Shown here: positions 1 through 64,000 of the stretch, piece after piece
How the letters are laid out: every line of letters begins with the position of its first letter
How positions within the stretch are numbered: position 1 is the first letter of the stretch
Source: Anaerolineales bacterium
GTDB lineage: Bacteria; Chloroflexota; Anaerolineae; Anaerolineales; UBA6663
Length of the DNA: 64,000 nt
Direction: 5' to 3'
Assembly: GCA_034434015.1 (NCBI GenBank)
Contig: DAOUAB010000111.1
Location: forward strand, 2,208-66,207
Program-made: the position numbers and the translations under genes
Notes under the pieces: model-generated
Told to the model about the DNA's origin: nothing
Database searches by the model: none
The model's input: only the letters and a program-made list of their open reading frames with translations

Positions 1-1
1 C

Positions 2-1405
2 CACCTGGAGCTGTACTTCGCCGTGCCGTGCATGGGCGCCGTGCTGCACCCCATCAACCTGCGCCTGCCCGGCGACCAGATCGTGTACATCGCCAACCAC
101 GCCGAGGACCAGGTGCTGTTCATTGATCCAACACTGCTGCCGGCGGTGGAGAAGCTGGCCCCGCACCTGAAGACGGTCAAGCACTTCGTGGTCATGGGCG
201 ATAAGGTCCCTGAAACGACGCTCTCGCCTGTGCACAGCTACGAGGCGCTGCTGCGCGCCGAAAGCCCCGACTACGCCTGGCCGCGCCTGGCCGAGAACAA
301 CGCGGCGGCCATGTGCTACACCTCCGGCACCACCGGCAACCCCAAGGGCGTGGCCTACTCGCACCGCGCCATCTACCTGCATGCCTTCGGCCTGGCCATG
401 GCCGATTCCTTCGGCATGGCCGAGCGCGATGTCTTTATGCCCGTCGTGCCGATGTTCCACGTGCTGGCCTGGGGCACGCCGTTCGTGGCCACCATGCTGG
501 GCGCCAAGCAGGTCTATCCCGGCCCGCACCTGCAACCGCGCGACCTGGCCGAGCTGATCCAGGCGGAGAAGGTCACCCTGACCGCCGGCGTGCCGACCCT
601 CTGGCTCGGCATGCTGGCGCTGCTGGAAAAGGAACGCTACGACCTCTCCAGCCTGCGCGCCATGATCGTGGGCGGGGCCGCCGCGCCGCAGTCCATGATC
701 GAGGCCTACGAGAAGAAGCACCACATCCCGGTCATCCACGCCTGGGGCATGACCGAGATGACGCCGCTCGGCACGGTCAGCCGGTTGAAGAGCTATCAGG
801 AAGCGTTGCCCGAGGCCGAACGCTTCGCCATCCGCGCCAAGCAGGGCACGCCGGCCATGGGTGTGGAGTTGCGCGCCGTGGACGAGCAGGGCAAAGAGGT
901 GCCGTGGGACGGCAAATCGTTCGGGGAACTGCAGGTGCGCGGACCGTGGATCATCCGCGAGTATTACCGCGACGAGCGCTCGCCGCTGTCGTTCATGGAC
1001 GGCTGGTTCCGCACCGGCGACGTGGTCACCATCGACCCGGAAGGCTTCATCCAGATCGTGGACCGCACCAAGGACCTGGTGAAGAGCGGCGGCGAGTGGA
1101 TCTCCACCCAGGAGCTGGAGAACGCCATCATGGGCCATCCGAAGGTGGCCGAGGCCGCCGTCATCGCCGTGGCGCACCCCAAGTGGCAGGAACGCCCGCT
1201 GGCCTGCGTCGTCCCCAAGCCGGATTACAAGGACGCGCTGACCAAGGAAGAGTTGTACGAATTTCTGCGCCCGCGCTTCGACAAGATGTATCTTCCGGAT
1301 GACATCGTCTTCATCGAAGCCGTGCCCAAGACCAGCGTCGGCAAGTTCGACAAGAAGGTGCTGCGCCAGCAGTACAAGGACTACGTCCTGCCCGAGCGCG
1401 TCTGA
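2..1405 (+). CDS. AMP-dependent acyl-CoA synthetase/ligase (fatty-acid--CoA ligase family), 5' end outside window
   Basis: Track ORF 23..1405 stays open to base 2. Adenylate-forming signatures [12 protein letters not shown] and GWFRTGD, plus a C-terminal [10 protein letters not shown] lysine motif. Confidence 0.85.
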
Positions 1406-1441
1406 CAGCGGGCCGAGAAGCGGAGAAGCGGATGAGAACGG

Positions 1442-1885
1442 ATGGCCGGTCCGTTTCCATCCGCTTCTCCTTGCGCCGCAGGCCGTCCACTGTCGGCTCT
1501 TGCCAGCCGGGGACGCGGGCAGTATCCTTCCCCTGTGCCCGTCCATTCCCCGATCCCCTGCCCGCATTGCGGTTCCACGTCCACGCTGCCGTTGCCCGGC
1601 ATGGTGGACAAGGTCGGCTCGGTCTTCGGGCTGGCTTTTGGCAAAGCCCGCCAGCGCCTCGACTTTTCCAACGCGGACCTGCTGCGGCAGTTTCACGCCG
1701 GCGCCATCGACGCGGTCTGCACCGCCTGCCGGCGCCGGTTCAACCGCCGGACGCGTCCGCCGCAGGTGGAGGCCCCTCGCCCGGCCCTGGAGCGCCTGAA
1801 GGAACTGGAGGCGCTGCGCGCCGAGGGCCTGGTCAGCGACGACGAGTATCAGCGCAAACGGGACGAGATCCTGCGCGCCTTGTGA
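1442..1885 (+). CDS. Small protein with CxxC...CxxC zinc-ribbon-like N-half and C-terminal SHOCT-like helix
   Basis: CPHCGS and CTACRRRF cysteine pairs. The C-terminus LKELEALRAEGLVSDDEYQRKRDEILRAL matches the SHOCT short oligomerisation motif. The stop lies 8 nt before the next gene. Confidence 0.5.
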   Translation: MAGPFPSASPCAAGRPLSALASRGRGQYPSPVPVHSPIPCPHCGSTSTLPLPGMVDKVGSVFGLAFGKARQRLDFSNADLLRQFHAGAIDAVCTACRRRFNRRTRPPQVEAPRPALERLKELEALRAEGLVSDDEYQRKRDEILRAL

Positions 1886-1893
1886 GTCCCGTT

Positions 1894-2379
1894 ATGCTGA
1901 CTTTCCTCAAGTCGCTGGCTTTCCTCATCCTGGTCCCCGGCCTTGTCGTGATCTACGCGCCGGTCCGGATCGCGCTGGCGTCGGAGGCGGCGCCCGCCCT
2001 GCCGTGGTTGCGCTGGGCGGCCTGGCCGTTCTGGCTGGCCGGCGCCGCCGGCATCGTCTGGTGCGTCTGGGATTTCACTTTTGCCGGCCGCGGCACGCCG
2101 CTCCCGCTGGATCCGCCCCGCGAGCTGGTGGTGCGCGGGCTGTATCGATATGCGCGCAACCCGATGTACACCAGCGCCGTACTGATCCTGGGCGGGCACG
2201 TCGTCTGGTTTCAGGCGCCGTGGCTGCTGTTCTACACCGCCGGGGTGGGCCTGGCTTTCGCCGGGTTCGTCGTGTGGTACGAAGAGCCGCATCTGCGGCG
2301 GACCTTCGGCGAGGCTTACGAGCGTTACTGCCGGTCCGTCCCGCGCTGGCTCCCGCGTCTGAGGCCGCCCGCCTCCTGA
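1894..2379 (+). CDS. Isoprenylcysteine carboxyl methyltransferase (ICMT)/PEMT-family membrane methyltransferase
   Basis: Internal ATG of track ORF 1432..2379. Hydrophobic N-terminus MLTFLKSLAFLILVPGL. C-terminal GLYRYARNPMYTS...WYEEPHLRRTFGEAYERY is typical of the ICMT/PEMT family. Confidence 0.65.
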   Translation: MLTFLKSLAFLILVPGLVVIYAPVRIALASEAAPALPWLRWAAWPFWLAGAAGIVWCVWDFTFAGRGTPLPLDPPRELVVRGLYRYARNPMYTSAVLILGGHVVWFQAPWLLFYTAGVGLAFAGFVVWYEEPHLRRTFGEAYERYCRSVPRWLPRLRPPAS

Positions 2380-2396
2380 TCGGCTATCATTCGGCT

Positions 2397-3668
2397 ATGC
2401 CCGCCATCGACGACCTGCTCAAAGAATTCCCGCAAGACTCCCGGGACACGCTTAAGAAGGCCTGGGGCGCACTGCCCGAGTCCATGCAAAAGGAGCTGGA
2501 AGGCTCGCTCAAGTATCTGCCCGGCGACCTGGCGCGCTGGAAGATGCTCATGGACCTGGCGCTGCCGAACTTCAAGATCGCGTTTGCCGAGAAGCATTTC
2601 ATCGCCATCGTCGGCCCGGCCAACGTGGGCAAGTCCACGCTCTACAACCAGTTGATCCGGCGCAAGGAGGACCGGGCCGCCGTCAGCCCGGTGCCGGGCA
2701 CCACGCGCGTCAACCAGCAGGCGGACGCCGGCCTGTTCCGGCTGGCGGACACGCCCGGCGCAGACGCGGTGGGCGAGGTCGGGCAGCAGGAGAAGGAGCA
2801 CGCCCTGGCCGCCGCCCGCGCCGCGGACTTCTTGGTGGTCGTCTTCGACGCCCTGCAGGGCATCAAGCGCACCGAGCAGGAGCTGTTCGACGAGCTGAAC
2901 GGCTTGGGCAAGCCGTCGGTGGTGGTGCTCAACAAGATGGACCTGCTCAGTCGCAAGGACGTGGACCCGGTGCTGGAGCGCACGGCCGCCAACCTGCGCC
3001 TGCAGCGCGCTCAGATCGTGCCGGTCTCGGCCAAGTCCGGCCAGAACCTGGACGACCTGCTGATCGCCATCGCCAAAGCCGAGCCGGGCCTGCTGAGCGC
3101 GCTGGGCCGCGCGCTGCCGGCTTACCGCTGGCGCCTGGCCTGGACGGCGATCACGGGCGCGGCCACCACCGCCGCCGCCATCGCCCTCACACCGCTGCCG
3201 GTCGTGGACGTCATCCCGCTGCTGGCCGTGCAATCATCGCTGGTGCTGGGCATCGCGCGGATTTACAGCTATGACCTGACGCCGGCCCGGGCGCGCGAGC
3301 TGGCGGTGACGTTCGGCCTGGGTTTCCTGGGCCGCACGCTGTTCCAGGAGCTGAGCAAGCTGGGCGGGCCGCCCGGCTGGCTGCTCTCGGCCGCCATCGC
3401 CTCGTCCACCACCGTCGTCATGGGCTACGCCGCCATCGTCTGGTTCGAGCGCGGCGAGAAGCTGACCGGCGAGTCGCTGGCCGGGCTGACGAAGGCCCTC
3501 ACCGGCACGCTGATCAACGCCCTCAAGGGCCTGGGCAGCCGCAAACCGGAGAAGGCCAGCCTGGAGCAGCGCCTGCGCGAGACGCTGGAGAGTTCGCCGC
3601 TGGCCCACAGCCGGGACGCGCTGGACCAGGCGGCCTCGGCCGGGGACAGCGGGACCCCGGCGCCATAG
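2397..3668 (+). CDS. GTP-binding protein with C-terminal DUF697-type membrane domain
   Basis: Internal ATG of ORF 2004..3668. P-loop GPANVGKST, DTPG and NKMD GTPase motifs, followed by hydrophobic helices (ITGAATTAAAIALTPLPVVDVIPLLAVQ...). Confidence 0.75.
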   Translation: MPAIDDLLKEFPQDSRDTLKKAWGALPESMQKELEGSLKYLPGDLARWKMLMDLALPNFKIAFAEKHFIAIVGPANVGKSTLYNQLIRRKEDRAAVSPVPGTTRVNQQADAGLFRLADTPGADAVGEVGQQEKEHALAAARAADFLVVVFDALQGIKRTEQELFDELNGLGKPSVVVLNKMDLLSRKDVDPVLERTAANLRLQRAQIVPVSAKSGQNLDDLLIAIAKAEPGLLSALGRALPAYRWRLAWTAITGAATTAAAIALTPLPVVDVIPLLAVQSSLVLGIARIYSYDLTPARARELAVTFGLGFLGRTLFQELSKLGGPPGWLLSAAIASSTTVVMGYAAIVWFERGEKLTGESLAGLTKALTGTLINALKGLGSRKPEKASLEQRLRETLESSPLAHSRDALDQAASAGDSGTPAP

Positions 3669-3757
3669 CTTGAGCCGGGCGGTCCAATCACCTCGCGGCC
3701 CGGGGTCGAGCGACCCTCCGCCCACGCGATTACCCGACCCTCTGACCACAGGACGCC

Positions 3758-4561
3758 ATGCTTACTCAATTGTTCCCCCGATCCAAACCCGTCATCGCCA
3801 TGATCCACGTCGCCGCGCTGCCCGGCACGCCGGCGAGCGCGCTCAGCGTGCGTGCGATTGTGGACTCAGCCGTCGCTGAGGCGCGCCTGTACCGGGCCGG
3901 CGGCGTGGACGGGATCGCCATCGAGAACATGCACGACCTGCCGTACCTGCGCGGGCGCGTCGGCCCGGAGATTGTGGCGGCCATGGCGCTGGTCGGGCAG
4001 GCGGTGAAAGCCGAGTTCGGCGGGCCGGTGGGGATCCAGATCCTGGCGGGCGCCAACCTGGAGGCGCTGGCGGTCGCCCACAGCGCGGGCCTGGACTTCA
4101 TCCGCGCCGAGGGCTTCGTCTTCGCGCACGTGGCCGACGAGGGCTTTATCCAGTCGTCGGCGGCGGAACTGCTGCGCTACCGCCGGATGATCGGCGCGGA
4201 CAGGGTGCAGGTCTGGGCGGACGTGAAGAAGAAGCACTCGGCCCACGCCATCACGGCCGATATCGGCCTGGGGCTGACAGCCGAGACGGTGGAGTTCATG
4301 CGCGGCGACGCCGTGATCATCACCGGCAGCGTCACCGGCGACCCGCCGCGGATCGAGGACGTGCGCGAGGCCAGGGCCCATTGCCGTCTGCCGGTGGTGC
4401 TCGGCTCCGGCGTCACCCCGGAGAACCTGGCGGCCTTCTACCCGGAAGCCGATGGTTTCATCGTCGGCTCGTATTTCAAAGTGGACGGTTACTGGGCCAA
4501 CACGGTTGATCCGGGCCGCGTGGCGGCGTTTGTGGAGGCGGCGGCGACATTGCGCGGCTGA
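3758..4561 (+). CDS. BtpA/SgcQ-family (TIM-barrel) protein
   Basis: N-terminal KPVIAMIHVAALPGTP, IENMHDLPY and GSGVTPEN motifs characteristic of the BtpA family. Confidence 0.75.
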   Translation: MLTQLFPRSKPVIAMIHVAALPGTPASALSVRAIVDSAVAEARLYRAGGVDGIAIENMHDLPYLRGRVGPEIVAAMALVGQAVKAEFGGPVGIQILAGANLEALAVAHSAGLDFIRAEGFVFAHVADEGFIQSSAAELLRYRRMIGADRVQVWADVKKKHSAHAITADIGLGLTAETVEFMRGDAVIITGSVTGDPPRIEDVREARAHCRLPVVLGSGVTPENLAAFYPEADGFIVGSYFKVDGYWANTVDPGRVAAFVEAAATLRG

Positions 4562-4598
4562 CTTCCGGCCGGGTCCGCCCGACGCGCTCAGGCGGCTG

Positions 4599-4661
4599 CC
4601 GAGACGCCGGGACAGGGGGAAACTCTCCGCGGCGGCGCGTCTCGGCGGTTCGCGTTTTTTT
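4599..4661 (+). terminator. Possible intrinsic terminator after btpA-like gene
   Basis: Inverted repeat CCGAGACGC...GCGTCTCGG followed 9 nt later by T7. The spacing is non-canonical. Confidence 0.35.
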
Positions 4662-5509
4662 CAGGCCCCGACGGCCACGGGGCGGGCCGGGTCGCGGCAC
4701 CATTCGCTCCACGACCCCACATAGACGCGCGCGCCGGGCAGGCCCGCGATCTCCAGCGCCAGGAGGTTGTGGGCGGCGGCGACGCCGGAGCCGCAGTAGG
4801 CGACCACGTTCTCCGGCGGCGCGCCGCCCAGCAGGTCCAGGAAACGGGCGCGCAGAGCCTCCGGCGCCAGGAAGGTCCCGTCCGGGTTGACGTTCAGGGC
4901 GTTGTAGTGATTGACGGCGCCCGGGATATGACCGGCGACCGGATCGATCGGCTCGGCCTCGCCCCGGTAACGCTCCGGCGCGCGCGCATCCACCAGCCGG
5001 TAAGCCGGGTCCTGGCGCAGGCGGTCGACGTCGGCGGCGGTCACGACCAGTTGCGGCTGAAGCCTGCCGCTGAACGCGCGCGGCGCGCGCGCCTCGACCC
5101 CGGCCCGCGTCGGCCGCCCCTCCGCCGTCCATTTGGCGAGGCCGCCGTCCAGCACCGCGACGGCCGGGTGCCCCACCCAGCGCAGCAGCCACCACAGCCG
5201 GCTGGCCCACATCCCGTTGGCCTGGTCGTAGGCCGCCACCTGCACGCCCGGGCCGATGCCCCAGGCGCCCAGACGCTCCATGAAGACCTCCGGGTCCGGG
5301 AGCGGGTGGCGGCCGTTGCGCCCGGTCTTGGGGCCGGAGAGGTCGCGGTCCAGGTGGGCGTACACGGCGCCGGGCAGGTGCGCGTCGGCGTAGGCGCGCT
5401 CGCCCCAGGCGGCGTCGTTCAGGTCGAAGCGGCAGTCCACGATGGCCCAGTCCGGGTCGTCCAGATGGGCGGCGAGGTCGGCCGTGGAAAGCAGGGTTGT
5501 GAACGGCAT
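4661..5509 (-). CDS. sseA: 3-mercaptopyruvate/thiosulfate sulfurtransferase (tandem rhodanese domains)
   Basis: Start taken at MPFTTLL (ATG at 5509); the track ORF extension runs through the tRNA. Active-site loop YCGSGVAAAH. Two rhodanese repeats. Confidence 0.85.
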   Translation of the reverse strand: MPFTTLLSTADLAAHLDDPDWAIVDCRFDLNDAAWGERAYADAHLPGAVYAHLDRDLSGPKTGRNGRHPLPDPEVFMERLGAWGIGPGVQVAAYDQANGMWASRLWWLLRWVGHPAVAVLDGGLAKWTAEGRPTRAGVEARAPRAFSGRLQPQLVVTAADVDRLRQDPAYRLVDARAPERYRGEAEPIDPVAGHIPGAVNHYNALNVNPDGTFLAPEALRARFLDLLGGAPPENVVAYCGSGVAAAHNLLALEIAGLPGARVYVGSWSEWCRDPARPVAVGA

Positions 5510-5571
5510 GGTCTTTAAACCCGGGAGAACGTCGAGTTCACTGAGAATGCTCCTCTGCGCTCTCCGCGGTG

Positions 5572-5602
5572 AAAAAGAAAGGGCGCTGCGGGGGACAGCG
5601 CC
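5572..5602 (-). terminator. Intrinsic terminator downstream of tRNA-Ser
   Basis: Minus-strand hairpin GGCGCTG-loop-CAGCGCC followed by CTTTCTTTTT. Confidence 0.55.
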
Positions 5603-5610
5603 GTGTTCAG

Positions 5611-5698
5611 CGGAGAGGGTGGGATTCGAACCCACGGTGGCCCAAGGGACCACAACGGTTTTCGAGACCGCCCCATTCGTCCACTCTGGCACCTCTCC
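5611..5698 (-). tRNA. tRNA-Ser (anticodon CGA), type II with long variable arm
   Basis: The reverse complement folds as a cloverleaf. Acceptor GGAGAGG/CCTCTCC plus discriminator G. Anticodon loop CTCGAAA. Variable arm present. T-arm GTGGGTTCGAATCCCAC. CCA is not encoded. Confidence 0.9.
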
Positions 5699-5705
5699 GG
5701 TACAG

Positions 5706-5711
5706 ATTATA
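5706..5711 (-). promoter_or_regulatory. Candidate -10 box (TATAAT) for the tRNA-Ser gene
   Basis: Minus-strand TATAAT lies about 7 nt upstream of the tRNA 5' end. The -35 is poor. Confidence 0.4.
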
Positions 5712-5809
5712 GCAGACGACCGATCACTGATGACAGACTGCGGTCGGCAGGCCGGCTGAGGTCAGGGCCAAACGCCGCCGACCTGTGTTCTGGGCTCGGT
5801 TGTCTGCCG

Positions 5810-7204
5810 TCAGACTTCGACCGTCTCGTGCAGCTCCGGGGCGTGGACGCCGCGCAGGCCCTCGGCCTCCAGCGCCGCCTGGAGGGCCGCCGACGACTCG
5901 GGCTCGCCGTGGACGAGGAAGACGCTCTTCACGCGCGGTTTGAGGGCGGCGGCCCACCGGATCAACAGGTCGCGCCCGGCGTGGCCGGAGAGGCCGTTGA
6001 TGGTGGCCACCTGGGCGCGCAGCTTGTGCCACTCGCCGAAGATTTTGACCTCCGGCTCGCGGTCGGCCAGGCGGCGGCCGAGGGTGTGCGGAGCCTGCCA
6101 GGAGACGATCAGGATGGTGTTGCGCGGGTCGCCGATATTGTTGCGCAGGTGGTGCAGGATGCGGCCGTTCTCGCACATGCCCGAGGCGCTGATGACCACC
6201 AGCGGGCCCGGGCGGTCGTTGATGGCCTTGCTCTCCTCCACCGAGCGCGTGTAGGTCAGCGACCGGAAGCCGAAGGCGTCGCCGTTCTGCTGCAACAGGG
6301 CGCGGGTCTCCTCGTCGAACAACTCGGCGTGCTGCTGGAAGACCTGCGACGCGTTCACGGCCAGCGGGCTGTCGACGAAGACCGGGATGGGCGGGATCAG
6401 GCGCTTGTCGATCATCTTGTGCAGCTCAAAGACGATCTCCTGCGAGCGGCCCACGGCGAAGGCCGGGACGATGATCTTGCCGTTGCGCGCCACCGTCGCC
6501 TGGACCAGCTCGCGGAACTCCTGGGCGGCCTCTTCGGGCGGGCGGTGCGTCTTGGTGCCGTAAGTCGACTCCATGATGACGTGGTCGACGTCGGACAGGA
6601 AAACGGGGTCGCGCAGGATGGGCAGGCCCGGGCGGCCGATGTCGCCCGAGAACGCCAGGCGGAAGCGGCGGCCTCTCTCCTCGATGTCCAGCACGACCAT
6701 GGCTGAGCCCAGGATGTGGCCGGCTTCGCGGAAGGTGGCGGTCACGCCGGGCAGGGCCTCGAAGGCCCGGTCCAGGGGGTGGGGGCGGAAAAGCTCCAGG
6801 GCGGCGGCGGCGTCCTCTTCGGTGTAAAGGGCTTCGGCCCGGGCCGGCTCGCCGCGCTCGCGCGCCCGCTTGTTGGCGAACTCCACGTCCGACGCCTGAA
6901 TGCGCGCCGAGTCGCGCAGCATGTGCTCGCACAGATCGCGGGTGGCGGGCGTGGCGTAGATCGGGCCGCGATACCCGGCCCTGGCCAGCGACGGCAGGTT
7001 GCCGGAATGGTCGATATGCGCGTGCGAGAGGATCACGGCGTCCAGGCGGCGCGCGTCAAACGGCAGTTCGCGGTTGCGGGTGAGGGCTTCCGACCGTTTG
7101 CCCTGGTACAGGCCGCAGTCCAGCAGCAGCCGGCGGCCGTTGAGCGTGAGCAGGTGCTGAGAGCCGGTGACGGTCTGGGCGGCGCCGTGGAAAGTGATGT
7201 TCAT
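5810..7204 (-). CDS. MBL-fold beta-CASP family ribonuclease/hydrolase
   Basis: Start at MNITFHGAAQTVTGS. Metallo-beta-lactamase motif HAHIDHSG. Length and C-terminal region fit beta-CASP RNA-metabolising enzymes. Confidence 0.8.
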   Translation of the reverse strand: MNITFHGAAQTVTGSQHLLTLNGRRLLLDCGLYQGKRSEALTRNRELPFDARRLDAVILSHAHIDHSGNLPSLARAGYRGPIYATPATRDLCEHMLRDSARIQASDVEFANKRARERGEPARAEALYTEEDAAAALELFRPHPLDRAFEALPGVTATFREAGHILGSAMVVLDIEERGRRFRLAFSGDIGRPGLPILRDPVFLSDVDHVIMESTYGTKTHRPPEEAAQEFRELVQATVARNGKIIVPAFAVGRSQEIVFELHKMIDKRLIPPIPVFVDSPLAVNASQVFQQHAELFDEETRALLQQNGDAFGFRSLTYTRSVEESKAINDRPGPLVVISASGMCENGRILHHLRNNIGDPRNTILIVSWQAPHTLGRRLADREPEVKIFGEWHKLRAQVATINGLSGHAGRDLLIRWAAALKPRVKSVFLVHGEPESSAALQAALEAEGLRGVHAPELHETVEV

Positions 7205-8361
7205 GAGGGACCTCGCGAGCCGTTCAGCAGGCCGAGCAGTTCGTCCTGGTATTGCGTGCGCCGCCAGGGCCCGAGGTGCTCCAGGCGTTTCAGGTCGTCC
7301 GGCGTGCGTGGGGCGCGGCGGGCCAGTTCCCATAACGCCTCGCGCGGCAGGATCACGTCGGACTCCACGCCCCGGTCCTGGGCCTTGCGCTTGCGCCAGG
7401 CGCGCAGCCGCTCGTAGCGGTCGCGGACGGCGTCGGATTCCAGCGCGGGCCTGGGCGGGTGGGCGGGGGGGCCGGCCAGCCCGCGGCGCACGGCCGCCAG
7501 CACGGCGCTGCCGTGGCGCCTGATCTGGCCGTCGGTCATCCCGACGATGGATTTCAGTTCGTGCAGGTCCCTGGGCATCCGCGCCGCCAGTTCGAGCAGG
7601 GTGGCGTCGCCCATGATCTTGAACGGCGGCACATCGGCGCGCTGGGCCTGGGCGTCGCGGTAGGCGAACAACTCGCGCAGGACGCCGGCCTGTTGCGGCG
7701 TCAGGTCGCGCACGCCGGCGATGCGCCAGAAGGCCTCCGGGTCCGGCGTGTTGGCGGGCGGCCGGAGGCGCGTCAGCCGCTCGAACTCCTCGCGCGCCTC
7801 TTCGACGCGGCCCGCCGCCTGCAGTTCCCGGCTGACCAGGTCGCGCAGGGCGAACAGGTAGTGCGTGTCCAGTCGGGCGTAATCCAGCAGTTCGGGCGTC
7901 AGCGGGCGCTTGCCCCAGTTGGCGCGCTGGTGCTTCTTGTTCATCTTGACGCCGAAATGGGCCTCGAGCAGGGGCGCCAGCCCGGTCTGCGGCCAGCCGA
8001 GCGTGCGCGCGGCGACCATCGTGTCGAAGACGTTGGCGAACTCGAAGCCGAAATCGCGGCGCAGGCCGAGCAGGTCGTACTCGGCGGCGTGGAAGATCTT
8101 CTGCTGGGCGGGGTCCGCGAACCGCGCCGCCAGCGGGCGCAGGTCGGCGATCCGCAGGGGGTCGACGATGATGTCCGCGTCGGGCGTGGAGAACTGGATC
8201 AGACAGACGCGCTCGCGGTAAACGAACAGGCTGTTGGACTCGGTATCGACGGCCAGGGCCGGCGCCTGCGCCAGGTCGGCCGCGAGCTGCTCCAGGGCCG
8301 GGCCGGTCTCCACAAGACGCGGTGGGGGGAGGGAGGCTGCCGGCGTGAGGTGGGCTGTCAT
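7201..8361 (-). CDS. rnd: Ribonuclease D-like 3'-5' exonuclease with HRDC domain
   Basis: Start at MTAHL (8361). DEDD exonuclease motifs ALAVDTESNS and HAAEYDL. C-terminal HRDC-like region. The stop overlaps the downstream start (ATGA). Confidence 0.8.
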   Translation of the reverse strand: MTAHLTPAASLPPPRLVETGPALEQLAADLAQAPALAVDTESNSLFVYRERVCLIQFSTPDADIIVDPLRIADLRPLAARFADPAQQKIFHAAEYDLLGLRRDFGFEFANVFDTMVAARTLGWPQTGLAPLLEAHFGVKMNKKHQRANWGKRPLTPELLDYARLDTHYLFALRDLVSRELQAAGRVEEAREEFERLTRLRPPANTPDPEAFWRIAGVRDLTPQQAGVLRELFAYRDAQAQRADVPPFKIMGDATLLELAARMPRDLHELKSIVGMTDGQIRRHGSAVLAAVRRGLAGPPAHPPRPALESDAVRDRYERLRAWRKRKAQDRGVESDVILPREALWELARRAPRTPDDLKRLEHLGPWRRTQYQDELLGLLNGSRGPS

Positions 8362-8474
8362 CAGGCTTCCATTATCCGTGAGACTGCGCCGGTCTCCAAG
8401 GGGCGCCGCGCTGACCGTTTGATTGACGCGGATTGGCGATTGTGATAAATTGGACACGCTCGCCGGCCGGAGAG

Positions 8475-8500
8475 ATGCATAGTGTCTATGCATTTTTTTT
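8475..8500 (+). promoter_or_regulatory. Perfect palindrome ATGCATAG-TGT-CTATGCAT followed by T8 (operator or attenuator candidate)
   Basis: Read directly in the divergent rnd / Rieske intergenic region. Preceded by TTGACG-17 nt-TAAATT. Confidence 0.4.
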
Positions 8501-8581
8501 ATCAAAGGGCGTCCCCCACGCTATGATAAAATCCCTCCCGCAAGCGCCCTAACTTCATGGACTTAGGAGGCTTCAATCGAT

Positions 8582-9217
8582 ATGGCTGCTGAGGCCACCA
8601 CCACGACGGCCGTGTCGCCGATGACGCGGCGGGAATTTTTGTATTACATCTGGGCCGCTTCGATGGTCCTGTTCGCGGGACAGGCCGGGGCGGCTTTGCT
8701 CTGGTTTGCGTATCCGCGCTTCAAGGCCGGCACCTTCGGCGGCATCTTTGAGCTGGATATCAGCGAGCTGCCGGCGCCGGACAGCCCGCCGCGCCCGTTC
8801 GCGGGCGGGCGTTTCTGGCTGGTGAACATCGGCGACGGCATCGCCAACGACCCGCGCCAGCCGGCCAAGTGGCGGCCGGCGAAGGGCGTCCGGGCGCTGT
8901 ACATGATCTGCGTCCATCTGGGCTGTCTGTACGCCTGGGTGCCCACCAACAACCGCTTCGAGTGCCCGTGCCACGGCTCCAAATACCTGTCCAGCGGCAC
9001 AGCTATCGCCGGCCCGGCCAACCGCAACCTGGACGTCTTCAGCATCCAGGCCGTGGACGACGCCGGCAACGTGGTGGATGAAGTCAACCGGCAGACGGAG
9101 ACCGTCAACGGCGAAGCCCGTTCCCTGAGGATCGAAGGCGCCGCCCGGCTGCGCGTGGACACCGGACAGCGCATCAACGGCGCCGGCAACCCCACCCCGC
9201 GCGAAGCGAACGCCTAG
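8582..9217 (+). CDS. Rieske [2Fe-2S] subunit of a cytochrome bc/b6f-type complex
   Basis: Rieske boxes CVHLGC and CPCHGS. N-terminal Tat-like MTRREFLYY plus a TM helix. Confidence 0.85.
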   Translation: MAAEATTTTAVSPMTRREFLYYIWAASMVLFAGQAGAALLWFAYPRFKAGTFGGIFELDISELPAPDSPPRPFAGGRFWLVNIGDGIANDPRQPAKWRPAKGVRALYMICVHLGCLYAWVPTNNRFECPCHGSKYLSSGTAIAGPANRNLDVFSIQAVDDAGNVVDEVNRQTETVNGEARSLRIEGAARLRVDTGQRINGAGNPTPREANA

Positions 9218-9243
9218 CCCCAGGGCTTGTTTGAGGAGGAGTC

Positions 9244-10917
9244 ATGGCCGTCTGGAAGTTCCACAGCCCGTTCCTCGATGAGGTCAAGGCCAAAGGCCTC
9301 GGACCGGCGCTCCTGTTCAAAACCAACGAGGTGGTCGAGCGCGTCACCGCCGGCCTGGATATCGAGGACATCCGTTCGATGCTGCGCGGCGACCCCGCGC
9401 CGAAGCCGAACCCGCGCGTCCGGCCGCACGCCGACGGCTTCTGGTTCCACATGCGGCCGACGTACTACCATAACCTCACGGCCGGCATCTACCCCTCCTT
9501 CCGGCTGGGCTGGCTGTCCACTTATTTTTTTGCGTTCGAGATCATCACCGGCCTGTTCCTGATGATTTTCTACACGCCGTCGCCGCTGGTGGCCTACGAG
9601 AACATGCTCAACATCCTGAGCAATGTGCCCTTCGGCCGCCTGATGCGCGACCTGCACAAGCTGGGCGCGGAGATGATGGTGATCGTGGTCGTGCTGCACA
9701 TGGCGCGCACCTTTTTCACCGGCTCCTACAAGAAGCCGCGCCAGTTCACCTGGCTGACGGGCGTCATCCTGCTGGCGGTCACCCTGGTGCTCTCGTTCTC
9801 GGGTTATCTGCTGCCGTGGGACCAGCTGTCCCTCTGGGCGGTGACCATCGGCGCCTCGATGGTGGAAGCCATCCAGCCGCAGGTGGTGGGCGATTTCGTC
9901 AATCTGATCGTGCGCGGCGGCCCGCAGTTCAATGAGGGCGGCCTGCTGCGCTGGTACCTGGCGCACGTGCTCCTGCTGCCCGTAATCGGCATCATCTTCA
10001 CCGGCGTGCATTACTACAAGGTGGTCCTGCACGGCCACGGCCTGCCGCCGGAGGTGGAGCCGGTGGGCGAGGACACCGCCAAGCGTATCCCCATGGACCA
10101 GCGCACGTACTTCATGCCGGACATCCTCACGCGCGAGCTGTTGCTCTTCGCGCTGGTGACGGCCGGCATGATCTTCGCCGCGACCTTCTTCTACCACGCC
10201 CCGCTGGAGCCGCACGCGGATCCGCTGGTGACGCCGCTGCACACCACCGCGCCCTGGTACTTCCTGTGGATCCAGGGCATGCTCAAGATCGGCGACAAGT
10301 TCTTCTGGGGCATCATCGCGCCGGGCATCCTCACCGGGATCCTGTTCGTGCTGCCGTATGTGGAGGTCGGCCCCAGCCGGCGCTACGGCGACCGGCGCGT
10401 GGGCCTGACCATGGGTCTGGTCCTGGCGGCGTTGATGGCCATCCTGTCCTACATGGGCACGCCGAAATACGCCGTGGCCAGCTCCATCGACCAGGAGATC
10501 GTGGCCGAGCTGCTGCCGCAGACGCACCCCGGCCCGTTCCGCCAGTCGAACTGGGGCGAGTTCCGCACCGCGCCCAAGACCGCCGAGAACCCGACCGGTC
10601 GGGCGACCTACGCCGCGGCCGAGTGGGAGCAGGCGCCGACCGCGGCCCTGCAGAACCTCCTGCACCAGATGGAGGAGGAGCTTGAGATCGCCCGTGGCAA
10701 GGCCGAGCGCGGGCTGCGCCAGGACCAGGGCGCGCTGAAGGACGGCCAGGGCTTCATGCTGATCGAGGACTGGGCGCCCGGTCTGAAGCGCGTGACGTTC
10801 CGCATCATCTGGGAAGGCGGCCCGGAGGACGGCGCCGTCTGCCAGGTGGGGGCCGCGAGGGAGTTCTGCCAGACGACGTTCATCCACCGCGAATCGAACT
10901 ACCGGCAGGGCCCGTGA
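9244..10917 (+). CDS. Cytochrome b (fused b6-like and subunit-IV-like halves) with about 150-aa C-terminal extension
   Basis: LLPWDQLSLWAVTIG (cyt b6-like) and PWYFLWIQG (subunit IV PEWY-like). Multiple TM segments. Hydrophilic tail from about aa 408. Confidence 0.85.
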   Translation: MAVWKFHSPFLDEVKAKGLGPALLFKTNEVVERVTAGLDIEDIRSMLRGDPAPKPNPRVRPHADGFWFHMRPTYYHNLTAGIYPSFRLGWLSTYFFAFEIITGLFLMIFYTPSPLVAYENMLNILSNVPFGRLMRDLHKLGAEMMVIVVVLHMARTFFTGSYKKPRQFTWLTGVILLAVTLVLSFSGYLLPWDQLSLWAVTIGASMVEAIQPQVVGDFVNLIVRGGPQFNEGGLLRWYLAHVLLLPVIGIIFTGVHYYKVVLHGHGLPPEVEPVGEDTAKRIPMDQRTYFMPDILTRELLLFALVTAGMIFAATFFYHAPLEPHADPLVTPLHTTAPWYFLWIQGMLKIGDKFFWGIIAPGILTGILFVLPYVEVGPSRRYGDRRVGLTMGLVLAALMAILSYMGTPKYAVASSIDQEIVAELLPQTHPGPFRQSNWGEFRTAPKTAENPTGRATYAAAEWEQAPTAALQNLLHQMEEELEIARGKAERGLRQDQGALKDGQGFMLIEDWAPGLKRVTFRIIWEGGPEDGAVCQVGAAREFCQTTFIHRESNYRQGP

Positions 10918-10948
10918 GCGACAGAAAGGCGAGGTCTAGGAACACACC

Positions 10949-11836
10949 ATGGTCTGGCGAGTCATCCTGGGAACGGTGAGCGTCGTCTTCATGATGGTCG
11001 TGCTCGGCTTTGTGGCTGTCACCGAGCAGGACCGCATGGCGAGCTTTGAGCGAGCGTACAACGCGCGGCAGATTGAAGTCGGCGCTCAGCTCTTCGAGGC
11101 GAACTGCCAGTCCTGCCACGGCGCGCAGGGCCAGGGCGCCGAGGGCGTGGCCCCGGCGCTGAACGCCGTGGACCTGTTCGACGGTTCGCGCCTGAGCGCG
11201 ATCGAGTGGCAGGGCACGGTGGAAGCCTACGTGCGCGGCGCCATCAACGCCGGGCGCCCGCGCGCTTCGGCCGATTTCGCCAACTACCCGGCCCGCATGC
11301 CGGCCTGGGGCCAGGCCTACGGCGGCCCGCTGCGCTCGGACCAGGTGGAATCCCTGGTGCTGTACATCATGAACTGGGGCGAGGCCTTCAAGGACGCCAG
11401 CGGCAACTACGTCGCCGCGGCGACGCCTACGCCCAACCCGAACGCGGTCGGCGACGATCTGGCCGTGGAACTGCCGGCCGGCGACGCGGCGAACGGCCAG
11501 ACGCTGGCTCAGCAGCGCGGCTGCACCGGCTGTCACGTCGCGGCGACGGCGGGCCAGACGCTGGTCGGTCCGGCCTGGCTGGCGGCGCAGTCGCCGGACA
11601 ACAAGGGCGTGGCCGACCACGCCGCCGAGCGTTATCAGGCGGCCGATTACACCGGCCAGGCGACCAGCCCGGAGCTGTATCTGCTCGAGTCCATCATCCT
11701 GCCCAGCGCCTATATCGTCCCGGGCGCCAACTACGCCGCGCCCACCGGCCAGTCGCTGATGCCGAACACGTACACGCAATCCCTCACCAAGCAGGAAGCC
11801 GCCGACCTGATCGCTTACCTGCTGACGGTGCGGTAG
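10949..11836 (+). CDS. Membrane-anchored dihaem c-type cytochrome
   Basis: N-terminal TM helix. Two haem-binding motifs, CQSCH and CTGCH. Last gene of the Rieske/cyt b operon. Confidence 0.75.
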   Translation: MVWRVILGTVSVVFMMVVLGFVAVTEQDRMASFERAYNARQIEVGAQLFEANCQSCHGAQGQGAEGVAPALNAVDLFDGSRLSAIEWQGTVEAYVRGAINAGRPRASADFANYPARMPAWGQAYGGPLRSDQVESLVLYIMNWGEAFKDASGNYVAAATPTPNPNAVGDDLAVELPAGDAANGQTLAQQRGCTGCHVAATAGQTLVGPAWLAAQSPDNKGVADHAAERYQAADYTGQATSPELYLLESIILPSAYIVPGANYAAPTGQSLMPNTYTQSLTKQEAADLIAYLLTVR

Positions 11837-11854
11837 ACGCCGCCCGCCTCAGAT

Positions 11855-11898
11855 AAAAGCCGCCGCCGGAGGGTTGAGCCTCCGGCGGCTTTTGTTTG
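11855..11898 (+). terminator. Intrinsic terminator (usable from both convergent genes)
   Basis: GCCGCCGGAGG-GTTGAG-CCTCCGGCGGC hairpin flanked by AAAA upstream and TTTTGTTTG downstream. Confidence 0.7.
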
Positions 11899-11939
11899 CT
11901 GTCCGGGCGGGCGCGATGAGGGGCGGACCCGCCTGCCGC

Positions 11940-13364
11940 TCACGGCAGTTGCCAGTCCCGGCCGAGGATCACGCGCACATCCACGGGGCTGCTCGGGTCC
12001 GCGCCATTGACGATGTTGGTGACGTTGAAGAGGCGGGCCAGGTAGCGGGTGGTGGCCGGCTTGCCGGTGTAGTCGATGATCACTGAATTGGCGTAGTCCG
12101 AGCGGTCGGCGGTGTCGTAGCGGGCCACGGCTATGCCCTGGCTCTGCAGCCATTCGGACGTGCTGCGCGCCAGGCCTTCCACGCCGGCGCCGTTGAGCAC
12201 CTCCACCCGGGCGGCCTCGGCCTCCAGCTCGGCCGGGTCGTCCTGGCCGCGCGGGGAGAACGGCGCGGAGGAAGTGAAGAGCTGGTCGCGCAGCTCGCGG
12301 ATTTTGTCGCGCAGCGGGACGAGGACCTGGCGACCCTCGGGTGTGGTGTAGTCCAGCACGTACTGATAATCGATCACGGCCTGGACGATGTTCTCGCGCG
12401 GGATGTCCTGCCCGAGCAGAGCCAGCGACACGATCTGGTCCAGCGTCAGGTCGGTCTGGATGCTCTCGTTCAGCGTCTGGTACAGCGCCGGCGCTTTCAG
12501 GATGAGCTGGGGCAGCATGTTCAGGCTGAAGACCTTGTCGCGCACGGCCATCACCACCTGCTGCTGGCGGCCGGCGCGCTCCACGTCCGAGGAGTCGTGG
12601 CGCGTGCGCGCATAGCGCAGGGCGTCATGGCCGTTCAGGTGCTGGCGGCCGGCCGGCAGGTAGAAGGGCTCGTAGCCGTAGGCGCCATCCGGGTACCAGG
12701 GGTCGGCGATGTCGGCCGGATTGTCCACCTCGATCCCGCCGACGGCGTCGATCAGGGCCTCGAAGGCCGTGAAGTCCAGGCGGACGTAGTGGTTGACGGT
12801 GACCCCCAGGTTGTGTTCGACCGTCTTGACCGCCAGCGCCGGCCCGCCGCCCGGATACTGGTAGGCGTCGCCGGTGAAATTCGCGGTGTTGATCGTGTCG
12901 TTGGCGTAGCCCGGAACCTCCACCCACAGGTCGCGCGGGATGGACAGGATCACGGCGGATTTGGCCACCGGGTCCACCGACGCGAGCATCATCGAGTCGG
13001 TGCGGTAGGCGCGGTCGGTCTCGCCGGCGCGCCGGTCGATGCCGAGCAGCAGGACGGTCACCCGGTCGGTGCCGGACCAGCGTTGGGGGATGATGGGGTC
13101 GGGCGCCGGGTTGACCCCGCCGCCGGCCCCGCCGCCAGTCCCGCCGCCGGCCCCGCTGTCGAGCTGCGGCCCCCCGCCCGGCCCGCCGGCGCCCGTCATT
13201 TGCCAGCCGGCCACGAAATCCCGCACGCTGGTGAACACCAGATAACCGGCCAGCGCCGTGGCGACGACGAACATGGCAACCAGGCCGCCGACGGCCCAAC
13301 TCGGGATGATGGGCTCGCGGCGGCGGCGGTTGACGCGGGATGTGACGCGTGGAGTCTGATTCAT
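11940..13364 (-). CDS. LytR-CpsA-Psr (LCP) family cell-envelope glycopolymer transferase
   Basis: ATG at MNQTPRV (the track ORF starts 27 nt upstream at GTG). TM anchor and Gly-rich linker. LCP core RTDSMMLASVDP...ILSIPRD. C-terminal LytR_C-like domain. Confidence 0.85.
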   Translation of the reverse strand: MNQTPRVTSRVNRRRREPIIPSWAVGGLVAMFVVATALAGYLVFTSVRDFVAGWQMTGAGGPGGGPQLDSGAGGGTGGGAGGGVNPAPDPIIPQRWSGTDRVTVLLLGIDRRAGETDRAYRTDSMMLASVDPVAKSAVILSIPRDLWVEVPGYANDTINTANFTGDAYQYPGGGPALAVKTVEHNLGVTVNHYVRLDFTAFEALIDAVGGIEVDNPADIADPWYPDGAYGYEPFYLPAGRQHLNGHDALRYARTRHDSSDVERAGRQQQVVMAVRDKVFSLNMLPQLILKAPALYQTLNESIQTDLTLDQIVSLALLGQDIPRENIVQAVIDYQYVLDYTTPEGRQVLVPLRDKIRELRDQLFTSSAPFSPRGQDDPAELEAEAARVEVLNGAGVEGLARSTSEWLQSQGIAVARYDTADRSDYANSVIIDYTGKPATTRYLARLFNVTNIVNGADPSSPVDVRVILGRDWQLP

Positions 13365-13474
13365 ATATGACTTACCAATAAACTTACACACCGATTGACG
13401 CTGGCATTATATATCACCAGGCCGCCACGGTTCAGTTCGTTAGTCCGTTAGCGCCTCGCCCGAGGCCAACGCGC

Positions 13475-15427
13475 TCACTCCGCCAGGGCCCCCCACTCAT
13501 CCAGCCGGGCCGTGATCTCGGCTTCGAGCCGGGCGTATTCCGACCCCAGCGCGCCGGCCCGCGCCGCGTCCAGGCCGGGCGTCTCCAACTCGCGCGCCAC
13601 GCTGGCCTTGCGCTGTTCCAGGGCCTCGATCAACGCCTCCAACTCGGCCAGCCGGGCCGCCCGCCGCTGGAGCTGGTTCTTGCTCGGTCTGGGCGCCGCG
13701 CCAACAACTGCCCGTGGCCCTTGCGCCCTGGCTCTGGGCCCGTCTTCCTTGAGACCGGAGAGACGCGCTTTCTCCTGCGCCTCCCGCCAGGCGGTGTACT
13801 CGCTCCAGCTGCCCGGGAAGACCTCCAGCCGGCCGTTCTCCACCGCCCAGACCTGCGTGGCCAGATCGTCAATCAGGTAGCGGTCGTGCGAGACCAGCAG
13901 GATCGTACCGGCGAACTCATCCAGGACCGACTCCAGGATCTCCTGCGACGGAATATCCAGGTGGTTGGTCGGCTCGTCCAGCAGCAGCAGATTGGCGCCG
14001 GTCAGGGCCAGCTTGGCCAGGGCCAGCCGGCCGCGTTCCCCGCCGGAGAGCACGGCGACTTTCTTGAAGGCGTCGTCCCCGCTGAACAGGAACTTGCCCA
14101 GGTAATCGCGCGCTTTGCCCGGCGGAAGCGCCTGCGCCGCCAGCACCTCCTCCAGAACGGTCCGTTCCGGGTCCAGGTCCTCGTGGGCCTGAGCGAAGTA
14201 GCCGATCTTCAGGCTGCTCCCCAGCTTGACGGCGCCGCGCAGCGGCGGCACCTGGCCGAGCAGGGTCTTGAGGAGCGTGGTCTTGCCGGCGCCGTTCGGG
14301 CCGATGACGGCCGCGCATTCGCCGCGCCAGAGCAGCAGGTCCGGCACCTGGAAGAGGACGCGCCCGTCGTCGGCGTAGCCGATGGCCAGGTCCCGCGTCT
14401 CGATCACGCGGTCGCCGGAGCGCAGGTCGGTCTCCATACGCAGCTGGATGGCCTCGGCCGCCCTCGGCTTGAGCGCCAGGTCGCCGGGCGTCCCCATCAG
14501 GCGCTCCAGCCGCCGCAGGCGGCCCCGGGCCTGGCGCGTGTTCTGCCCGGCCAGGTTGCGGCGGATGAAATCCAGCTCCCGGGCGATGAACGTCTGCTGG
14601 GCCTCGAACTCGGCCATTTGCCGGGCGCGGCGCTCGTCGCGCTGCAACAGGTAGGCCGAGTAGTTGCCGCGGTACTCCGTCAGCGCGGCCCCGGCCTGTC
14701 CCGGCGCGGTCTCCAGCGCCCAGACGTGTTGCGCGACCCGGTCCATGAAGTAGCGGTCGTGCGAGACGAGCAGGACGGCACCCGGCCAGTCGTTCAGCCA
14801 GCCCTCCAGCCATTCGACGGCGCGCAGGTCGAGGTGGTTGGTGGGCTCGTCCAGGATGAGCAGGTCCGGCGCCTCGAGCAGCAGCCGGCCGAGCAGGGCG
14901 CGCGTCTTCTGGCCGCCGGAGAGCAGGCGCAACGGCCGGTGGTAGTCGTCCGGCGCGAAGTTGAGGCCGGAGAGCACGGTCCGGATGCGGTGCTCGTAGG
15001 CGTAACCGCCGTCCAGCTCGAACTCGTGCTGGAGCGCGCCGTATTTTTCGAGAAGGGCGGCGTGGCGGGCCGGGTCGAGCCGGTCCGCCTCGGCCAGGCT
15101 CGCCTCCAGCCGGGCCAGTTCGGCCTCGCGGGCGCGCAGGTCGGCGAAGGCCAGCAGCATCTCGTCCCAGACGGTCCGCGCGGTTTCGGCCGCTTCCCAG
15201 GTGACCTCCTGCGGCAGATAGCCCAGGCGCGCGCCCCGCGCCCGCTGGACGACGCCGTGCGACGGCTCCTCCAGCCCGGCCAGGACGCGCAGCAGCGTGG
15301 TCTTGCCGGCGCCGTTCGGCCCCACCAGCGCGATCCGGGCGCCGTGCGGCACGCTGACGTCCACGCCGGCGAAGATATCGGCCGCGCCGTAGGACTTTGC
15401 AAGTTGTGTGCCGACGAGAAGGGACAT
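13475..15427 (-). CDS. ABC-F family ATPase (two ABC cassettes, C-terminal coiled coil; Uup/EttA-like)
   Basis: Start at MSLLVGTQL. Walker A GPNGAGKTT occurs twice, with LSGGQ/LSGGE signatures. No TM domain. Arg/Ala-rich C-terminal helix. Confidence 0.85.
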   Translation of the reverse strand: MSLLVGTQLAKSYGAADIFAGVDVSVPHGARIALVGPNGAGKTTLLRVLAGLEEPSHGVVQRARGARLGYLPQEVTWEAAETARTVWDEMLLAFADLRAREAELARLEASLAEADRLDPARHAALLEKYGALQHEFELDGGYAYEHRIRTVLSGLNFAPDDYHRPLRLLSGGQKTRALLGRLLLEAPDLLILDEPTNHLDLRAVEWLEGWLNDWPGAVLLVSHDRYFMDRVAQHVWALETAPGQAGAALTEYRGNYSAYLLQRDERRARQMAEFEAQQTFIARELDFIRRNLAGQNTRQARGRLRRLERLMGTPGDLALKPRAAEAIQLRMETDLRSGDRVIETRDLAIGYADDGRVLFQVPDLLLWRGECAAVIGPNGAGKTTLLKTLLGQVPPLRGAVKLGSSLKIGYFAQAHEDLDPERTVLEEVLAAQALPPGKARDYLGKFLFSGDDAFKKVAVLSGGERGRLALAKLALTGANLLLLDEPTNHLDIPSQEILESVLDEFAGTILLVSHDRYLIDDLATQVWAVENGRLEVFPGSWSEYTAWREAQEKARLSGLKEDGPRARAQGPRAVVGAAPRPSKNQLQRRAARLAELEALIEALEQRKASVARELETPGLDAARAGALGSEYARLEAEITARLDEWGALAE

Positions 15428-15568
15428 GGGAGCGGGCGGACGGTGTGGCCTGAAAGCGATGCGGACGGAGGCGATTATACCAACCGGGCCGGGAGGGAAG
15501 AGGCCGGGCCCCCCGGCGCCTTCGGGCTTTTGGGCTGACCCGTCCGCCTGGCAGACAGCCATCACCGA

Positions 15569-15655
15569 TGTCATGCCGGCGAAAGCCGGCCTCCAGGAGC
15601 AGAAGCTCACCGAAGAGCGGGAGCTTCCGGGCCCCGGCCTTCGCCGGGGCGACGG
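15569..15655. repeat. Inverted pair of GNRA-hairpin repeat units (same family as at 25.1-25.5 kb)
   Basis: GTCATGCCGGCGAAAGCCGGCCTCCAGG (15569..15596) and, in opposite orientation, CCCCGGCCTTCGCCGGGGCGACGG (15631..15655). Confidence 0.5.
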
Positions 15656-15767
15656 TGGCAATGGTTGCGCCCAGGCGCGGCGGCCGGGAGATTGACCACC
15701 AGCGGCGAAGGCACGCGGGCCCCTCACGGTCGGGCGCGGGCTGCGCCTTTGGGCTATAATCGCTGAC

Positions 15768-16184
15768 GTGCAAGATGAGCCTTCTAATCAGCTCAGTCTG
15801 AGCCTGACGGCCTGGGCGCTGGCCCTCATCGGCTGGGGCGGCCTGGTCGGCCTGGTCAGCACCGTCGATCCGCGCGTCGGCCCGTTGCCCATCTGGGGCT
15901 TCTTCGTGCTGTGGCTGATGGCGCTGACCGGCACGGCCGTGCCGTTCGTGGGCTACCTCAACCGCCGCTTTGCGCGCGGGCCGGTGGCGGCGGGCGTCCG
16001 GCTGCGCCAGTCGTTGTGGGTCGGCGTCTTTGGCGCGACCTGCGCCTGGCTGGAGTTGCGCAACCTGTTCAGCTCAACTCTGGCCGCGCTGGTGCTGATC
16101 GCCCTGATCGGCGCCGAGTGGTTCCTGCACCTGCGCGAGCGCGCCCGCTGGTCCCCCGACTCCGCCTCCGATGAGTCTGCGTGA
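15768..16184 (+). CDS. Small integral membrane protein (about 4 TM), unknown function
   Basis: Hydrophobic segments throughout. GTG start. The 3' end overlaps the selA start by 14 nt. Confidence 0.5.
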   Translation: MQDEPSNQLSLSLTAWALALIGWGGLVGLVSTVDPRVGPLPIWGFFVLWLMALTGTAVPFVGYLNRRFARGPVAAGVRLRQSLWVGVFGATCAWLELRNLFSSTLAALVLIALIGAEWFLHLRERARWSPDSASDESA

Positions 16185-17511
16185 CCTCCCCTCGGTGGAG
16201 AAGTTGCTGGCCCAGGCCGGCGACCTCATCGCCGAGTATGGCCGGCCGTTGACGGCCGACAGCCTGCGCGCCGCCGTGGACGCCGCCCGCGCCCGGCTGC
16301 TGGCGGCGCCGGACGCCGCCGCGCCGACGACGGAGGTCCTGCTGGGCGCGGCCCGGCGCGAGCTGGCGGCCCTGGCCGCCCCGACCCTGCGCCCGGTGAT
16401 CAACGCCTCCGGCGTGATCCTGCACACCAACCTGGGGCGCGCGCCGCTCTCGGCGGCCGCCCGGGCGGCGCTGGAGGCCGCCGCCGCGCACTATTCGACG
16501 CTGGAGTACGACCTGCACCGGGGCGAGCGCGGCTCCCGGACGGTCCACGCCGAGCGCCTGCTGACCCGGCTGACCGGCGCGGAGGCGGCGCTGGTGGTCA
16601 ACAACTGCGCGGCGGCCCTGCTGCTCATCCTGAGCGCGCTGGCCCGGGGGCGCGGCGTGCTGGTTTCACGCGGACAACTGGTGGAGATTGGCGGCGGTTT
16701 CCGGGTGCCGGACGTTATGCGGCAGTCCGGCGCCCGGCTGGTGGAGGTCGGCACCACCAACCGCACACACCTGGATGATTTCCGGGCGGCGCGCGATGAC
16801 CGGACGGCCCTGATCCTGCGCGCCCACCACTCCAATTTCAAGATCATCGGCTTTACGGCTGAACCGGCGCTGGGCGAGCTGTGCGGGCTCGGCTTGCCGG
16901 TGGTGGACGACCTGGGCTCCGGCGCGCTGCTGGACACCGCCGCCTACGGCCTGGCCCACGAGCCGATCGTGCAGGAGTCGCTCGCCGCCGGCGCGGCCGT
17001 GGTGGCCTTCTCCGGCGACAAACTGCTGGGCGGGCCGCAGGCGGGCCTGATCGTCGGCCGGGCGGACCTGCTGACGAAGATCAAGAAGCACCCGCTGGCG
17101 CGCGCCGTCCGGGCCGATAAGCTCACGCTGGCGGCGCTGTCGGCCACACTGCTGCACTATCTCAAGGACGAGGCGACGCGCGCCGTCCCGATCTGGCGCA
17201 TGATCGCCATGCCGCTGGCCGAGATCGAGGCGCGGGCCGCCCGCTGGCGCGACGCGCTGGGCGTGGGCGAGGTGGCCGCCGCCGAGAGCACGATCGGGGG
17301 CGGCAGCCTGCCGGGCGAGACCCTGCCGACGCGCGTCCTGGCCCTGCCGGTCGCCGCGCCCAACGCTGTGGCCGCGAAGCTGCGCGCGCTGCCCGCGCCC
17401 ATCATCGCCCGCGTCGCCGACGGGCGCGTGCTGCTGGACCCGCGCACCGTCGCCGAGGCCGAGGATGTGAGCCTGTTAGAAGGATTGAGGGCCGTGCTGC
17501 GTCGGGCGTGA
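16171..17511 (+). CDS. selA: L-seryl-tRNA(Sec) selenium transferase
   Basis: Blocks matching E. coli SelA as I recall it: LRPVINASGVILHTNLGRA, EYDL, VSRGQLVEIGGGFRVPDVMRQSG, EVGTTNRTH, FSGDKLLGGPQAGLIVGR (PLP lysine) and RADKLTLAAL. Confidence 0.9.
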   Translation: MSLRDLPSVEKLLAQAGDLIAEYGRPLTADSLRAAVDAARARLLAAPDAAAPTTEVLLGAARRELAALAAPTLRPVINASGVILHTNLGRAPLSAAARAALEAAAAHYSTLEYDLHRGERGSRTVHAERLLTRLTGAEAALVVNNCAAALLLILSALARGRGVLVSRGQLVEIGGGFRVPDVMRQSGARLVEVGTTNRTHLDDFRAARDDRTALILRAHHSNFKIIGFTAEPALGELCGLGLPVVDDLGSGALLDTAAYGLAHEPIVQESLAAGAAVVAFSGDKLLGGPQAGLIVGRADLLTKIKKHPLARAVRADKLTLAALSATLLHYLKDEATRAVPIWRMIAMPLAEIEARAARWRDALGVGEVAAAESTIGGGSLPGETLPTRVLALPVAAPNAVAAKLRALPAPIIARVADGRVLLDPRTVAEAEDVSLLEGLRAVLRRA

Positions 17512-17562
17512 TTCCGGGTTGCGTGGCCCGCACACTACGCACTACGCTGTACCTGCCAGCGC

Positions 17563-17823
17563 ATGTCTGCTCAATTCCCGCCTGACGCCGACCCCCGGAC
17601 GCTGCGCGATTACCTGCGCCGGGTCGAGGCCGCCCTGGAAGCCGTGGAGCGGCGGCTCAGGCGCTTCGAGGACGAGTTCGGCATGGACTCGGAAGTGTTC
17701 TACGCCCGGCTGCACAACGCCGGGCTGGACGAGCGCGTGGAGTACGCCGAGTGGGCCGGCGAGCACGCGATGCGCCTGCGCCTGGTCCGGCAGCGGGACG
17801 AACTGCGGGGGAGATTGAAGTAA
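17563..17823 (+). CDS. Small helical protein (86 aa), unknown function
   Basis: ATG start and intergenic placement. Charged helical sequence ...FEDEFGMDSEVFYARLHNAGLDERVEYAEWAG... Confidence 0.4.
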   Translation: MSAQFPPDADPRTLRDYLRRVEAALEAVERRLRRFEDEFGMDSEVFYARLHNAGLDERVEYAEWAGEHAMRLRLVRQRDELRGRLK

Positions 17824-17890
17824 CGCACAGCGCACAAGGCCCGGCGCACAATGGAGAATGGCGCATTGTGCCTTCAGATAGGAGAGCGCA

Positions 17891-19153
17891 TTGAAAACTG
17901 ACCTCGACCGCCTGATGGCGGAGCGCAAGTACGACGCCGTTCTGGTGCTGGGCCCGGCGGCCCACAACGCGCCGATGTATTACCTGGCCGGCGGCGTGGC
18001 GGTGGGCAAAGACACGGTGCTGATCCAGAAGCGCGGCCGGGCCCCGGTGTTGTTCGTCAACGCCATGGAGCGCGACGAGGCGGCGCGGTCCGGCCTGCGC
18101 GTGGTGACCAAATTTCGCTACCGTCAGATCCTCAGGGAGGCCGGCGGCGATACGGCCCAGGCCCTGGTACGCTACTTCGGCCAGATGCTGGCCGAGGCCG
18201 GCGTGGGCGCCGGGACGGTGGCCGTGTTCGGCCAGCAGGACGCCGGCGCCGCCTACCGCCTGCTCGATACCCTCAACCGGGCCGACCTCGGCGTCCGGCT
18301 GGTGGGCGACCCCGGGCTGACGATCCTCGAGCGGGCGGCGGCCACCAAAGACCTCGACGAGGTCCGGCGTATCCGGTCCGTCGGCCGGCGGACGCTGGCG
18401 GTGGTGGCCGATGTGCAGGAGTTCCTGACCTCGCACCGCGCCCGCGACGGTTACCTGGTCGGCAAGGACGGCGCGCGCCTGACCCTCGGCGACGTCAAGC
18501 GCCGCATCAACCTGAAGCTGGCCGAAGCCGGGCTGGTGGACGCGGAGGGCGGCACGATCTTCGCCATTGGCCGGGACGCCGGCGTGCCGCACTCGCGCGG
18601 CAACCCCCGCCACCCGCTGGCGCTGGGCAAGACCATCGTCTTCGACATCTTCCCGGCCGAGCCGGGCGGCGGTTATTTCTTCGATTTCACGCGCACCTGG
18701 TGCCTGGGCCATGCGCCCGATCACGTGCTGGAGGCGTACGAGGCCGTGCGCGCCGCCCACGCGCAGGCCCTGCGGACCCTGAAGCCCGGCGCGCCATGCC
18801 GCGATTACCAGCGCGCGACCTGCGCTTTGTTCGAGGCGCGCGGACACGCCACCATTCAGACCGATCCGGCGACGACCAGCGGCTACGTCCACTCGCTGGG
18901 CCACGGCCTGGGGCTGCGCATCCACGAGGCGCCCAGCCTGGCCGACACCGAGGGCAACACGGGCGTGCTGGAGCCTGGCGCGGTCTTCACCGTGGAGCCG
19001 GGCCTGTACTACCCGGATCACCCGCGCGGCGGCTTCGGCGTCCGCATCGAGGACACGGTCTGGCTGGACCCGCGGACGCTCCGCTTCGAAGTGCTGGCGA
19101 AGTACCCGGTCGATCTGATCCTGCCCGTCAAGCCGGCCGGCCGGCGGCGGTAG
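17891..19153 (+). CDS. M24-family metallopeptidase (Xaa-Pro aminopeptidase-like)
   Basis: Pita-bread metal ligand blocks: FDI...[26 protein letters not shown] and RIEDTV. TTG start. Confidence 0.85.
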
Positions 19154-19203
19154 CCGACGGCTGCATCGTCGGCTGCGGCGGTCGGCCGCCCGCTTTCTGA
19201 GCG

Positions 19204-20232
19204 ATGCCGCGCATCCTCGCCCTCGAGACCTCCTGTGATGAGACCGCTGCCGCCGTGGTGGCCGACGGCCGCGTGATCCTGTCGAGCGTCATCGCCTCGC
19301 AGGCGGCCCGGCATGCGCCGTACGGCGGCGTGTTCCCGGAGGTCGCCTCGCGCCTGCACATCGAGGCGGTCTACCCCGTGCTGCGCCAGGCGCTGACCGA
19401 CGCTCACATCGGCCTGAGCGACATCGACGCCATCGGGGTGACGCGCGGCCCCGGCTTGCCCGGCTCGCTGGTCGTCGGCCTGAACGTGGCCAAGGGCCTG
19501 GCGCTGGGCCGCGGGCTGCCGCTGATCGGCGTCAACCACCTGGAGGGCCATGTCTACTCGTTGTGGCTGGTGGAGGGCGCGCCGGAGGTCCGCTTCCCGG
19601 TGCTGGTCCTGATCGTGTCCGGCGGCCACACCGAGCTGATCCTGATGCGCGGCCACGGCCAGTATGAGCGCCTGGGCGGCACCCTGGACGATGCGGCCGG
19701 CGAGGCCTTCGACAAGGTCGGCCGGCTGCTGGGTCTGCCTTATCCGGGCGGGCCGGCCATTGAGCGGGCGGCGCAGGACGGGAACCCGGCCGCCTACCGT
19801 TTTGGGCGCGCCTGGCTGGAGGGGACCTGGGATTTCTCGTTCAGCGGGTTGAAGACGGCCGTGCTCTACGAGGTCCGCAAGCAGAAACCCGGCCAGCCGA
19901 TGACCGCGGCGGAAGCGCCGCTCGATCCGGCCGAGGTCCCGAACCTGGCGGCCAGCTTCCAGGCGGCGGCCGTGGATGTGCTGGTGGGCAAGACTGTGGC
20001 GGCGGCCAAGACCTACGCCGTCTCCGAGATCTTCGTGGCCGGCGGGGTGAGCGCGAACGGCGTCCTGCGCGCCGAGTTCGAGAAGAAGTCGCCCGTGCCG
20101 GTGCGCACGCCGCCGCTCAGCCTGTGCACCGACAACGCGGCCATGATCGCGGCAGCCGCCAACTTCCGCTACCTGGCCGGGCAGCGGGATGCGCTGGATA
20201 TGGACGTGCTGCCGAACTGGAGGCTGGTGTGA
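19204..20232 (+). CDS. tsaD: tRNA N6-adenosine threonylcarbamoyltransferase
   Basis: ILALETSCDETAAAVV, HLEGH and VSGGHTEL motifs of the Kae1/TsaD family. Confidence 0.92.
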   Translation: MPRILALETSCDETAAAVVADGRVILSSVIASQAARHAPYGGVFPEVASRLHIEAVYPVLRQALTDAHIGLSDIDAIGVTRGPGLPGSLVVGLNVAKGLALGRGLPLIGVNHLEGHVYSLWLVEGAPEVRFPVLVLIVSGGHTELILMRGHGQYERLGGTLDDAAGEAFDKVGRLLGLPYPGGPAIERAAQDGNPAAYRFGRAWLEGTWDFSFSGLKTAVLYEVRKQKPGQPMTAAEAPLDPAEVPNLAASFQAAAVDVLVGKTVAAAKTYAVSEIFVAGGVSANGVLRAEFEKKSPVPVRTPPLSLCTDNAAMIAAAANFRYLAGQRDALDMDVLPNWRLV

Positions 20233-21944
20233 TCCGGCCCGGCCGCCCGCGCGAGTTCGTCCAGGCCCGGCTGCCGGACGGACGCATCTTCGAAGCCCCG
20301 CCCGGCACGTCTTTAGCCGAGGTGTTGCGGTACGCCGCCCGGCCCGGCGAGCTGCCGGCGCTGGCCGCCGTGGTGCGCGGCAAACTGACCGAGCTCACCA
20401 AGCCGCTCACTGCCGACGCCGAGGTGCGTCCCGTGACCCTGGCCGATATCGACGGGCTGCGGCTCTACCGGCGCTCGCTGGTCTTCCTGCTCGTCGTGGC
20501 CGCCGCCGAGACGTTCCCCGGCGCCGAAGTGGTGGTGGAGCATTCCGCCGCCAGCGGCGGCTATTTCTGCGAAGTGCTGGGCCGCGCGCCGTTCACGCCG
20601 GCCGAACTGGAGCAGATCGAAGCCCACATGCGCCGCCTGGTAGCCCGCGACGAGCCGTTCCGGCGCATCGAGATGAGGGTGAGCGAGGCCATCCGGGTTT
20701 TCCGCGAGCGCGGCCAGGAGGACACGGCCCGGCTGATGGCCCACCGCGCCGAGGAGCGCATCGCCCTGTACCAGCTGCGGGACCGCCTGGATTACGTGCA
20801 CGGCTATCTGGTACCATCCACCGGCTACCTGGACCGGTTTGCCCTGCACGCCGCGCCGACCGGCTTCCTGCTGCAAATGCCGCGCCAGGAGCGCCCGCAT
20901 CAGTTGCCGCCGCTCAGCCCCTACCCGCGCCTGTTCGGCGTGTTCGAGGAGGCCGGCCACTGGCTGGAGCGCCTCGGCCTGCGCAGCGCCGGCGCCCTCA
21001 ACGACGACATCGCCGCCGGCCGCCTGCCGGAGATCGCGCTGGTCTCGGAGGCCCTGCACGAGGGCCGCATCGCGCGTATCGCGGCCGAGATCGCCGAACG
21101 GCACGACCGGGTGCGCGTGGTGCTCATCGCCGGGCCGTCGGCCTCCGGCAAGACGACCTTCTCCAAGCGGCTGGCCGTCCAGCTCCTGGCCAACGGCCTG
21201 CGCCCCTTCCCGGTGAGCATCGACGACTACTTCCTCGACCGGGATCAGACGCCGCGCGACGCCAGCGGCCAGCCGGATTTTGAGAGTCTGCGCGCGGTGG
21301 ATGTGGCGCTGTTCAACGAGCACCTGCTGGCGCTGATGTCCGGCGCGACCGTGCGCCTGCCCCACTACAATTTCCGCACCGGGCGGCGCGAGGCGGGGCC
21401 GGAGGTCACGCTGGGGCGGGACCAGGTGATCATCGTCGAGGGGATTCATGGCCTCAACCCGGCCCTGGTGCCGGGGCTGCCCCCGCCCAGCCTGTACCGG
21501 GTGTACGTCTCGGCGCTGACGCAGTTGAACCTCGACCGGCACAACCGGGTGAGCACGACCGACACGCGCCTGATCCGGCGCATCGTGCGGGACGCCGCGA
21601 CGCGCGGCTACACGGCTTCCGAGACGTTGCGGCGCTGGCCGTCCGTGACAGCCGGCGAACGCCAGCACATCTTCCCTTTCCAGGAACATGGCGACGCCAT
21701 CTTCAATTCGTCGCTGGCTCACGAGCTGGCGGTGCTGCGCCCCCTGGTGGAGCCGCTCCTGCTCCAGGTGCGCCCGGATTCGTCGGTCTATCTGGAAGCG
21801 AACCGGCTGCTGTCCTTCCTCAAATGGTTCCGGCCGGCGCCGGCCGACGTCGTCCCCAGTAACAGCATCCTGCAGGAATTCATCAGCCCGCGCACGATCT
21901 TCGACGCGCTCGACTTCCAGAAGTTCGCCAGGCTGGGAGGCTGA
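20229..21944 (+). CDS. Nucleoside (uridine)-kinase-family P-loop protein with N-terminal TGS-like domain
   Basis: GTG start overlaps the tsaD stop (GTGA). Walker A IAGPSASGKTTFSKRL. PRK/uridine kinase-like C-terminal half. Confidence 0.7.
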   Translation: MIRPGRPREFVQARLPDGRIFEAPPGTSLAEVLRYAARPGELPALAAVVRGKLTELTKPLTADAEVRPVTLADIDGLRLYRRSLVFLLVVAAAETFPGAEVVVEHSAASGGYFCEVLGRAPFTPAELEQIEAHMRRLVARDEPFRRIEMRVSEAIRVFRERGQEDTARLMAHRAEERIALYQLRDRLDYVHGYLVPSTGYLDRFALHAAPTGFLLQMPRQERPHQLPPLSPYPRLFGVFEEAGHWLERLGLRSAGALNDDIAAGRLPEIALVSEALHEGRIARIAAEIAERHDRVRVVLIAGPSASGKTTFSKRLAVQLLANGLRPFPVSIDDYFLDRDQTPRDASGQPDFESLRAVDVALFNEHLLALMSGATVRLPHYNFRTGRREAGPEVTLGRDQVIIVEGIHGLNPALVPGLPPPSLYRVYVSALTQLNLDRHNRVSTTDTRLIRRIVRDAATRGYTASETLRRWPSVTAGERQHIFPFQEHGDAIFNSSLAHELAVLRPLVEPLLLQVRPDSSVYLEANRLLSFLKWFRPAPADVVPSNSILQEFISPRTIFDALDFQKFARLGG

Positions 21945-22110
21945 TCGGCCTGCGACGGCCTGACGCGCGGCGGCTCAGCCGGTCTACCCGCTACCCGCCC
22001 CGCTTGACATACTCACTTTTGTGAATGGTTATCGAGCCTCCGGCGCGCGCCTTATGGAAATTTTTGATTGTGCGTGACAAATATCATCGGCGACGTATTG
22101 ACACCGGTGG

Positions 22111-22139
22111 TTGACTCTGCCCGGGACTCGGCCTATACT
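22111..22139 (+). promoter_or_regulatory. Sigma70-type promoter candidate TTGACT-17 nt-TATACT
   Basis: Hexamers and spacer read directly. Lies in a locally AT-richer intergenic region. Confidence 0.5.
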
Positions 22140-22145
22140 CGCACC

Positions 22146-22254
22146 AACCTGAAGTAGAGGCAAAACGGCCTATGTGCCGGGACGCAATTACACGAAAGGA
22201 CAAACCCGTTGAGTAAGAGCACGCAGTGCAACTATGCCTGCGTGCTTTTTGTTG
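22146..22254 (+). ncRNA. About 110-nt leader or small RNA ending in an intrinsic terminator, class unknown
   Basis: Starts just after the promoter above. Ends in the AGCACGCAG-11 nt-CTGCGTGCT hairpin plus TTTTTGTT (22218..22254), 27 nt before the ATG of the next ORF. Confidence 0.4.
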
Positions 22255-22281
22255 TCCATTGAACCGAAAGGAGACTGACCA

Positions 22282-22530
22282 ATGGATTACGGCATGATCG
22301 GCAAGATTGAGAAGGCCAAACGTTACGCCCAGGAGCGCAACCGGTTCCGCTTTGAGAAGTTCGACGTCACCTTCAGTGGCGATAACAACAACCATCAGGT
22401 CACCTTCGACCACGGCGTTTTTCACTGCGATTGCGAGTTCTTTGTGCTGCGCGGCCGGTGCAGCCACACGATGGCGCTGGAGCAGTTGCTGGACAAGATG
22501 CTGCCGGCGGCGGAGGGCGCCGCGGCCTGA
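22282..22530 (+). CDS. Stand-alone SWIM-type zinc-finger mini-protein (82 aa)
   Basis: AAAGGAG Shine-Dalgarno. CDCEFFVLRGRCSH fits the SWIM signature CxCx(n)CxH. Confidence 0.6.
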   Translation: MDYGMIGKIEKAKRYAQERNRFRFEKFDVTFSGDNNNHQVTFDHGVFHCDCEFFVLRGRCSHTMALEQLLDKMLPAAEGAAA

Positions 22531-22567
22531 ACGGACGCCAACTGAATAGGACGGCGACGGGCGAGGC

Positions 22568-22598
22568 GCAACCCTCGCCCGTTTTATTGGCGGCGCCG
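22568..22598 (+). terminator. Intrinsic terminator
   Basis: CGGGCGAGG-CGCAAC-CCTCGCCCG hairpin followed by TTTTATT. Confidence 0.75.
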
Positions 22599-22628
22599 GC
22601 GAGGGCGCGCAGGGCGGATGGTATAATG

Positions 22629-22637
22629 ATTTTGCAG
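22629..22637 (+). promoter_or_regulatory. Extended -10 promoter candidate (TGgTATAAT)
   Basis: Read directly. Followed by the 8-bp GC hairpin CGGCGGGG-ATTAG-CCCCGCCG at 22655..22675. Confidence 0.45.
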
Positions 22638-22728
22638 ACTTGACCGGCGGGGATTAGCCCCGCCGTTTCCATGTTGGGGCACGAACGGGGTTTACCGGGC
22701 CGGCTCCTGCACGGGCAAGGAGTGTGGT

Positions 22729-23763
22729 TTGAAACGCTGGCAATTCTGGCTGGGGGTGTTGATCAGCCTCGTCTTCCTGTGGCTGGCGCTGCGCGGCCTG
22801 CACCTCGAGCAGGTCTGGGATAAAATGAGGACCGCCAACCTGGGGTGGCTGCTGCCCGGCGTCGCCGTCTACTTCATCGGCGTCTGGGCCCGGGCCTGGC
22901 GCTGGCACTACCTGCTCAAGCCGCTGAAAAGCCTCTCGACCCGGGCGATGTTCCCGGTGGTGACGATCGGCTACATGGGCAACAACATCTACCCGGCGCG
23001 CGCCGGCGAGGTGCTGCGCGCTTTTGTCCTGCGCCGCAAGTTCGGCGTGCCGGTCAGCGCCAGCCTGGCCACCATCGTCGTCGAGCGCATCTTCGACGGC
23101 GTCGTCATGCTGATGTTTGTGTTCTTCAACCTCAACGGGCTGGCGGCCCTGTCGCACGACTCGGGTTTCGTCGGCAGCATCCGGTCGGTGGCGCTGTGGG
23201 GGACGGCGGCCTTTGCGGCGGCGCTGGCGGTGTTCCTGCTGGCGGCCATGTTCCCGCATCCGTCGCTCCGCCTGTTCCACCGTTTCGTCGAGCCGCTCAT
23301 CCCCGGCCGCTTCCGCCCGCGCGTGGCCGGGATGCTGGTCAGTTTCTGGACCGGGCTGGAGTCCCTGCGCTCGCCGTTCAGCATCTTCATGGTCTTCGCC
23401 ACCTCGGTCGTCATCTGGCTGCTGGAGACGGCCAAGTACTGGTTTGTCATCCACGCCTTCGACTTCACCGGCTACACCGGCGGCTTCTTCGGCCTGATGC
23501 TCATGAACGGCATCGTCAACCTGGCGACGACCATCCCGTCCGCGCCCGGTTATGTGGGCACCTTCGACCTGCCCGGCATCGCGGTGTTGAGCGCCTACGG
23601 CCTCAACCCGGAGGTCGCGGCGGCCTACACCCTGGTGCTGCACGCCGCGCTCTGGCTGCCGATCACGGCCCTGGGCGCGTTTTACATGGTGCGCGAGGGC
23701 CTGCGCTGGGACCGGGTCCAGGCGGAGTACCAGGAATTGCAGCAGGCGGAGGCGGCCCGATGA
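22729..23763 (+). CDS. UPF0104 / lysyl-phosphatidylglycerol-synthase-TM-like (flippase-like) membrane protein
   Basis: TTG start 6 nt after AAGGAG. Polytopic. IGYMGNNIYPARAGEVLR motif typical of this family. Confidence 0.75.
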   Translation: MKRWQFWLGVLISLVFLWLALRGLHLEQVWDKMRTANLGWLLPGVAVYFIGVWARAWRWHYLLKPLKSLSTRAMFPVVTIGYMGNNIYPARAGEVLRAFVLRRKFGVPVSASLATIVVERIFDGVVMLMFVFFNLNGLAALSHDSGFVGSIRSVALWGTAAFAAALAVFLLAAMFPHPSLRLFHRFVEPLIPGRFRPRVAGMLVSFWTGLESLRSPFSIFMVFATSVVIWLLETAKYWFVIHAFDFTGYTGGFFGLMLMNGIVNLATTIPSAPGYVGTFDLPGIAVLSAYGLNPEVAAAYTLVLHAALWLPITALGAFYMVREGLRWDRVQAEYQELQQAEAAR

Positions 23764-25088
23764 GCGCCGGGGAAGTGGGCGGGGCGGCGTCCCGGCGTGT
23801 GGCCATCGTGGGCGCGGGGCCGGCCGGGCTGGCCGCCGCCTACGACCTGACGCGCGCCGGGCACGCCGTGGTGGTCTACGAGGCCGCGCCCGAGGTCGGC
23901 GGCCTGGCCTCCGGCTTCAAGGCCCCGCATTGGGATTGGTATCTGGAGAAGTATTACCACCACTGGTTCCAAAGCGACAAAGCGATCCTGGGGCTGATCG
24001 CCGAATTGGGCTGGAGCGACCAGGTGATCTTCCCGCGCCCGTACACGGTGGTGTACGTGAACGGCAAATTCCAGCCGCTTGACTCGCCGCTGCAGGCCAT
24101 TCGCTTCTTCCTGGGCAATTTCTCGCTGATCGACATGGTCCGGTTTGGCCTGGCCACGGCTTACCTGCGCGTCACGCCCTGGTGGCAGCCGCTGGAGCGC
24201 GTGACGGCGGACGCCTGGGCGCGGGCCTGGTATGGCGAGCGCGTTTATCAGGCGCTGTGGCGTCCCATGCTGGTGGGCAAATTCGGCGAGGCCAACCTGC
24301 CGATCGTCAACATGGCCTGGCTGTGGGCGCGCCTGCACGCGCGCACCACGCGCCTGGGGACGTTCGTGGGCGGCTTCCAGACTTTCCTGAACCGGCTGGC
24401 CGACGTGGTCCGCCGCCAGGGCGCCGAGACCCGCCTGAGCAGCGCTGTGACCGAGATCAAGGCGCTCCACGACGGGCGGCTGGCCGTGGTCACGGCTCAG
24501 GGCGCGCGCACCTTCGACGCCGTGATCTCGACCTCGTCCCCGGCGCTCATGGCGCGCATCGCGCCGGACCTGCCGCTGGCCTACTCGGCGCAATTGCGCG
24601 CGCTCAAGAGCATGGGCGCGGTGGTGATGGTGCTGGCCCTCAAGCAGCGGCTGACGTCGTACTATTGGCACAACCTGCCCAAGGAGGCCGGGTTCCCCTT
24701 CCTGGCGATGGTGGAGCACACCAACTACATCGACCCGCGCCACTACGGCGGCGACCACATTGTGTACTGCGGGGATTATCTGGAGCCGGACCACGAATAC
24801 TTCCAGATGGATCAGGCCGCGCTCCTGGAGCGCTTCCTGCCCGCCCTGCAGCGCTTCAACCCGCAGTTCGACCGGAGCTGGGTGAAGGCCGCCTGGCTGT
24901 GGAAGACGGCCTACGCCCAGCCGGTGCCGCCGGTGGGCCACTCGCAGAATATCCCGCCGCTGCGCACGCCGGTGCCAGGCCTGTATTTCGCCTCCATGAG
25001 CCAGGTGTATCCGTGGGATCGCGGGACCAACTTCGCGGTGGAGATCGGGCGCCGGGTGGCTGGAATGGTGAAGGACGATCTGCGATAG
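23760..25088 (+). CDS. NAD(P)/FAD-dependent oxidoreductase (amine-oxidase / phytoene-desaturase-like fold)
   Basis: ATG overlaps the upstream stop (ATGA). Dinucleotide fold VAIVGAGPAGLAAAYDL...VVVYEA...GG. Confidence 0.8.
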   Translation: MSAGEVGGAASRRVAIVGAGPAGLAAAYDLTRAGHAVVVYEAAPEVGGLASGFKAPHWDWYLEKYYHHWFQSDKAILGLIAELGWSDQVIFPRPYTVVYVNGKFQPLDSPLQAIRFFLGNFSLIDMVRFGLATAYLRVTPWWQPLERVTADAWARAWYGERVYQALWRPMLVGKFGEANLPIVNMAWLWARLHARTTRLGTFVGGFQTFLNRLADVVRRQGAETRLSSAVTEIKALHDGRLAVVTAQGARTFDAVISTSSPALMARIAPDLPLAYSAQLRALKSMGAVVMVLALKQRLTSYYWHNLPKEAGFPFLAMVEHTNYIDPRHYGGDHIVYCGDYLEPDHEYFQMDQAALLERFLPALQRFNPQFDRSWVKAAWLWKTAYAQPVPPVGHSQNIPPLRTPVPGLYFASMSQVYPWDRGTNFAVEIGRRVAGMVKDDLR

Positions 25089-25119
25089 CCCGGCGGGCGC
25101 CGGTCAGCCCGCCAATTTC

Positions 25120-25510
25120 CATCGTCGCCCCGGCGAAAGCCGGGGCCCAGCAGCTGTAGTTAACTCAACAGTTTCCGGGCCTGGATGCCGCCCCTGGGTA
25201 CAGGGGACGCCGGCATGGCGTTGTATCAGCCGATCCCCTTTTAGTTTACGTTCGCCCTGAGTGCGGGCCTCGCGCGTAGCGCGAGGCCTTAAGGCTTGGC
25301 GAAGCCAAGCCCGTAGTCGAAAGGCACGTCTCGACCGTTCGTCCTTCGACAGGCTCAGGAGGCTCATGGCTCGGCGCGAACGGCACAGAGGCAATCGGAA
25401 AATGATATAGAGCGATTGCCGATATAGTTTACGGCAGGTCATTCCGGCGAAGGCCGGAATCCAGCGAATTTGGGCGGGACCTGGACCCCGGCTTGCGCCG
25501 GGGTGACGTC
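25120..25510. repeat. Cluster of short hairpin repeats (two families) filling a convergent intergenic region
   Basis: GNRA-hairpin units at about 25120..25153, 25437..25463 and (inverted) 25483..25510. A compound multi-hairpin element of about 180 bp lies at 25251..25424, bracketed by TAGTTTACG at 25242..25250 and 25425..25433. Confidence 0.6.
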
Positions 25511-25588
25511 AACGCAAGCGGAATTCGGTATAGATGAACCCCGGCTTTCAGAGCCGGGGTTCGTGTTTGGCGGCTGCGAGGCGGCTGA

Positions 25589-26548
25589 CTATGGCGATAA
25601 GATGTCGGCGTCCGGTTCCGGCGAGGGCAGGGAGCGCCAGTCCGCGGCGTAGAAGCGCAGATAGTCGCGCACGTGCTGTGACCAGTACGTCTCGCTGTGG
25701 CCGCCGGCCTGCAGGATGAAGGTGTGGTCCAGCTTGAACCAGGTGAACACCTGGTCGAGCCAGATCGGGCTGCGGAGGGTGGCGTCGTTCTCGCCGCTGT
25801 CGATATAGATGGCGGGCGGGGGCCTGTCCTTCAATTGCCGCGCCCAATCCAGGATGGACAGCTCGTCGTCGTAGAAGACCGCCGGGCTGTGCAGCCCGAT
25901 GCGTCCGAAGAGCAGCGGGTAGCGCAGGCCGAAGTGGACGGCCCAGCCGCCGCCGCGCGAGAGGCCGCCGATGGCGCGCGCCTCGCGCTCCGGGCGGGTC
26001 CGGTAATGGGCGTCTATATAGGGGAGCAGGTCCTGCACCAGGGCCGGGTCCAGCCGCGCATCGCGCCGGTCGCGCGGCATCACGATGATCAGCGGCGCGA
26101 TCTCGCCCGCCGCGATTAACTCGTCCGCCGCCGCCGTCACCCCCAGGCGCTCCCACTGGTCCTCGGTGAAACCCAGCCCGTGCAGCAGATACAGCGTCGG
26201 ATAGCGACCGGTTGAGGCGGCGTAGCAGGGCGGCAGATAAAGGCGCGTATCAATCGCGTAGCGCAGGACCGGGGACGGGACCTGGAGAGTGGCCGTGATC
26301 CCGACAGTGTCGGCGCAGGCGGTGGGCGTCGGTGTGGCGGTGGGCGTCGGCGTGGCGGTGATCGTCGGCGTGCCGGTCGGCGTGGGGCTGGCCGTGGGCG
26401 TCGGGCCGAGAGACGGCGTGGCCCAGGGGCGGGGCGTCGGCTCCCCGGCCGCCCGGGCCACGGCCGGATCGGAAGGCGGCCAGGACGCCGCCGGCGCGCA
26501 GGCCGTCAGGCCGATAACCAGGACAGTGAGGAGGAGGACATTCCGCAT
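25589..26548 (-). CDS. Secreted alpha/beta-hydrolase (putative esterase family) with lipoprotein-like signal and Pro/Thr linker
   Basis: N-terminal LLTVLVIGLTAC, a PTPTASPTPTGTPTITATPTPTATPTPT linker and GLSRGGG nucleophile-elbow-like motif. Confidence 0.7.
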   Translation of the reverse strand: MRNVLLLTVLVIGLTACAPAASWPPSDPAVARAAGEPTPRPWATPSLGPTPTASPTPTGTPTITATPTPTATPTPTACADTVGITATLQVPSPVLRYAIDTRLYLPPCYAASTGRYPTLYLLHGLGFTEDQWERLGVTAAADELIAAGEIAPLIIVMPRDRRDARLDPALVQDLLPYIDAHYRTRPEREARAIGGLSRGGGWAVHFGLRYPLLFGRIGLHSPAVFYDDELSILDWARQLKDRPPPAIYIDSGENDATLRSPIWLDQVFTWFKLDHTFILQAGGHSETYWSQHVRDYLRFYAADWRSLPSPEPDADILSP

Positions 26549-26691
26549 CCGGACAAAGAAACCCGCCGTTTGGGGAGTAGCCCCGCCCGACGGGAGCGCC
26601 TGTTGCCTGACAGTTTAGGCCGGCGGCCGGATTTGGTCAACCCGGCGGTTGGGGTAGAATAGCGGGCAGCCCGAGGAAAGGAGTCGCCGCC

Positions 26692-27354
26692 GTGCCCTCA
26701 TCGCGCAGTATCCTGGATCGCGAGTTCGCCGAGATCCGCGATAACCTCCTGCGCATCGGCTACCTGGTGGACGCCGCGATCGAGCGCGCCATGCAGTCGC
26801 TCAACGCCCACGACGCCGGGCTGGCGCGCCAGGTGATCGACGACGACGCCGCGATTAACGAGCTGCGCTTCGCCATCGAAGAGGCCTGCCTGCGCCTGAT
26901 CGCCACCCAGCAGCCGGCCGCCGGCGACCTGCGCACGGCCATGGCGGCGGTGAGCATCGCCACCGACATCGAGCGCATGGCCGACCACGCCACCGGCATC
27001 GCCAAGACGGTGCTGCGCATGGGCGCCGACGCCCCGCCGCGGCCGCTGGTTGACCTGAACCCCATGGCGCAGACCGCCCGGCGCATGTTCCAGGCCGCGC
27101 TGGATGCCTACGTCGCCCGGGACGCGGAGGCCGCCCGGCGCGTGGCGGCCGAGGACGACGAGGTCGACCACATGTACAAGGCGCTGTTCGACGAGCTGAT
27201 CCAGAAGATGGCGCGCGACCCGTCCGTCGTCGCGCACTGCACCTACCTGCTCTGGTGCGGCCACAACCTGGAGCGCATCGGCGACCGGGTGACCAACATC
27301 GCCGAGCGCATCATCTTCATGCTGACGGGCACCCTCAAAGAGCTCAACGTCTAG
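26692..27354 (+). CDS. phoU: Phosphate signalling complex protein PhoU
   Basis: Two PhoU repeats with the E(R)xxDHA/ERIGD motifs (DIERMADHAT, NLERIGDRVTNIAE). GTG start. Confidence 0.88.
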   Translation: MPSSRSILDREFAEIRDNLLRIGYLVDAAIERAMQSLNAHDAGLARQVIDDDAAINELRFAIEEACLRLIATQQPAAGDLRTAMAAVSIATDIERMADHATGIAKTVLRMGADAPPRPLVDLNPMAQTARRMFQAALDAYVARDAEAARRVAAEDDEVDHMYKALFDELIQKMARDPSVVAHCTYLLWCGHNLERIGDRVTNIAERIIFMLTGTLKELNV

Positions 27355-27962
27355 AACAGGCTCAACTGCTCGGCCGGCGGCTCGTCGTCCGCGGCCGGGG
27401 CCTGGCCGGCGCCGGCGATGAGCGCCGGCAGTTTCTTAAAGTCCTCGATCAGCGGGTCCCTGAATTTGGGCTGGTGCAGGGCGGCGGCCGGATGGAACAT
27501 CGCCACCACCCGCCGGCCGTTCACCAGGCGCGCCTGGCCGTGCAGGTCCGAGATCTTGGCGTTGGGGAAGAAACGCGCCATGGAGAAGCGCCCCAAGGTG
27601 ACGATGACTTTGGGGTTGAGGGCCGCGATCTGGCGGTCCAGGTAATCGCCGCACGCCGCCAGTTCGTCCGGCTGGGGATCCCGGTTGCCGGGAGGCCGGC
27701 ACTTGACGACGTTCGTGATGAACACGGCCTCGCGCGGCAGGCCGATCAGCGCCAGCAGTTCCTCCAGAAACTTGCCGGCCGCGCCCACAAACGGGCGTCC
27801 CTGCTGGTCTTCATGGAAGCCGGGCCCCTCGCCGATGAACAGGAGCTGCGCGTCCGCCGGCCCTTCGCCCGGCACCGTCCGGTTGCGGCTCTGGTGCAGG
27901 GGGCAGCGCGTGCAGGCGGCGATTTCGGCGGCGACGGCGTCCAGGCTTTCTTGGGGGGTCAT
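27351..27962 (-). CDS. Uracil-DNA glycosylase, family 4
   Basis: CTRCPLHQSRNRTVPGEG...LLFIGEGPG and HPAA motifs. Confidence 0.88.
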   Translation of the reverse strand: MTPQESLDAVAAEIAACTRCPLHQSRNRTVPGEGPADAQLLFIGEGPGFHEDQQGRPFVGAAGKFLEELLALIGLPREAVFITNVVKCRPPGNRDPQPDELAACGDYLDRQIAALNPKVIVTLGRFSMARFFPNAKISDLHGQARLVNGRRVVAMFHPAAALHQPKFRDPLIEDFKKLPALIAGAGQAPAADDEPPAEQLSLF

Positions 27963-27977
27963 CGTCCCTCCGGCGGG

Positions 27978-28490
27978 TCAGAAATGCACGGTCATCAGCA
28001 GGGCGTCCTCGCCGTCGCGGTAGTAGCGCGGGCGGCGGCCGACCTCTTGAAAGTGATGCTTCGCGTACAGGCGCCGCGCGGCGAGGTTGCTGACCCGCAC
28101 CTCCAGGGTCGCCAGCTGAGCGCCCTTCTCGCGCGCCCAGCGCAGCAGCTCCAGCAGCAATTGCTCGCCGATGCCGCGCCCGCGCCAGTCCGGGTGGACG
28201 GCCAGGGTGTTGATATGGGCCTCGTCCACCACCAGCCACAATCCGGCGTACCCGACGACGCGCCGGTGGGCGCGGCGGCCCAGCAGGCGCGTCAGCCAGT
28301 GAGCCGGCCCTGGTTCGGCCGGGTCCGGGTCCAGGGCCACAATAAAGTGCGCCTGCTCGTTCTGCTGCAGCTCAAAGCGGTAAGACTGCTCCGACCAGGG
28401 CTGGGGGAAGGAGAGCTGATCGATGGCGATGACCTGGGGGATATCGTCCAGCGTCATCGGCGCGAGGCGGGCTGCGGCGGCGACGGTCAT
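27978..28490 (-). CDS. rimI: Ribosomal-protein-alanine N-acetyltransferase (GNAT)
   Basis: ATG overlaps the tsaB stop (ATGA); an alternative start is at 28457. GNAT core HPDWRGRGIGEQLL. Confidence 0.8.
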   Translation of the reverse strand: MTVAAAARLAPMTLDDIPQVIAIDQLSFPQPWSEQSYRFELQQNEQAHFIVALDPDPAEPGPAHWLTRLLGRRAHRRVVGYAGLWLVVDEAHINTLAVHPDWRGRGIGEQLLLELLRWAREKGAQLATLEVRVSNLAARRLYAKHHFQEVGRRPRYYRDGEDALLMTVHF

Positions 28491-29155
28491 GCCGCCAATC
28501 CTTCCGGCCGCCCGGGGTAGAGCGGCGCGAGCGTCGCCGGGTCGTCCATCTGCCGGCGCTGCAGGCGTTCCCAGCCGATCTCGGCCAGGAAGCCGGCGCG
28601 CCGCAGGGAGAGCGCGGGCGAGGCGAAGGTGGCGCGGCCTTTCAGGGCGCGGAGCTGTTCCGGGGTAGCCGTGTCCCACTCGCCGCACAGGTGGAGGGGC
28701 CCGCGCGCTGTGGTCGCCAGCGTCGCCCAATCCATGATCTCGGCCGGGCCGTCCGCGGCCCACGTCTGACCGTCCCAGCCAAAGCGGGCCGCGATCACGC
28801 GGCCGCGCCCGGCCGGCAACACGGCGACCACCCGCCCCGGGCGCGGCGGTTGAGCGCGCAGGAGGCTTTCAAAGGTGGGCACGCCGGCCAGCGGGAGCGT
28901 GTGGGCGAAGGCCAGGCCCTTGGCCAGCCCCAAGCCGATGCGCAGGCCGGTGTACGATCCGGGGCCGATCGCCACAGCCAGACCGGCCAGCGCGCCCGGT
29001 TCGACGCCGGCCCGGCGCAGCATCAGGGCCGTCTGGGGCGCCAGTTCGACCGTGTGGTAATTGGCCGTGCGCCAGGAGTGCTCGGCCAGCACGCGTTGTC
29101 CATCATAGAGCGCCAGCGAGATCTGGCGGGTGGCGGTGTCGATGGCGAGGAGCAT
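28487..29155 (-). CDS. tsaB: tRNA t6A biosynthesis protein TsaB
   Basis: MLLAIDTATRQISLAL and GPGSYTGLRIG motifs. Confidence 0.85.
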   Translation of the reverse strand: MLLAIDTATRQISLALYDGQRVLAEHSWRTANYHTVELAPQTALMLRRAGVEPGALAGLAVAIGPGSYTGLRIGLGLAKGLAFAHTLPLAGVPTFESLLRAQPPRPGRVVAVLPAGRGRVIAARFGWDGQTWAADGPAEIMDWATLATTARGPLHLCGEWDTATPEQLRALKGRATFASPALSLRRAGFLAEIGWERLQRRQMDDPATLAPLYPGRPEGLAA

Positions 29156-29206
29156 GGGGACCGGTGGCAGACGGCAGATAAACCGACAACAGACGGCGAT
29201 GGGCGC

Positions 29207-29701
29207 TCAGCCGAAGGCGGCGTGGCGGAATTCCTGGAGCAGGGTTTCGTAGCGCGGACCGACCGCCTCCATGCGGAAGCCGCGTTTCTCGGCGTCCACC
29301 CAGCGCAGTGTGAGGTTCAGGCGCTCCGGCGGCAGCACCTCCAGGATATGCTCGGGCCACTCGATCATCACCACGCCGCCGGCGTCGAGCAGGTCCTCGA
29401 AACCGAACGCCAGGGCCTCGGCGCCGGAGCGCAGCCGGTAGCAATCCAGGTGCCACAACCGCTGTCCGTCGGCCCGGTGGTACTCGTTGACGAGCACAAA
29501 CGTCGGGCTGGTGACGGACTCCAGAGCGCCCCAGCCGCGGCCCAGGCCGGCGGCGAAGGTGGTCTTGCCGCTGCCGAGCTCGCCGCTCAGGCAGACCACG
29601 TCGCCGGGCGCCAGGCGTTCGCCGAGCCGCACGCCGAGCCGCACGGTCTGTTCGGGCGCGTGGCTGATGAAATCCAGGGAGCGCTCATCGAGAATCGGCA
29701 C
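29207..29701 (-). CDS. tsaE: tRNA t6A biosynthesis ATPase TsaE
   Basis: LSGELGSGKTTFAAGL Walker A, SPTF and HLDCYRL motifs. Confidence 0.88.
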   Translation of the reverse strand: MPILDERSLDFISHAPEQTVRLGVRLGERLAPGDVVCLSGELGSGKTTFAAGLGRGWGALESVTSPTFVLVNEYHRADGQRLWHLDCYRLRSGAEALAFGFEDLLDAGGVVMIEWPEHILEVLPPERLNLTLRWVDAEKRGFRMEAVGPRYETLLQEFRHAAFG

Positions 29702-29823
29702 AGTCTTGTCTATCGCGCGCGCGCCGCCCGCGGCGCGCCGAAATTATACGTCCCGCCCGAAGGGGCCACAAGTGAACGCATGCCGGCCCGGCCTATTTCA
29801 TGCTATCATGGGGCCGAGCCTCT

Positions 29824-30561
29824 ATGCGCGTCCTGGTCATCTCCGATATCCATGCCAACCTGGTCGCTCTGGAAGCCGTGCTGGCCGACGCCGCCGGCGC
29901 CGCCTATGAGGCCGTCTGGTGCCTGGGCGACCTGGTGGGCTACGGCCCGCAGCCGAACGAATGCATCGAGCGCGTTCGAGCGCTGGACCGCCTGGTCTGC
30001 CTGGTGGGCAACCACGACAAGGCCGTGCTGGGCGAGCTGGACATCAACGCCTTCAATCACGACGCGCGCGCCGCTATCCTGTGGACGCGGGAAACCCTGA
30101 CGCCCGCGAACCGCGCCTACCTGCAGTCGCTCATGCCCCTGCACACGGTGGGCGACTTCACCCTGGCGCACGCCTCGCCCCGCCAGCCGATCTGGGAGTA
30201 CATCCTCAACCGTTACATCGCCCGCGACAATTTCCCCTATTTCAGCACCCCGTACTGCCTGGTCGGGCACACCCATGTCCCGGCCGTCTACGTGGCGCCC
30301 GGCCCGGACGGCGAATGCGGCGAGCTGCCGCCGGACTACGAGCATGTCTTCCGCCTCGACGGGCAGCGGCTGATCATCAACCCGGGCAGCGTCGGCCAGC
30401 CGCGCGACAGCATCCCCGACGCCGCCTACGCCTTCCTCGACACGGACGCCCGGGCCTGGGAGTACCGCCGCGTCCCGTACGACGTGGCCGCCACCCAGCG
30501 CCAGATGCGGGCCGCCAACTTTCCCGAACGGCTGATCATCCGCATCGCCTACGGCTGGTGA
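29824..30561 (+). CDS. Metallophosphoesterase (calcineurin-like)
   Basis: Start at MRVLVISDIHAN. GDLVGYG, GNHD and GHTH motifs. Confidence 0.8.
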   Translation: MRVLVISDIHANLVALEAVLADAAGAAYEAVWCLGDLVGYGPQPNECIERVRALDRLVCLVGNHDKAVLGELDINAFNHDARAAILWTRETLTPANRAYLQSLMPLHTVGDFTLAHASPRQPIWEYILNRYIARDNFPYFSTPYCLVGHTHVPAVYVAPGPDGECGELPPDYEHVFRLDGQRLIINPGSVGQPRDSIPDAAYAFLDTDARAWEYRRVPYDVAATQRQMRAANFPERLIIRIAYGW

Positions 30562-30664
30562 CCCGGGCGGCCGAGGCGTGGGCGCGTCCGGCCGGGAACT
30601 TTACCAACGGCCGGGGCGTCAGTTGAGTAAGGCACTTAAGACCACCTCGGAGGAGGGAGCCAGC

Positions 30665-31609
30665 ATGTTGAGGAAAACTTCGCTGTGGATCGTCCTGCTC
30701 GCTTTGGCGTTAGGCGCCTGCGCCCCCGCCGCGGCGCCGGCGCCGGAACCGGGCATGTTCGACCGCGGGGCCGAAGCTCAGTCCGGCTTCGGCGGATCGG
30801 CCGCGCCCGAAGCGGAGGCATTCTACGCGGCGCGTGACGCGGTGGCGCCGGCGGCCGCCCCGCTGGCCGGCAGCCCGGCCTCGGCCGGCGTCGACCGGCT
30901 GGTGATCAAGAACGTCAGCCTGTCGCTGGTCGTCAAAGACCCGGCGGCGGCGGCGGACGCCGTGACGGCCCTGGCCGAGGGCCTGGGCGGGTTCGTGGTG
31001 AGCTCTAACGTCTACCAGGCCTCCGTGGACGCCGCCGGCAACAAGATTATGCAGGCCAACGTCTCCATCCGCGTCCCGGTCGAGCGCCTGAACGAGGCGC
31101 TGGCGCAGTTGAAGGCCCTGTCGGTCACCGGCAAGGCCGAGAGCGAGAACGTCTCCGGCGAGGATGTGACGGCCCAATACACCGACCTGGAGAGCCAGTT
31201 GCGCAACCTCGAGGCGGCCGAGGCTCAACTGCAGGAGATCATGACCGGCGCCAGGCGGACCGAGGACGTGCTCGCCGTCTACAATCAGCTGGTCTCCGTC
31301 CGCGGCCAGATCGAACAGGTGAAAGGCCAGATGAAGTATTACCGCGAGTCGGCGGCCATGTCGCTGATCAGCGTCAGCCTGCTGCCGGACGCGCTCAGCC
31401 AGCCGATCGAGGTCGGCGGGTGGAAGGCCGAGGGCGTGGCCAAGGAAGCGCTGGAGGCGCTGCTGCGCGCCTTCCAGGGCATCGCCGGCGCCCTGATCTG
31501 GCTCGGGATTTTCGTCCTGCCGCTGGGGCTGCTGTTCGGGGTGCCGCTGTGGCTGATCGGGCGCGCGGCGCTGCGCCGGGCGCGCAAGCCGAAGACGACC
31601 ACGGCCTGA
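30665..31609 (+). CDS. DUF4349-family lipoprotein with C-terminal TM helices
   Basis: GGAGGAGGGAG Shine-Dalgarno. Lipobox LALALGAC. Central coiled region and two C-terminal TM segments. Confidence 0.7.
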   Translation: MLRKTSLWIVLLALALGACAPAAAPAPEPGMFDRGAEAQSGFGGSAAPEAEAFYAARDAVAPAAAPLAGSPASAGVDRLVIKNVSLSLVVKDPAAAADAVTALAEGLGGFVVSSNVYQASVDAAGNKIMQANVSIRVPVERLNEALAQLKALSVTGKAESENVSGEDVTAQYTDLESQLRNLEAAEAQLQEIMTGARRTEDVLAVYNQLVSVRGQIEQVKGQMKYYRESAAMSLISVSLLPDALSQPIEVGGWKAEGVAKEALEALLRAFQGIAGALIWLGIFVLPLGLLFGVPLWLIGRAALRRARKPKTTTA

Positions 31610-31712
31610 TCCCGTCGCCAAGACGGGTCTCCTGAGGCATGTGCGGGGCGCGGTGTCGGCCGGCCCCGCACGGCGTTTAAGCGGACCGGGCCGCCGCCCG
31701 GCGCGGCCGTGA

Positions 31713-32474
<762 letters not shown>

Positions 32475-32487
32475 CCCGGCCGGCCGG

Positions 32488-33678
32488 TCAGCGCGCGCCC
32501 ACGCCCAGGGCGGCCTCCAGCCGCTGACTGATGGCGGACATGACGTAGCAGAAGAGGCCGTAAATCAGGGCCAGAAATAGGTAGACCTCGATCTGGCGCC
32601 CCAGGAACTGCGGCTGGGCCAGGACGGTCTTGGCGATGCCCATCAGGTCCAGCAGGCCGACGATGACGACCAGCGACGTATCCTTGAATAGCGCGATAAA
32701 CTGGCCGACCAGGATCGGGATGACGGCGCGCAGGGCCTGGGGCAGGATGATCAGGCCCATCGTCTGGGCGCCGTTGAGGCCCAGGGCGCGGGCCGCCTCG
32801 GTCTGACCGCGCGGGATAGCCTGCAGGCCGCCGCGCACGTTCTCGGCCATGTAGGCGGCGCTGAACAGCACCACGCCCACCATGGCGCGCACCACCCGGT
32901 CCACGGTGACATTCGGCGGCAGGAACAGCGGCAGCATGAGCTGTGACATGAACAACACGCTGATGAAAGGCACGCCGCGCACCAGCTCGATGAACGTGAC
33001 GCAGGCCGCCCGGATGATGGGCAGGCCCGACTGCCGGCCCAACGCCAGCAACACGCCGAGCGGGAACGAGAACACGATGCCCACCACCGTGAGCAGCGCC
33101 GTCAACAGCAGGCCGCCCCACAGGTTGCTGGGCACCACCGTCAGGAAAGTCCCGCCCAGGCCGCGGATGATCACGAGGATGAGGGGGAAATACGCGATCC
33201 AGGCGACGACGGCGATCCGCCGCAGGCCCGGCGGCCCCCAGCGGCCCAGCGCATAGCTGAGCAGGCCGGCCAGGCCCGCCCCGCCGAGCGCGAGGCGGCT
33301 TTGCGCGCCAATCGGCAGCAGCGCCAGGGCGAAGGGCAGGACCGCCAGCAGGACGCCCAGCCCCCGCCGTCCGCGCACCCACACTCCCCAGGTCAAGCCG
33401 ACCAGGGCCGCGGCCAGGCCCAGGCACAGCCAGACGCGCCAGAGCTCGTCGCGCGGGTATTGGCCGACCATGAAAAGCTGCAGGTTGGCGGCCACCACGG
33501 CCCACTCGGCCTGCGTGAAGGCCCAGGCCAGCAGCGGGCGGGCCGCGGCGACGATCAACCCGGCCGCCGCGAACGTGAGCAGCGCGTTGTACCAGGTGCT
33601 GAACAGGTTCCGGCGCAGCCAGCCGAGCAGCGTGTAGCGCTCGGTGGGCGGCGGCAGGACGACGGCCTGAGGTGTCAT
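32488..33678 (-). CDS. Amino-acid ABC transporter permease (AapM-like)
   Basis: Polytopic. EAA-type loop [16 protein letters not shown]...ILPQALR. Confidence 0.85.
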
Positions 33679-34865
33679 CGCTCCACCAGCCGCACGCGGC
33701 GGTTGTACGCGTTCATAATCAGCGCGGTCAGCAGGCTCACGGCCAGGTACAGACTCATCACCACCGCGATCATCTCCACCGAGCGGCCCGTCTGGTTGAC
33801 GATGGTGGACGAGATCGAGAACAGGTCCGGGTAGGCGATGGCGGCTGCCAGGGTCGAGTTCTTGGTCAGGTTAAGGTATTGGCTGGTGAGCGGCGGGATG
33901 ATGACGCGCAGCGCCTGCGGCAGGATGACCAGGCGCAGAGTCTGCGCGCCGGTCAGCCCCAGCGCGCGCGCCGCCTCGGTCTGGCCGTGTGAGACGGCCT
34001 GGATGCCGGCGCGGACCACCTCGCCGATGAAGGCGGCCGTGTAGATCACCAGGCCCAGCAGCAGGGCCATGAATTCCGGCGAGAGCACCCGGCCGCCGCG
34101 GAAGTTGAGGCCCTGGATGGCGGGCCGGTCCAGCGTGAGGGGCGGCTGCGGCAGCAGGAACCACCCGGCCAGCGCGGCCAGCAGGAAGACCAGCAGCCCC
34201 GCCGCGAGCGTGGGCTGCGGGCGGCCGCTGCGCCGGGCGCGGACGGCCAGGCCCAGGCCGGTGAGGACGGCCAGGACGAGGCCCGCCGCCAGGACGGCCA
34301 GGTAGGCAGTGAAGGTGTCGGTCGGGATTCCCCACGGCAGCGCTACGCCGCGGTTGCTCAGGAAGATGGAGCCGGGCAGGGCCAGCGCTTCCCGGGCGCG
34401 CGGGAGTTTGAGGAAGATGCCCTGGTAGATGAAGACCAGCAGCACCAGCAGCGGGATGTTGCGCATGGCCTCGATGAACAGCCAGGCCAGGCGGTTGACC
34501 AGCACATTGGCCGAGAGGCGGGCCACGCCCACCAGCAGGCCGAGCAGGGTGGACAGGACAATGCCGAGCGCGCACACCAGCAGGGTGTTGAGCAGGCCCA
34601 CCAGTAGCGCGCGGCCGAACGAGTCCGCGATGGTGTAACGGATCAGGGTCTCGCCGATGTCGAAGCCGGCGGCGTTGTCCAGGAAGTCGAAGCCGAGGGC
34701 GATGCCCTGCCGGCGCAGGGCGGCCAGCATGTTGCCGATGAGCAGGTAGCCGACCCAGGCGATGAGCGCCAGGAACAGCAACTGCGACGCAGCCTGGATC
34801 ACGCGCTCGTCGCGCCAGAAGGAGCGCAGCGGCGCGGGGCGGGCCGGAGGCGATTCGGTCGCCAT
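33675..34865 (-). CDS. Amino-acid ABC transporter permease (AapQ-like)
   Basis: Start at [33 protein letters not shown] loop. The stop overlaps the downstream start. Confidence 0.85.
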   Translation of the reverse strand: MATESPPARPAPLRSFWRDERVIQAASQLLFLALIAWVGYLLIGNMLAALRRQGIALGFDFLDNAAGFDIGETLIRYTIADSFGRALLVGLLNTLLVCALGIVLSTLLGLLVGVARLSANVLVNRLAWLFIEAMRNIPLLVLLVFIYQGIFLKLPRAREALALPGSIFLSNRGVALPWGIPTDTFTAYLAVLAAGLVLAVLTGLGLAVRARRSGRPQPTLAAGLLVFLLAALAGWFLLPQPPLTLDRPAIQGLNFRGGRVLSPEFMALLLGLVIYTAAFIGEVVRAGIQAVSHGQTEAARALGLTGAQTLRLVILPQALRVIIPPLTSQYLNLTKNSTLAAAIAYPDLFSISSTIVNQTGRSVEMIAVVMSLYLAVSLLTALIMNAYNRRVRLVER

Positions 34866-34915
34866 GGGGCAGGGCAGGGACGACCCGCCGGGCCGTCCCT
34901 GCCTGAAGGGTCGCT

Positions 34916-36064
34916 TTACCGGAAGGGCGGCGAATACAGCAGGCCGCCGTTGGTGTACAGGTTGTTGATCCCGCGCGGGATGGCGGTGAGCGTCCCCGGG
35001 CCCAGGTTGCGGTCGTAGATCTCGGCGTAATTGCCGACGGCCCTGATCACGTTCACGGCCCAATCCTTGCTCAGGCCAAGCTTGGCGCCCAGGTCGGTGT
35101 TCTCGTCCGCGCCCAGCAGGCGCCGGACCTCGGGCCGCGTGTCGCTGGCGACCGCGCTGTCCACGTTCCCGGAGGTGATCCCGAATTCCTCGGCCGCGAA
35201 GGTGGCGAACACCGTCCATTGCACGATGTCGAACCACTGGTCGTCGCCCTGACGCACCATCGGACCGAGCGGCTCCTTGGAGAGGGTCACATCCATGATG
35301 ACGTGCTGGTCCGGGTCGGGCAGCACCGAGCGGCGCGAGACCAGGCCGGACTTGTCTGTGGTCACGGCGTCGCAGCGGCCCTCGGCATAGGCCGCGAAGG
35401 TGCCGTTGGCGTCCTCGAACACGGCCGGCGTGTAGCTGATGCCGCGGGCGGCCATCTGGTCTGCCAGATTCAGTTCGGTGGTGGTGCCGCGCTGCACGCA
35501 GATCGTGCCGCCGTCCAGGTCCTCCAGCGTGACGGCGCCCAGGCTGGCGGGCACCATCATGCCCTGGCCGTCATAGAACGTGGTGGCCACGAAGTTGCCG
35601 CCGTTGTCGGTGTCGCGCACGAGGGTCCAGGTGGTGTTGCGGATCAGGACGTCGATCTCGCCGGACTGCAGGGCCGGGAAGCGCTGCTCGGCAGTCACCG
35701 GGCGGTACTCGATCTTGCTGACGTCGTTGAAGATGGCGGCGGCCAGCGCCTTGCAGTAATCCACGTCGAAGCCGGTGTAGTTGCCGGCCGAGTCCACGAA
35801 GCCGAAGCCCGGGACCTGGTTGTTGACGCCGCAGATCAGCGTGCCGCGGTCGCGGACCCGCTTCAGGGTCTCGCCGAAGCCGACCCCCTGGGGGAGCGGG
35901 ACTGCCGTCGGCGGAGGCGTCGTCGGGCCGCCCTCCACCGGGACCTCCACGAGGCGGGTCACTTCCACGACGCGGGTGACTTCCACAGTCTGGGGGGTCT
36001 GGTTGGCGCAGGCGGCCAGGGCCAACGCGGCGGCCAGCAGAATGATGGCAAGCTTACGGGACAT
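34916..36064 (-). CDS. Amino-acid ABC transporter substrate-binding lipoprotein (AapJ-like)
   Basis: Lipobox LALAAC. Family-3 solute-binding protein (SBP) fold sequence. First gene of the operon. Confidence 0.85.
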   Translation of the reverse strand: MSRKLAIILLAAALALAACANQTPQTVEVTRVVEVTRLVEVPVEGGPTTPPPTAVPLPQGVGFGETLKRVRDRGTLICGVNNQVPGFGFVDSAGNYTGFDVDYCKALAAAIFNDVSKIEYRPVTAEQRFPALQSGEIDVLIRNTTWTLVRDTDNGGNFVATTFYDGQGMMVPASLGAVTLEDLDGGTICVQRGTTTELNLADQMAARGISYTPAVFEDANGTFAAYAEGRCDAVTTDKSGLVSRRSVLPDPDQHVIMDVTLSKEPLGPMVRQGDDQWFDIVQWTVFATFAAEEFGITSGNVDSAVASDTRPEVRRLLGADENTDLGAKLGLSKDWAVNVIRAVGNYAEIYDRNLGPGTLTAIPRGINNLYTNGGLLYSPPFR

Positions 36065-36195
36065 CGGTTCTCCTCCTGTGGCGTGATAGGGGGCAACAGT
36101 GGCGTGGACGGTTCGAGCGATCAGGCCTGTTGGTGGGCGACCTCTCCTCTCTGCCGAAGCCGATACGAATTAGCTGATTTGTCCGAGTGGGGCGT

Positions 36196-36223
36196 ATTAT
36201 AGGGGATTGAGGGGAAATGACAA
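36196..36223 (-). promoter_or_regulatory. Sigma70-type promoter candidate TTGTCA-16 nt-TATAAT for the amino-acid ABC operon
   Basis: Read on the minus strand, about 130 nt upstream of the SBP ATG. Confidence 0.5.
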
Positions 36224-36232
36224 TGCGGACGG

Positions 36233-37018
36233 CTAGGCCGATGGCGGCCCGCCGATGGCGGCCCCGCCAATGGCGGCCCGCACCTGCCGCGCCAGCGCGC
36301 CGAACTCGGGGCTGTGCTCCATCTCCAGATGGCGCGGGCGCGGCAGCGGCACGTCGAGCGCCAGCTTCACGCGGCCGGGGCGCGGGGTGAGGACCAGCAC
36401 ACGGTCGGCCAGCAGCAGCGCCTCGGCGATGGCGTGCGTGACCATGACGACCGTCGTCTTGCGCGCCTCCCAGATGCGCAGCAGTTCGGCGCTCAGCCGC
36501 TCGCGCGTCAGGGCGTCCAGCGCCCCGAACGGCTCATCCAGCAGCAGCACAGCCGGCGCCTGGATGAGCGCGCGCGCGATAGCCACCCGCTGCTCCATGC
36601 CTCCCGAGAGGTCGCCTGGCAGGCTGCTCTCGAAACCGGACAGGCCGACCAGCTCGACCAGGGCCAGGGCGCGCGCCCGGGCCTCGTCCGCCGGCGCGCC
36701 GTGTAATTCCAGCGGCAGCATGATGTTGGCCAGCACCGACCGCCAGGGCATCAGGTTGGCTTTCTGGAACACCAGGCCGATGTCGCGGCGCGGGCCGTCC
36801 AGGGGCTGGCCGCCCAGCAGCACCCGGCCGGCCGTGGGCCGCAGCAGGCCGGCCAGCAGCTTGAGCAGCGTGCTTTTGCCGCAGCCGGAGGGGCCGACCA
36901 CGCACACGAACTCCTGCGGGCAGACGGACAGGTTGACCTGTTCCAGCGCCTGGAGGCCGCCGTCGGCGTTGGGGTAAACGTACGCGAGGTGTTCGGCGAT
37001 GAGCAGCGGCGCGGACAC
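36233..37018 (-). CDS. ABC transporter ATP-binding protein (NitT/TauT family)
   Basis: GTG start overlaps the upstream TAG by 1 nt. [24 protein letters not shown] and [11 protein letters not shown] motifs. Confidence 0.85.
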
Positions 37019-37998
37019 TAGGGCACGAACTCGTTCGTGAAGGCCTGGCTCAGGTCGAGGGGGTGCGCCAGCAGGCCGGCGTCCAGCAGCGTGGTCTGCA
37101 TATTTTCCCAGGCGGCGGCCTGCGTCAGCCCGATCCGGTCCGCCCGCCACAGGTCCAGCGTCGCGGCCAGCACCTGCTTCTCCACGGCGTCGTCTTTCAA
37201 CGCCTCGACGTACTTTTTGGAAATGGCGTAGGCCTGCTCCGGGTCCGCCAGCGCGGCCTGGACGCCGCGCGTCATGGCGCGCACGAAGCGCCGGACGAGA
37301 TCGGGCTCCCGGGCCACGGTGGCTTCATTGGTCAGGACGCCGTTGGCGGCCAGGGTAGCGTAGTCGCTCACCTGGATCACCGAGAGTTGCTGGCCCTGGG
37401 CGGCCAGCCGGATCGGCTCGTTGTTGGAGTACACCACGGCCGCGTCTACCTGCCCGGCCTCCAGGGCCGCGACCTGCTGGAAGCCGACGACTTCGAGCGT
37501 CACGTCCTCGGGCGACAGGCCGGCCGCCTCCAGCAGGGCCAGCAGCCCGATGTAACTGGCGCCCTCCAGGACCGGCACGCCGATTTTCTTGCCGCGCAGG
37601 TCGGACGGCGCGGCGATGCCGGCGCTGGCCCTGGCCACCACCGCCACCGGGAACTTCTGGAACCAGGCCATGACGTAGACGACGGGCAGCTCCTGGGCGC
37701 GCGCCAGGAGCACCTGCTCGCCCGAGACGAGCGCGAACGGCAGCTCGCCTGCGCCGACGAGCTGCACGCCGTTGGTCTCAAACGAATAGTCGAACTCGAT
37801 CTGCAGGCCCTCCTCGGCGAAATAGCCCTGATCGGCCGCGACGTACAGGCTGGCGTATTGCACGCTGGGGATGTAACCCATCGGCAGGCGGATCTGGCGC
37901 AGCGCGGCGGGGGCCGTCGGCGAGGCCGGCGCGGCGACGGGGGCGCAGGCCGTCAGCCAGAAGAGCACAGCGAAACTCAGGCGCAAGAGACGGGACAT
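37018..37998 (-). CDS. ABC transporter substrate-binding protein, NMT1/THI5 (ThiY/SsuA)-like
   Basis: Start at MSRLLRLSFAVLFWLTAC (signal/lipobox). Periplasmic-binding fold typical of the NitT/TauT family. Confidence 0.75.
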   Translation of the reverse strand: MSRLLRLSFAVLFWLTACAPVAAPASPTAPAALRQIRLPMGYIPSVQYASLYVAADQGYFAEEGLQIEFDYSFETNGVQLVGAGELPFALVSGEQVLLARAQELPVVYVMAWFQKFPVAVVARASAGIAAPSDLRGKKIGVPVLEGASYIGLLALLEAAGLSPEDVTLEVVGFQQVAALEAGQVDAAVVYSNNEPIRLAAQGQQLSVIQVSDYATLAANGVLTNEATVAREPDLVRRFVRAMTRGVQAALADPEQAYAISKKYVEALKDDAVEKQVLAATLDLWRADRIGLTQAAAWENMQTTLLDAGLLAHPLDLSQAFTNEFVP

Positions 37999-38057
37999 GG
38001 CAACTCCACAACGATCAAGGCGGAGAGACGGATGACGGCCCACGGCCCACCCAGCCC

Positions 38058-38873
38058 TCAGCGTTTCCAGCGCAGCAAGCGGCGCTCCAGCAGCGTGACG
38101 GCGCCATACAGGCCGAGGGCCAGGGCCACCAGCGCGCCGACGGCCACGAACACCAGGGCGGTATCGTACTGGCCGCGTCCCAGGTTCACCAGGAAGCCCA
38201 GCCCGCGGTCGGCGCCGACGAACTCGCCCACCACCGCGCCGACCACGGCCAGCGTGGCCCCGATCTTCAGGCCGCCGAACAGGACAGGCAGGGCGGCCGG
38301 CACCTCCAGCTTGACGAACGTCTGCCAGCGCGTGGCGTTCAGCGCGCGCATCAGGTCGCGCAGTTCGGGCGCCACCGAGCGCAGGCCGACAACGGTGTTG
38401 ACCAGCATCGGGAAGAACACGATCAGGGCGCAGACCACCACCTTGGACAGCAGGCCCGGCCCGAGCCAGAGGACGAGCAGCGGCGCGATGGCCACCACCG
38501 GCACGGATTGCGAGGCGACGATGTACGGCGTCAGCGCGCGCTCCAGCGTCGGCGATTTGGCGATGACATAGCCCAGGACTGTGGCGACCGCCAGGCCGGC
38601 GCTCAACCCCGCGCCGACTTCCAGCAGCGTCACCTGGGTGTGGCGCCACAGCGTGCCGTCGCTCAGCAGGTCCAGGAGCCGCGCCCATACCCGGGCCGGC
38701 GGCGGCAGCAGGAAGGCCGGCAGCCCGCTGAAGCGGGCCACGGCCTCCCACAACAGCAGGGCGCCGGCGGCCGAGCCGAGGCCGGCCAGCCACCGCCGGT
38801 TGAGCCGCGGACCGGTCCGCGCCGGCGGCGTGGGCGAGAGCGTGGAGGGGAAAGTGGTCTTGGTCACAGTCAT
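38058..38873 (-). CDS. ABC transporter permease (NitT/TauT family)
   Basis: Six TM segments with a BPD-transporter EAA-like loop (LRDLMRALNATRWQTFVKLEVPAALP). Confidence 0.85.
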   Translation of the reverse strand: MTVTKTTFPSTLSPTPPARTGPRLNRRWLAGLGSAAGALLLWEAVARFSGLPAFLLPPPARVWARLLDLLSDGTLWRHTQVTLLEVGAGLSAGLAVATVLGYVIAKSPTLERALTPYIVASQSVPVVAIAPLLVLWLGPGLLSKVVVCALIVFFPMLVNTVVGLRSVAPELRDLMRALNATRWQTFVKLEVPAALPVLFGGLKIGATLAVVGAVVGEFVGADRGLGFLVNLGRGQYDTALVFVAVGALVALALGLYGAVTLLERRLLRWKR

Positions 38874-38903
38874 AACAAAACCCCGAAGAGGGACTCTTCG
38901 GGG
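38874..38903 (-). terminator. Terminator / SD-sequestering hairpin abutting the permease ATG
   Basis: Minus strand reads CCCCGAAGAG-TCC-CTCTTCGGGG, then TTTTGTT, then ATG. Confidence 0.6.
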
Positions 38904-39019
38904 CGGTGAGCGCGCCAGCCGCGCGGCGGCGCCGTCAGCCGGCGCGCAGCGGCCTGAGCTGATCGCCGTGCGCGCGGGCCGGGTCCGAAAACAACAACCC
39001 CGTTGACGTGATGTTCCAC

Positions 39020-39200
39020 GGCCAACGGGGCGGTCGCTCTACGGGCTGACAGCGAAAACGCAGAGCGTTTTCGCCGTAAACTGGCGCGCAGCGCCAGCGA
39101 CACCTTCTTTCAATCCCGACTATACGGTCGGCTCCGGATTTTCACCGGGATCATGCGGCCGGTCTGGCCGCTCGCGGGCTTGTGGGTGTGCGTCAGCACG
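39020..39200 (-). promoter_or_regulatory. Riboswitch-like structured leader; best guess cobalamin class (unverified)
   Basis: Minus-strand strings CCCGGTGAAAATCCGGAGCCGACCG (about 39146..39122) and AGCCCGTAGAGCGACCGCC (39047..39029) resemble the cobalamin-riboswitch core and B12 box. No covariance-model search was possible. Confidence 0.35.
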
Positions 39201-39333
39201 CACCTTTACCGCCGATCGGGAATTGAGCCGGTTTCGCCTGTCTCACGACCGCGGCGCGCAGCGCCGCGATAAGGAACGCACAGCGCTCCGACTCTCACCC
39301 TGCCCCGAAGGTTATTGATATACAATTGCAGAC

Positions 39334-39363
39334 ATTATATCGCCCGTTCACCGGGCCAGTCAA
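39334..39363 (-). promoter_or_regulatory. Sigma70-type promoter candidate TTGACT-18 nt-TATAAT driving the long leader
   Basis: Read on the minus strand within an AT-rich patch between divergent genes. Confidence 0.55.
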
Positions 39364-39425
39364 TTGACGAACGTCCTCTCTTTTGTCCGTGCTGCCGACA
39401 CCCCGTGAGCGCCCCCGGATCATCC

Positions 39426-40730
39426 ATGCAGGCACAATTGCTTCGCCGGCTTGAGGCCAGGACCGCCGTCGTCGGCGTCGTCGGCCTGGGCTATGTGGGC
39501 CTGCCGCTGGCGGTGGAGTTTGCGCGCGCCGGCCTGCGCGTCATCGGCGTGGACGTGGACGCCCGCAAGGTCGATCACCTGCGCCACGGCCGCAGCTACG
39601 TGCAGGATGTGCCGGGCGACGTCGTCGCCGACTTCGTCGCCCGCGGCCGGCTCACGGCTGCCGCCGACTACGCCGGGCTGCGCCAGGCCGACGCCGTGAT
39701 CATCTGCGTGCCCACGCCGCTGCGCAAGACGCGTGACCCGGACATGGCCCACGTGGTGGACGCGGCGGACCGGGTCATGGCGCTCTGCCATCCCGGCCTG
39801 CTGATCGTGCTCGAGAGCACCACCTACCCCGGCACCACCGAGGAGATTTTCGAGGCGCGTCTCAAAGAGCGCGGCTTCCGCGTGGGCGAGGACGTCTTCC
39901 TGGCGTTTTCGCCGGAGCGGATCGACCCCGGCAACCCGCGCTACGGCGTGCGCAACACGCCCAAGGTCGTCGGCGGCACGACGCCGGCCTGCGCGGAAAC
40001 GGCCGTCGCCCTGTATCGACTCGCGGTGGACACGGTCGTGCCGGTCTCGTCGCCGCGCGCGGCCGAGATGGTGAAGCTGCTGGAGAACACCTTCCGGGCC
40101 GTCAACATCGGCCTGGTGAACGAGGTGGCGCTGATGTGCGCCCGGCTGGATGTCGATGTCTGGGAGGTGATCGAGGCGGCGGCCACCAAACCGTACGGCT
40201 TTATGAAGTTCACGCCCGGGCCGGGCATCGGCGGGCATTGTCTGCCCATCGACCCGCTCTACCTCTCCTGGAAGCTCAAGACCCTCAACTACACCGCGCG
40301 CTTCATCGAGCTGGCGGACACGATCAACTCTCAGATGCCGCACCACGTCATCGGCCTGGTGGCCGACGCGCTGAACGAGGACGGCAAACCTCTGCGCGGC
40401 GCGCAGGTGCTGGTGCTGGGCGCGGCCTACAAGAAGGACGTCGACGACGTGCGCGAGTCGCCCGCCCTGGACGTGATGATCGAATTGCAGAAGCGCCACG
40501 CCCAGGTGCGCTACGCCGACCCGCACGTGCCGGAGCTGCGTCTGGGCGACGCGACCCTGCGCGCGCAGCCGCTCACGGCCGGGGCCCTGGCCGCCGCCGA
40601 CTGCGTGGTGGTCGTCACCGACCACTCGGCCTTCGACTGGGACCTGGTCGGCGAGCACGCGCGCGTGATCGTGGACACGCGCAACGCGCTCAGGGGCCGC
40701 CGCACGCGCGCGCGGGTGGTGAAGCTGTAG
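39426..40730 (+). CDS. Nucleotide-sugar (UDP-glucose/GDP-mannose family) 6-dehydrogenase
   Basis: Start at MQAQLL. NAD fold VGVVGLGYVGLPLA and catalytic GGHCLPIDP. Length 434 aa. Confidence 0.88.
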   Translation: MQAQLLRRLEARTAVVGVVGLGYVGLPLAVEFARAGLRVIGVDVDARKVDHLRHGRSYVQDVPGDVVADFVARGRLTAAADYAGLRQADAVIICVPTPLRKTRDPDMAHVVDAADRVMALCHPGLLIVLESTTYPGTTEEIFEARLKERGFRVGEDVFLAFSPERIDPGNPRYGVRNTPKVVGGTTPACAETAVALYRLAVDTVVPVSSPRAAEMVKLLENTFRAVNIGLVNEVALMCARLDVDVWEVIEAAATKPYGFMKFTPGPGIGGHCLPIDPLYLSWKLKTLNYTARFIELADTINSQMPHHVIGLVADALNEDGKPLRGAQVLVLGAAYKKDVDDVRESPALDVMIELQKRHAQVRYADPHVPELRLGDATLRAQPLTAGALAAADCVVVVTDHSAFDWDLVGEHARVIVDTRNALRGRRTRARVVKL

Positions 40731-40739
40731 GCCGGCCGC

Positions 40740-42968
40740 ATGTCCGCCTCCCCCGCGCCTCCGCCTCAGCGCCGCGACCGGGCCGTGGCCCTCGGCCTGG
40801 GCCTGTTCTGCCTGGCGCTCTACCTGCTGACATTCGCGGGCCAGTTCCGGTCCATTGATGAGCTGGCGCTGTACGCCGCCGCCGAGAGCCTGGCGCAGAC
40901 CGGCCGGCCGGGTCTGGACCTGATCCGTTTCGCCGCCTACCACAACTTCATCAACGCCTTTGAGCCGGGGCAATCGGCCCTGGCCGCGCCCCTGGTGTGG
41001 CTGGCGCGCCGCGCGCCCGAGGTCAGCAACCTGCACGCCGCGCTGCTGCTCAACCCCGTGATCACGGCCCTCAACGCCGCCGCGCTCTACGGGCTGGGCC
41101 GGCGGCTGGGTTACGCCGTGCGGCCCGCGCTCGGTCTGGCCGGCGCCTTCGCGCTCGGCACCCTGGCCTGGCCGTACGCCAAATCTTTTTTGCGCGAGCC
41201 GGCGGTCGGCTTGCTGTGGACGCTGAGCCTGGGAGGCCTGCTCCGTTTCGCCGAACGCCCGACGGGGCGGGCCGCCGCCGCCGCCGTCGCCGCCGCCGCC
41301 GCGGCGCTGGCCTTCAAGTTCGCGGCGGTGGTCGCGCTGCCGGTGGCGGCGCTGGGCCTGGCCTGGCCGCTGTACCGCGCGCGCCGCGTGCCGCTGGCCT
41401 GGCTGCTGGCCGGCGGCGGCCTGCTGCTCGCCGGCCTGGCCGCCGCGGCCCTGCTCGTCTTCAACCTGCGCGGCTACCCGCTGTCTGCGCTGCTGGGCAA
41501 CTTCACGGCCAATCCCTTCAGCCGGGAGGGGATCACGCCGTGGTATGGCCTGCTCTTCAGCCCGGGCAAGGGCCTGTTCGTGTTCGCGCCGGTTACGGCG
41601 CTGGCGGTCCTCGGCTGGCCGGGTTTCTTTCATCGCCACCGCCTGCCCGCCGTCCTGGTGGTGGTCTGGACGCTGGCGATGCTGGCCGCGCTGCGCGCTT
41701 CGGGCTGGTGGGGCGGCCTGGCCTGGGGGCCGCGCTATCTGCTGCCGCTGGTCCCGGTGTTGATGCTGCCGGCGCTGGAGGCCCTGGCGCGCTGGCGCTG
41801 GGCCTGGGCCCTGGCGGCGCTCAGCGTGCTGCTCCAGGCGCTGGTGGCCGCCGCGAACTGGAGCGTCGGCTACGCCGGCCTGTTCGAGCGTTACCCTAAC
41901 CCGGACACCAGCCTCGGGCTGGACTGGACGCGCTGGGCGGAGACGCCGCTCTTCCGGCTGTTGCAGCGCTGGGGGCCGGGCGCGTGGGACCTCGTCTGGC
42001 TGCGCGCCGGGCCGAACGGCGAAGTCAACTTCGACCTGCCGCTCGGCCTGGGCCTCGGCCTGGCCGTGGTCGTCACCGGCGCGGCGCTGGCCTGGCTGTT
42101 GCGCGGCGGGCGCGCCCGGCCCGCGCTGGCGGCCGGCGGCCTGGCGGCGGCGGCCGCCATCCCGCTGCTGCTCTGGCGCGGCTACTGGAACCTGCCGGAT
42201 TACGGCGGGCTCCCGGCGGACCTGGCGCGGTCGCTCGCGCGCGAAGTGAGCGGCGGCCCGTACGCGCCGGAGCGCCTGGTCAACGTCTCGGCCGACTTCG
42301 GCGTCTACCCCTGGCTGGGCCTGCTCAAAGGCCCGGCCCGCGCGGCCTGGATCTCGCCGCTGGAAGAGGAGCCTGGCGCGGTCCTGACGCCCGGAAGCGG
42401 CGAGCGCCTGGCCGTCGTCATGGACTGGACGCATCTGTGGGGCCACGCGCCGCAGGCGACCCTGGCCTGGCTGAATGCGAACGCGTATCGCTTCGCCGGC
42501 GGCTGGCGTGAAGGGCTGGAAGTGTATTACTACAGCCTGGAGGCTGAGCCGGAGCAGAAACTGCCGGCGGCCGCGGTCTGGCCGCTGGGCGTGACGTTGA
42601 CCGAAGTGCGCGTGCCGCGGGCGTTTGGGCGCGGCGATGCGCTGCCGGTGGCCCTCCGCCTGCGCTGCGAGGCCGACCCGTGCGACACGACCACCGCGCT
42701 GTTCGTCAACCTGCTGGGGCCGGACGGCGTGGTGCTGGCGGGCGGCGATAACCCGGTGCAGTTCGGGGCGCTGACGCCGGGGCGCTGGCGGGCCGGCCAG
42801 ACCGTGGTGGACCGGCGCGGGGTGTGGATCCCGCCCGACGCGCCGCCGGGGGAGTATGAATTGCTCGCCGGCTTTGTGAACGCCGAGGGCTTCGTGCCCG
42901 TGACCGGCGCGGGCGGCGAGACCGCGCCCTATGCCACGCTGACCCGCGTCGTCATCGGCGCGCCGTAA
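40740..42968 (+). CDS. Large polytopic membrane protein, putative GT-C (ArnT/PMT-like) glycosyltransferase with C-terminal soluble domain
   Basis: At least 10 predicted hydrophobic helices. An early-loop acidic motif FRSIDELALY resembles GT-C first-loop D/E motifs. About 230-aa non-membrane C-terminus. The family assignment is an inference. Confidence 0.45.
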   Translation: MSASPAPPPQRRDRAVALGLGLFCLALYLLTFAGQFRSIDELALYAAAESLAQTGRPGLDLIRFAAYHNFINAFEPGQSALAAPLVWLARRAPEVSNLHAALLLNPVITALNAAALYGLGRRLGYAVRPALGLAGAFALGTLAWPYAKSFLREPAVGLLWTLSLGGLLRFAERPTGRAAAAAVAAAAAALAFKFAAVVALPVAALGLAWPLYRARRVPLAWLLAGGGLLLAGLAAAALLVFNLRGYPLSALLGNFTANPFSREGITPWYGLLFSPGKGLFVFAPVTALAVLGWPGFFHRHRLPAVLVVVWTLAMLAALRASGWWGGLAWGPRYLLPLVPVLMLPALEALARWRWAWALAALSVLLQALVAAANWSVGYAGLFERYPNPDTSLGLDWTRWAETPLFRLLQRWGPGAWDLVWLRAGPNGEVNFDLPLGLGLGLAVVVTGAALAWLLRGGRARPALAAGGLAAAAAIPLLLWRGYWNLPDYGGLPADLARSLAREVSGGPYAPERLVNVSADFGVYPWLGLLKGPARAAWISPLEEEPGAVLTPGSGERLAVVMDWTHLWGHAPQATLAWLNANAYRFAGGWREGLEVYYYSLEAEPEQKLPAAAVWPLGVTLTEVRVPRAFGRGDALPVALRLRCEADPCDTTTALFVNLLGPDGVVLAGGDNPVQFGALTPGRWRAGQTVVDRRGVWIPPDAPPGEYELLAGFVNAEGFVPVTGAGGETAPYATLTRVVIGAP

Positions 42969-42982
42969 GAGGGGGGGAGCGC

Positions 42983-44536
42983 ATGACACAGTACCTGCCC
43001 ATCGTCGTCGCCGCCACGCTTCTGGCCTTCCTGGCGACCCCGGTCACGCGCTGGCTGGCGCGGCGCCTGGGCATGGTCGATCAGCCCGGCCTGCGCAAGG
43101 CGCACCGCGCGCCCACGCCGCTGTTGGGCGGGCTGGCGTTGTACGTCGGCGTGAGCGCGGCCTTCCTGGCCTTCGGGCAGCGGGACTGGTTCACCCAGGG
43201 GCTGGGCATCCTGGGCGGCGCCACCCTCCTCTTCGTCACCGGCCTGTGGGACGACCGGTACGGCCTGCCGGCCTGGCTCAAGCTGGGGGCCGGCGTCGTC
43301 GCCGCGCTGTTTCTGACGGTCTTCGGCGTGCGCGTCCAGTTGTTCGGCGTCTGGTGGCTGGACATGGCCATCACGGTCGTCTGGGTGGTGGGCCTGACCA
43401 ATGCCGCCAACCTGATGGACAACATGGACGGACTGGCGGCCGGGCTGACGGCCGTGGCGGCCGCGTTCTTTTTTCTGATGGCGGCTCTGGAGGGGCAGGG
43501 GTTGGTGGCCAGCCTGGCCGGCGCGCTGCTGGGGGCGGCGGTCGGCTTCCTGTTCTACAACCTGGCGCCCGCCGTCAGTTTCATGGGCGACGCCGGCTCG
43601 TTGACGATCGGCTTCCTGCTGGCCGCGCTGGGCATCCAGATCCGGTTTCTGCAATACCCGCTGGCCTCCACCTGGATGGCGCCGATCGTGGTGCTGGGCG
43701 TCTTCATCTTCGACACCACGCTGGTCACGGTTTCGCGGCTGCGGCGCGGGCGTTCGCCGTTCCAGGGCGGCTCGGACCACACGTCACACCGCCTGGTGCA
43801 GCTGGGGCTCAGCCAGCCGCGCGCCGTGCTGACGCTGTACGTCGCCGCCGTCTCGCTCGGGGCGACGGCCGTGATGCTCACCCGCCTGGAGCCGCTGGTC
43901 GCCAACATGCTCTTCGGCCTGCTGGTGGCGGCCGGGCTGACGGTCCTGCTGGTCTTCGAGCGCGTCGAGCCGAAGCTGAGCGGCGACCCGGCGCTGGTGC
44001 TCATCCCGGGGGACGGCGGCACGGCGGCGGCGCTCAGCGCCGTCGTTACGCTCAGCCGGGACGTCACCGTGCTGTTGGCGCCGCGGCGCGTGAACGGCGC
44101 GCTTCGGCCTTCGCGCGCCGAGGCCGTCGAGGCGCTGGCGGCGCTGGCCGAGGACCCGGAGGCCGTGCGGGCGTTGCTGGCGGGCGGCCTTTCGGATGAG
44201 TGGCCGCGCGATCTGCCGGCGCTGCATCGCGCGTTGCGCCTGCACGGCCGGGTGCTGGCGGTGGGCGAGCTGACGGACGCTGAGGCCGAGAAGGCGGCGC
44301 TGGCCGCGCTGCGCCGGGCGCGGCTGGTGGTGCTGGGCCCGGGCGATCCGGCCTCGGCGCTGGCGTTGCCCGGGATTAGCGCGGCGCTGCGGGCGGCGCC
44401 GGACGTGGTGTGGGCCGGCGCGGGGCCGGCGCCGGCCGGGGAGGCGCTGGCTGCAAACACGCCGGCCGGGCTGCGCGAGGCGCTGCAACAGCGGTTGCTG
44501 CGCCAGGCGGCAGGCATGGCGAAGTCATCTGTGTAA
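42983..44536 (+). CDS. Polyprenyl-phosphate N-acetylhexosamine-1-phosphate transferase (MraY/WecA family) with about 190-aa C-terminal extension
   Basis: GLWDDRYGL, NAANLMDNMDGLA and SFMGDAGS motifs of the GT4 (MraY/WecA) family. Ala-rich soluble tail from about aa 330. Confidence 0.85.
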   Translation: MTQYLPIVVAATLLAFLATPVTRWLARRLGMVDQPGLRKAHRAPTPLLGGLALYVGVSAAFLAFGQRDWFTQGLGILGGATLLFVTGLWDDRYGLPAWLKLGAGVVAALFLTVFGVRVQLFGVWWLDMAITVVWVVGLTNAANLMDNMDGLAAGLTAVAAAFFFLMAALEGQGLVASLAGALLGAAVGFLFYNLAPAVSFMGDAGSLTIGFLLAALGIQIRFLQYPLASTWMAPIVVLGVFIFDTTLVTVSRLRRGRSPFQGGSDHTSHRLVQLGLSQPRAVLTLYVAAVSLGATAVMLTRLEPLVANMLFGLLVAAGLTVLLVFERVEPKLSGDPALVLIPGDGGTAAALSAVVTLSRDVTVLLAPRRVNGALRPSRAEAVEALAALAEDPEAVRALLAGGLSDEWPRDLPALHRALRLHGRVLAVGELTDAEAEKAALAALRRARLVVLGPGDPASALALPGISAALRAAPDVVWAGAGPAPAGEALAANTPAGLREALQQRLLRQAAGMAKSSV

Positions 44537-44681
44537 ATGGTTGTCTATAGTGCTTGAAACCAGCAAGGCTACCCCACCAGTCGCAATCCCAGGGGCCTGA
44601 AACGCTTTGCACGGTTTCTCGTTCAGCTGGAGACCCATTCTAAGTTTCGACTCCGGGCATCTTTAATATCCCGGGCTTGGG

Positions 44682-44710
44682 TTGACAGTCGATTGGCGAC
44701 CGGTTAGGAT
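44682..44710 (+). promoter_or_regulatory. Sigma70-type promoter candidate TTGACA-17 nt-TAGGAT upstream of wzm
   Basis: Read directly in the 300-nt lower-GC spacer at the island boundary. Confidence 0.5.
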
Positions 44711-44838
44711 GAACGGTGCTTTCTTAAAAGATGGGAGACTTTGGGTGGATCTGCCCATTGCTTCATAGATTGGCCTGCTTATTTCTATTGCTCGACTGCG
44801 AGCTATTCCCAGAGGGGTCGCTGACTGATTGACGAACC

Positions 44839-45669
44839 ATGATTACCCCCGATCCTGCCTTACGCATTGAGCCTTCACGAGGCTGGCAAACGGTTGACCT
44901 ACATGAGTTGTGGCAACACCGCGACCTGCTGTTTTATCTGGTCTGGCGCGATATTCGGGTCTCGTATAGCAACACCGGCCTGGGAGTGTTCTGGGTGCTG
45001 CTTCAGCCGCTCTCTACAGCCATCATCATCACGTTCGTGCTCGGGCTCTTTGCCAAGGTGCCGACAGGCGGCCTGCCGTACCCAGTGCTGGTGCTCTCGG
45101 GCTTGGTGCCTTGGATGTACTTTCAGAATGCGGTCGCCACGGCGTGTTCAAGTATGGTGGCGAATTCCTACCTGCTCTCGAAGGTCTACTTCCCGCGCCT
45201 GATCATCCCTGTGGTTCCCTTGCTGGTGGGCCTGGTGGATGCCGGCGTGCTCCTCACGGCCCTGTTGGGGGTGGCGCTGGTGTTCAGGCTCTCCCTGGCC
45301 TGGACCTGGCTGTTCCTGCCGGTGGCGCTGCTGGCGGCGGCGGGCCTGGCCTTGGGGGCCGGGTTGTGGCTCTCGGCCCTTAACGTGCAGTTCCGAGATG
45401 TCGGCCGGCTCGTGCCCGTGCTGCTGCAGATTGGTCTGTACGCCAGCCCCATTTTTTACCCGGTCAGCTTAGTGCCTGCCAACTGGCGCTGGCTGTATGA
45501 CCTGAACCCCGTTGTCGGATTAGTGGAGGCAATGCGCTGGGCGGTGTTCTCGTTTGAGCGTTTTCCGCTGGGCGCTTTTTCGTGGACGTGCCTGGCCGCC
45601 GTGTTGCTCATCGTCACCGGCGCGTTCGTCTTCCGGCACATGGAAGAGAATGCGGCGGATGTGGTATAA
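44839..45669 (+). CDS. wzm: ABC-2 type polysaccharide export permease (Wzm/TagG-like)
   Basis: Six TM segments. N-terminal RDLLFYLVWRDIRVSY and ABC-2 signature region. Adjacent to wzt. Confidence 0.85.
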   Translation: MITPDPALRIEPSRGWQTVDLHELWQHRDLLFYLVWRDIRVSYSNTGLGVFWVLLQPLSTAIIITFVLGLFAKVPTGGLPYPVLVLSGLVPWMYFQNAVATACSSMVANSYLLSKVYFPRLIIPVVPLLVGLVDAGVLLTALLGVALVFRLSLAWTWLFLPVALLAAAGLALGAGLWLSALNVQFRDVGRLVPVLLQIGLYASPIFYPVSLVPANWRWLYDLNPVVGLVEAMRWAVFSFERFPLGAFSWTCLAAVLLIVTGAFVFRHMEENAADVV

Positions 45670-45679
45670 CCCTAAAATC

Positions 45680-47209
45680 ATGAGTGATCTGGCGCTTCGC
45701 GTGGATGGGTTGGGGAAGCTTTATCGGCTGGGAGCCCACGACCCTTACCAGGACCTGCGCCTGTCCGCCTGGGACGCCCTCCGCCGCGCCAAACGCCGGC
45801 TGTGGCGCCAGCCTCCACCGCCGCCTCGGACGCCGGAAGGCCCGGGCCTGCTCTGGGCCCTGCGCGAGATTTCCTTCGAAGCCCGATACGGTGAGGCCAT
45901 CGGCATCATCGGAAGAAACGGGGCGGGCAAAAGCACCCTGCTCAAGATCCTCGCGCGCATCACCAAGCCGACCCGTGGCTTTGCGGAGATCTATGGCCGG
46001 TTGGGGGCGCTCCTGGAGGTGGGCACCGGCTTCCACCCCGAGCTCACCGGGCGAGAGAACATTTACCTGAACGCTGCGATCCTGGGTCTGAAGAAGGCCG
46101 AGATCACCCGGCGCTTTGACGAAATCGTCGAGTTTGCTGAGCTGGAGCAGTTCATCGATACCCCTGTCAAGCACTACTCCAGCGGTATGTTTGCCCGGCT
46201 GGCCTTCTCCGTGGCTGCGCATCTCGACCCTGAGATCCTCATCGTAGATGAAGTGCTGTCGGTGGGCGATGCGGCCTTCCAGCGTAAGTCTCTGGGCAAG
46301 ATGGAGGGAGTCATGCGCCAGGGCCGGACCGTGCTGTTTGTCAGCCACAGCCTGCCCTCCGTCGTGGCATTTTGCAGTCGCTGCCTGTGGCTGGACCAAG
46401 GGCGCCTGGTCCGGGATGGCCCCTCAGCGGAGGTAACGAAGGAGTATCTGGACGCCTCGGCGGTTGTCGCCAGCTCGCCCGCGGCCGAGCCCGCCCAGGT
46501 GACGACGCTGTACCGACCCGCCGGGGACAACGGAGCTCAAGTTGGGCAACCGATGCAGGACGACGCGGACTCAGGCGATGGGATAGACCGCCGGCCAGGG
46601 GCGGCGCCCCTCCTGGGTGCCACACTGCCGACCGAGGTGATCTATCAGCCTCGAGCCGAGGCCGAGCAGACTTCGGAGGAGACCCGCGAGTCTATGCGGC
46701 GGGGCGAGCGCTACGGCAATGGCAAAGCCCGCTTTGTCACTTTGCGCATCACACCGTTGGGGCCGGATGGCCGGCCGCGGCCGGCTTTCCTGACCGGCTA
46801 CGATTTGAAAGTTGAGGTGACGCTGACCGCCTTCGCGCGCATTCGCGAGGCCAACGTCGCCCTGGTTGTTTATGATCTGTCGGGCTTTCGAATCATTGAC
46901 GTCAGTACGGCGCTGATGGATCAGTATGTTTCGCTCAAGCCTGGCCAGACAGCCGAGGTCTGCTTCGTGCTCCATCATGTCTTGCTGCGGCCTGATACAT
47001 ACCGTCTGCTGTTGTGGGTTGGCCGCAAGGATATTGAGGACATTGATGGGCTACCGTTCGCCAGTTCATTGACTGTCGAGGTGAACCCCAATTTGACCCG
47101 GCATTTCCAGATCTTCCCGGGGGTTTACCAATGCGAGTTCACTCAGACGGTCAGACTCTTGGATGGGGCCCCGGCGCCTGCCCCAGCCAGTGGGGCGAGA
47201 GCCTCATGA
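45680..47209 (+). CDS. wzt: Polysaccharide export ABC ATPase (Wzt/TagH-like) with C-terminal Wzt_C-type beta-sandwich domain
   Basis: GRNGAGKST, YSSGMFARLAF and IVDEVLSVGD motifs. About 150-aa C-terminal domain after an acidic linker. An alternative start is at 45659. Confidence 0.85.
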   Translation: MSDLALRVDGLGKLYRLGAHDPYQDLRLSAWDALRRAKRRLWRQPPPPPRTPEGPGLLWALREISFEARYGEAIGIIGRNGAGKSTLLKILARITKPTRGFAEIYGRLGALLEVGTGFHPELTGRENIYLNAAILGLKKAEITRRFDEIVEFAELEQFIDTPVKHYSSGMFARLAFSVAAHLDPEILIVDEVLSVGDAAFQRKSLGKMEGVMRQGRTVLFVSHSLPSVVAFCSRCLWLDQGRLVRDGPSAEVTKEYLDASAVVASSPAAEPAQVTTLYRPAGDNGAQVGQPMQDDADSGDGIDRRPGAAPLLGATLPTEVIYQPRAEAEQTSEETRESMRRGERYGNGKARFVTLRITPLGPDGRPRPAFLTGYDLKVEVTLTAFARIREANVALVVYDLSGFRIIDVSTALMDQYVSLKPGQTAEVCFVLHHVLLRPDTYRLLLWVGRKDIEDIDGLPFASSLTVEVNPNLTRHFQIFPGVYQCEFTQTVRLLDGAPAPAPASGARAS

Positions 47210-48045
47210 ACCTATGGCGACGCTTGTGGTCCACCCTGCGGCTGCCATGGGGGGGTGGCCAGACTTCGGTTCAGAGTTTGCTGGCCGAGGTTGAGGTACT
47301 CCGTCGGACGGTCCAGGCTCAGTCCGAGATGTTGGCCGCCTCAACCCAGATACAGGCCGGGGCGACTCAATGGGCTGAGTTAAGATCGCGCGTGGATCGC
47401 ATCGAAGAGCGGTTATTCAATTACTATCGCAACCGCTGGGATGCGATTGACAACGTTGCGGATTATCTGGTCGGGGCCGAGATCCCGGGCGACTATATGG
47501 AATTCGGTGTTTATAAAGGCACCACCTTTTTTTACGCCTACAAGATCATGGCCCCGCTGTTTCCGCAGATGCGGTTTGTGGCCGCCGACTCATTTGAGGG
47601 CCTGCCGGAGCCGCGTGGCATCGATGCCCAGAACGGCTACACCAGCAGCTTCTGCACCGGGCAGTTCGCCTATTCCGAGGCGGACTTTCAAACCAGCCTC
47701 CGCACCGCCGGTCTGGACCCTGAACGGGTGGTGATCCTCAAAGGCTGGTTTCATGAGACGCTCAACGATGAGACCGCCCGGGCGAACAGGCTGGGCAGGA
47801 TCGCGGTCGCCTGGATCGACTGCGACCTGTACGAGTCGACCATCCCTGTGTTGCGCTTTCTCACGCCACGGTTGTCCGTGGGCTCAGTGGTGATCTTTGA
47901 TGATTGGCGCTGTTTTCGTAACTTGCCCGACTATGGCCAGCAGCGGGCCTGCCGGGAATGGCTGGATGCCAATCCGCAAATTGCGCTGCGCGAGTTTATT
48001 TCCTTCGGCTTTCATGGACAGGCGTTCACGATCAGCGCCTGTTGA
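47206..48045 (+). CDS. TylF (macrocin-O-methyltransferase)-family SAM-dependent O-methyltransferase
   Basis: ATG overlaps the wzt stop (ATGA). IPGDYMEFGVYKGTT and AWIDCDLYEST motifs. Confidence 0.8.
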   Translation: MNLWRRLWSTLRLPWGGGQTSVQSLLAEVEVLRRTVQAQSEMLAASTQIQAGATQWAELRSRVDRIEERLFNYYRNRWDAIDNVADYLVGAEIPGDYMEFGVYKGTTFFYAYKIMAPLFPQMRFVAADSFEGLPEPRGIDAQNGYTSSFCTGQFAYSEADFQTSLRTAGLDPERVVILKGWFHETLNDETARANRLGRIAVAWIDCDLYESTIPVLRFLTPRLSVGSVVIFDDWRCFRNLPDYGQQRACREWLDANPQIALREFISFGFHGQAFTISAC

Positions 48046-48069
48046 GCCTGTCCCGCGACCCGCCGACTG

Positions 48070-49392
48070 ATGGCATCCATACTGCTGGCCCACGTGGCAG
48101 ATTGTCCGCTTTGCCGCGCCCCGGCTTTTGTGCCAACGGGTCAGAGGTTCCGGCTGGCCGACCTCCTGGCTCGTTGGGAGAGTGAGGCGGGCGTAACCTT
48201 CCATCGTGTCGTGTGGGACGAGTATGCCCAGCCTGCCGACCGGCACGTCCGCCTGCATCACTGTCTGAACTGCGGCTTCGGCATGTTTCAGCCTCCTGTG
48301 GAGGGCAGCCGCCAGTTTTACGCCGACGTCACGGCCAAGGAATACTTTGTGACCGACAAGTGGGAATTTCTGGAGGGACTTCAGGACCTGCGGCGTTATG
48401 GCTGCCGGCGTGTGCTCGATGTGGGCTGTGGCAGTGGGGAGTTCCTGGATCAGTTGCGAGCCGAGGGTTTTGAGGCCGTGGGTTACGAATTTTCCCCAGA
48501 AGTGGCCGCTCAGGCGCAGGCCCGCGGCCATCTCGTCTGCCAGGGAGGCTTTCCGCAAGCCGTCCTGGAAGCGACCGGCGGATGGTCGTTTGACGCCGTC
48601 TGTCTTTTTCAGGTGCTCGAGCACACCGGCGATCCCGCTGGCTTGCTGGCGGGCGTGCGCCAACTTGTCCGGCCGGATGGGCTGGTCATAGTGGGAGTCC
48701 CTGATTCCACTGGGCCAATCCGTTTCTTCAGTGGAGCCCTGACCGAGCTGCCGCCCCATCATGTCTCACGTTGGAGTGAGCCGGTATTTCGTGAGGCGAT
48801 GCCGGGCCTGGGCTTCTACGTGGAAAAGGTCGCCCGCGAACCCCTGCCCGACTATCTATGGCAGGCCTATCTACCTTATCTGTGGGAGGCCTCCATCTGG
48901 CCAGCTGAGCTCTGCCGTCAGATCCCCGAGGTCCGGGATCGATTGCCCGTCGATCAGATCCTATGGCTGGTGGACCACCTCAAGCAGCTTGGGGTGCGCT
49001 GGCTGCCGGGTGTCCCCGGCCACAGCCTGTATGTCATATTGCGTTGTGGCGAGGTTGCGCCCCCGCCTGGATCGGACCCGCTTCAGAGCCATATCACAGC
49101 CCTGGTGACCGAGGCGCTGGCAAGGGTCGAACAGCAGCGGGAGGACGCGACGCGCGCCCAGCAGGTCGAGATCATGCTGCGCATCACGCGGCGCGAGCGG
49201 CAGCTGGCCGCACAGGCCGAGCGAGTGCACCAAGCTGAAATCGAGCTGGGCGAGCGGGCGCAGGCGCTGGGGCGGCTGGAGGCGGAGTTGGGCGAGCGGG
49301 CGCAGGCGCTGGGGCGGCTGGAGAGAACCCTTCACACACATTGGGCGGTCCGCCTGGAGCAATGGCTGCGGCGTCTCCGCGGCAAGGCTTAG
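48070..49392 (+). CDS. Class I SAM-dependent methyltransferase with N-terminal Cys4 ribbon and about 100-aa C-terminal coiled coil
   Basis: CPLCRAP...CLNCGF, and SAM motif I VLDVGCGSGEF. The C-terminal heptad-like region contains a duplicated ELGERAQALGRLE(A/R). Confidence 0.75.
   Translation: MASILLAHVADCPLCRAPAFVPTGQRFRLADLLARWESEAGVTFHRVVWDEYAQPADRHVRLHHCLNCGFGMFQPPVEGSRQFYADVTAKEYFVTDKWEFLEGLQDLRRYGCRRVLDVGCGSGEFLDQLRAEGFEAVGYEFSPEVAAQAQARGHLVCQGGFPQAVLEATGGWSFDAVCLFQVLEHTGDPAGLLAGVRQLVRPDGLVIVGVPDSTGPIRFFSGALTELPPHHVSRWSEPVFREAMPGLGFYVEKVAREPLPDYLWQAYLPYLWEASIWPAELCRQIPEVRDRLPVDQILWLVDHLKQLGVRWLPGVPGHSLYVILRCGEVAPPPGSDPLQSHITALVTEALARVEQQREDATRAQQVEIMLRITRRERQLAAQAERVHQAEIELGERAQALGRLEAELGERAQALGRLERTLHTHWAVRLEQWLRRLRGKA
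49243..49326 (+). repeat. In-frame 2 x 42-nt tandem duplication inside the coiled-coil coding region
   Basis: GAGCTGGGCGAGCGGGCGCAGGCGCTGGGGCGGCTGGAGGCG / GAGTTGGGCGAGCGGGCGCAGGCGCTGGGGCGGCTGGAGAGA. By my reading 38 of 42 positions are identical. Confidence 0.85.
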
Positions 49393-49410
49393 GAAGCACG
49401 GACGGCTGAT

Positions 49411-51375
49411 ATGTGCGGGATATGCGGAATCTGGGGAGACGCGGACCGGACAGCGGTCGATGCCATGGTCATGGCCATGCGCCACCGAGGACCGGACGAT
49501 AGCGGTGTGTTTTGTGGGCCTGGTGCCGTGCTGGGCATGACCCGTCTGGCAATCATTGATCTCTCACCGGCGGGCCACCAGCCGATGAGCAACCCGGAGC
49601 GGACGGTCTGGATCGTTTACAACGGCGAGGTGTACAACTTTCAGTCGGAGCGACGACAGCTTGAGGCTCAGGGCGAGTCTTTCGTTTCGCACTCCGACAC
49701 CGAGGTCGTGCTGAAGCTGTACGAGCGCTACGGTGACGATTTCCTCCTGCGCCTGCGTGGGATGTTTGCGCTGGCCATCTTGGATCTGCGCGGGGGGCCA
49801 GGGCGTGAGCGATTGTTGTTGGCGCGGGATCAGGTGGGCATCAAGCCGCTGCTCTATACCTGGGCCGGGAATCGGCTGGTGTTCGCCTCCGAGCTGAAAG
49901 TGCTGTTGGCCAGCGGGCTGGTGCGCCCCGAGATTGACTTCGAGGCCGTGCGCATGCTGTTGACCTACGGTTCCGTTTATCAGCCGCACACCTTGCTGCG
50001 GGGGGTCCAGGCGCTGCTGCCGGCGCACCGCCTGATTGTGGAGCGCGGCCGGACGCGGGTGGAGCGTTACTGGCGTTTCGGTCTGGATCGCCTGGCCGGG
50101 ATGCGGGCGCGCCCATACGCCGAGCTGGTGGAGGCCGTGGCCGGGGCGCTGGAAGAGTCCGTCCGGCTTCAGATGGTCAGCGACGTCCCCATCGGTGCTT
50201 TCCTGAGCGGCGGGATCGATTCGTCCACCCTGGTCGGCCTGATGACGCGCATCGCCGGGCACCGGGTCAAGACCTTTTCGGTTGGTTTCCCGGGTGAAGG
50301 CGCCGCCCTGGACGAAACGGACGAGGCCGAGCGCACGGCTCGATTCTTTGGCGCCGACCACAGCCGTATCGAGGTCAGCGGCCGGGACGTCCGCGACCAC
50401 CTGGATCACTTCGTATCCGGGCTGGACCAGCCCTCGGTAGACGGTCTGAACAGCTACTTCGTCTCCTTGGCCGCGCGCAGGTCCGTCACGGTCGCCATCT
50501 CCGGCACCGGCGGGGACGAGGTCTTCGCCGGTTATCCCTGGTTTGCGCAGATGACGCGCTATGCTCAGCAGCGGCAGGCCCTCATCGAGACAGGCTGGGC
50601 CCGGCTGGCCTCCCTGCCGGCGCTCGATCCGTTTGTGTTTGGGCGTTGGGGGCCCTGGCTGCAACAGGCCCGCGCCGAGGGATTTGTCGCCCGCTATGCG
50701 GGCACCTATCAGATCTTCGGGCCGCTTGGCGCGGCCCGCCTGCTCCACCCACGCTGGCATCTGGCTGCCGGGGCCGGGCGCTCGCCGAGCTACGAGCTGC
50801 GCTTCAACGACGAGCTGCCCGCCGGGGCGGCCGTGGAGCGCGTCAGCGCCCTGTGCCTGCGCGGCTACACCAGCAACCAGCTCTTGCGCGATATTGACGC
50901 CGTGTCCATGTCCCACTCGCTCGAAGTGCGCGTGCCCTTCCTGGATGTGCCCCTCATTGACCTGGCCTTTTCGTTGCCGGCCTCGTCGAAGCTTGGCCCG
51001 GTGGCGGATGGCGTCAACCCCTACACGGCCAGCTATCGTGAGAGCGGCAGCAAGCGCATCCTGGTGGACGCTGGCCGCCGCCTCAAAGTGCTGCCCGACG
51101 ATATTGACCGACAGCCCAAGCGCGGGTTCAGCTTCCCCGTTGATGTCTGGTTGAAACATGAGCTGCGTGAGGTCCTGGAGGAGGCGCTGTCGCCGGAGGT
51201 GGTCCGGGCACGCGGCCTGCTCCAGCCGGCAGCGGTCGCTCGGGTGCGCCGGGATTTCTTGGAAGGCCTGATCCACTGGAGCCAACCCTGGCTCTTGATG
51301 ATTCTCGAACGATGGTGCCACGCCTACATTGACCGGGCGCCGGTCGGTGCAGAGGTCCGTTCAGGCCGCCGTTGA
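49411..51375 (+). CDS. Asparagine synthase (glutamine-hydrolysing)-family amidotransferase
   Basis: N-terminal MCGICGIWG (Ntn Cys2) and PP-loop SGGIDSS. 654 aa. Confidence 0.9.
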   Translation: MCGICGIWGDADRTAVDAMVMAMRHRGPDDSGVFCGPGAVLGMTRLAIIDLSPAGHQPMSNPERTVWIVYNGEVYNFQSERRQLEAQGESFVSHSDTEVVLKLYERYGDDFLLRLRGMFALAILDLRGGPGRERLLLARDQVGIKPLLYTWAGNRLVFASELKVLLASGLVRPEIDFEAVRMLLTYGSVYQPHTLLRGVQALLPAHRLIVERGRTRVERYWRFGLDRLAGMRARPYAELVEAVAGALEESVRLQMVSDVPIGAFLSGGIDSSTLVGLMTRIAGHRVKTFSVGFPGEGAALDETDEAERTARFFGADHSRIEVSGRDVRDHLDHFVSGLDQPSVDGLNSYFVSLAARRSVTVAISGTGGDEVFAGYPWFAQMTRYAQQRQALIETGWARLASLPALDPFVFGRWGPWLQQARAEGFVARYAGTYQIFGPLGAARLLHPRWHLAAGAGRSPSYELRFNDELPAGAAVERVSALCLRGYTSNQLLRDIDAVSMSHSLEVRVPFLDVPLIDLAFSLPASSKLGPVADGVNPYTASYRESGSKRILVDAGRRLKVLPDDIDRQPKRGFSFPVDVWLKHELREVLEEALSPEVVRARGLLQPAAVARVRRDFLEGLIHWSQPWLLMILERWCHAYIDRAPVGAEVRSGRR

Positions 51376-51477
51376 CGTGCGCTCCGGGCTTGTGGCAATG
51401 CGGCTGGCGCAGCGCGTGGAGTGGACGCCTTGCCGCGGGGGGCGATCTCTCTGTCATGGCCCGGCAGCGATTTTCCT

Positions 51478-52746
51478 ATGTCCAATGATTTTGCTCCCGA
51501 TCCTTACCCTGGCCGTCCGAAGATCCTCTTCATCGGCTGGGCTGAGAGTTCGCACACCCACGCTTGGATTGACCTGCTGGCCGGGGCCGAACTCAACGTG
51601 CGCCTGTTCGCGCTGCCTTCGGCCGTGCCGCCTGACACCTGGCGCGTGCGCACGTATGTGACCATTGACCCCCCCGGCCCGCTGGACCCGCACACGCGCC
51701 TCAGGGTATTCCCTCCCAAGTTCCGCCGCGCCGCGCGGCTGCTTCGAAAGATCATGGAGGAGTTCCGGCCCTCAGGGGCTGCGCGCCAGGCTGAACCGGC
51801 CTCTATTGAGCGAGCCCTGGCCGATGTGATTCGGCGCTGGCGGCCCGATGTCATTCACACCCTTGGGTTCGACCCGGCCTCCTACTTCTACCTGCGCACG
51901 CGCCAACAGTTCCGGTTGGCCGGCATCGGCACCTGGGTGGCGCAGGCGCGCGGCGGGCCGGACCTAGCCCTCAGTCGTTACCTGCCCGACGGGCTAGAAA
52001 AGATCCGCAGTGTGCTGGCCGAATGCGACCAGTTCGTTGCCGATAATGCCCCGAATTACGAGTTTGCCCGTTCGGAGGGGTTGGCCCCGGAAAAGTGCTC
52101 CCCGTTGGGGGTCGTGCCCGGCACGGGAGGCATGGACGTCCAGGCGCTGGCTGCGGCCTGGCAGGGCCGGCCCTCGCAGCGCGAACGCTGGATTCTCTGG
52201 CCCAAGGCCTACGAGGCGCCGGCCGCTAAAGCCTTACCCGTCTTCGAGGCCCTCCGGCTCGCCTGGGACCGGATTCGTCCCTGCCGCCTGCATCTGCTGT
52301 GGGTGGTCCAGCCCGAGGTCCGGATGTGGTTTGGCGCGCTTCCCCAGGAGATCCGCGAAAGCTGCTGTCTGTACGATCGGCTGCCGCGCGAGCAGGTTCT
52401 GGAGATGATGCCCCGGGCGCGCGTGCTGCTGGCCCCCTCGCTGACCGACGGCGTTCCCAACAGCCTGCTGGAGGCAATGGCGGCCGGCGCTTTCCCCATC
52501 GTCTCGCCTCTCGAGACGATCACGCCATTGGTGTCCGAGCCTGAAAACGTGCTCTTCGCCCGGAACCTGTATCCGAACGAGGTGGCTGAGGCCCTGGCGC
52601 GGGCCATGAGCGACGACGCGCTGGTGGACGCCGCCGCCGCCCGCAACCTGGCGCTGGTCCGCCGGGTGGCCGATCGCGCCACCATCGGTCCTCGCGTGAT
52701 CGCCTATTACGAGCAGCTCGCCCGCGCGCCACGCGCCCGAGAATGA
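51478..52746 (+). CDS. GT-B glycosyltransferase (GT4-like)
   Basis: ATG at MSNDF (a GTG lies 57 nt upstream in the track). C-terminal PSLTDGVPNSLLEAMAAGAFPIVS (EX7E-like). Confidence 0.7.
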   Translation: MSNDFAPDPYPGRPKILFIGWAESSHTHAWIDLLAGAELNVRLFALPSAVPPDTWRVRTYVTIDPPGPLDPHTRLRVFPPKFRRAARLLRKIMEEFRPSGAARQAEPASIERALADVIRRWRPDVIHTLGFDPASYFYLRTRQQFRLAGIGTWVAQARGGPDLALSRYLPDGLEKIRSVLAECDQFVADNAPNYEFARSEGLAPEKCSPLGVVPGTGGMDVQALAAAWQGRPSQRERWILWPKAYEAPAAKALPVFEALRLAWDRIRPCRLHLLWVVQPEVRMWFGALPQEIRESCCLYDRLPREQVLEMMPRARVLLAPSLTDGVPNSLLEAMAAGAFPIVSPLETITPLVSEPENVLFARNLYPNEVAEALARAMSDDALVDAAAARNLALVRRVADRATIGPRVIAYYEQLARAPRARE

Positions 52747-52753
52747 GGACAGC

Positions 52754-54421
52754 ATGTCCAATGGCCCCTTCTTCTCCATTCTTGTGCCGACTTACAATCA
52801 GGCCCATTACCTGGCTCCCGCGCTCGACAGCCTCCTGGCCCAGACCGAGGCGGATTGGGAGGCCGTCGTCGTGGACGATGGCTCGACTGATGCGACGCCA
52901 GCGGTCCTGGACGAGTACGCCAGGCGCGACGTTCGCATCCGCCCTTTCCGCAAGGCCAACGGCGGCACGGCCTCGGCGCTCAACGCGGCCCTGCGCCAGG
53001 CGCGCGGCCAATGGATATGCTGGCTCAGCTCCGACGACCTGTTCGATCCCCGCAAGCTGGAGATTAACCGCGACTGGATCAAGCGTGACCCGGATTGCCG
53101 CTTCTTCTTCTCGTATTTCCGGTTGCTGCGCGAGGCCACGGGCGAGTTGACCGATCACGACCTGTGGGGGCCGTTGCCCGAGCACGGGTGCCAGATCGTC
53201 ACCCTGTTCTACCGTAACTACATCAGCGGCATCACCATCTGCATCCACCGCGAGTCGTGGCTGGCCGTTGGTGAATTCGATGAGAGCCTGCGCTACGCGC
53301 AGGATTACGATATGTGGCTCCGGCTCCTGGCACGTTATCCGGCTCGCTTCATCCCCGAATGGACGTGCATCAATCGCAATCACCCCGGCCAGGGTTCCGA
53401 AGTCTTCATGCAGGCCTGTTTTTACGATACGGCCAAGGCCGGGATTCGCTTCCTCAACGCCCATCCTTTCCAGGAGTGCTTTCCGGCCTTGAACTGGGCC
53501 GAGCCGGCCCAGGTTCGGCGGGCTGTTGAGAAGACGCTCGAATACGCGACTGAGCCGACCGCCCTGCTGTACTCCCTGGGGCCTCACCCGGCCTTGCTGA
53601 TGCGTCTGGTCGAGTGGGTCTGGACGTATGCCGGGCCAGACGCGGCCGAGTTACGGCTGCGGATCAGACAGCGTTTGAGCGAAGCCGCACGCCAGCACGC
53701 CAGCACGCCGCTCGGGTTCCTCGAGCGGATCATCGCGGCGGCCTGCCAGGGGGACCAGCCTGTGGCCTACGCTCCCACCCGGCCGGACCGCCTCGGGGCG
53801 CTGAGTTACTGGGCGCACCAGTCCGACCCGGCTGCGGCGCAGCCGCTGCTTACTTACCTGCGCCAATTCGAGGGCCTGTATCCCCCGGACTGGCCTGGTC
53901 CGACGAGCACGCGGGAGATCGTGCTCGTGCTTCCGCCAGGCATTCCGTTGGAACTTGTAGCCCCCTCCGGACCACTTCGCCGGGTGTTGGAGATCGCCCA
54001 CTCCCTACAACACGCCGGCTGCCAGGTGGCGCTGGTGGGGCGCGCGAACCAGCGCCTCGGTATCATAGAGGAAGTGATTTACCTCGGTGTCACCGACGAG
54101 CGCGCCGTGCAGGCCACGCTGGCCGCCCTCGCCCCGTTGGACACCTTGATCACGATTGACTATCCGCGCCTGACAGGCTGGCCGCCCTCCGAGCGACAGC
54201 TGGCGCTTTCTCTGCCAGGCGGCGAAGCGCCGTCGGGGAGGGAGATCGCGGCAGAGCTGCTGCGACGGATGGAGGCGCTCCCCGTTCGGGCCCAAGCGGA
54301 TGCGTCTGCCGAGCCCGTCTGGAAATCCTGGGTCCGCAGAGCCCGAGCTTCCATCCCGCGGCCTCTCAAGCGGCTGGCGCGGCGTCTGCTCAACCGGCTG
54401 GCGCCTGATCTGGTGAAATGA
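52754..54421 (+). CDS. Family 2 glycosyltransferase with about 300-aa C-terminal extension
   Basis: FSILVPTYNQAHYL...VVVDDGSTD...LSSDD (GT-A DxD region). Confidence 0.8.
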   Translation: MSNGPFFSILVPTYNQAHYLAPALDSLLAQTEADWEAVVVDDGSTDATPAVLDEYARRDVRIRPFRKANGGTASALNAALRQARGQWICWLSSDDLFDPRKLEINRDWIKRDPDCRFFFSYFRLLREATGELTDHDLWGPLPEHGCQIVTLFYRNYISGITICIHRESWLAVGEFDESLRYAQDYDMWLRLLARYPARFIPEWTCINRNHPGQGSEVFMQACFYDTAKAGIRFLNAHPFQECFPALNWAEPAQVRRAVEKTLEYATEPTALLYSLGPHPALLMRLVEWVWTYAGPDAAELRLRIRQRLSEAARQHASTPLGFLERIIAAACQGDQPVAYAPTRPDRLGALSYWAHQSDPAAAQPLLTYLRQFEGLYPPDWPGPTSTREIVLVLPPGIPLELVAPSGPLRRVLEIAHSLQHAGCQVALVGRANQRLGIIEEVIYLGVTDERAVQATLAALAPLDTLITIDYPRLTGWPPSERQLALSLPGGEAPSGREIAAELLRRMEALPVRAQADASAEPVWKSWVRRARASIPRPLKRLARRLLNRLAPDLVK

Positions 54422-55899
54422 GGCTCGTGGCTGCGATGCTGACTCCATCCCAGGCTAAACGGCAGCAGGTCGTTTTCGTCGGCCGGGTGCTTTGGGGGGG
54501 CGGCGCAGAGCGCGTGACTTTTGACCTGGCGCACAGTCTGAACCGCAGCCGCTTCGAGCCGCACGTCGTCCATCTGTTCGACCTCCCTGAGTGCCCGATC
54601 AGATATGACCCGGCCATCCCGGTCCACCCGGTCGAGCCGGTCACGCGCATGCTCCTGGCCGAGCTGCTCCCACCCCCGCCTCCGGAGAGGCCGCAGCCGG
54701 GGTGGGTCCAGGCCGGTCTGCGTTATTACCGCCTGCTCGACCCCTCGCTGCGAGGACGCTTGGCGCTCGGGGCCCGATTGCGGGGCGCATACCATCGCTG
54801 GAAGTCCCTGCGAGCCACCCTGGCCGCCCGGAGGCGGCCTCAGCCACCGGCGCCGCCCTCGGCGACGACCACGCCCTCTCCTATTCAGCGCGAAATGTCG
54901 CGGCTTCTTGGCCCCCTGGCCGATCTCTGGCCTCAAACCCTGGGGCTAAAACGGGTGCTCAACCGATTCGACCCTGACGCCATCCTGGTGCCCATCATGG
55001 AGGAGGCTGCAGTCCGGGTATGGTTGACCCAGGTGTTCACGCGCCGGCGCTATATCGCCTCGCTGCACAGCGTCGAGTCTTTCAACCTGCCGTTGATCTA
55101 TCCTGACCGCGAGCGCCTGGCGGATGAGGAGTGGCTCTTCTCAAACGCCTGCCGCAGCGCCGAGGTGGTCACCGTGCCCAGCACGGGCTGCCGCGACGAC
55201 CTGAGCAACCACTACGGGGTCCCGCCCGCAAACGTGCGCGTCATGGTCAACCCGGTCGCCTGTGATTGGATCCGGCAACACGCGCGCGCGCCGCTGCCGG
55301 AGCCGCCCGCTGCGGGCAAAACGCTGTTCGTGCAGGTCGCACGCCTGGACTATGACAAGAATCCGGACCTGCTCATCGACGCTGCCGACCTCCTGCGCCG
55401 CGATATGGACGACTTTGTGGTGCTGATGCTGGGCAAAGGCAGCCGCCGGGCCGAACTGGAGGCGAAAATCCAGGCCCGCGGCCTGGAGGCGCATGTTCGT
55501 CTCCTGGGCGAGGTGACGAACCCTTACCCGTTCATGGCCGCGGCGCGCGCCCTGGTGCTGACCTCGCGGGTGGAGAGCTTCGCCCTGGTGCTGCTTGAGG
55601 CGATGTTGTGCGGGGCGGTGCCGATTTCAGTGGATTGTCCCTTTGGGCCGCGCGAGGTCTTGGAGGGCGACCGTTACGGCCTGCTCGTCCGCCCGGACGA
55701 TCCGGAGGCCCTGGCCCAGGCGATGCTGCGGATCGCGCGCGACGAGGATCTCTATCAGACCTTGCGGGCGCGCGGCCCTGAGCGTGCCTCTCGCTACGAT
55801 CTCGCCGGGGTGGTCCGTGAGTGGGAGGCGCTGCTTGATGAAGTCTGCGCGGCCCGGCCGCCGCGCCCGATAGCATCAGCGGCGGCCCCTCCGGCATGA
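54418..55899 (+). CDS. GT-B glycosyltransferase (GT4, 'glycosyl transferases group 1') with Pro-rich insertion
   Basis: ATG overlaps the upstream stop. SRVESFALVLLEAMLCGAVPIS motif. About 110-aa insertion (PPPPPERPQ...RRRPQPPAPPSATTTPSP) in the N-terminal half. Confidence 0.8.
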   Translation: MRLVAAMLTPSQAKRQQVVFVGRVLWGGGAERVTFDLAHSLNRSRFEPHVVHLFDLPECPIRYDPAIPVHPVEPVTRMLLAELLPPPPPERPQPGWVQAGLRYYRLLDPSLRGRLALGARLRGAYHRWKSLRATLAARRRPQPPAPPSATTTPSPIQREMSRLLGPLADLWPQTLGLKRVLNRFDPDAILVPIMEEAAVRVWLTQVFTRRRYIASLHSVESFNLPLIYPDRERLADEEWLFSNACRSAEVVTVPSTGCRDDLSNHYGVPPANVRVMVNPVACDWIRQHARAPLPEPPAAGKTLFVQVARLDYDKNPDLLIDAADLLRRDMDDFVVLMLGKGSRRAELEAKIQARGLEAHVRLLGEVTNPYPFMAAARALVLTSRVESFALVLLEAMLCGAVPISVDCPFGPREVLEGDRYGLLVRPDDPEALAQAMLRIARDEDLYQTLRARGPERASRYDLAGVVREWEALLDEVCAARPPRPIASAAAPPA

Positions 55900-56864
55900 A
55901 CCCGCTGGTCACCATCATCACGCCGGCCTACAATCGGGCCGACTATCTGGCCGCGACCATCGAGAGCGTCCTGGCCCAGGACTATGCGCCGCTGGAGTAC
56001 ATTGTCCTCGATGACGGCTCTCAGGACCACACCCGCGAGGTCTTGGCGCGGTATAGCGGCCGGATCATCTGGGACTCCCATCCGAACATGGGGGAGACCC
56101 GAACCGTCAACAAGGGCTGGCAGCAAGCGCGCGGCGAGTTCGTGGCGGTGGTTAACTCTGACGATCCTCTGCTGGCCGGCGCGGTGCAGACGGCGGTGGA
56201 CTTCATGATTGCACATCCCGAGGTGCTGGTCGCGTACCCGGACTGGGACAAGATCGGCCCGCGCGGCGAGCTGATCGAGCGGGTGCAGGTGCCGGAGTAC
56301 AACTACCGTTATATGCTCACTCGCCACCACTGCATTGTGGGGCCGGGCGCCTTTATCCGCCGCCGCGCGTTCGAGCTGGCCGGGCTGCGCGATCCCGAGT
56401 TCCGCTACGTGGCGGATTTCGAGTATTGGCTGCGGCTCGGCCTGTATGGCCCGTTTGCGCGTATCCCAGCCTCGCTCGCCACCTTTCGGGTTCATTCTCA
56501 GTCGGCCTCGGTCTCCCATGCGGGCAGGGCTATGGCCGCCGAGCACATCCGCCTGATGCGCAAATATTATGCCCGGCCGGACCTGCCCGCCGAGGTGCGG
56601 CAGGTGCGTGCGGAGGCCTGGGGCTGGGCTCATCATGTGGCGGCCGAGATGTGCGGGCGGGACCGATTTGCTGCCGCTCTCCATTATCTGAAGGCTGTCT
56701 GGTGTCACCCACCTATCTTGTGGGTGCTTGGACGGAACCAACTGCTGCGTGCGCTGAAGCGCCTGCCTCCGCCGCTTTATGCGTTGCTGCGCTGGAGCGG
56801 GCGCCGCGCCCAGGCGGCAGGCCGGCAGTTGGCCCACGCCGTCCGTCCGCGGCAGGATATCTGA
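55896..56864 (+). CDS. Family 2 glycosyltransferase
   Basis: VTIITPAYNRADYL...IVLDDGSQD...VNSDD. ATGA overlap with the upstream gene. Confidence 0.85.
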   Translation: MNPLVTIITPAYNRADYLAATIESVLAQDYAPLEYIVLDDGSQDHTREVLARYSGRIIWDSHPNMGETRTVNKGWQQARGEFVAVVNSDDPLLAGAVQTAVDFMIAHPEVLVAYPDWDKIGPRGELIERVQVPEYNYRYMLTRHHCIVGPGAFIRRRAFELAGLRDPEFRYVADFEYWLRLGLYGPFARIPASLATFRVHSQSASVSHAGRAMAAEHIRLMRKYYARPDLPAEVRQVRAEAWGWAHHVAAEMCGRDRFAAALHYLKAVWCHPPILWVLGRNQLLRALKRLPPPLYALLRWSGRRAQAAGRQLAHAVRPRQDI

Positions 56865-56867
56865 GCT

Positions 56868-57857
56868 GTGCCCAGGGTCAGTGTCGTGATCCCAACCTTC
56901 AACCGGGCGGAGGTCGTTGGTCGGGCGATCGGGAGTGTGCTGGCGCAGACCTACCGGGATTACGAGGTGATCGTCGTGGATGATGGCTCAAGCGACTCGA
57001 CTCCCAGCCTGGTCGCCGCGCTCGCTCAGGGTCGGCCTTTCATCCGCTATCTGCCACAGCCGCACTGCGGCCGTTCAGCGGCCCGCAACCACGGCATGGC
57101 TGTAGCGCAGGGTGAGTATGTGGCTTTCTTAGATTCCGACGACGTCTTTCTGCCTGACAAGCTGCGGGTGCAGGTCGAGGCCCTAGACCAAAACCGGGCG
57201 TATGGCATGGTGTACTCCATGTACCTGGCCGTGGACGAGGCTGGCCGCCCGCTCCCGGGCGGTGGAGAGTCGCCCGAGCGGCTGTCTGGGCAGATTTACC
57301 CCGAAATGCTCTTTATCCAAAGAGCGTTGATCACTACGCCGAGCGTTATGGTCCGGAGGATGGTACTGGCTGAGGTCGGAGGCTTCGACGAAACCATGCA
57401 CATGTGCGAAGACCTGGACTTGTGGCGGCGCATTGCCCGGCGTCACCAGGTGCTCCAGATCGAAACGCCCCTGGTGCAGGTCACGTACCGGCGAAGCGAC
57501 CCGCTGGCTCTGGCCGAAAAGCTAGCGGCCCGCTCGCACTATTATCGCAAAGCCTTTGCCGAGGATCCGGGCTTGAGCCCGTCCGTGCAAACACGTTTGT
57601 GGACAGAGATGTACTGGCATTATGGGTCGGTGGCGCTGGTCAATCGGGATCTACGGCAGGGGATCGTGTGGCTGGCATCGGCGGCGCGCCACAGCCCTCG
57701 AGGTTTCGCTGGCTTCGCGGGCCGGGCGTCCTGGCGACGAGCTATGCAGTTGCTGGTGCGTGTGCTTATTAAACCATGGCTTGCCCCACGCCTCTACAAT
57801 CGGCTGCGCCGCTGGTATCAGCGGATCGGCGCTCGGCACCCATCCGTACTAGAGTAA
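56868..57857 (+). CDS. Family 2 glycosyltransferase
   Basis: VSVVIPTFNRAEVV...IVVDDGSSD...LDSDD. GTG start. Confidence 0.85.
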   Translation: MPRVSVVIPTFNRAEVVGRAIGSVLAQTYRDYEVIVVDDGSSDSTPSLVAALAQGRPFIRYLPQPHCGRSAARNHGMAVAQGEYVAFLDSDDVFLPDKLRVQVEALDQNRAYGMVYSMYLAVDEAGRPLPGGGESPERLSGQIYPEMLFIQRALITTPSVMVRRMVLAEVGGFDETMHMCEDLDLWRRIARRHQVLQIETPLVQVTYRRSDPLALAEKLAARSHYYRKAFAEDPGLSPSVQTRLWTEMYWHYGSVALVNRDLRQGIVWLASAARHSPRGFAGFAGRASWRRAMQLLVRVLIKPWLAPRLYNRLRRWYQRIGARHPSVLE

Positions 57858-57964
57858 GGGCCTGAACCCACCCAAGCCGTTCAAGTGGCGAATTAGAGCG
57901 CTGAGGTTTGGAATGGGTGCTGCGCCACACCGGAGAGTTGATATCACTGAAAAGGAGTTCCTGG

Positions 57965-59206
57965 ATGCATCGCTTCAGCCGACATGTCCGATGGCTGATC
58001 GGACCCGTGATGGTGTTGATGTTTGGCATGGCGCAGGGCTCCCTGACCGGGCAGTCTGAGATCGTTGATCAGCGCGTCGTCTTGAACGAGCGCCTGTTTG
58101 AGATCAGCAGGGGTTTTGATCAAGCCGCACGCCACCTCGCGAGCCAGCCCCCGGATCGGGGGCTGTCATGTGATGATCGTAGCTGGGTAAATCTCAAAGG
58201 GGTGATTGTTGATCTGGGGCGACAGATAGACCATCTAAGTGTGCTGGATGATCCGGACGTGCAACAGGAAGCTCGAATCTTCTGGGCTCGGTCCAGTGAG
58301 TTGTTAGAATTGCTTCGAGCCGAGACCGCCGGACGGCTGCACGCGTTTGGATGCCAATCTCACGCCCGCGATGTGAAACCTGCTGATCCGGCGACCTTCA
58401 CTTCTCATGATCATCTTTCAGAGGACGGGCTTACCGCACACAAGCTGGTAGAGGATTTCGCCTCCGTCCAAAACCCCAACCCGCAAATTCCCTATTTACA
58501 TGAGAGCTTGGCGGCCGTGCGGGATCTGGCTGCCGAGAGAAACGTTAATCTCCTGGACGCTTCACGCTTATACGTGTTTGAAAACAGCCGACACGGAGAT
58601 GGTGATTGGTATGTTCGCCATGCAAACGACGTGACTTACGTATTGGAGATGCTTTATAAGACCAGTATCGGCCTTCCGGATGCGGAACTGCCAGAGCTGT
58701 TATGTGGCAACTACGAAAATGTCCTGGGTACACTTCTTCAAGCAATGGGCTTTTCAACGCGCACGGTCTACTTGTATTCTGATATCCACACTGGCGTCCT
58801 GGGGCATGTCGTGTTAGAGGTCCTAAACCCGGTCACGGGTAACTGGGAAGTGCACGATGCTGATTACAATCTCTATTACGTTGACATTCAGACAGGTCGA
58901 CGTGCCTCCATCCTCGAACTGTTGACAACCCCGAATCTGGCGCGCTTTGCGCCCTGTGATAGTAAGTACTGCGGCTGGTTTGCGGCTCGGGGCAATGGGC
59001 TGTTTGCGCCGAGCGCACTTTTTCTGGCTGGCTATTTCTCAGCTGGCGAGATCCCGGCCCAGGGCATTGCGGTCGTCAATTACGCGCGCCGCGCGCGGGA
59101 CAGGCGCTTCCCGGATAACGACAACGTGACGTTTGCGACCTTTATTCAGGATCAGGTTCGGCAGCGCCGCGGTTTCTACGGGCTGGACCTGATCGAGCTT
59201 CCCTGA
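57965..59206 (+). CDS. Hypothetical secreted/anchored protein with transglutaminase-like Cys-His-Asp core (inferred)
   Basis: ATG 7 nt after AAGGAG. N-terminal hydrophobic helix. LLCGNYENVLGTLLQAMGFSTR...GHVVLEVLNPVTGNWEVHDADYN resembles the transglutaminase-like C...H...D arrangement. Confidence 0.4.
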   Translation: MHRFSRHVRWLIGPVMVLMFGMAQGSLTGQSEIVDQRVVLNERLFEISRGFDQAARHLASQPPDRGLSCDDRSWVNLKGVIVDLGRQIDHLSVLDDPDVQQEARIFWARSSELLELLRAETAGRLHAFGCQSHARDVKPADPATFTSHDHLSEDGLTAHKLVEDFASVQNPNPQIPYLHESLAAVRDLAAERNVNLLDASRLYVFENSRHGDGDWYVRHANDVTYVLEMLYKTSIGLPDAELPELLCGNYENVLGTLLQAMGFSTRTVYLYSDIHTGVLGHVVLEVLNPVTGNWEVHDADYNLYYVDIQTGRRASILELLTTPNLARFAPCDSKYCGWFAARGNGLFAPSALFLAGYFSAGEIPAQGIAVVNYARRARDRRFPDNDNVTFATFIQDQVRQRRGFYGLDLIELP

Positions 59207-59226
59207 AGGATTGGGTTTGAAATACT

Positions 59227-60378
59227 GTGGCTATCCAACTCTCCGTTCTGACACGAACCTTTCGCAAGCTGGTCCAAGGGGTGCTGCGTCCTCTCGTCGA
59301 GCGCTTCCCTGGGGTTTTTGCTGAATTACTGGCAGATCGCCTGGCACGCCGGCCGGTGGGCCGGGTGATGGAAGCTTTCAGCCGCCGGGGCATTCTCCTG
59401 TTCTCCGAGGAGGCTCTTGAACTAGACCCGGCTCAAGTCCTGGCATGGGCGGGTGTGGTTGCGGCGCACCTGGAGCGCCAAGAGGGCAATCCGGCCCATG
59501 ATCTCTTTTATCGACACGGGTTTCACCTGCTGCGCAAACACTATTATTTGCCGTTGCCGGATGAGGCGGACCTAGCCAGCCCCTGCGGCTCGACAGCGTC
59601 TCAATTGATTGGGCTAGACATGAATGAGGCCGTCGGCCTTGACCTGCTGGAGCAGGTGCTTCCAGCCTATGTTGAAGAGTTCCGGGCGCACTTTCCACTC
59701 CAACCCACTGGCAATCCCCGCGATTTTTACCTCATCAATGGCGGGTATATGGCCGTGGACGCTCACGTGTATTATGGCTTGATCCGCCACCTTAAGCCCG
59801 GTCGGATTATCGAGATCGGCTCCGGTTTCTCGACTCTGCTAGCAGGGCAGGCCTGCCTAAAGAACCAGGAAGAGACCGGCCGCGCCGTCCAACTGATCGC
59901 GCTGGAGCCTTACCCCTGGGACATCTTAAGAGAAGGTATTCCTGGTTTATCCCAACTGATCCCGGTCAAGGTGCAGGATGCGGATCTGGCCCTGTTCACA
60001 GGGCTGCAAGCCGGGGACTTCTTGTTTATCGACTCGAGCCATGCGCTACGCACGGGAGGCGATGTGCAGATGGAGTACCTGGAGATCCTGCCGCGGCTCT
60101 CTCCTGGGGTTCTGGTTCACGTCCACGACATCAGCCTGCCCAAACCTTACCCGCGCGTTTACTTCGAGAATCAGCTCTATTGGAATGAGCAGTACTTGCT
60201 CCAGGCCTTCCTCGCCTTCAACAAACGGTTTGAAGTGTTGTGGCCGGGTAATTATCTGATGGAGCGCTACCCGGAGCGGATGCGGGCGGTGTTTCCGGAG
60301 TTTGATGTGATGCGGCAACACTATCCTTTGTCGGAGCCATCCGCCTTCTGGATGCGGGTCAGGCAGGCGAGCGCCTGA
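59227..60378 (+). CDS. Class I SAM-dependent methyltransferase (Methyltransf_24/CmcI-like) with long N-terminal extension
   Basis: IIEIGSGFST (motif I), FLFIDSSH and VHVHD. The GTG start is uncertain. Confidence 0.6.
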   Translation: MAIQLSVLTRTFRKLVQGVLRPLVERFPGVFAELLADRLARRPVGRVMEAFSRRGILLFSEEALELDPAQVLAWAGVVAAHLERQEGNPAHDLFYRHGFHLLRKHYYLPLPDEADLASPCGSTASQLIGLDMNEAVGLDLLEQVLPAYVEEFRAHFPLQPTGNPRDFYLINGGYMAVDAHVYYGLIRHLKPGRIIEIGSGFSTLLAGQACLKNQEETGRAVQLIALEPYPWDILREGIPGLSQLIPVKVQDADLALFTGLQAGDFLFIDSSHALRTGGDVQMEYLEILPRLSPGVLVHVHDISLPKPYPRVYFENQLYWNEQYLLQAFLAFNKRFEVLWPGNYLMERYPERMRAVFPEFDVMRQHYPLSEPSAFWMRVRQASA

Positions 60379-60550
60379 GGGGTGATGCTTGTCTTGTGCG
60401 CCGGACTGCCCGGCTGCGTTTGACCGGCCTGCCGTTTTAGGGCCGGCCCCTTTCATCTCCTGTTTGCAGGCGTGCCCTGAGCCGTTCCCTGACAACGCCG
60501 ATCCGAGCGACGCGCGTTGTACTGACATCCGGGTGAAATGTGTGGCTGGG

Positions 60551-60556
60551 TATAAT
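60551..60556 (+). promoter_or_regulatory. Candidate -10 box TATAAT upstream of the sugar-nucleotide genes
   Basis: Read directly in the 250-nt spacer. No convincing -35. Confidence 0.3.
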
Positions 60557-60627
60557 GAAGGGTCTATGGCTGATCCGATTGGGCACGAGGGCGTGGCAGA
60601 CTCCCCTCACGGGAAGGGCAGGCGCCA

Positions 60628-61506
60628 ATGAAGGTCTTGATTCTAGGGGCCACCGGCATGTTGGGTCATAAACTGATCCAGGTGTTGGGCGGCCGATTCG
60701 AAGCGGTCGGCACGGTGCGCGGCAGCGTCGCTGCTTACCAGCATCATCCCGTCCTGGGCGGTCTGTCACTGCTGGGCGGCGTGCAGGCCGAGGATCTCGA
60801 TAGCGTAATCCGCGCAATCGCTACGGCCCGGCCGCAAGCAGTGATCAACTGCATCGGCTTGATCAAACAACTCCCCGGCGCCAAAGACCCGCTTCCCAGC
60901 CTGACGCTCAACGCGGTGTTCCCGCATCGCCTGGCGCAACTTTGCCAGGCGGCCGGGGCACGGCTGGTGCACATCAGCACCGATTGTGTGTTTTCAGGAC
61001 GAAAAGGCCGGTACACCGAGAGCGATCCCTCGGACGCCGAGGATCTGTATGGCCGCACGAAGTTTCTCGGCGAGGTAAGCGGGCCCGGCCGCCTGACGTT
61101 GCGCACCTCCATCGTCGGTCGTGAGTTGGGCACGCGCTCGGGCCTGTTCGAATGGTTTATCGGGCAGCGGGGCCGGAGCGTGAACGGCTACGCCCGCGCC
61201 ATCTACTCGGGCTTTACCACCCAGGTGTTGGCGGACCTGATCGCTGACCTGCTGGAGCAACATCCGGATCTGGAGGGCCTGTGGCAGGTGTCGTCTGAGC
61301 CGATCAGCAAGTACGATCTCCTGCAGTTGCTCAATCAGGCGCTGCAGCTGGGGATCCGCGTGAACCGCGACGAGGCGTTCTTCTGCGATCGCAGCTTGGA
61401 CAGCACCCGCTTCCGCCAGGCCACCGGCTTCACGCCGCCCTCCTGGGAAGACATGATCGCCCGGCTGGCGCACGACCCGACCCCGTACTCTCAACTTCAT
61501 TCCTGA
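60628..61506 (+). CDS. RmlD-fold SDR reductase (dTDP-4-dehydrorhamnose-reductase-like; WbvR/4-keto reductase candidate)
   Basis: MKVLILGATGMLG Rossmann motif and YGRTK catalytic pair. 292 aa. Confidence 0.75.
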   Translation: MKVLILGATGMLGHKLIQVLGGRFEAVGTVRGSVAAYQHHPVLGGLSLLGGVQAEDLDSVIRAIATARPQAVINCIGLIKQLPGAKDPLPSLTLNAVFPHRLAQLCQAAGARLVHISTDCVFSGRKGRYTESDPSDAEDLYGRTKFLGEVSGPGRLTLRTSIVGRELGTRSGLFEWFIGQRGRSVNGYARAIYSGFTTQVLADLIADLLEQHPDLEGLWQVSSEPISKYDLLQLLNQALQLGIRVNRDEAFFCDRSLDSTRFRQATGFTPPSWEDMIARLAHDPTPYSQLHS

Positions 61507-61515
61507 GGAATCTGT

Positions 61516-62571
61516 ATGCTGACTGACAAACGCATCGTCATCACCGGCGGCACCGGCTCACTGGGCAAAGTGCTGGTCCATCGCCTGCTCGCCGGTGAGC
61601 TGGGCCGGCCTCGCAAGGTCGTAGTCTTCTCGCGCGATGAGGCCAAGCAGCATGGAATGCGCATGGAATACCTTCAGCGCCGGGCGGCCACCGATGAGGT
61701 CATCTACCGCAATTTTGAGCAGCTCCTCGAGTTCCGCATTGGCGATGTGCGCGACTTTCACGCGGTCAGCGCCGTGCTGCGGGATGCTGATGTCGTCTTT
61801 AACGCCGCGGCCCTCAAGCAGGTGCCCACCTGTGAGTACTTTCCTTTTGAGGCAGTCCAGACCAACATCGGCGGCCCGGAGAACATCGTCCGGGCCATCA
61901 GCGAGCAGCGCCTGCGTGTCCAGACGGTGATCGGCATCTCGACCGACAAGGCCTGCAAGCCAGTCAATGTGATGGGGATGACCAAGGCCATTCAGGAGCG
62001 CGTCTTCATCCGGGCCAACCTGGATTGTCCGGAGACACGCTTCATCTGCGTCCGCTACGGGAACGTCCTGGCTTCGCGTGGCTCGGTGATTCCGCTCTTC
62101 CACGAGCAGATTCGCAACGGCGGCCCCGTGACGATCACTACGGCGGACATGACGCGCTTCCTGCTAAGCCTCAACCAGGCGGTGGACGTGATCTTCGCAG
62201 CATTGCGTGAAGCCCATCCGGGCGAGACTTACATCCCTCGGGTCCCCTCCGCCCGCGTCACCGATATCGCCCAGGTCCTGGTCGGCGACCGGCCGGTCAA
62301 GATGCTGATGACCGGGATCCGCCCCGGGGAAAAAGTGCACGAGATCCTGATCTCGGAGGAGGAAGTGCATCGTACCGTCGCGCGAGGCAACCACTACGTG
62401 ATCGTCCCAATGCTGCCGGAGTTGCGGCGCGATGGCCTGGGCGGCCCGGCTCTGGAATGCGAGTACAGCTCCGCCGATAATGTGATCTCCAGGGACGAGT
62501 TGCGCGAGTTGCTGGAGCAGCATAATTTGCTCGCTCTGGACGCGATCCCCGAAGGCGAGCTGCTCCGCTGA
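61516..62571 (+). CDS. UDP-N-acetylglucosamine 4,6-dehydratase/5-epimerase of the CapE/FnlA/WbvB type
   Basis: ITGGTGSLG. ISTDKACKPVNVMGMTK has Met in place of the SDR catalytic Tyr, as in CapE-type enzymes. Confidence 0.85.
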   Translation: MLTDKRIVITGGTGSLGKVLVHRLLAGELGRPRKVVVFSRDEAKQHGMRMEYLQRRAATDEVIYRNFEQLLEFRIGDVRDFHAVSAVLRDADVVFNAAALKQVPTCEYFPFEAVQTNIGGPENIVRAISEQRLRVQTVIGISTDKACKPVNVMGMTKAIQERVFIRANLDCPETRFICVRYGNVLASRGSVIPLFHEQIRNGGPVTITTADMTRFLLSLNQAVDVIFAALREAHPGETYIPRVPSARVTDIAQVLVGDRPVKMLMTGIRPGEKVHEILISEEEVHRTVARGNHYVIVPMLPELRRDGLGGPALECEYSSADNVISRDELRELLEQHNLLALDAIPEGELLR

Positions 62572-62591
62572 CCCGGGCCCAGACCTTCCTC

Positions 62592-63680
62592 ATGAAAGTT
62601 ATCACCTTCTTGGGCACGCGCCCGGAGATCATCCGGCTGAGCCTAATAATCGCGAAGCTGGATCGGCTCTGCCAGCACGTCGTCGTGCACACCGGGCAGA
62701 ATTTCGACCCTAACCTGAGCGACGTCTTTTTCCAGCAGCTCGGGGTGCGCGCCCCCGATCACTACCTGGGCGCCCGCGGCTCGTTTGGCGAACAGATTGG
62801 CACCATCCTGGCTGCCAGCGAGCGGGTGATGCTTGAGGAGAAGCCCGATAAGTGTTTGGTGCTGGGTGACACCAACAGCAGTCTGGCCGCGATCATGGCC
62901 AAGCGGCTGGGCATCCCGGTCTATCATATGGAGGCTGGCAACCGCTGCTACGACGACCGAGTGCCGGAGGAAGTCAACCGGCGCATCATCGATCATTCCA
63001 GCGATGTGCTGCTGCCCTACACCGAACGCAGCCGCCAGAACTTGCTGCGCGAGGGCCTCCCAGGCCAGCGCCTCTATGTCACCGGGAACCCGATTTACGA
63101 GGTCATCCGGCACTACGATCCGCAGATCCGCCAATCGACGATCCTGGATCAGCTGGGCCTGCAGCCCGCCCGTTACTTTCTGGTGACTATGCACCGCGCG
63201 GAAAATGTGGATATCGAGGCGCGATTGCGCGGCCTGGTGGCCGGTCTGGACCGCGTACAGCGGCGCTTCGGATATCCGGTGGTCATCAGCACGCACCCGC
63301 GAACCCGGGCGCGCCTGCAGTCGTTCGCCGTGGCCGCCGACAACCCGGCCCTGTGCTTCCTGGAGCCGTTCGGCTTCTTCGATTTCATCAGCCTGGAGCG
63401 CCAGGCATTCTGTGTGCTCAGCGACAGCGGCACGGTCCAGGAGGAGTGCGCGATCTTTGGCGTGCCGAACGTCACCATCCGCGACGTCACTGAGCGGCCC
63501 GAGACTCTGGAATGTGGCAGCAACATTCTGAGCGGTGCGGACCCGGACTCGATCGAGCGCTGCGTGGTCGCGGTGGTCGGCCAGATCGCCCGCTGGTCGC
63601 CGCCCCGGGAATATGTGGTGGACAATGTCTCGGACGTCGTGCTGAAGATCGTCCTGGGCTATCTGCATCCATGGCGTTGA
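62592..63680 (+). CDS. UDP-N-acetylglucosamine 2-epimerase (non-hydrolysing) family (FnlC/CapG/WbvD-like)
   Basis: FLGTRPEIIRLS, LGDTNS, HMEAGNR and HRAENVD motifs. Confidence 0.88.
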   Translation: MKVITFLGTRPEIIRLSLIIAKLDRLCQHVVVHTGQNFDPNLSDVFFQQLGVRAPDHYLGARGSFGEQIGTILAASERVMLEEKPDKCLVLGDTNSSLAAIMAKRLGIPVYHMEAGNRCYDDRVPEEVNRRIIDHSSDVLLPYTERSRQNLLREGLPGQRLYVTGNPIYEVIRHYDPQIRQSTILDQLGLQPARYFLVTMHRAENVDIEARLRGLVAGLDRVQRRFGYPVVISTHPRTRARLQSFAVAADNPALCFLEPFGFFDFISLERQAFCVLSDSGTVQEECAIFGVPNVTIRDVTERPETLECGSNILSGADPDSIERCVVAVVGQIARWSPPREYVVDNVSDVVLKIVLGYLHPWR

Positions 63681-64000
63681 CTGAGGCGCAACCCCTCGTC
63701 TCTATAATCACTCCGGTCTACAACGGGGCCGCCTACCTAGATTCCCTGATCCAGAGTGTCCTCCAGCAGGATTATCCTCGCATCGAGCACATCGTCATCG
63801 ACGACGGCTCGACGGACGATGGCGCCACGGCAGCGGTGTTGCAGCGCTACCCGCACCTGCGCTGGTGGTCGCGCCCGAACCGGGGTCAATACGCTACCCT
63901 GAACGAGGGCCTGGCTGCCGCGCAGGGGGCGGTCGTCAGCCTGATCAACGCGGACGACGAGTACGTCGTCCCGTCAGCGATCAGCGCGGCCCTGGCTCAC
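63671..64000 (+). CDS. Family 2 glycosyltransferase, 3' end outside window
   Basis: Not in the ORF track (no stop in the window). My translation from ATG 63671 is MALTEAQPLVSIITPVYNGAAYL...IVIDDGSTDDG...INADDEY. Overlaps the upstream stop by 10 nt. Confidence 0.8.
   Translation, partial: MALTEAQPLVSIITPVYNGAAYLDSLIQSVLQQDYPRIEHIVIDDGSTDDGATAAVLQRYPHLRWWSRPNRGQYATLNEGLAAAQGAVVSLINADDEYVVPSAISAALAH

Follow-up and report, generated by a model that had tools for sequence, protein, structure and literature searches.

Which ligand controls the long non-coding leader of an ABC importer operon in an uncultured member of the Anaerolineales? The leader lies on the minus strand of the window, by which we mean the whole 64,000-nt stretch of DNA analyzed here. 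An earlier note, made from the sequence alone, read it as a cobalamin (AdoCbl) riboswitch, perhaps tandem, over a ThiXYZ-type pyrimidine salvage importer. The general picture of a riboswitch leader, with a Shine-Dalgarno (SD)-burying terminal hairpin in front of a ThiXYZ-like importer, stood up, but the cobalamin class gave way to FMN (E 1.7e-10). We assign a probability of roughly 0.88 to the reading that the leader is a single FMN riboswitch (RF00050, RFN element) governing a three-gene RibXY(Z)-type riboflavin ABC importer operon of the Anaerolineales.

The layout of the transcript agrees with what had been described. A sigma-70-type promoter, TTGACT-18-TATAAT (39363..39334, minus strand), matches at 11 of 12 positions, and one site of this kind was detected against 0.1 expected from shuffles. 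It sits in the intergenic region between the operon and a divergent UDP-glucose/GDP-mannose dehydrogenase gene (39426..40730, plus strand). We infer that transcription starts near 39327, which gives a non-coding leader of ~454 nt up to the ATG at 38873 (the earlier estimate was ~440 nt). The self-complementarity claimed for it was also confirmed, as the leader is structured well beyond chance (z = -6.4 to -7.0). The alignments of L001 (the closest orthologue), L002, and L005 begin at residue 1 of the protein that starts at this ATG, and public gene calls concur. The leader sequence is 100% identical across four independent public assemblies and is thus no assembly artefact.

FMN RF00050 was the sole riboswitch family matched in the leader (50.6 bits, E 1.7e-10, model positions 17-128, local; 651 nt searched). 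Neither cobalamin (RF00174) nor TPP (RF00059) had an Rfam match at E<=10 in the same 651-nt region, and the search of the whole window at gathering level returned tRNA only. The earlier failure to find a TPP core was therefore correct, and a different class scores clearly better than cobalamin, an outcome that the earlier note had itself named as grounds for abandoning its assignment. Weak leader matches to ClpQY_promoter, CRISPR-DR20, CRISPR-DR9, and RAGATH-32 (E 0.05-10, Rfam) fall on GC hairpins and were dismissed as chance.

The RF00050 score falls short of the gathering score of 66.2 bits, which is a search threshold and neither a structural nor a functional feature. We built a covariance model (R1) from 14 orthologous aptamers alone, with the window sequence excluded. 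R1 matched 39316..39098 end to end (positions 1-158 of 158) with 110.8 bits and an E of 4.6e-30. This was its one match within the window, which argues against a tandem aptamer. An FMN riboswitch in the 5' leader of riboflavin genes is conserved at orthologous loci: in 14 of 17 of them, the corresponding position holds an RF00050 match that exceeds the gathering score, and two further loci reach 63-65 bits. The earlier note had proposed a comparative alignment; in it, an FMN core was present at ~60 orthologous Chloroflexota loci, and a helix in L2, described below, covaries.

The complete aptamer spans 211 nt (39312..39102, minus strand), as delimited by RF00050, R1, and the orthologue alignment. 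P1 is formed by 39312-39307 with 39107-39102 and P2 by 39300-39298 with 39220-39218. The domain-closing pairs (39214-39213 with 39130-39129) are followed by P3, which has a variable hairpin in L3 (39212-39209 with 39177-39174), P4 (39171-39155), P5 (39150-39133), and P6 (39127-39116). Checked pair by pair, every listed helix consists of standard pairs, and the six-helix P1-P6 junction of FMN riboswitches is present. All positions that are invariant among the 14 orthologous aptamers are present as well. The junction strings (J1/2 GGGGC, J2/3 CGGCGG, J3/4 CCGCGAG, and J5/6 GCCGAC) match both the FMN consensus and the orthologues that score 69-104 bits; the sole departure from consensus is a C-to-U change in J2/3 that is common to orthologues above the gathering cutoff. 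Judged by these conserved G-rich strings, the leader has the ligand-contacting nucleotides that set FMN riboswitches apart from non-FMN variants. T-loops of the UGAAA type cap P2 and P5 in this class, and a helix may interrupt them at one position (PMC2258182, PMC3764141). Here L5 reads UGAAAAU, and L2 reads UGA, an insert, and AAUU. The leader RNA is predicted to bind FMN and to switch gene expression.

When folded without constraints, neither the 219-nt aptamer nor the complete leader recovers the native junction in its minimum free energy (MFE) structure, and the model pays 20 kcal/mol if the aptamer is enforced. Thermodynamic folds therefore served only to assess local hairpins and to compare alternatives. 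Nearest-neighbour folding of a GC-rich 468-nt RNA is unreliable.

Comparison with the orthologues revealed that the L2 T-loop is interrupted by a branched insert of 70 nt (39294..39225, minus strand). Its closing helix, GAGUC/GGCUC (39294-39290 with 39229-39225), covaries across 53 sequences, and all 6 pairs vary on both sides. The covariation score was 0.528 against 0.203 for shuffles, none of 500 of which reached it, and slid controls gave at most 0.242. The interior is predicted to fold into 3-4 small hairpins, among them GGCGC-UGC-GCGCC. The insertion point is a known permissive T-loop site (PMC2258182), and most orthologous aptamers carry a helix at exactly the same point. At most orthologous Chloroflexota loci this helix covaries and is shorter than that of the window, whose insert is among the longest; other orthologues carry inserts of 77-167 nt with the core kept. 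No shared architecture was seen in the predicted folds of the long L2 inserts, which gives no grounds for a conserved extra domain. RF00050 gives 63.4 bits for the closest orthologue, whose insert is 33 nt long, and 69-104 bits for orthologues with shorter inserts. The model fails to bridge the 70-nt insert and so loses P1 and the 5' strand of P2, which would explain the sub-threshold score by the insert rather than by changes in the core.

A score under the Rfam gathering level and an unusual peripheral domain could also point to an FMN-class variant with a changed ligand (e.g., riboflavin, lumichrome, or another flavin), like those of C. difficile; variants of this kind are known, and they are linked to transporters (PMC6298564). 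However, in the known variants the conserved G positions that contact the ligand are altered, and they mostly activate exporters (PMC6298564), whereas the junction nucleotides here are those of the FMN consensus and the high-scoring orthologues, the genes encode an importer, and the platform logic is predicted to be OFF. With the low score attributed to the insert and not to the core, we regard a changed ligand as most unlikely.

The insert could instead be a sign of decay: if it broke the contact between L2 and L6, in which the L2 T-loop takes part (PMC3764141), the aptamer would be non-functional and the downstream hairpins would control the operon constitutively. The insert's length and its unconserved interior are compatible with this, as is its partial make-up of a locally repeated GC hairpin, a 13-mer of which occurs twice more in the leader. 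We nevertheless consider decay highly unlikely because no invariant aptamer nucleotide has been lost, with both halves of the split T-loop (UGA and AAUU) kept, and because the insertion lies exactly where helices are tolerated. The closing helix is maintained by covariation at 53 loci, orthologues with even longer inserts keep their core, and four independent samples carry the identical sequence. Anaerolineae ribXY aptamers seem to expand the P2-P6 peripheral domain via L2 or L6, but apparently not via both. Such alternation hints at selection on the inserts as structural or functional modules, as opposed to neutral junk.

The FMN assignment also accounts for the strings that had suggested cobalamin. 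All three are present (39149..39125, 39047..39029, and 39239..39201), but none is a cobalamin element. The likeness of GGUGAAAAUCC and AGCCCGUAGAGCGACC to the cobalamin core and the B12 box is superficial. The core-like string at 39149..39125 is P5, the L5 T-loop, J5/6, and P6 of the FMN aptamer. The supposed B12 box at 39047..39029 is the lower 5' flank of a terminator-like hairpin (T1, below), where it pairs with the U-rich tail of T1, and it is without conservation in the closest orthologue. The supposed second core at 39239..39201 combines the tail of the L2 insert with the P2 3' strand, J2/3, and P3 of the same aptamer, and is not part of a tandem. The strings look B12-like because a double T-loop substructure, with an almost identical loop consensus, is common to FMN and AdoCbl aptamers (Barrick & Breaker 2007, PMC2258182). 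Beyond this substructure, the leader differs from RF00174 in its junction architecture, and it has no covariance-model match, no B12 box in context, and no B12-related genes; the genes are those of a riboflavin-type importer. The same nucleotides are fully explained by a single FMN aptamer together with the lower stem of T1, and bona fide FMN riboswitches occupy the orthologous loci. We consider the probability of a cobalamin riboswitch here to be negligible. The vitamin in question is B2, not B12, and no exotic cross-regulation between B12 and thiamine is needed.

The operon encodes a ribX-like ABC permease (38058..38873, minus strand; 271 aa; BPD_transp_1 E 1.9e-33; TauC/SsuC-like; identical public gene call), a ribY-like substrate-binding lipoprotein of the NMT1/THI5 (ThiY) family (37018..37998, minus strand; 326 aa; NMT1 E 2.3e-53), and a ribZ-like ABC ATPase of the NitT/TauT type (36233..37018, minus strand; 261 aa; family matches and public gene call). 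Family matches thus agree with the three-gene composition given in the earlier note. The GTG start of the ribZ-like gene shares one base with the TAG stop of the ribY-like gene. The operon ends after the ribZ-like gene, where a promoter-like site (36223..36196) is followed by an unrelated amino-acid ABC transporter. The relatives belong to Chloroflexota.

These proteins belong to the same transporter family and share the fold of the ThiXYZ HMP/FAMP importer, and the best solved-structure match of the ribY-like protein is ThiY (3IX1, E 4e-26). ThiXYZ is controlled by a TPP riboswitch, whereas no TPP aptamer lies upstream of the window operon, whose regulatory ligand we infer to be FMN. B12 control of a ThiXYZ-type operon had seemed odd; the oddity disappears, as FMN control of ThiXYZ homologues has been published (PMC3766115, PMC4418817). 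RibXY was defined as a ThiXYZ homologue under an FMN riboswitch in Chloroflexi (PMC3766115), and RibXY from C. aurantiacus complements a riboflavin-auxotrophic E. coli, with RibY binding flavins (PMC4418817). The window operon has the three features by which RibXY is operationally recognized (PMC4418817): a COG0600-type permease, a COG0715/NMT1 binding protein, and an upstream FMN riboswitch. That study set a RibY threshold of >=38% identity and >=80% coverage against C. aurantiacus; here, RibY was assigned by family and riboswitch. TauC-family genes are commonly associated with FMN riboswitches (PMC6298564), and some Chloroflexi also have a ribZ ATPase (PMC4418817). With FMN as the regulatory ligand, riboflavin would be the imported substrate in place of a thiamine pyrimidine.

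Downstream of the aptamer lies an expression platform of ~230 nt with two successive terminator-like hairpins of the form GCCCCG...CGGGG-U-tract. They are preceded by two spacer hairpins in the predicted fold, hpA (39097-39081, minus strand) and hpB (39077-39049, minus strand); the closest orthologue has two hairpins of other sequence in the same place. The first intrinsic-terminator-like hairpin, T1 (GCCCCGUUGGC..GUCAACGGGGU; 39031-38997, minus strand), has a hairpin energy of -22.5 kcal/mol and is directly followed by the U-rich tail UGUUGUUUUCGG (38996-38985, minus strand). Its lower stem reaches 39044 and encloses the supposed B12 box. The T1 5' arm GCCCCGUU and the U-rich tail are kept in L001, L002, L005, and L009. 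A simple terminator scan of the leader missed T1. Another predicted spacer hairpin, hpC (38982..38932, minus strand), separates T1 from T2. The latter, GCCCCGAAGAG-UCC-CUCUUCGGGGU (38904..38880, minus strand), is followed by UUUGUU and the AUG and is both a terminator-like hairpin and an SD sequestor. The earlier note had already described this GC hairpin with its U-rich run; we count 11 bp (7 GC) where it gave 10. As it had stated, the hairpin buries the SD-like GGGG (38884-38881, 7 nt before the AUG), and there is no other SD-like string. A homologous CCCCGRRG...CGGGG-U-tract-AUG hairpin was found in most orthologues. By manual count, the AUG-nearest hairpin has a CCCCGRRG 5' arm, complementary to CUUCGGGG, in 24 of the 39 orthologues with a scorable hairpin.

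Complementarity between the platform and the aptamer suggests how the two communicate. The T2 5' arm GCCCCGAAG complements the aptamer strand CUUCGGGGC (39310-39302) perfectly over 9 nt, and the two are paired in the full-leader centroid fold. The duplex energy of this arm is -22.0 against a hairpin energy of -18.8, and the anti-sequestor fold is near-isoenergetic with the MFE (-246.2 vs -246.8). These folds speak for a switch, as does the conservation of both T1 and T2 in the nearest relatives. The T1 5' arm has only 6 contiguous bases complementary to the aptamer strand; in the MFE of a transcript ending at the T1 loop, it pairs with the aptamer CGGGGC. The P1 5' strand is reportedly the anti-terminator partner in canonical FMN riboswitches, a description that is said to go back to Winkler and to Vitreschak in 2002.

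Because the 5' arms of both T1 and T2 are complementary to CUUCGGGGC, the leader is predicted to act as an OFF switch. With FMN bound, CUUCGGGGC, the strand of P1 and J1/2, would be locked inside the aptamer, leaving T1 and T2, whose 5' arms start with GCCCCG, free to form. T1 with its U-rich tail would then stop transcription, and any read-through RNA would fold T2, meeting a second terminator-like hairpin with the SD-like GGGG buried. When FMN is scarce, free CUUCGGGGC would pair with the GCCCCG arms, as an anti-terminator for T1 and a 9-bp anti-sequestor for T2, so that the operon would be transcribed and translated and riboflavin imported. The anti-sequestor pairing of T2 would have to span ~400 nt.

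Whether FMN acts on both hairpins or on one is a question nested within, and compatible with, the FMN riboswitch reading. T2 could be the ancestral regulated terminator and sequestor, with T1 a constitutive attenuator or pause site; or T1 could be regulated, with T2 merely setting a low basal level of translation. We think control of just one hairpin possible but on the unlikely side. Its appeal is that two such hairpins are limited to the window's immediate clade, and that most orthologues have a single CCCCGRRG hairpin beside the AUG; the shorter T1 complementarity points the same way. However, the sequence of the T1 arm GCCCCGUU is kept among relatives with differing loops and upper stems, which suggests a constraint beyond hairpin formation, and the partial-transcript MFE uses this arm as the anti-terminator partner. 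As a tentative and rather doubtful proposal, taken together with the reading of the L2-or-L6 modules, CUUCGGGGC may serve two checkpoints, first as the anti-terminator for T1 and ~130 nt later as a long-range (~400 nt) anti-sequestor and anti-terminator for T2.

The window leader resembles known FMN riboswitches (B. subtilis ribD; F. nucleatum impX, PDB 3F2Q) in its six-helix junction and conserved junction nucleotides. With RF00050 in general it shares T-loops in L2 and L5, an optional extended P3, linkage to riboflavin supply genes, and a predicted OFF logic in which the 5' arm of a terminator or sequestor is complementary to the 5' strand of the aptamer. Short single L2 helices are known in FMN riboswitches and usual in Anaerolineae ribXY leaders; unlike typical members, the window leader has a 70-nt multi-hairpin L2 insert, a score below the gathering cutoff, and a long platform with two successive terminator-like hairpins. 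Transcription attenuation is favoured by Chloroflexi riboswitches (PMC2258182). Like the RibXY/RibXYZ systems of Chloroflexi (Caur_0816-0817; Sun 2013, Gutierrez-Preciado 2015, Rodionova 2015), the operon has a ThiXY-homologous permease and binding protein under an FMN riboswitch in the phylum Chloroflexota, with a ribZ ATPase as in some of them. Compared with C. aurantiacus RibXY, to which it is likened by family, it is from an uncultured Anaerolineales and has the order permease, binding protein, ATPase. The leader-operon pair fits the published RibXY(Z) FMN-riboswitch system of Chloroflexi.

The double-hairpin platform and the alternative L2 and L6 expansions are modest curiosities for riboswitch specialists; if the two-checkpoint reading is true, a single ligand-binding event would gate transcription and then translation. 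Genuine FMN riboswitches with long L2 T-loop inserts fall short of the gathering score set by Rfam, a practical blind spot through which too few riboflavin regulons are probably called in metagenomes of Chloroflexota. For this uncultured Anaerolineales, a previously unannotated ABC operon gains a functional annotation as a riboflavin uptake system that is predicted to be repressed by FMN.

On the minus strand, the RNA leading into the permease gene is an FMN riboswitch whose L2 T-loop holds an unusually long insert and whose expression platform has two hairpins. It belongs to a known kind, and was previously unannotated here. At gathering level, the sole Rfam match in the whole window was a tRNA. 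With permissive filters (E ≤ 10), the 651-nt leader region gave no match to cobalamin or TPP, and FMN (RF00050) was the only riboswitch match (39230..39109, 50.6 bits, E 1.7e-10). This refutes the cobalamin riboswitch proposed in an earlier note. The RF00050 match covers model positions 17-128 of 138 and scores under the gathering threshold of 66.2. We found the absent 5' part further upstream as ACCUUCGGGGCAGGGUGA (39312..39295), which comprises the canonical P1 5' strand, J1/2 and the P2 start. A 70-nt insert (39294..39225) parts it from AAUUCCC-GAUCGGCGGUA.

The full FMN aptamer spans 39312..39102 on the minus strand and contains P1 (ACCUUC/GAAGGU), P2 (GGG/CCC), P3 with a variable hairpin, P4, P5 with the L5 T-loop UGAAAAU, and P6. 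All of the listed pairs were checked and are standard. P3 is extended in about half of FMN riboswitches (PMC6298564). Alignment to 14 orthologous aptamers revealed that every position invariant among them is present in the window aptamer. As an independent test, we built a covariance model from the same 14 orthologues, leaving the window out. It matched end to end at 39316..39098 (110.8 bits, E 4.6e-30) and nowhere else in the 64 kb, so there is one aptamer and no tandem.

The strings that suggested B12 are all present, and each has another identity. The 'core' (39149..39125) is FMN P5, the L5 T-loop, J5/6 and P6. The 'B12 box' (39047..39029) is the lower 5' flank of T1, the first of two terminator-like hairpins 3' of the aptamer; it pairs with the U-rich tail and is not conserved in the closest orthologue. 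The supposed second, tandem core (39239..39201) covers the last part of the L2 insert together with the P2 3' strand, J2/3 and P3 of the single aptamer. The consensus of the FMN P2, P3 and P5 loops is near that of the AdoCbl P4 loop and P6-P7 bulge, and a double T-loop substructure is common to both aptamers (Barrick & Breaker 2007, PMC2258182).

The L2 T-loop is a known permissive insertion site (PMC2258182). Of the roughly 67 Chloroflexota loci surveyed, all of which encode a relative of the binding protein, about 56 carry an inserted helix between UGN and AAUU and only about 11 show the canonical 7-nt L2. In a register-fixed alignment of 53 distinct sequences, 84.9% of cells at the helix base are paired and both members of every pair (6/6) vary. 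Covariation reaches a score of 0.528 versus 0.203 when shuffled (0/500 reach 0.528), and at most 0.242 with the partners slid. The middle pair of P2 alternates between G-C (37 sequences) and A-U (16). The window insert is among the longest of the surveyed loci and is predicted to fold into a closing helix (GAGUC/GGCUC) that encloses three or four small hairpins. Interiors of long inserts differ between loci and therefore look like unconserved expansions. The Rfam shortfall of the window aptamer is probably explained by insert length: the closest orthologue, whose insert is 33 nt long, reaches 63.4 bits, and orthologues with shorter ones reach 69-104 bits. Decay of the aptamer is unlikely, because the invariant nucleotides are intact, the closing helix of the insert covaries, and the insertion site is a tolerated one.

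Four loci (L006:2783-2931, L009:2714-2865, L016:2737-2886 and the aptamer region of L035) have no L2 insert but carry a ~30-nt insert in L6, the loop that contacts L2. Among the orthologous aptamers examined, no convincing locus had both; in three apparent cases the P3-P5 spans are implausible, which points to regex artefacts. The two inserts could be alternative expansions of the same peripheral domain, and the four L6 loci may be a single clade.

The surroundings of the aptamer largely agree with the earlier note. The promoter (TTGACT-18-TATAAT, 39363..39334, minus strand) matches at 11/12 positions, with 1 site against 0.1 expected from shuffles, and ~454 nt from the promoter region to the ATG at 38873 are gene-free. 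Alignments of three orthologues starting at residue 1 on this ATG support the start, and public gene calls give the same one. Leader structure far exceeds that of shuffled controls (z roughly -6.4 to -7.0). Four independent public assemblies contain the leader with 100% identity, and it is therefore no assembly artefact. In locus L081 (1681-1988, about window 39318-39011), a JGI record lists an opposite-strand feature with a 308-nt range and a 22-residue 'product', starting almost exactly at the aptamer 5' end and finishing in the T1 loop. It could be a regulatory-RNA call entered wrongly, or else a small spurious ORF.

After P1 come two spacer hairpins (39097-39081 and 39077-39049), T1 (39031-38997, -22.5 kcal/mol, with a U-rich tail), a further spacer hairpin (38982-38932) and T2, all on the minus strand. 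T2 is the 11-bp GC hairpin at the leader 3' end (38904..38880, -18.8 kcal/mol), followed by UUUGUU and AUG. Both T1 and T2 start with GCCCCG, complementary to the invariant aptamer strand CUUCGGGGC (39310..39302); the T2 arm GCCCCGAAG has 9-bp complementarity to it. Predicted duplex energies of this strand are -22.0 kcal/mol with T2 and -20.1 with T1, and P1 alone has -7.4. The strand pairs with the T2 arm in the centroid fold of the full leader, and forcing this pairing costs only 0.6 kcal/mol above the MFE. For a transcript ending at the T1 loop, the MFE has CGGGGC paired with the T1 arm. The immediate clade (the window, L001, L002, L005 and L009) keeps both hairpins, with conserved arms (GCCCCGUU and GCCCCGRAG) and differing loops. 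Most other orthologues have a single hairpin directly before AUG. The AUG-nearest arm is CCCCGRRG, which keeps pairing with CUUCGGGG, in 24/39 orthologues with a scorable hairpin (chance about 1 in 16, the loci not being independent).

In classical FMN riboswitches, the anti-terminator or anti-sequestor partner is the 5' strand of P1. The predicted folds, energies and comparative data support a switch, which we interpret as an OFF switch overall. With FMN bound, the aptamer strand would be held in P1 and J1/2, T1 would end transcription, and T2 would hide the SD-like GGGG in read-through transcripts. Without FMN, the same strand would act as anti-terminator and anti-sequestor. A 'dual transcription and translation attenuation' class is listed for riboswitches generally, and transcription attenuation may be over-represented in Chloroflexi (Barrick & Breaker, PMC2258182).

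Within the 450-nt leader, a small GGCGC-UGC-GCGCC hairpin module occurs three times, twice exactly and once with one mismatch: in the L2 insert (39265-39253), the hairpin after P1 (39095-39083) and the T1-T2 spacer (38953-38941), all minus strand. The exact 13-mer occurs only 3 times in the 64 kb; with one mismatch allowed there are 11 matches versus 2.8 expected. This recurrence suggests that a stable hairpin was reused or duplicated locally.

The three downstream genes encode, as first described, a BPD_transp_1 permease, an NMT1/THI5-like binding protein and a NitT/TauT-type ATPase. Relatives of the binding protein are all from Chloroflexota, mostly Anaerolineales metagenome-assembled genomes, and 14/17 tested loci have a full-length RF00050 match above the gathering score upstream of the permease gene. 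Among solved structures, ThiY (3IX1, E 4e-26) matches the binding protein best, confirming the fold family. The operon fits the published RibXY system and is a predicted RibXYZ-type riboflavin importer. RibXY was defined as a ThiXYZ homologue preceded by FMN riboswitches in all Chloroflexi analysed (Sun et al. 2013, PMC3766115). Gutierrez-Preciado et al. (2015, PMC4418817) showed that an E. coli riboflavin auxotroph is rescued by ribXY from C. aurantiacus, and they cite evidence for flavin binding by RibY and an adjoining ATPase gene, ribZ, in a few Chloroflexi. Homologues in other phyla lie behind TPP, T-box or ykkC elements (PMC4418817), which makes the leader a better predictor of substrate than the name of the protein family. 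The supposed oddity of B12 control over thiamine-type genes does not exist. An FMN-class variant with altered specificity is unlikely: known variants have changed ligand-contacting G positions and mostly switch on exporters (PMC6298564), whereas this leader has a canonical core and precedes importer genes.

The operon is bounded upstream by a divergent UDP-glucose/GDP-mannose dehydrogenase gene. Downstream, immediately after the ribZ stop codon, a promoter-like site (TTGTCA-16-TATAAT, 36196-36223, minus strand, 11/12) precedes an unrelated SBP_bac_3/BPD_transp_1 amino-acid ABC transporter operon. A 742-aa ORF (40740-42968, plus strand) downstream of the dehydrogenase gene has no Pfam match; public annotations call the gene, likewise without one. 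The tRNA (5611-5698, minus strand, 88 nt, 54.6 bits) has a long variable arm and, from its alignment, the anticodon loop CUCGAAA; it is probably tRNA-Ser(CGA).

These results supply a correct functional annotation, an FMN riboswitch before a RibXYZ-type importer in an uncultured Anaerolineales bacterium. Long L2 inserts drop genuine FMN riboswitches under the Rfam gathering threshold.
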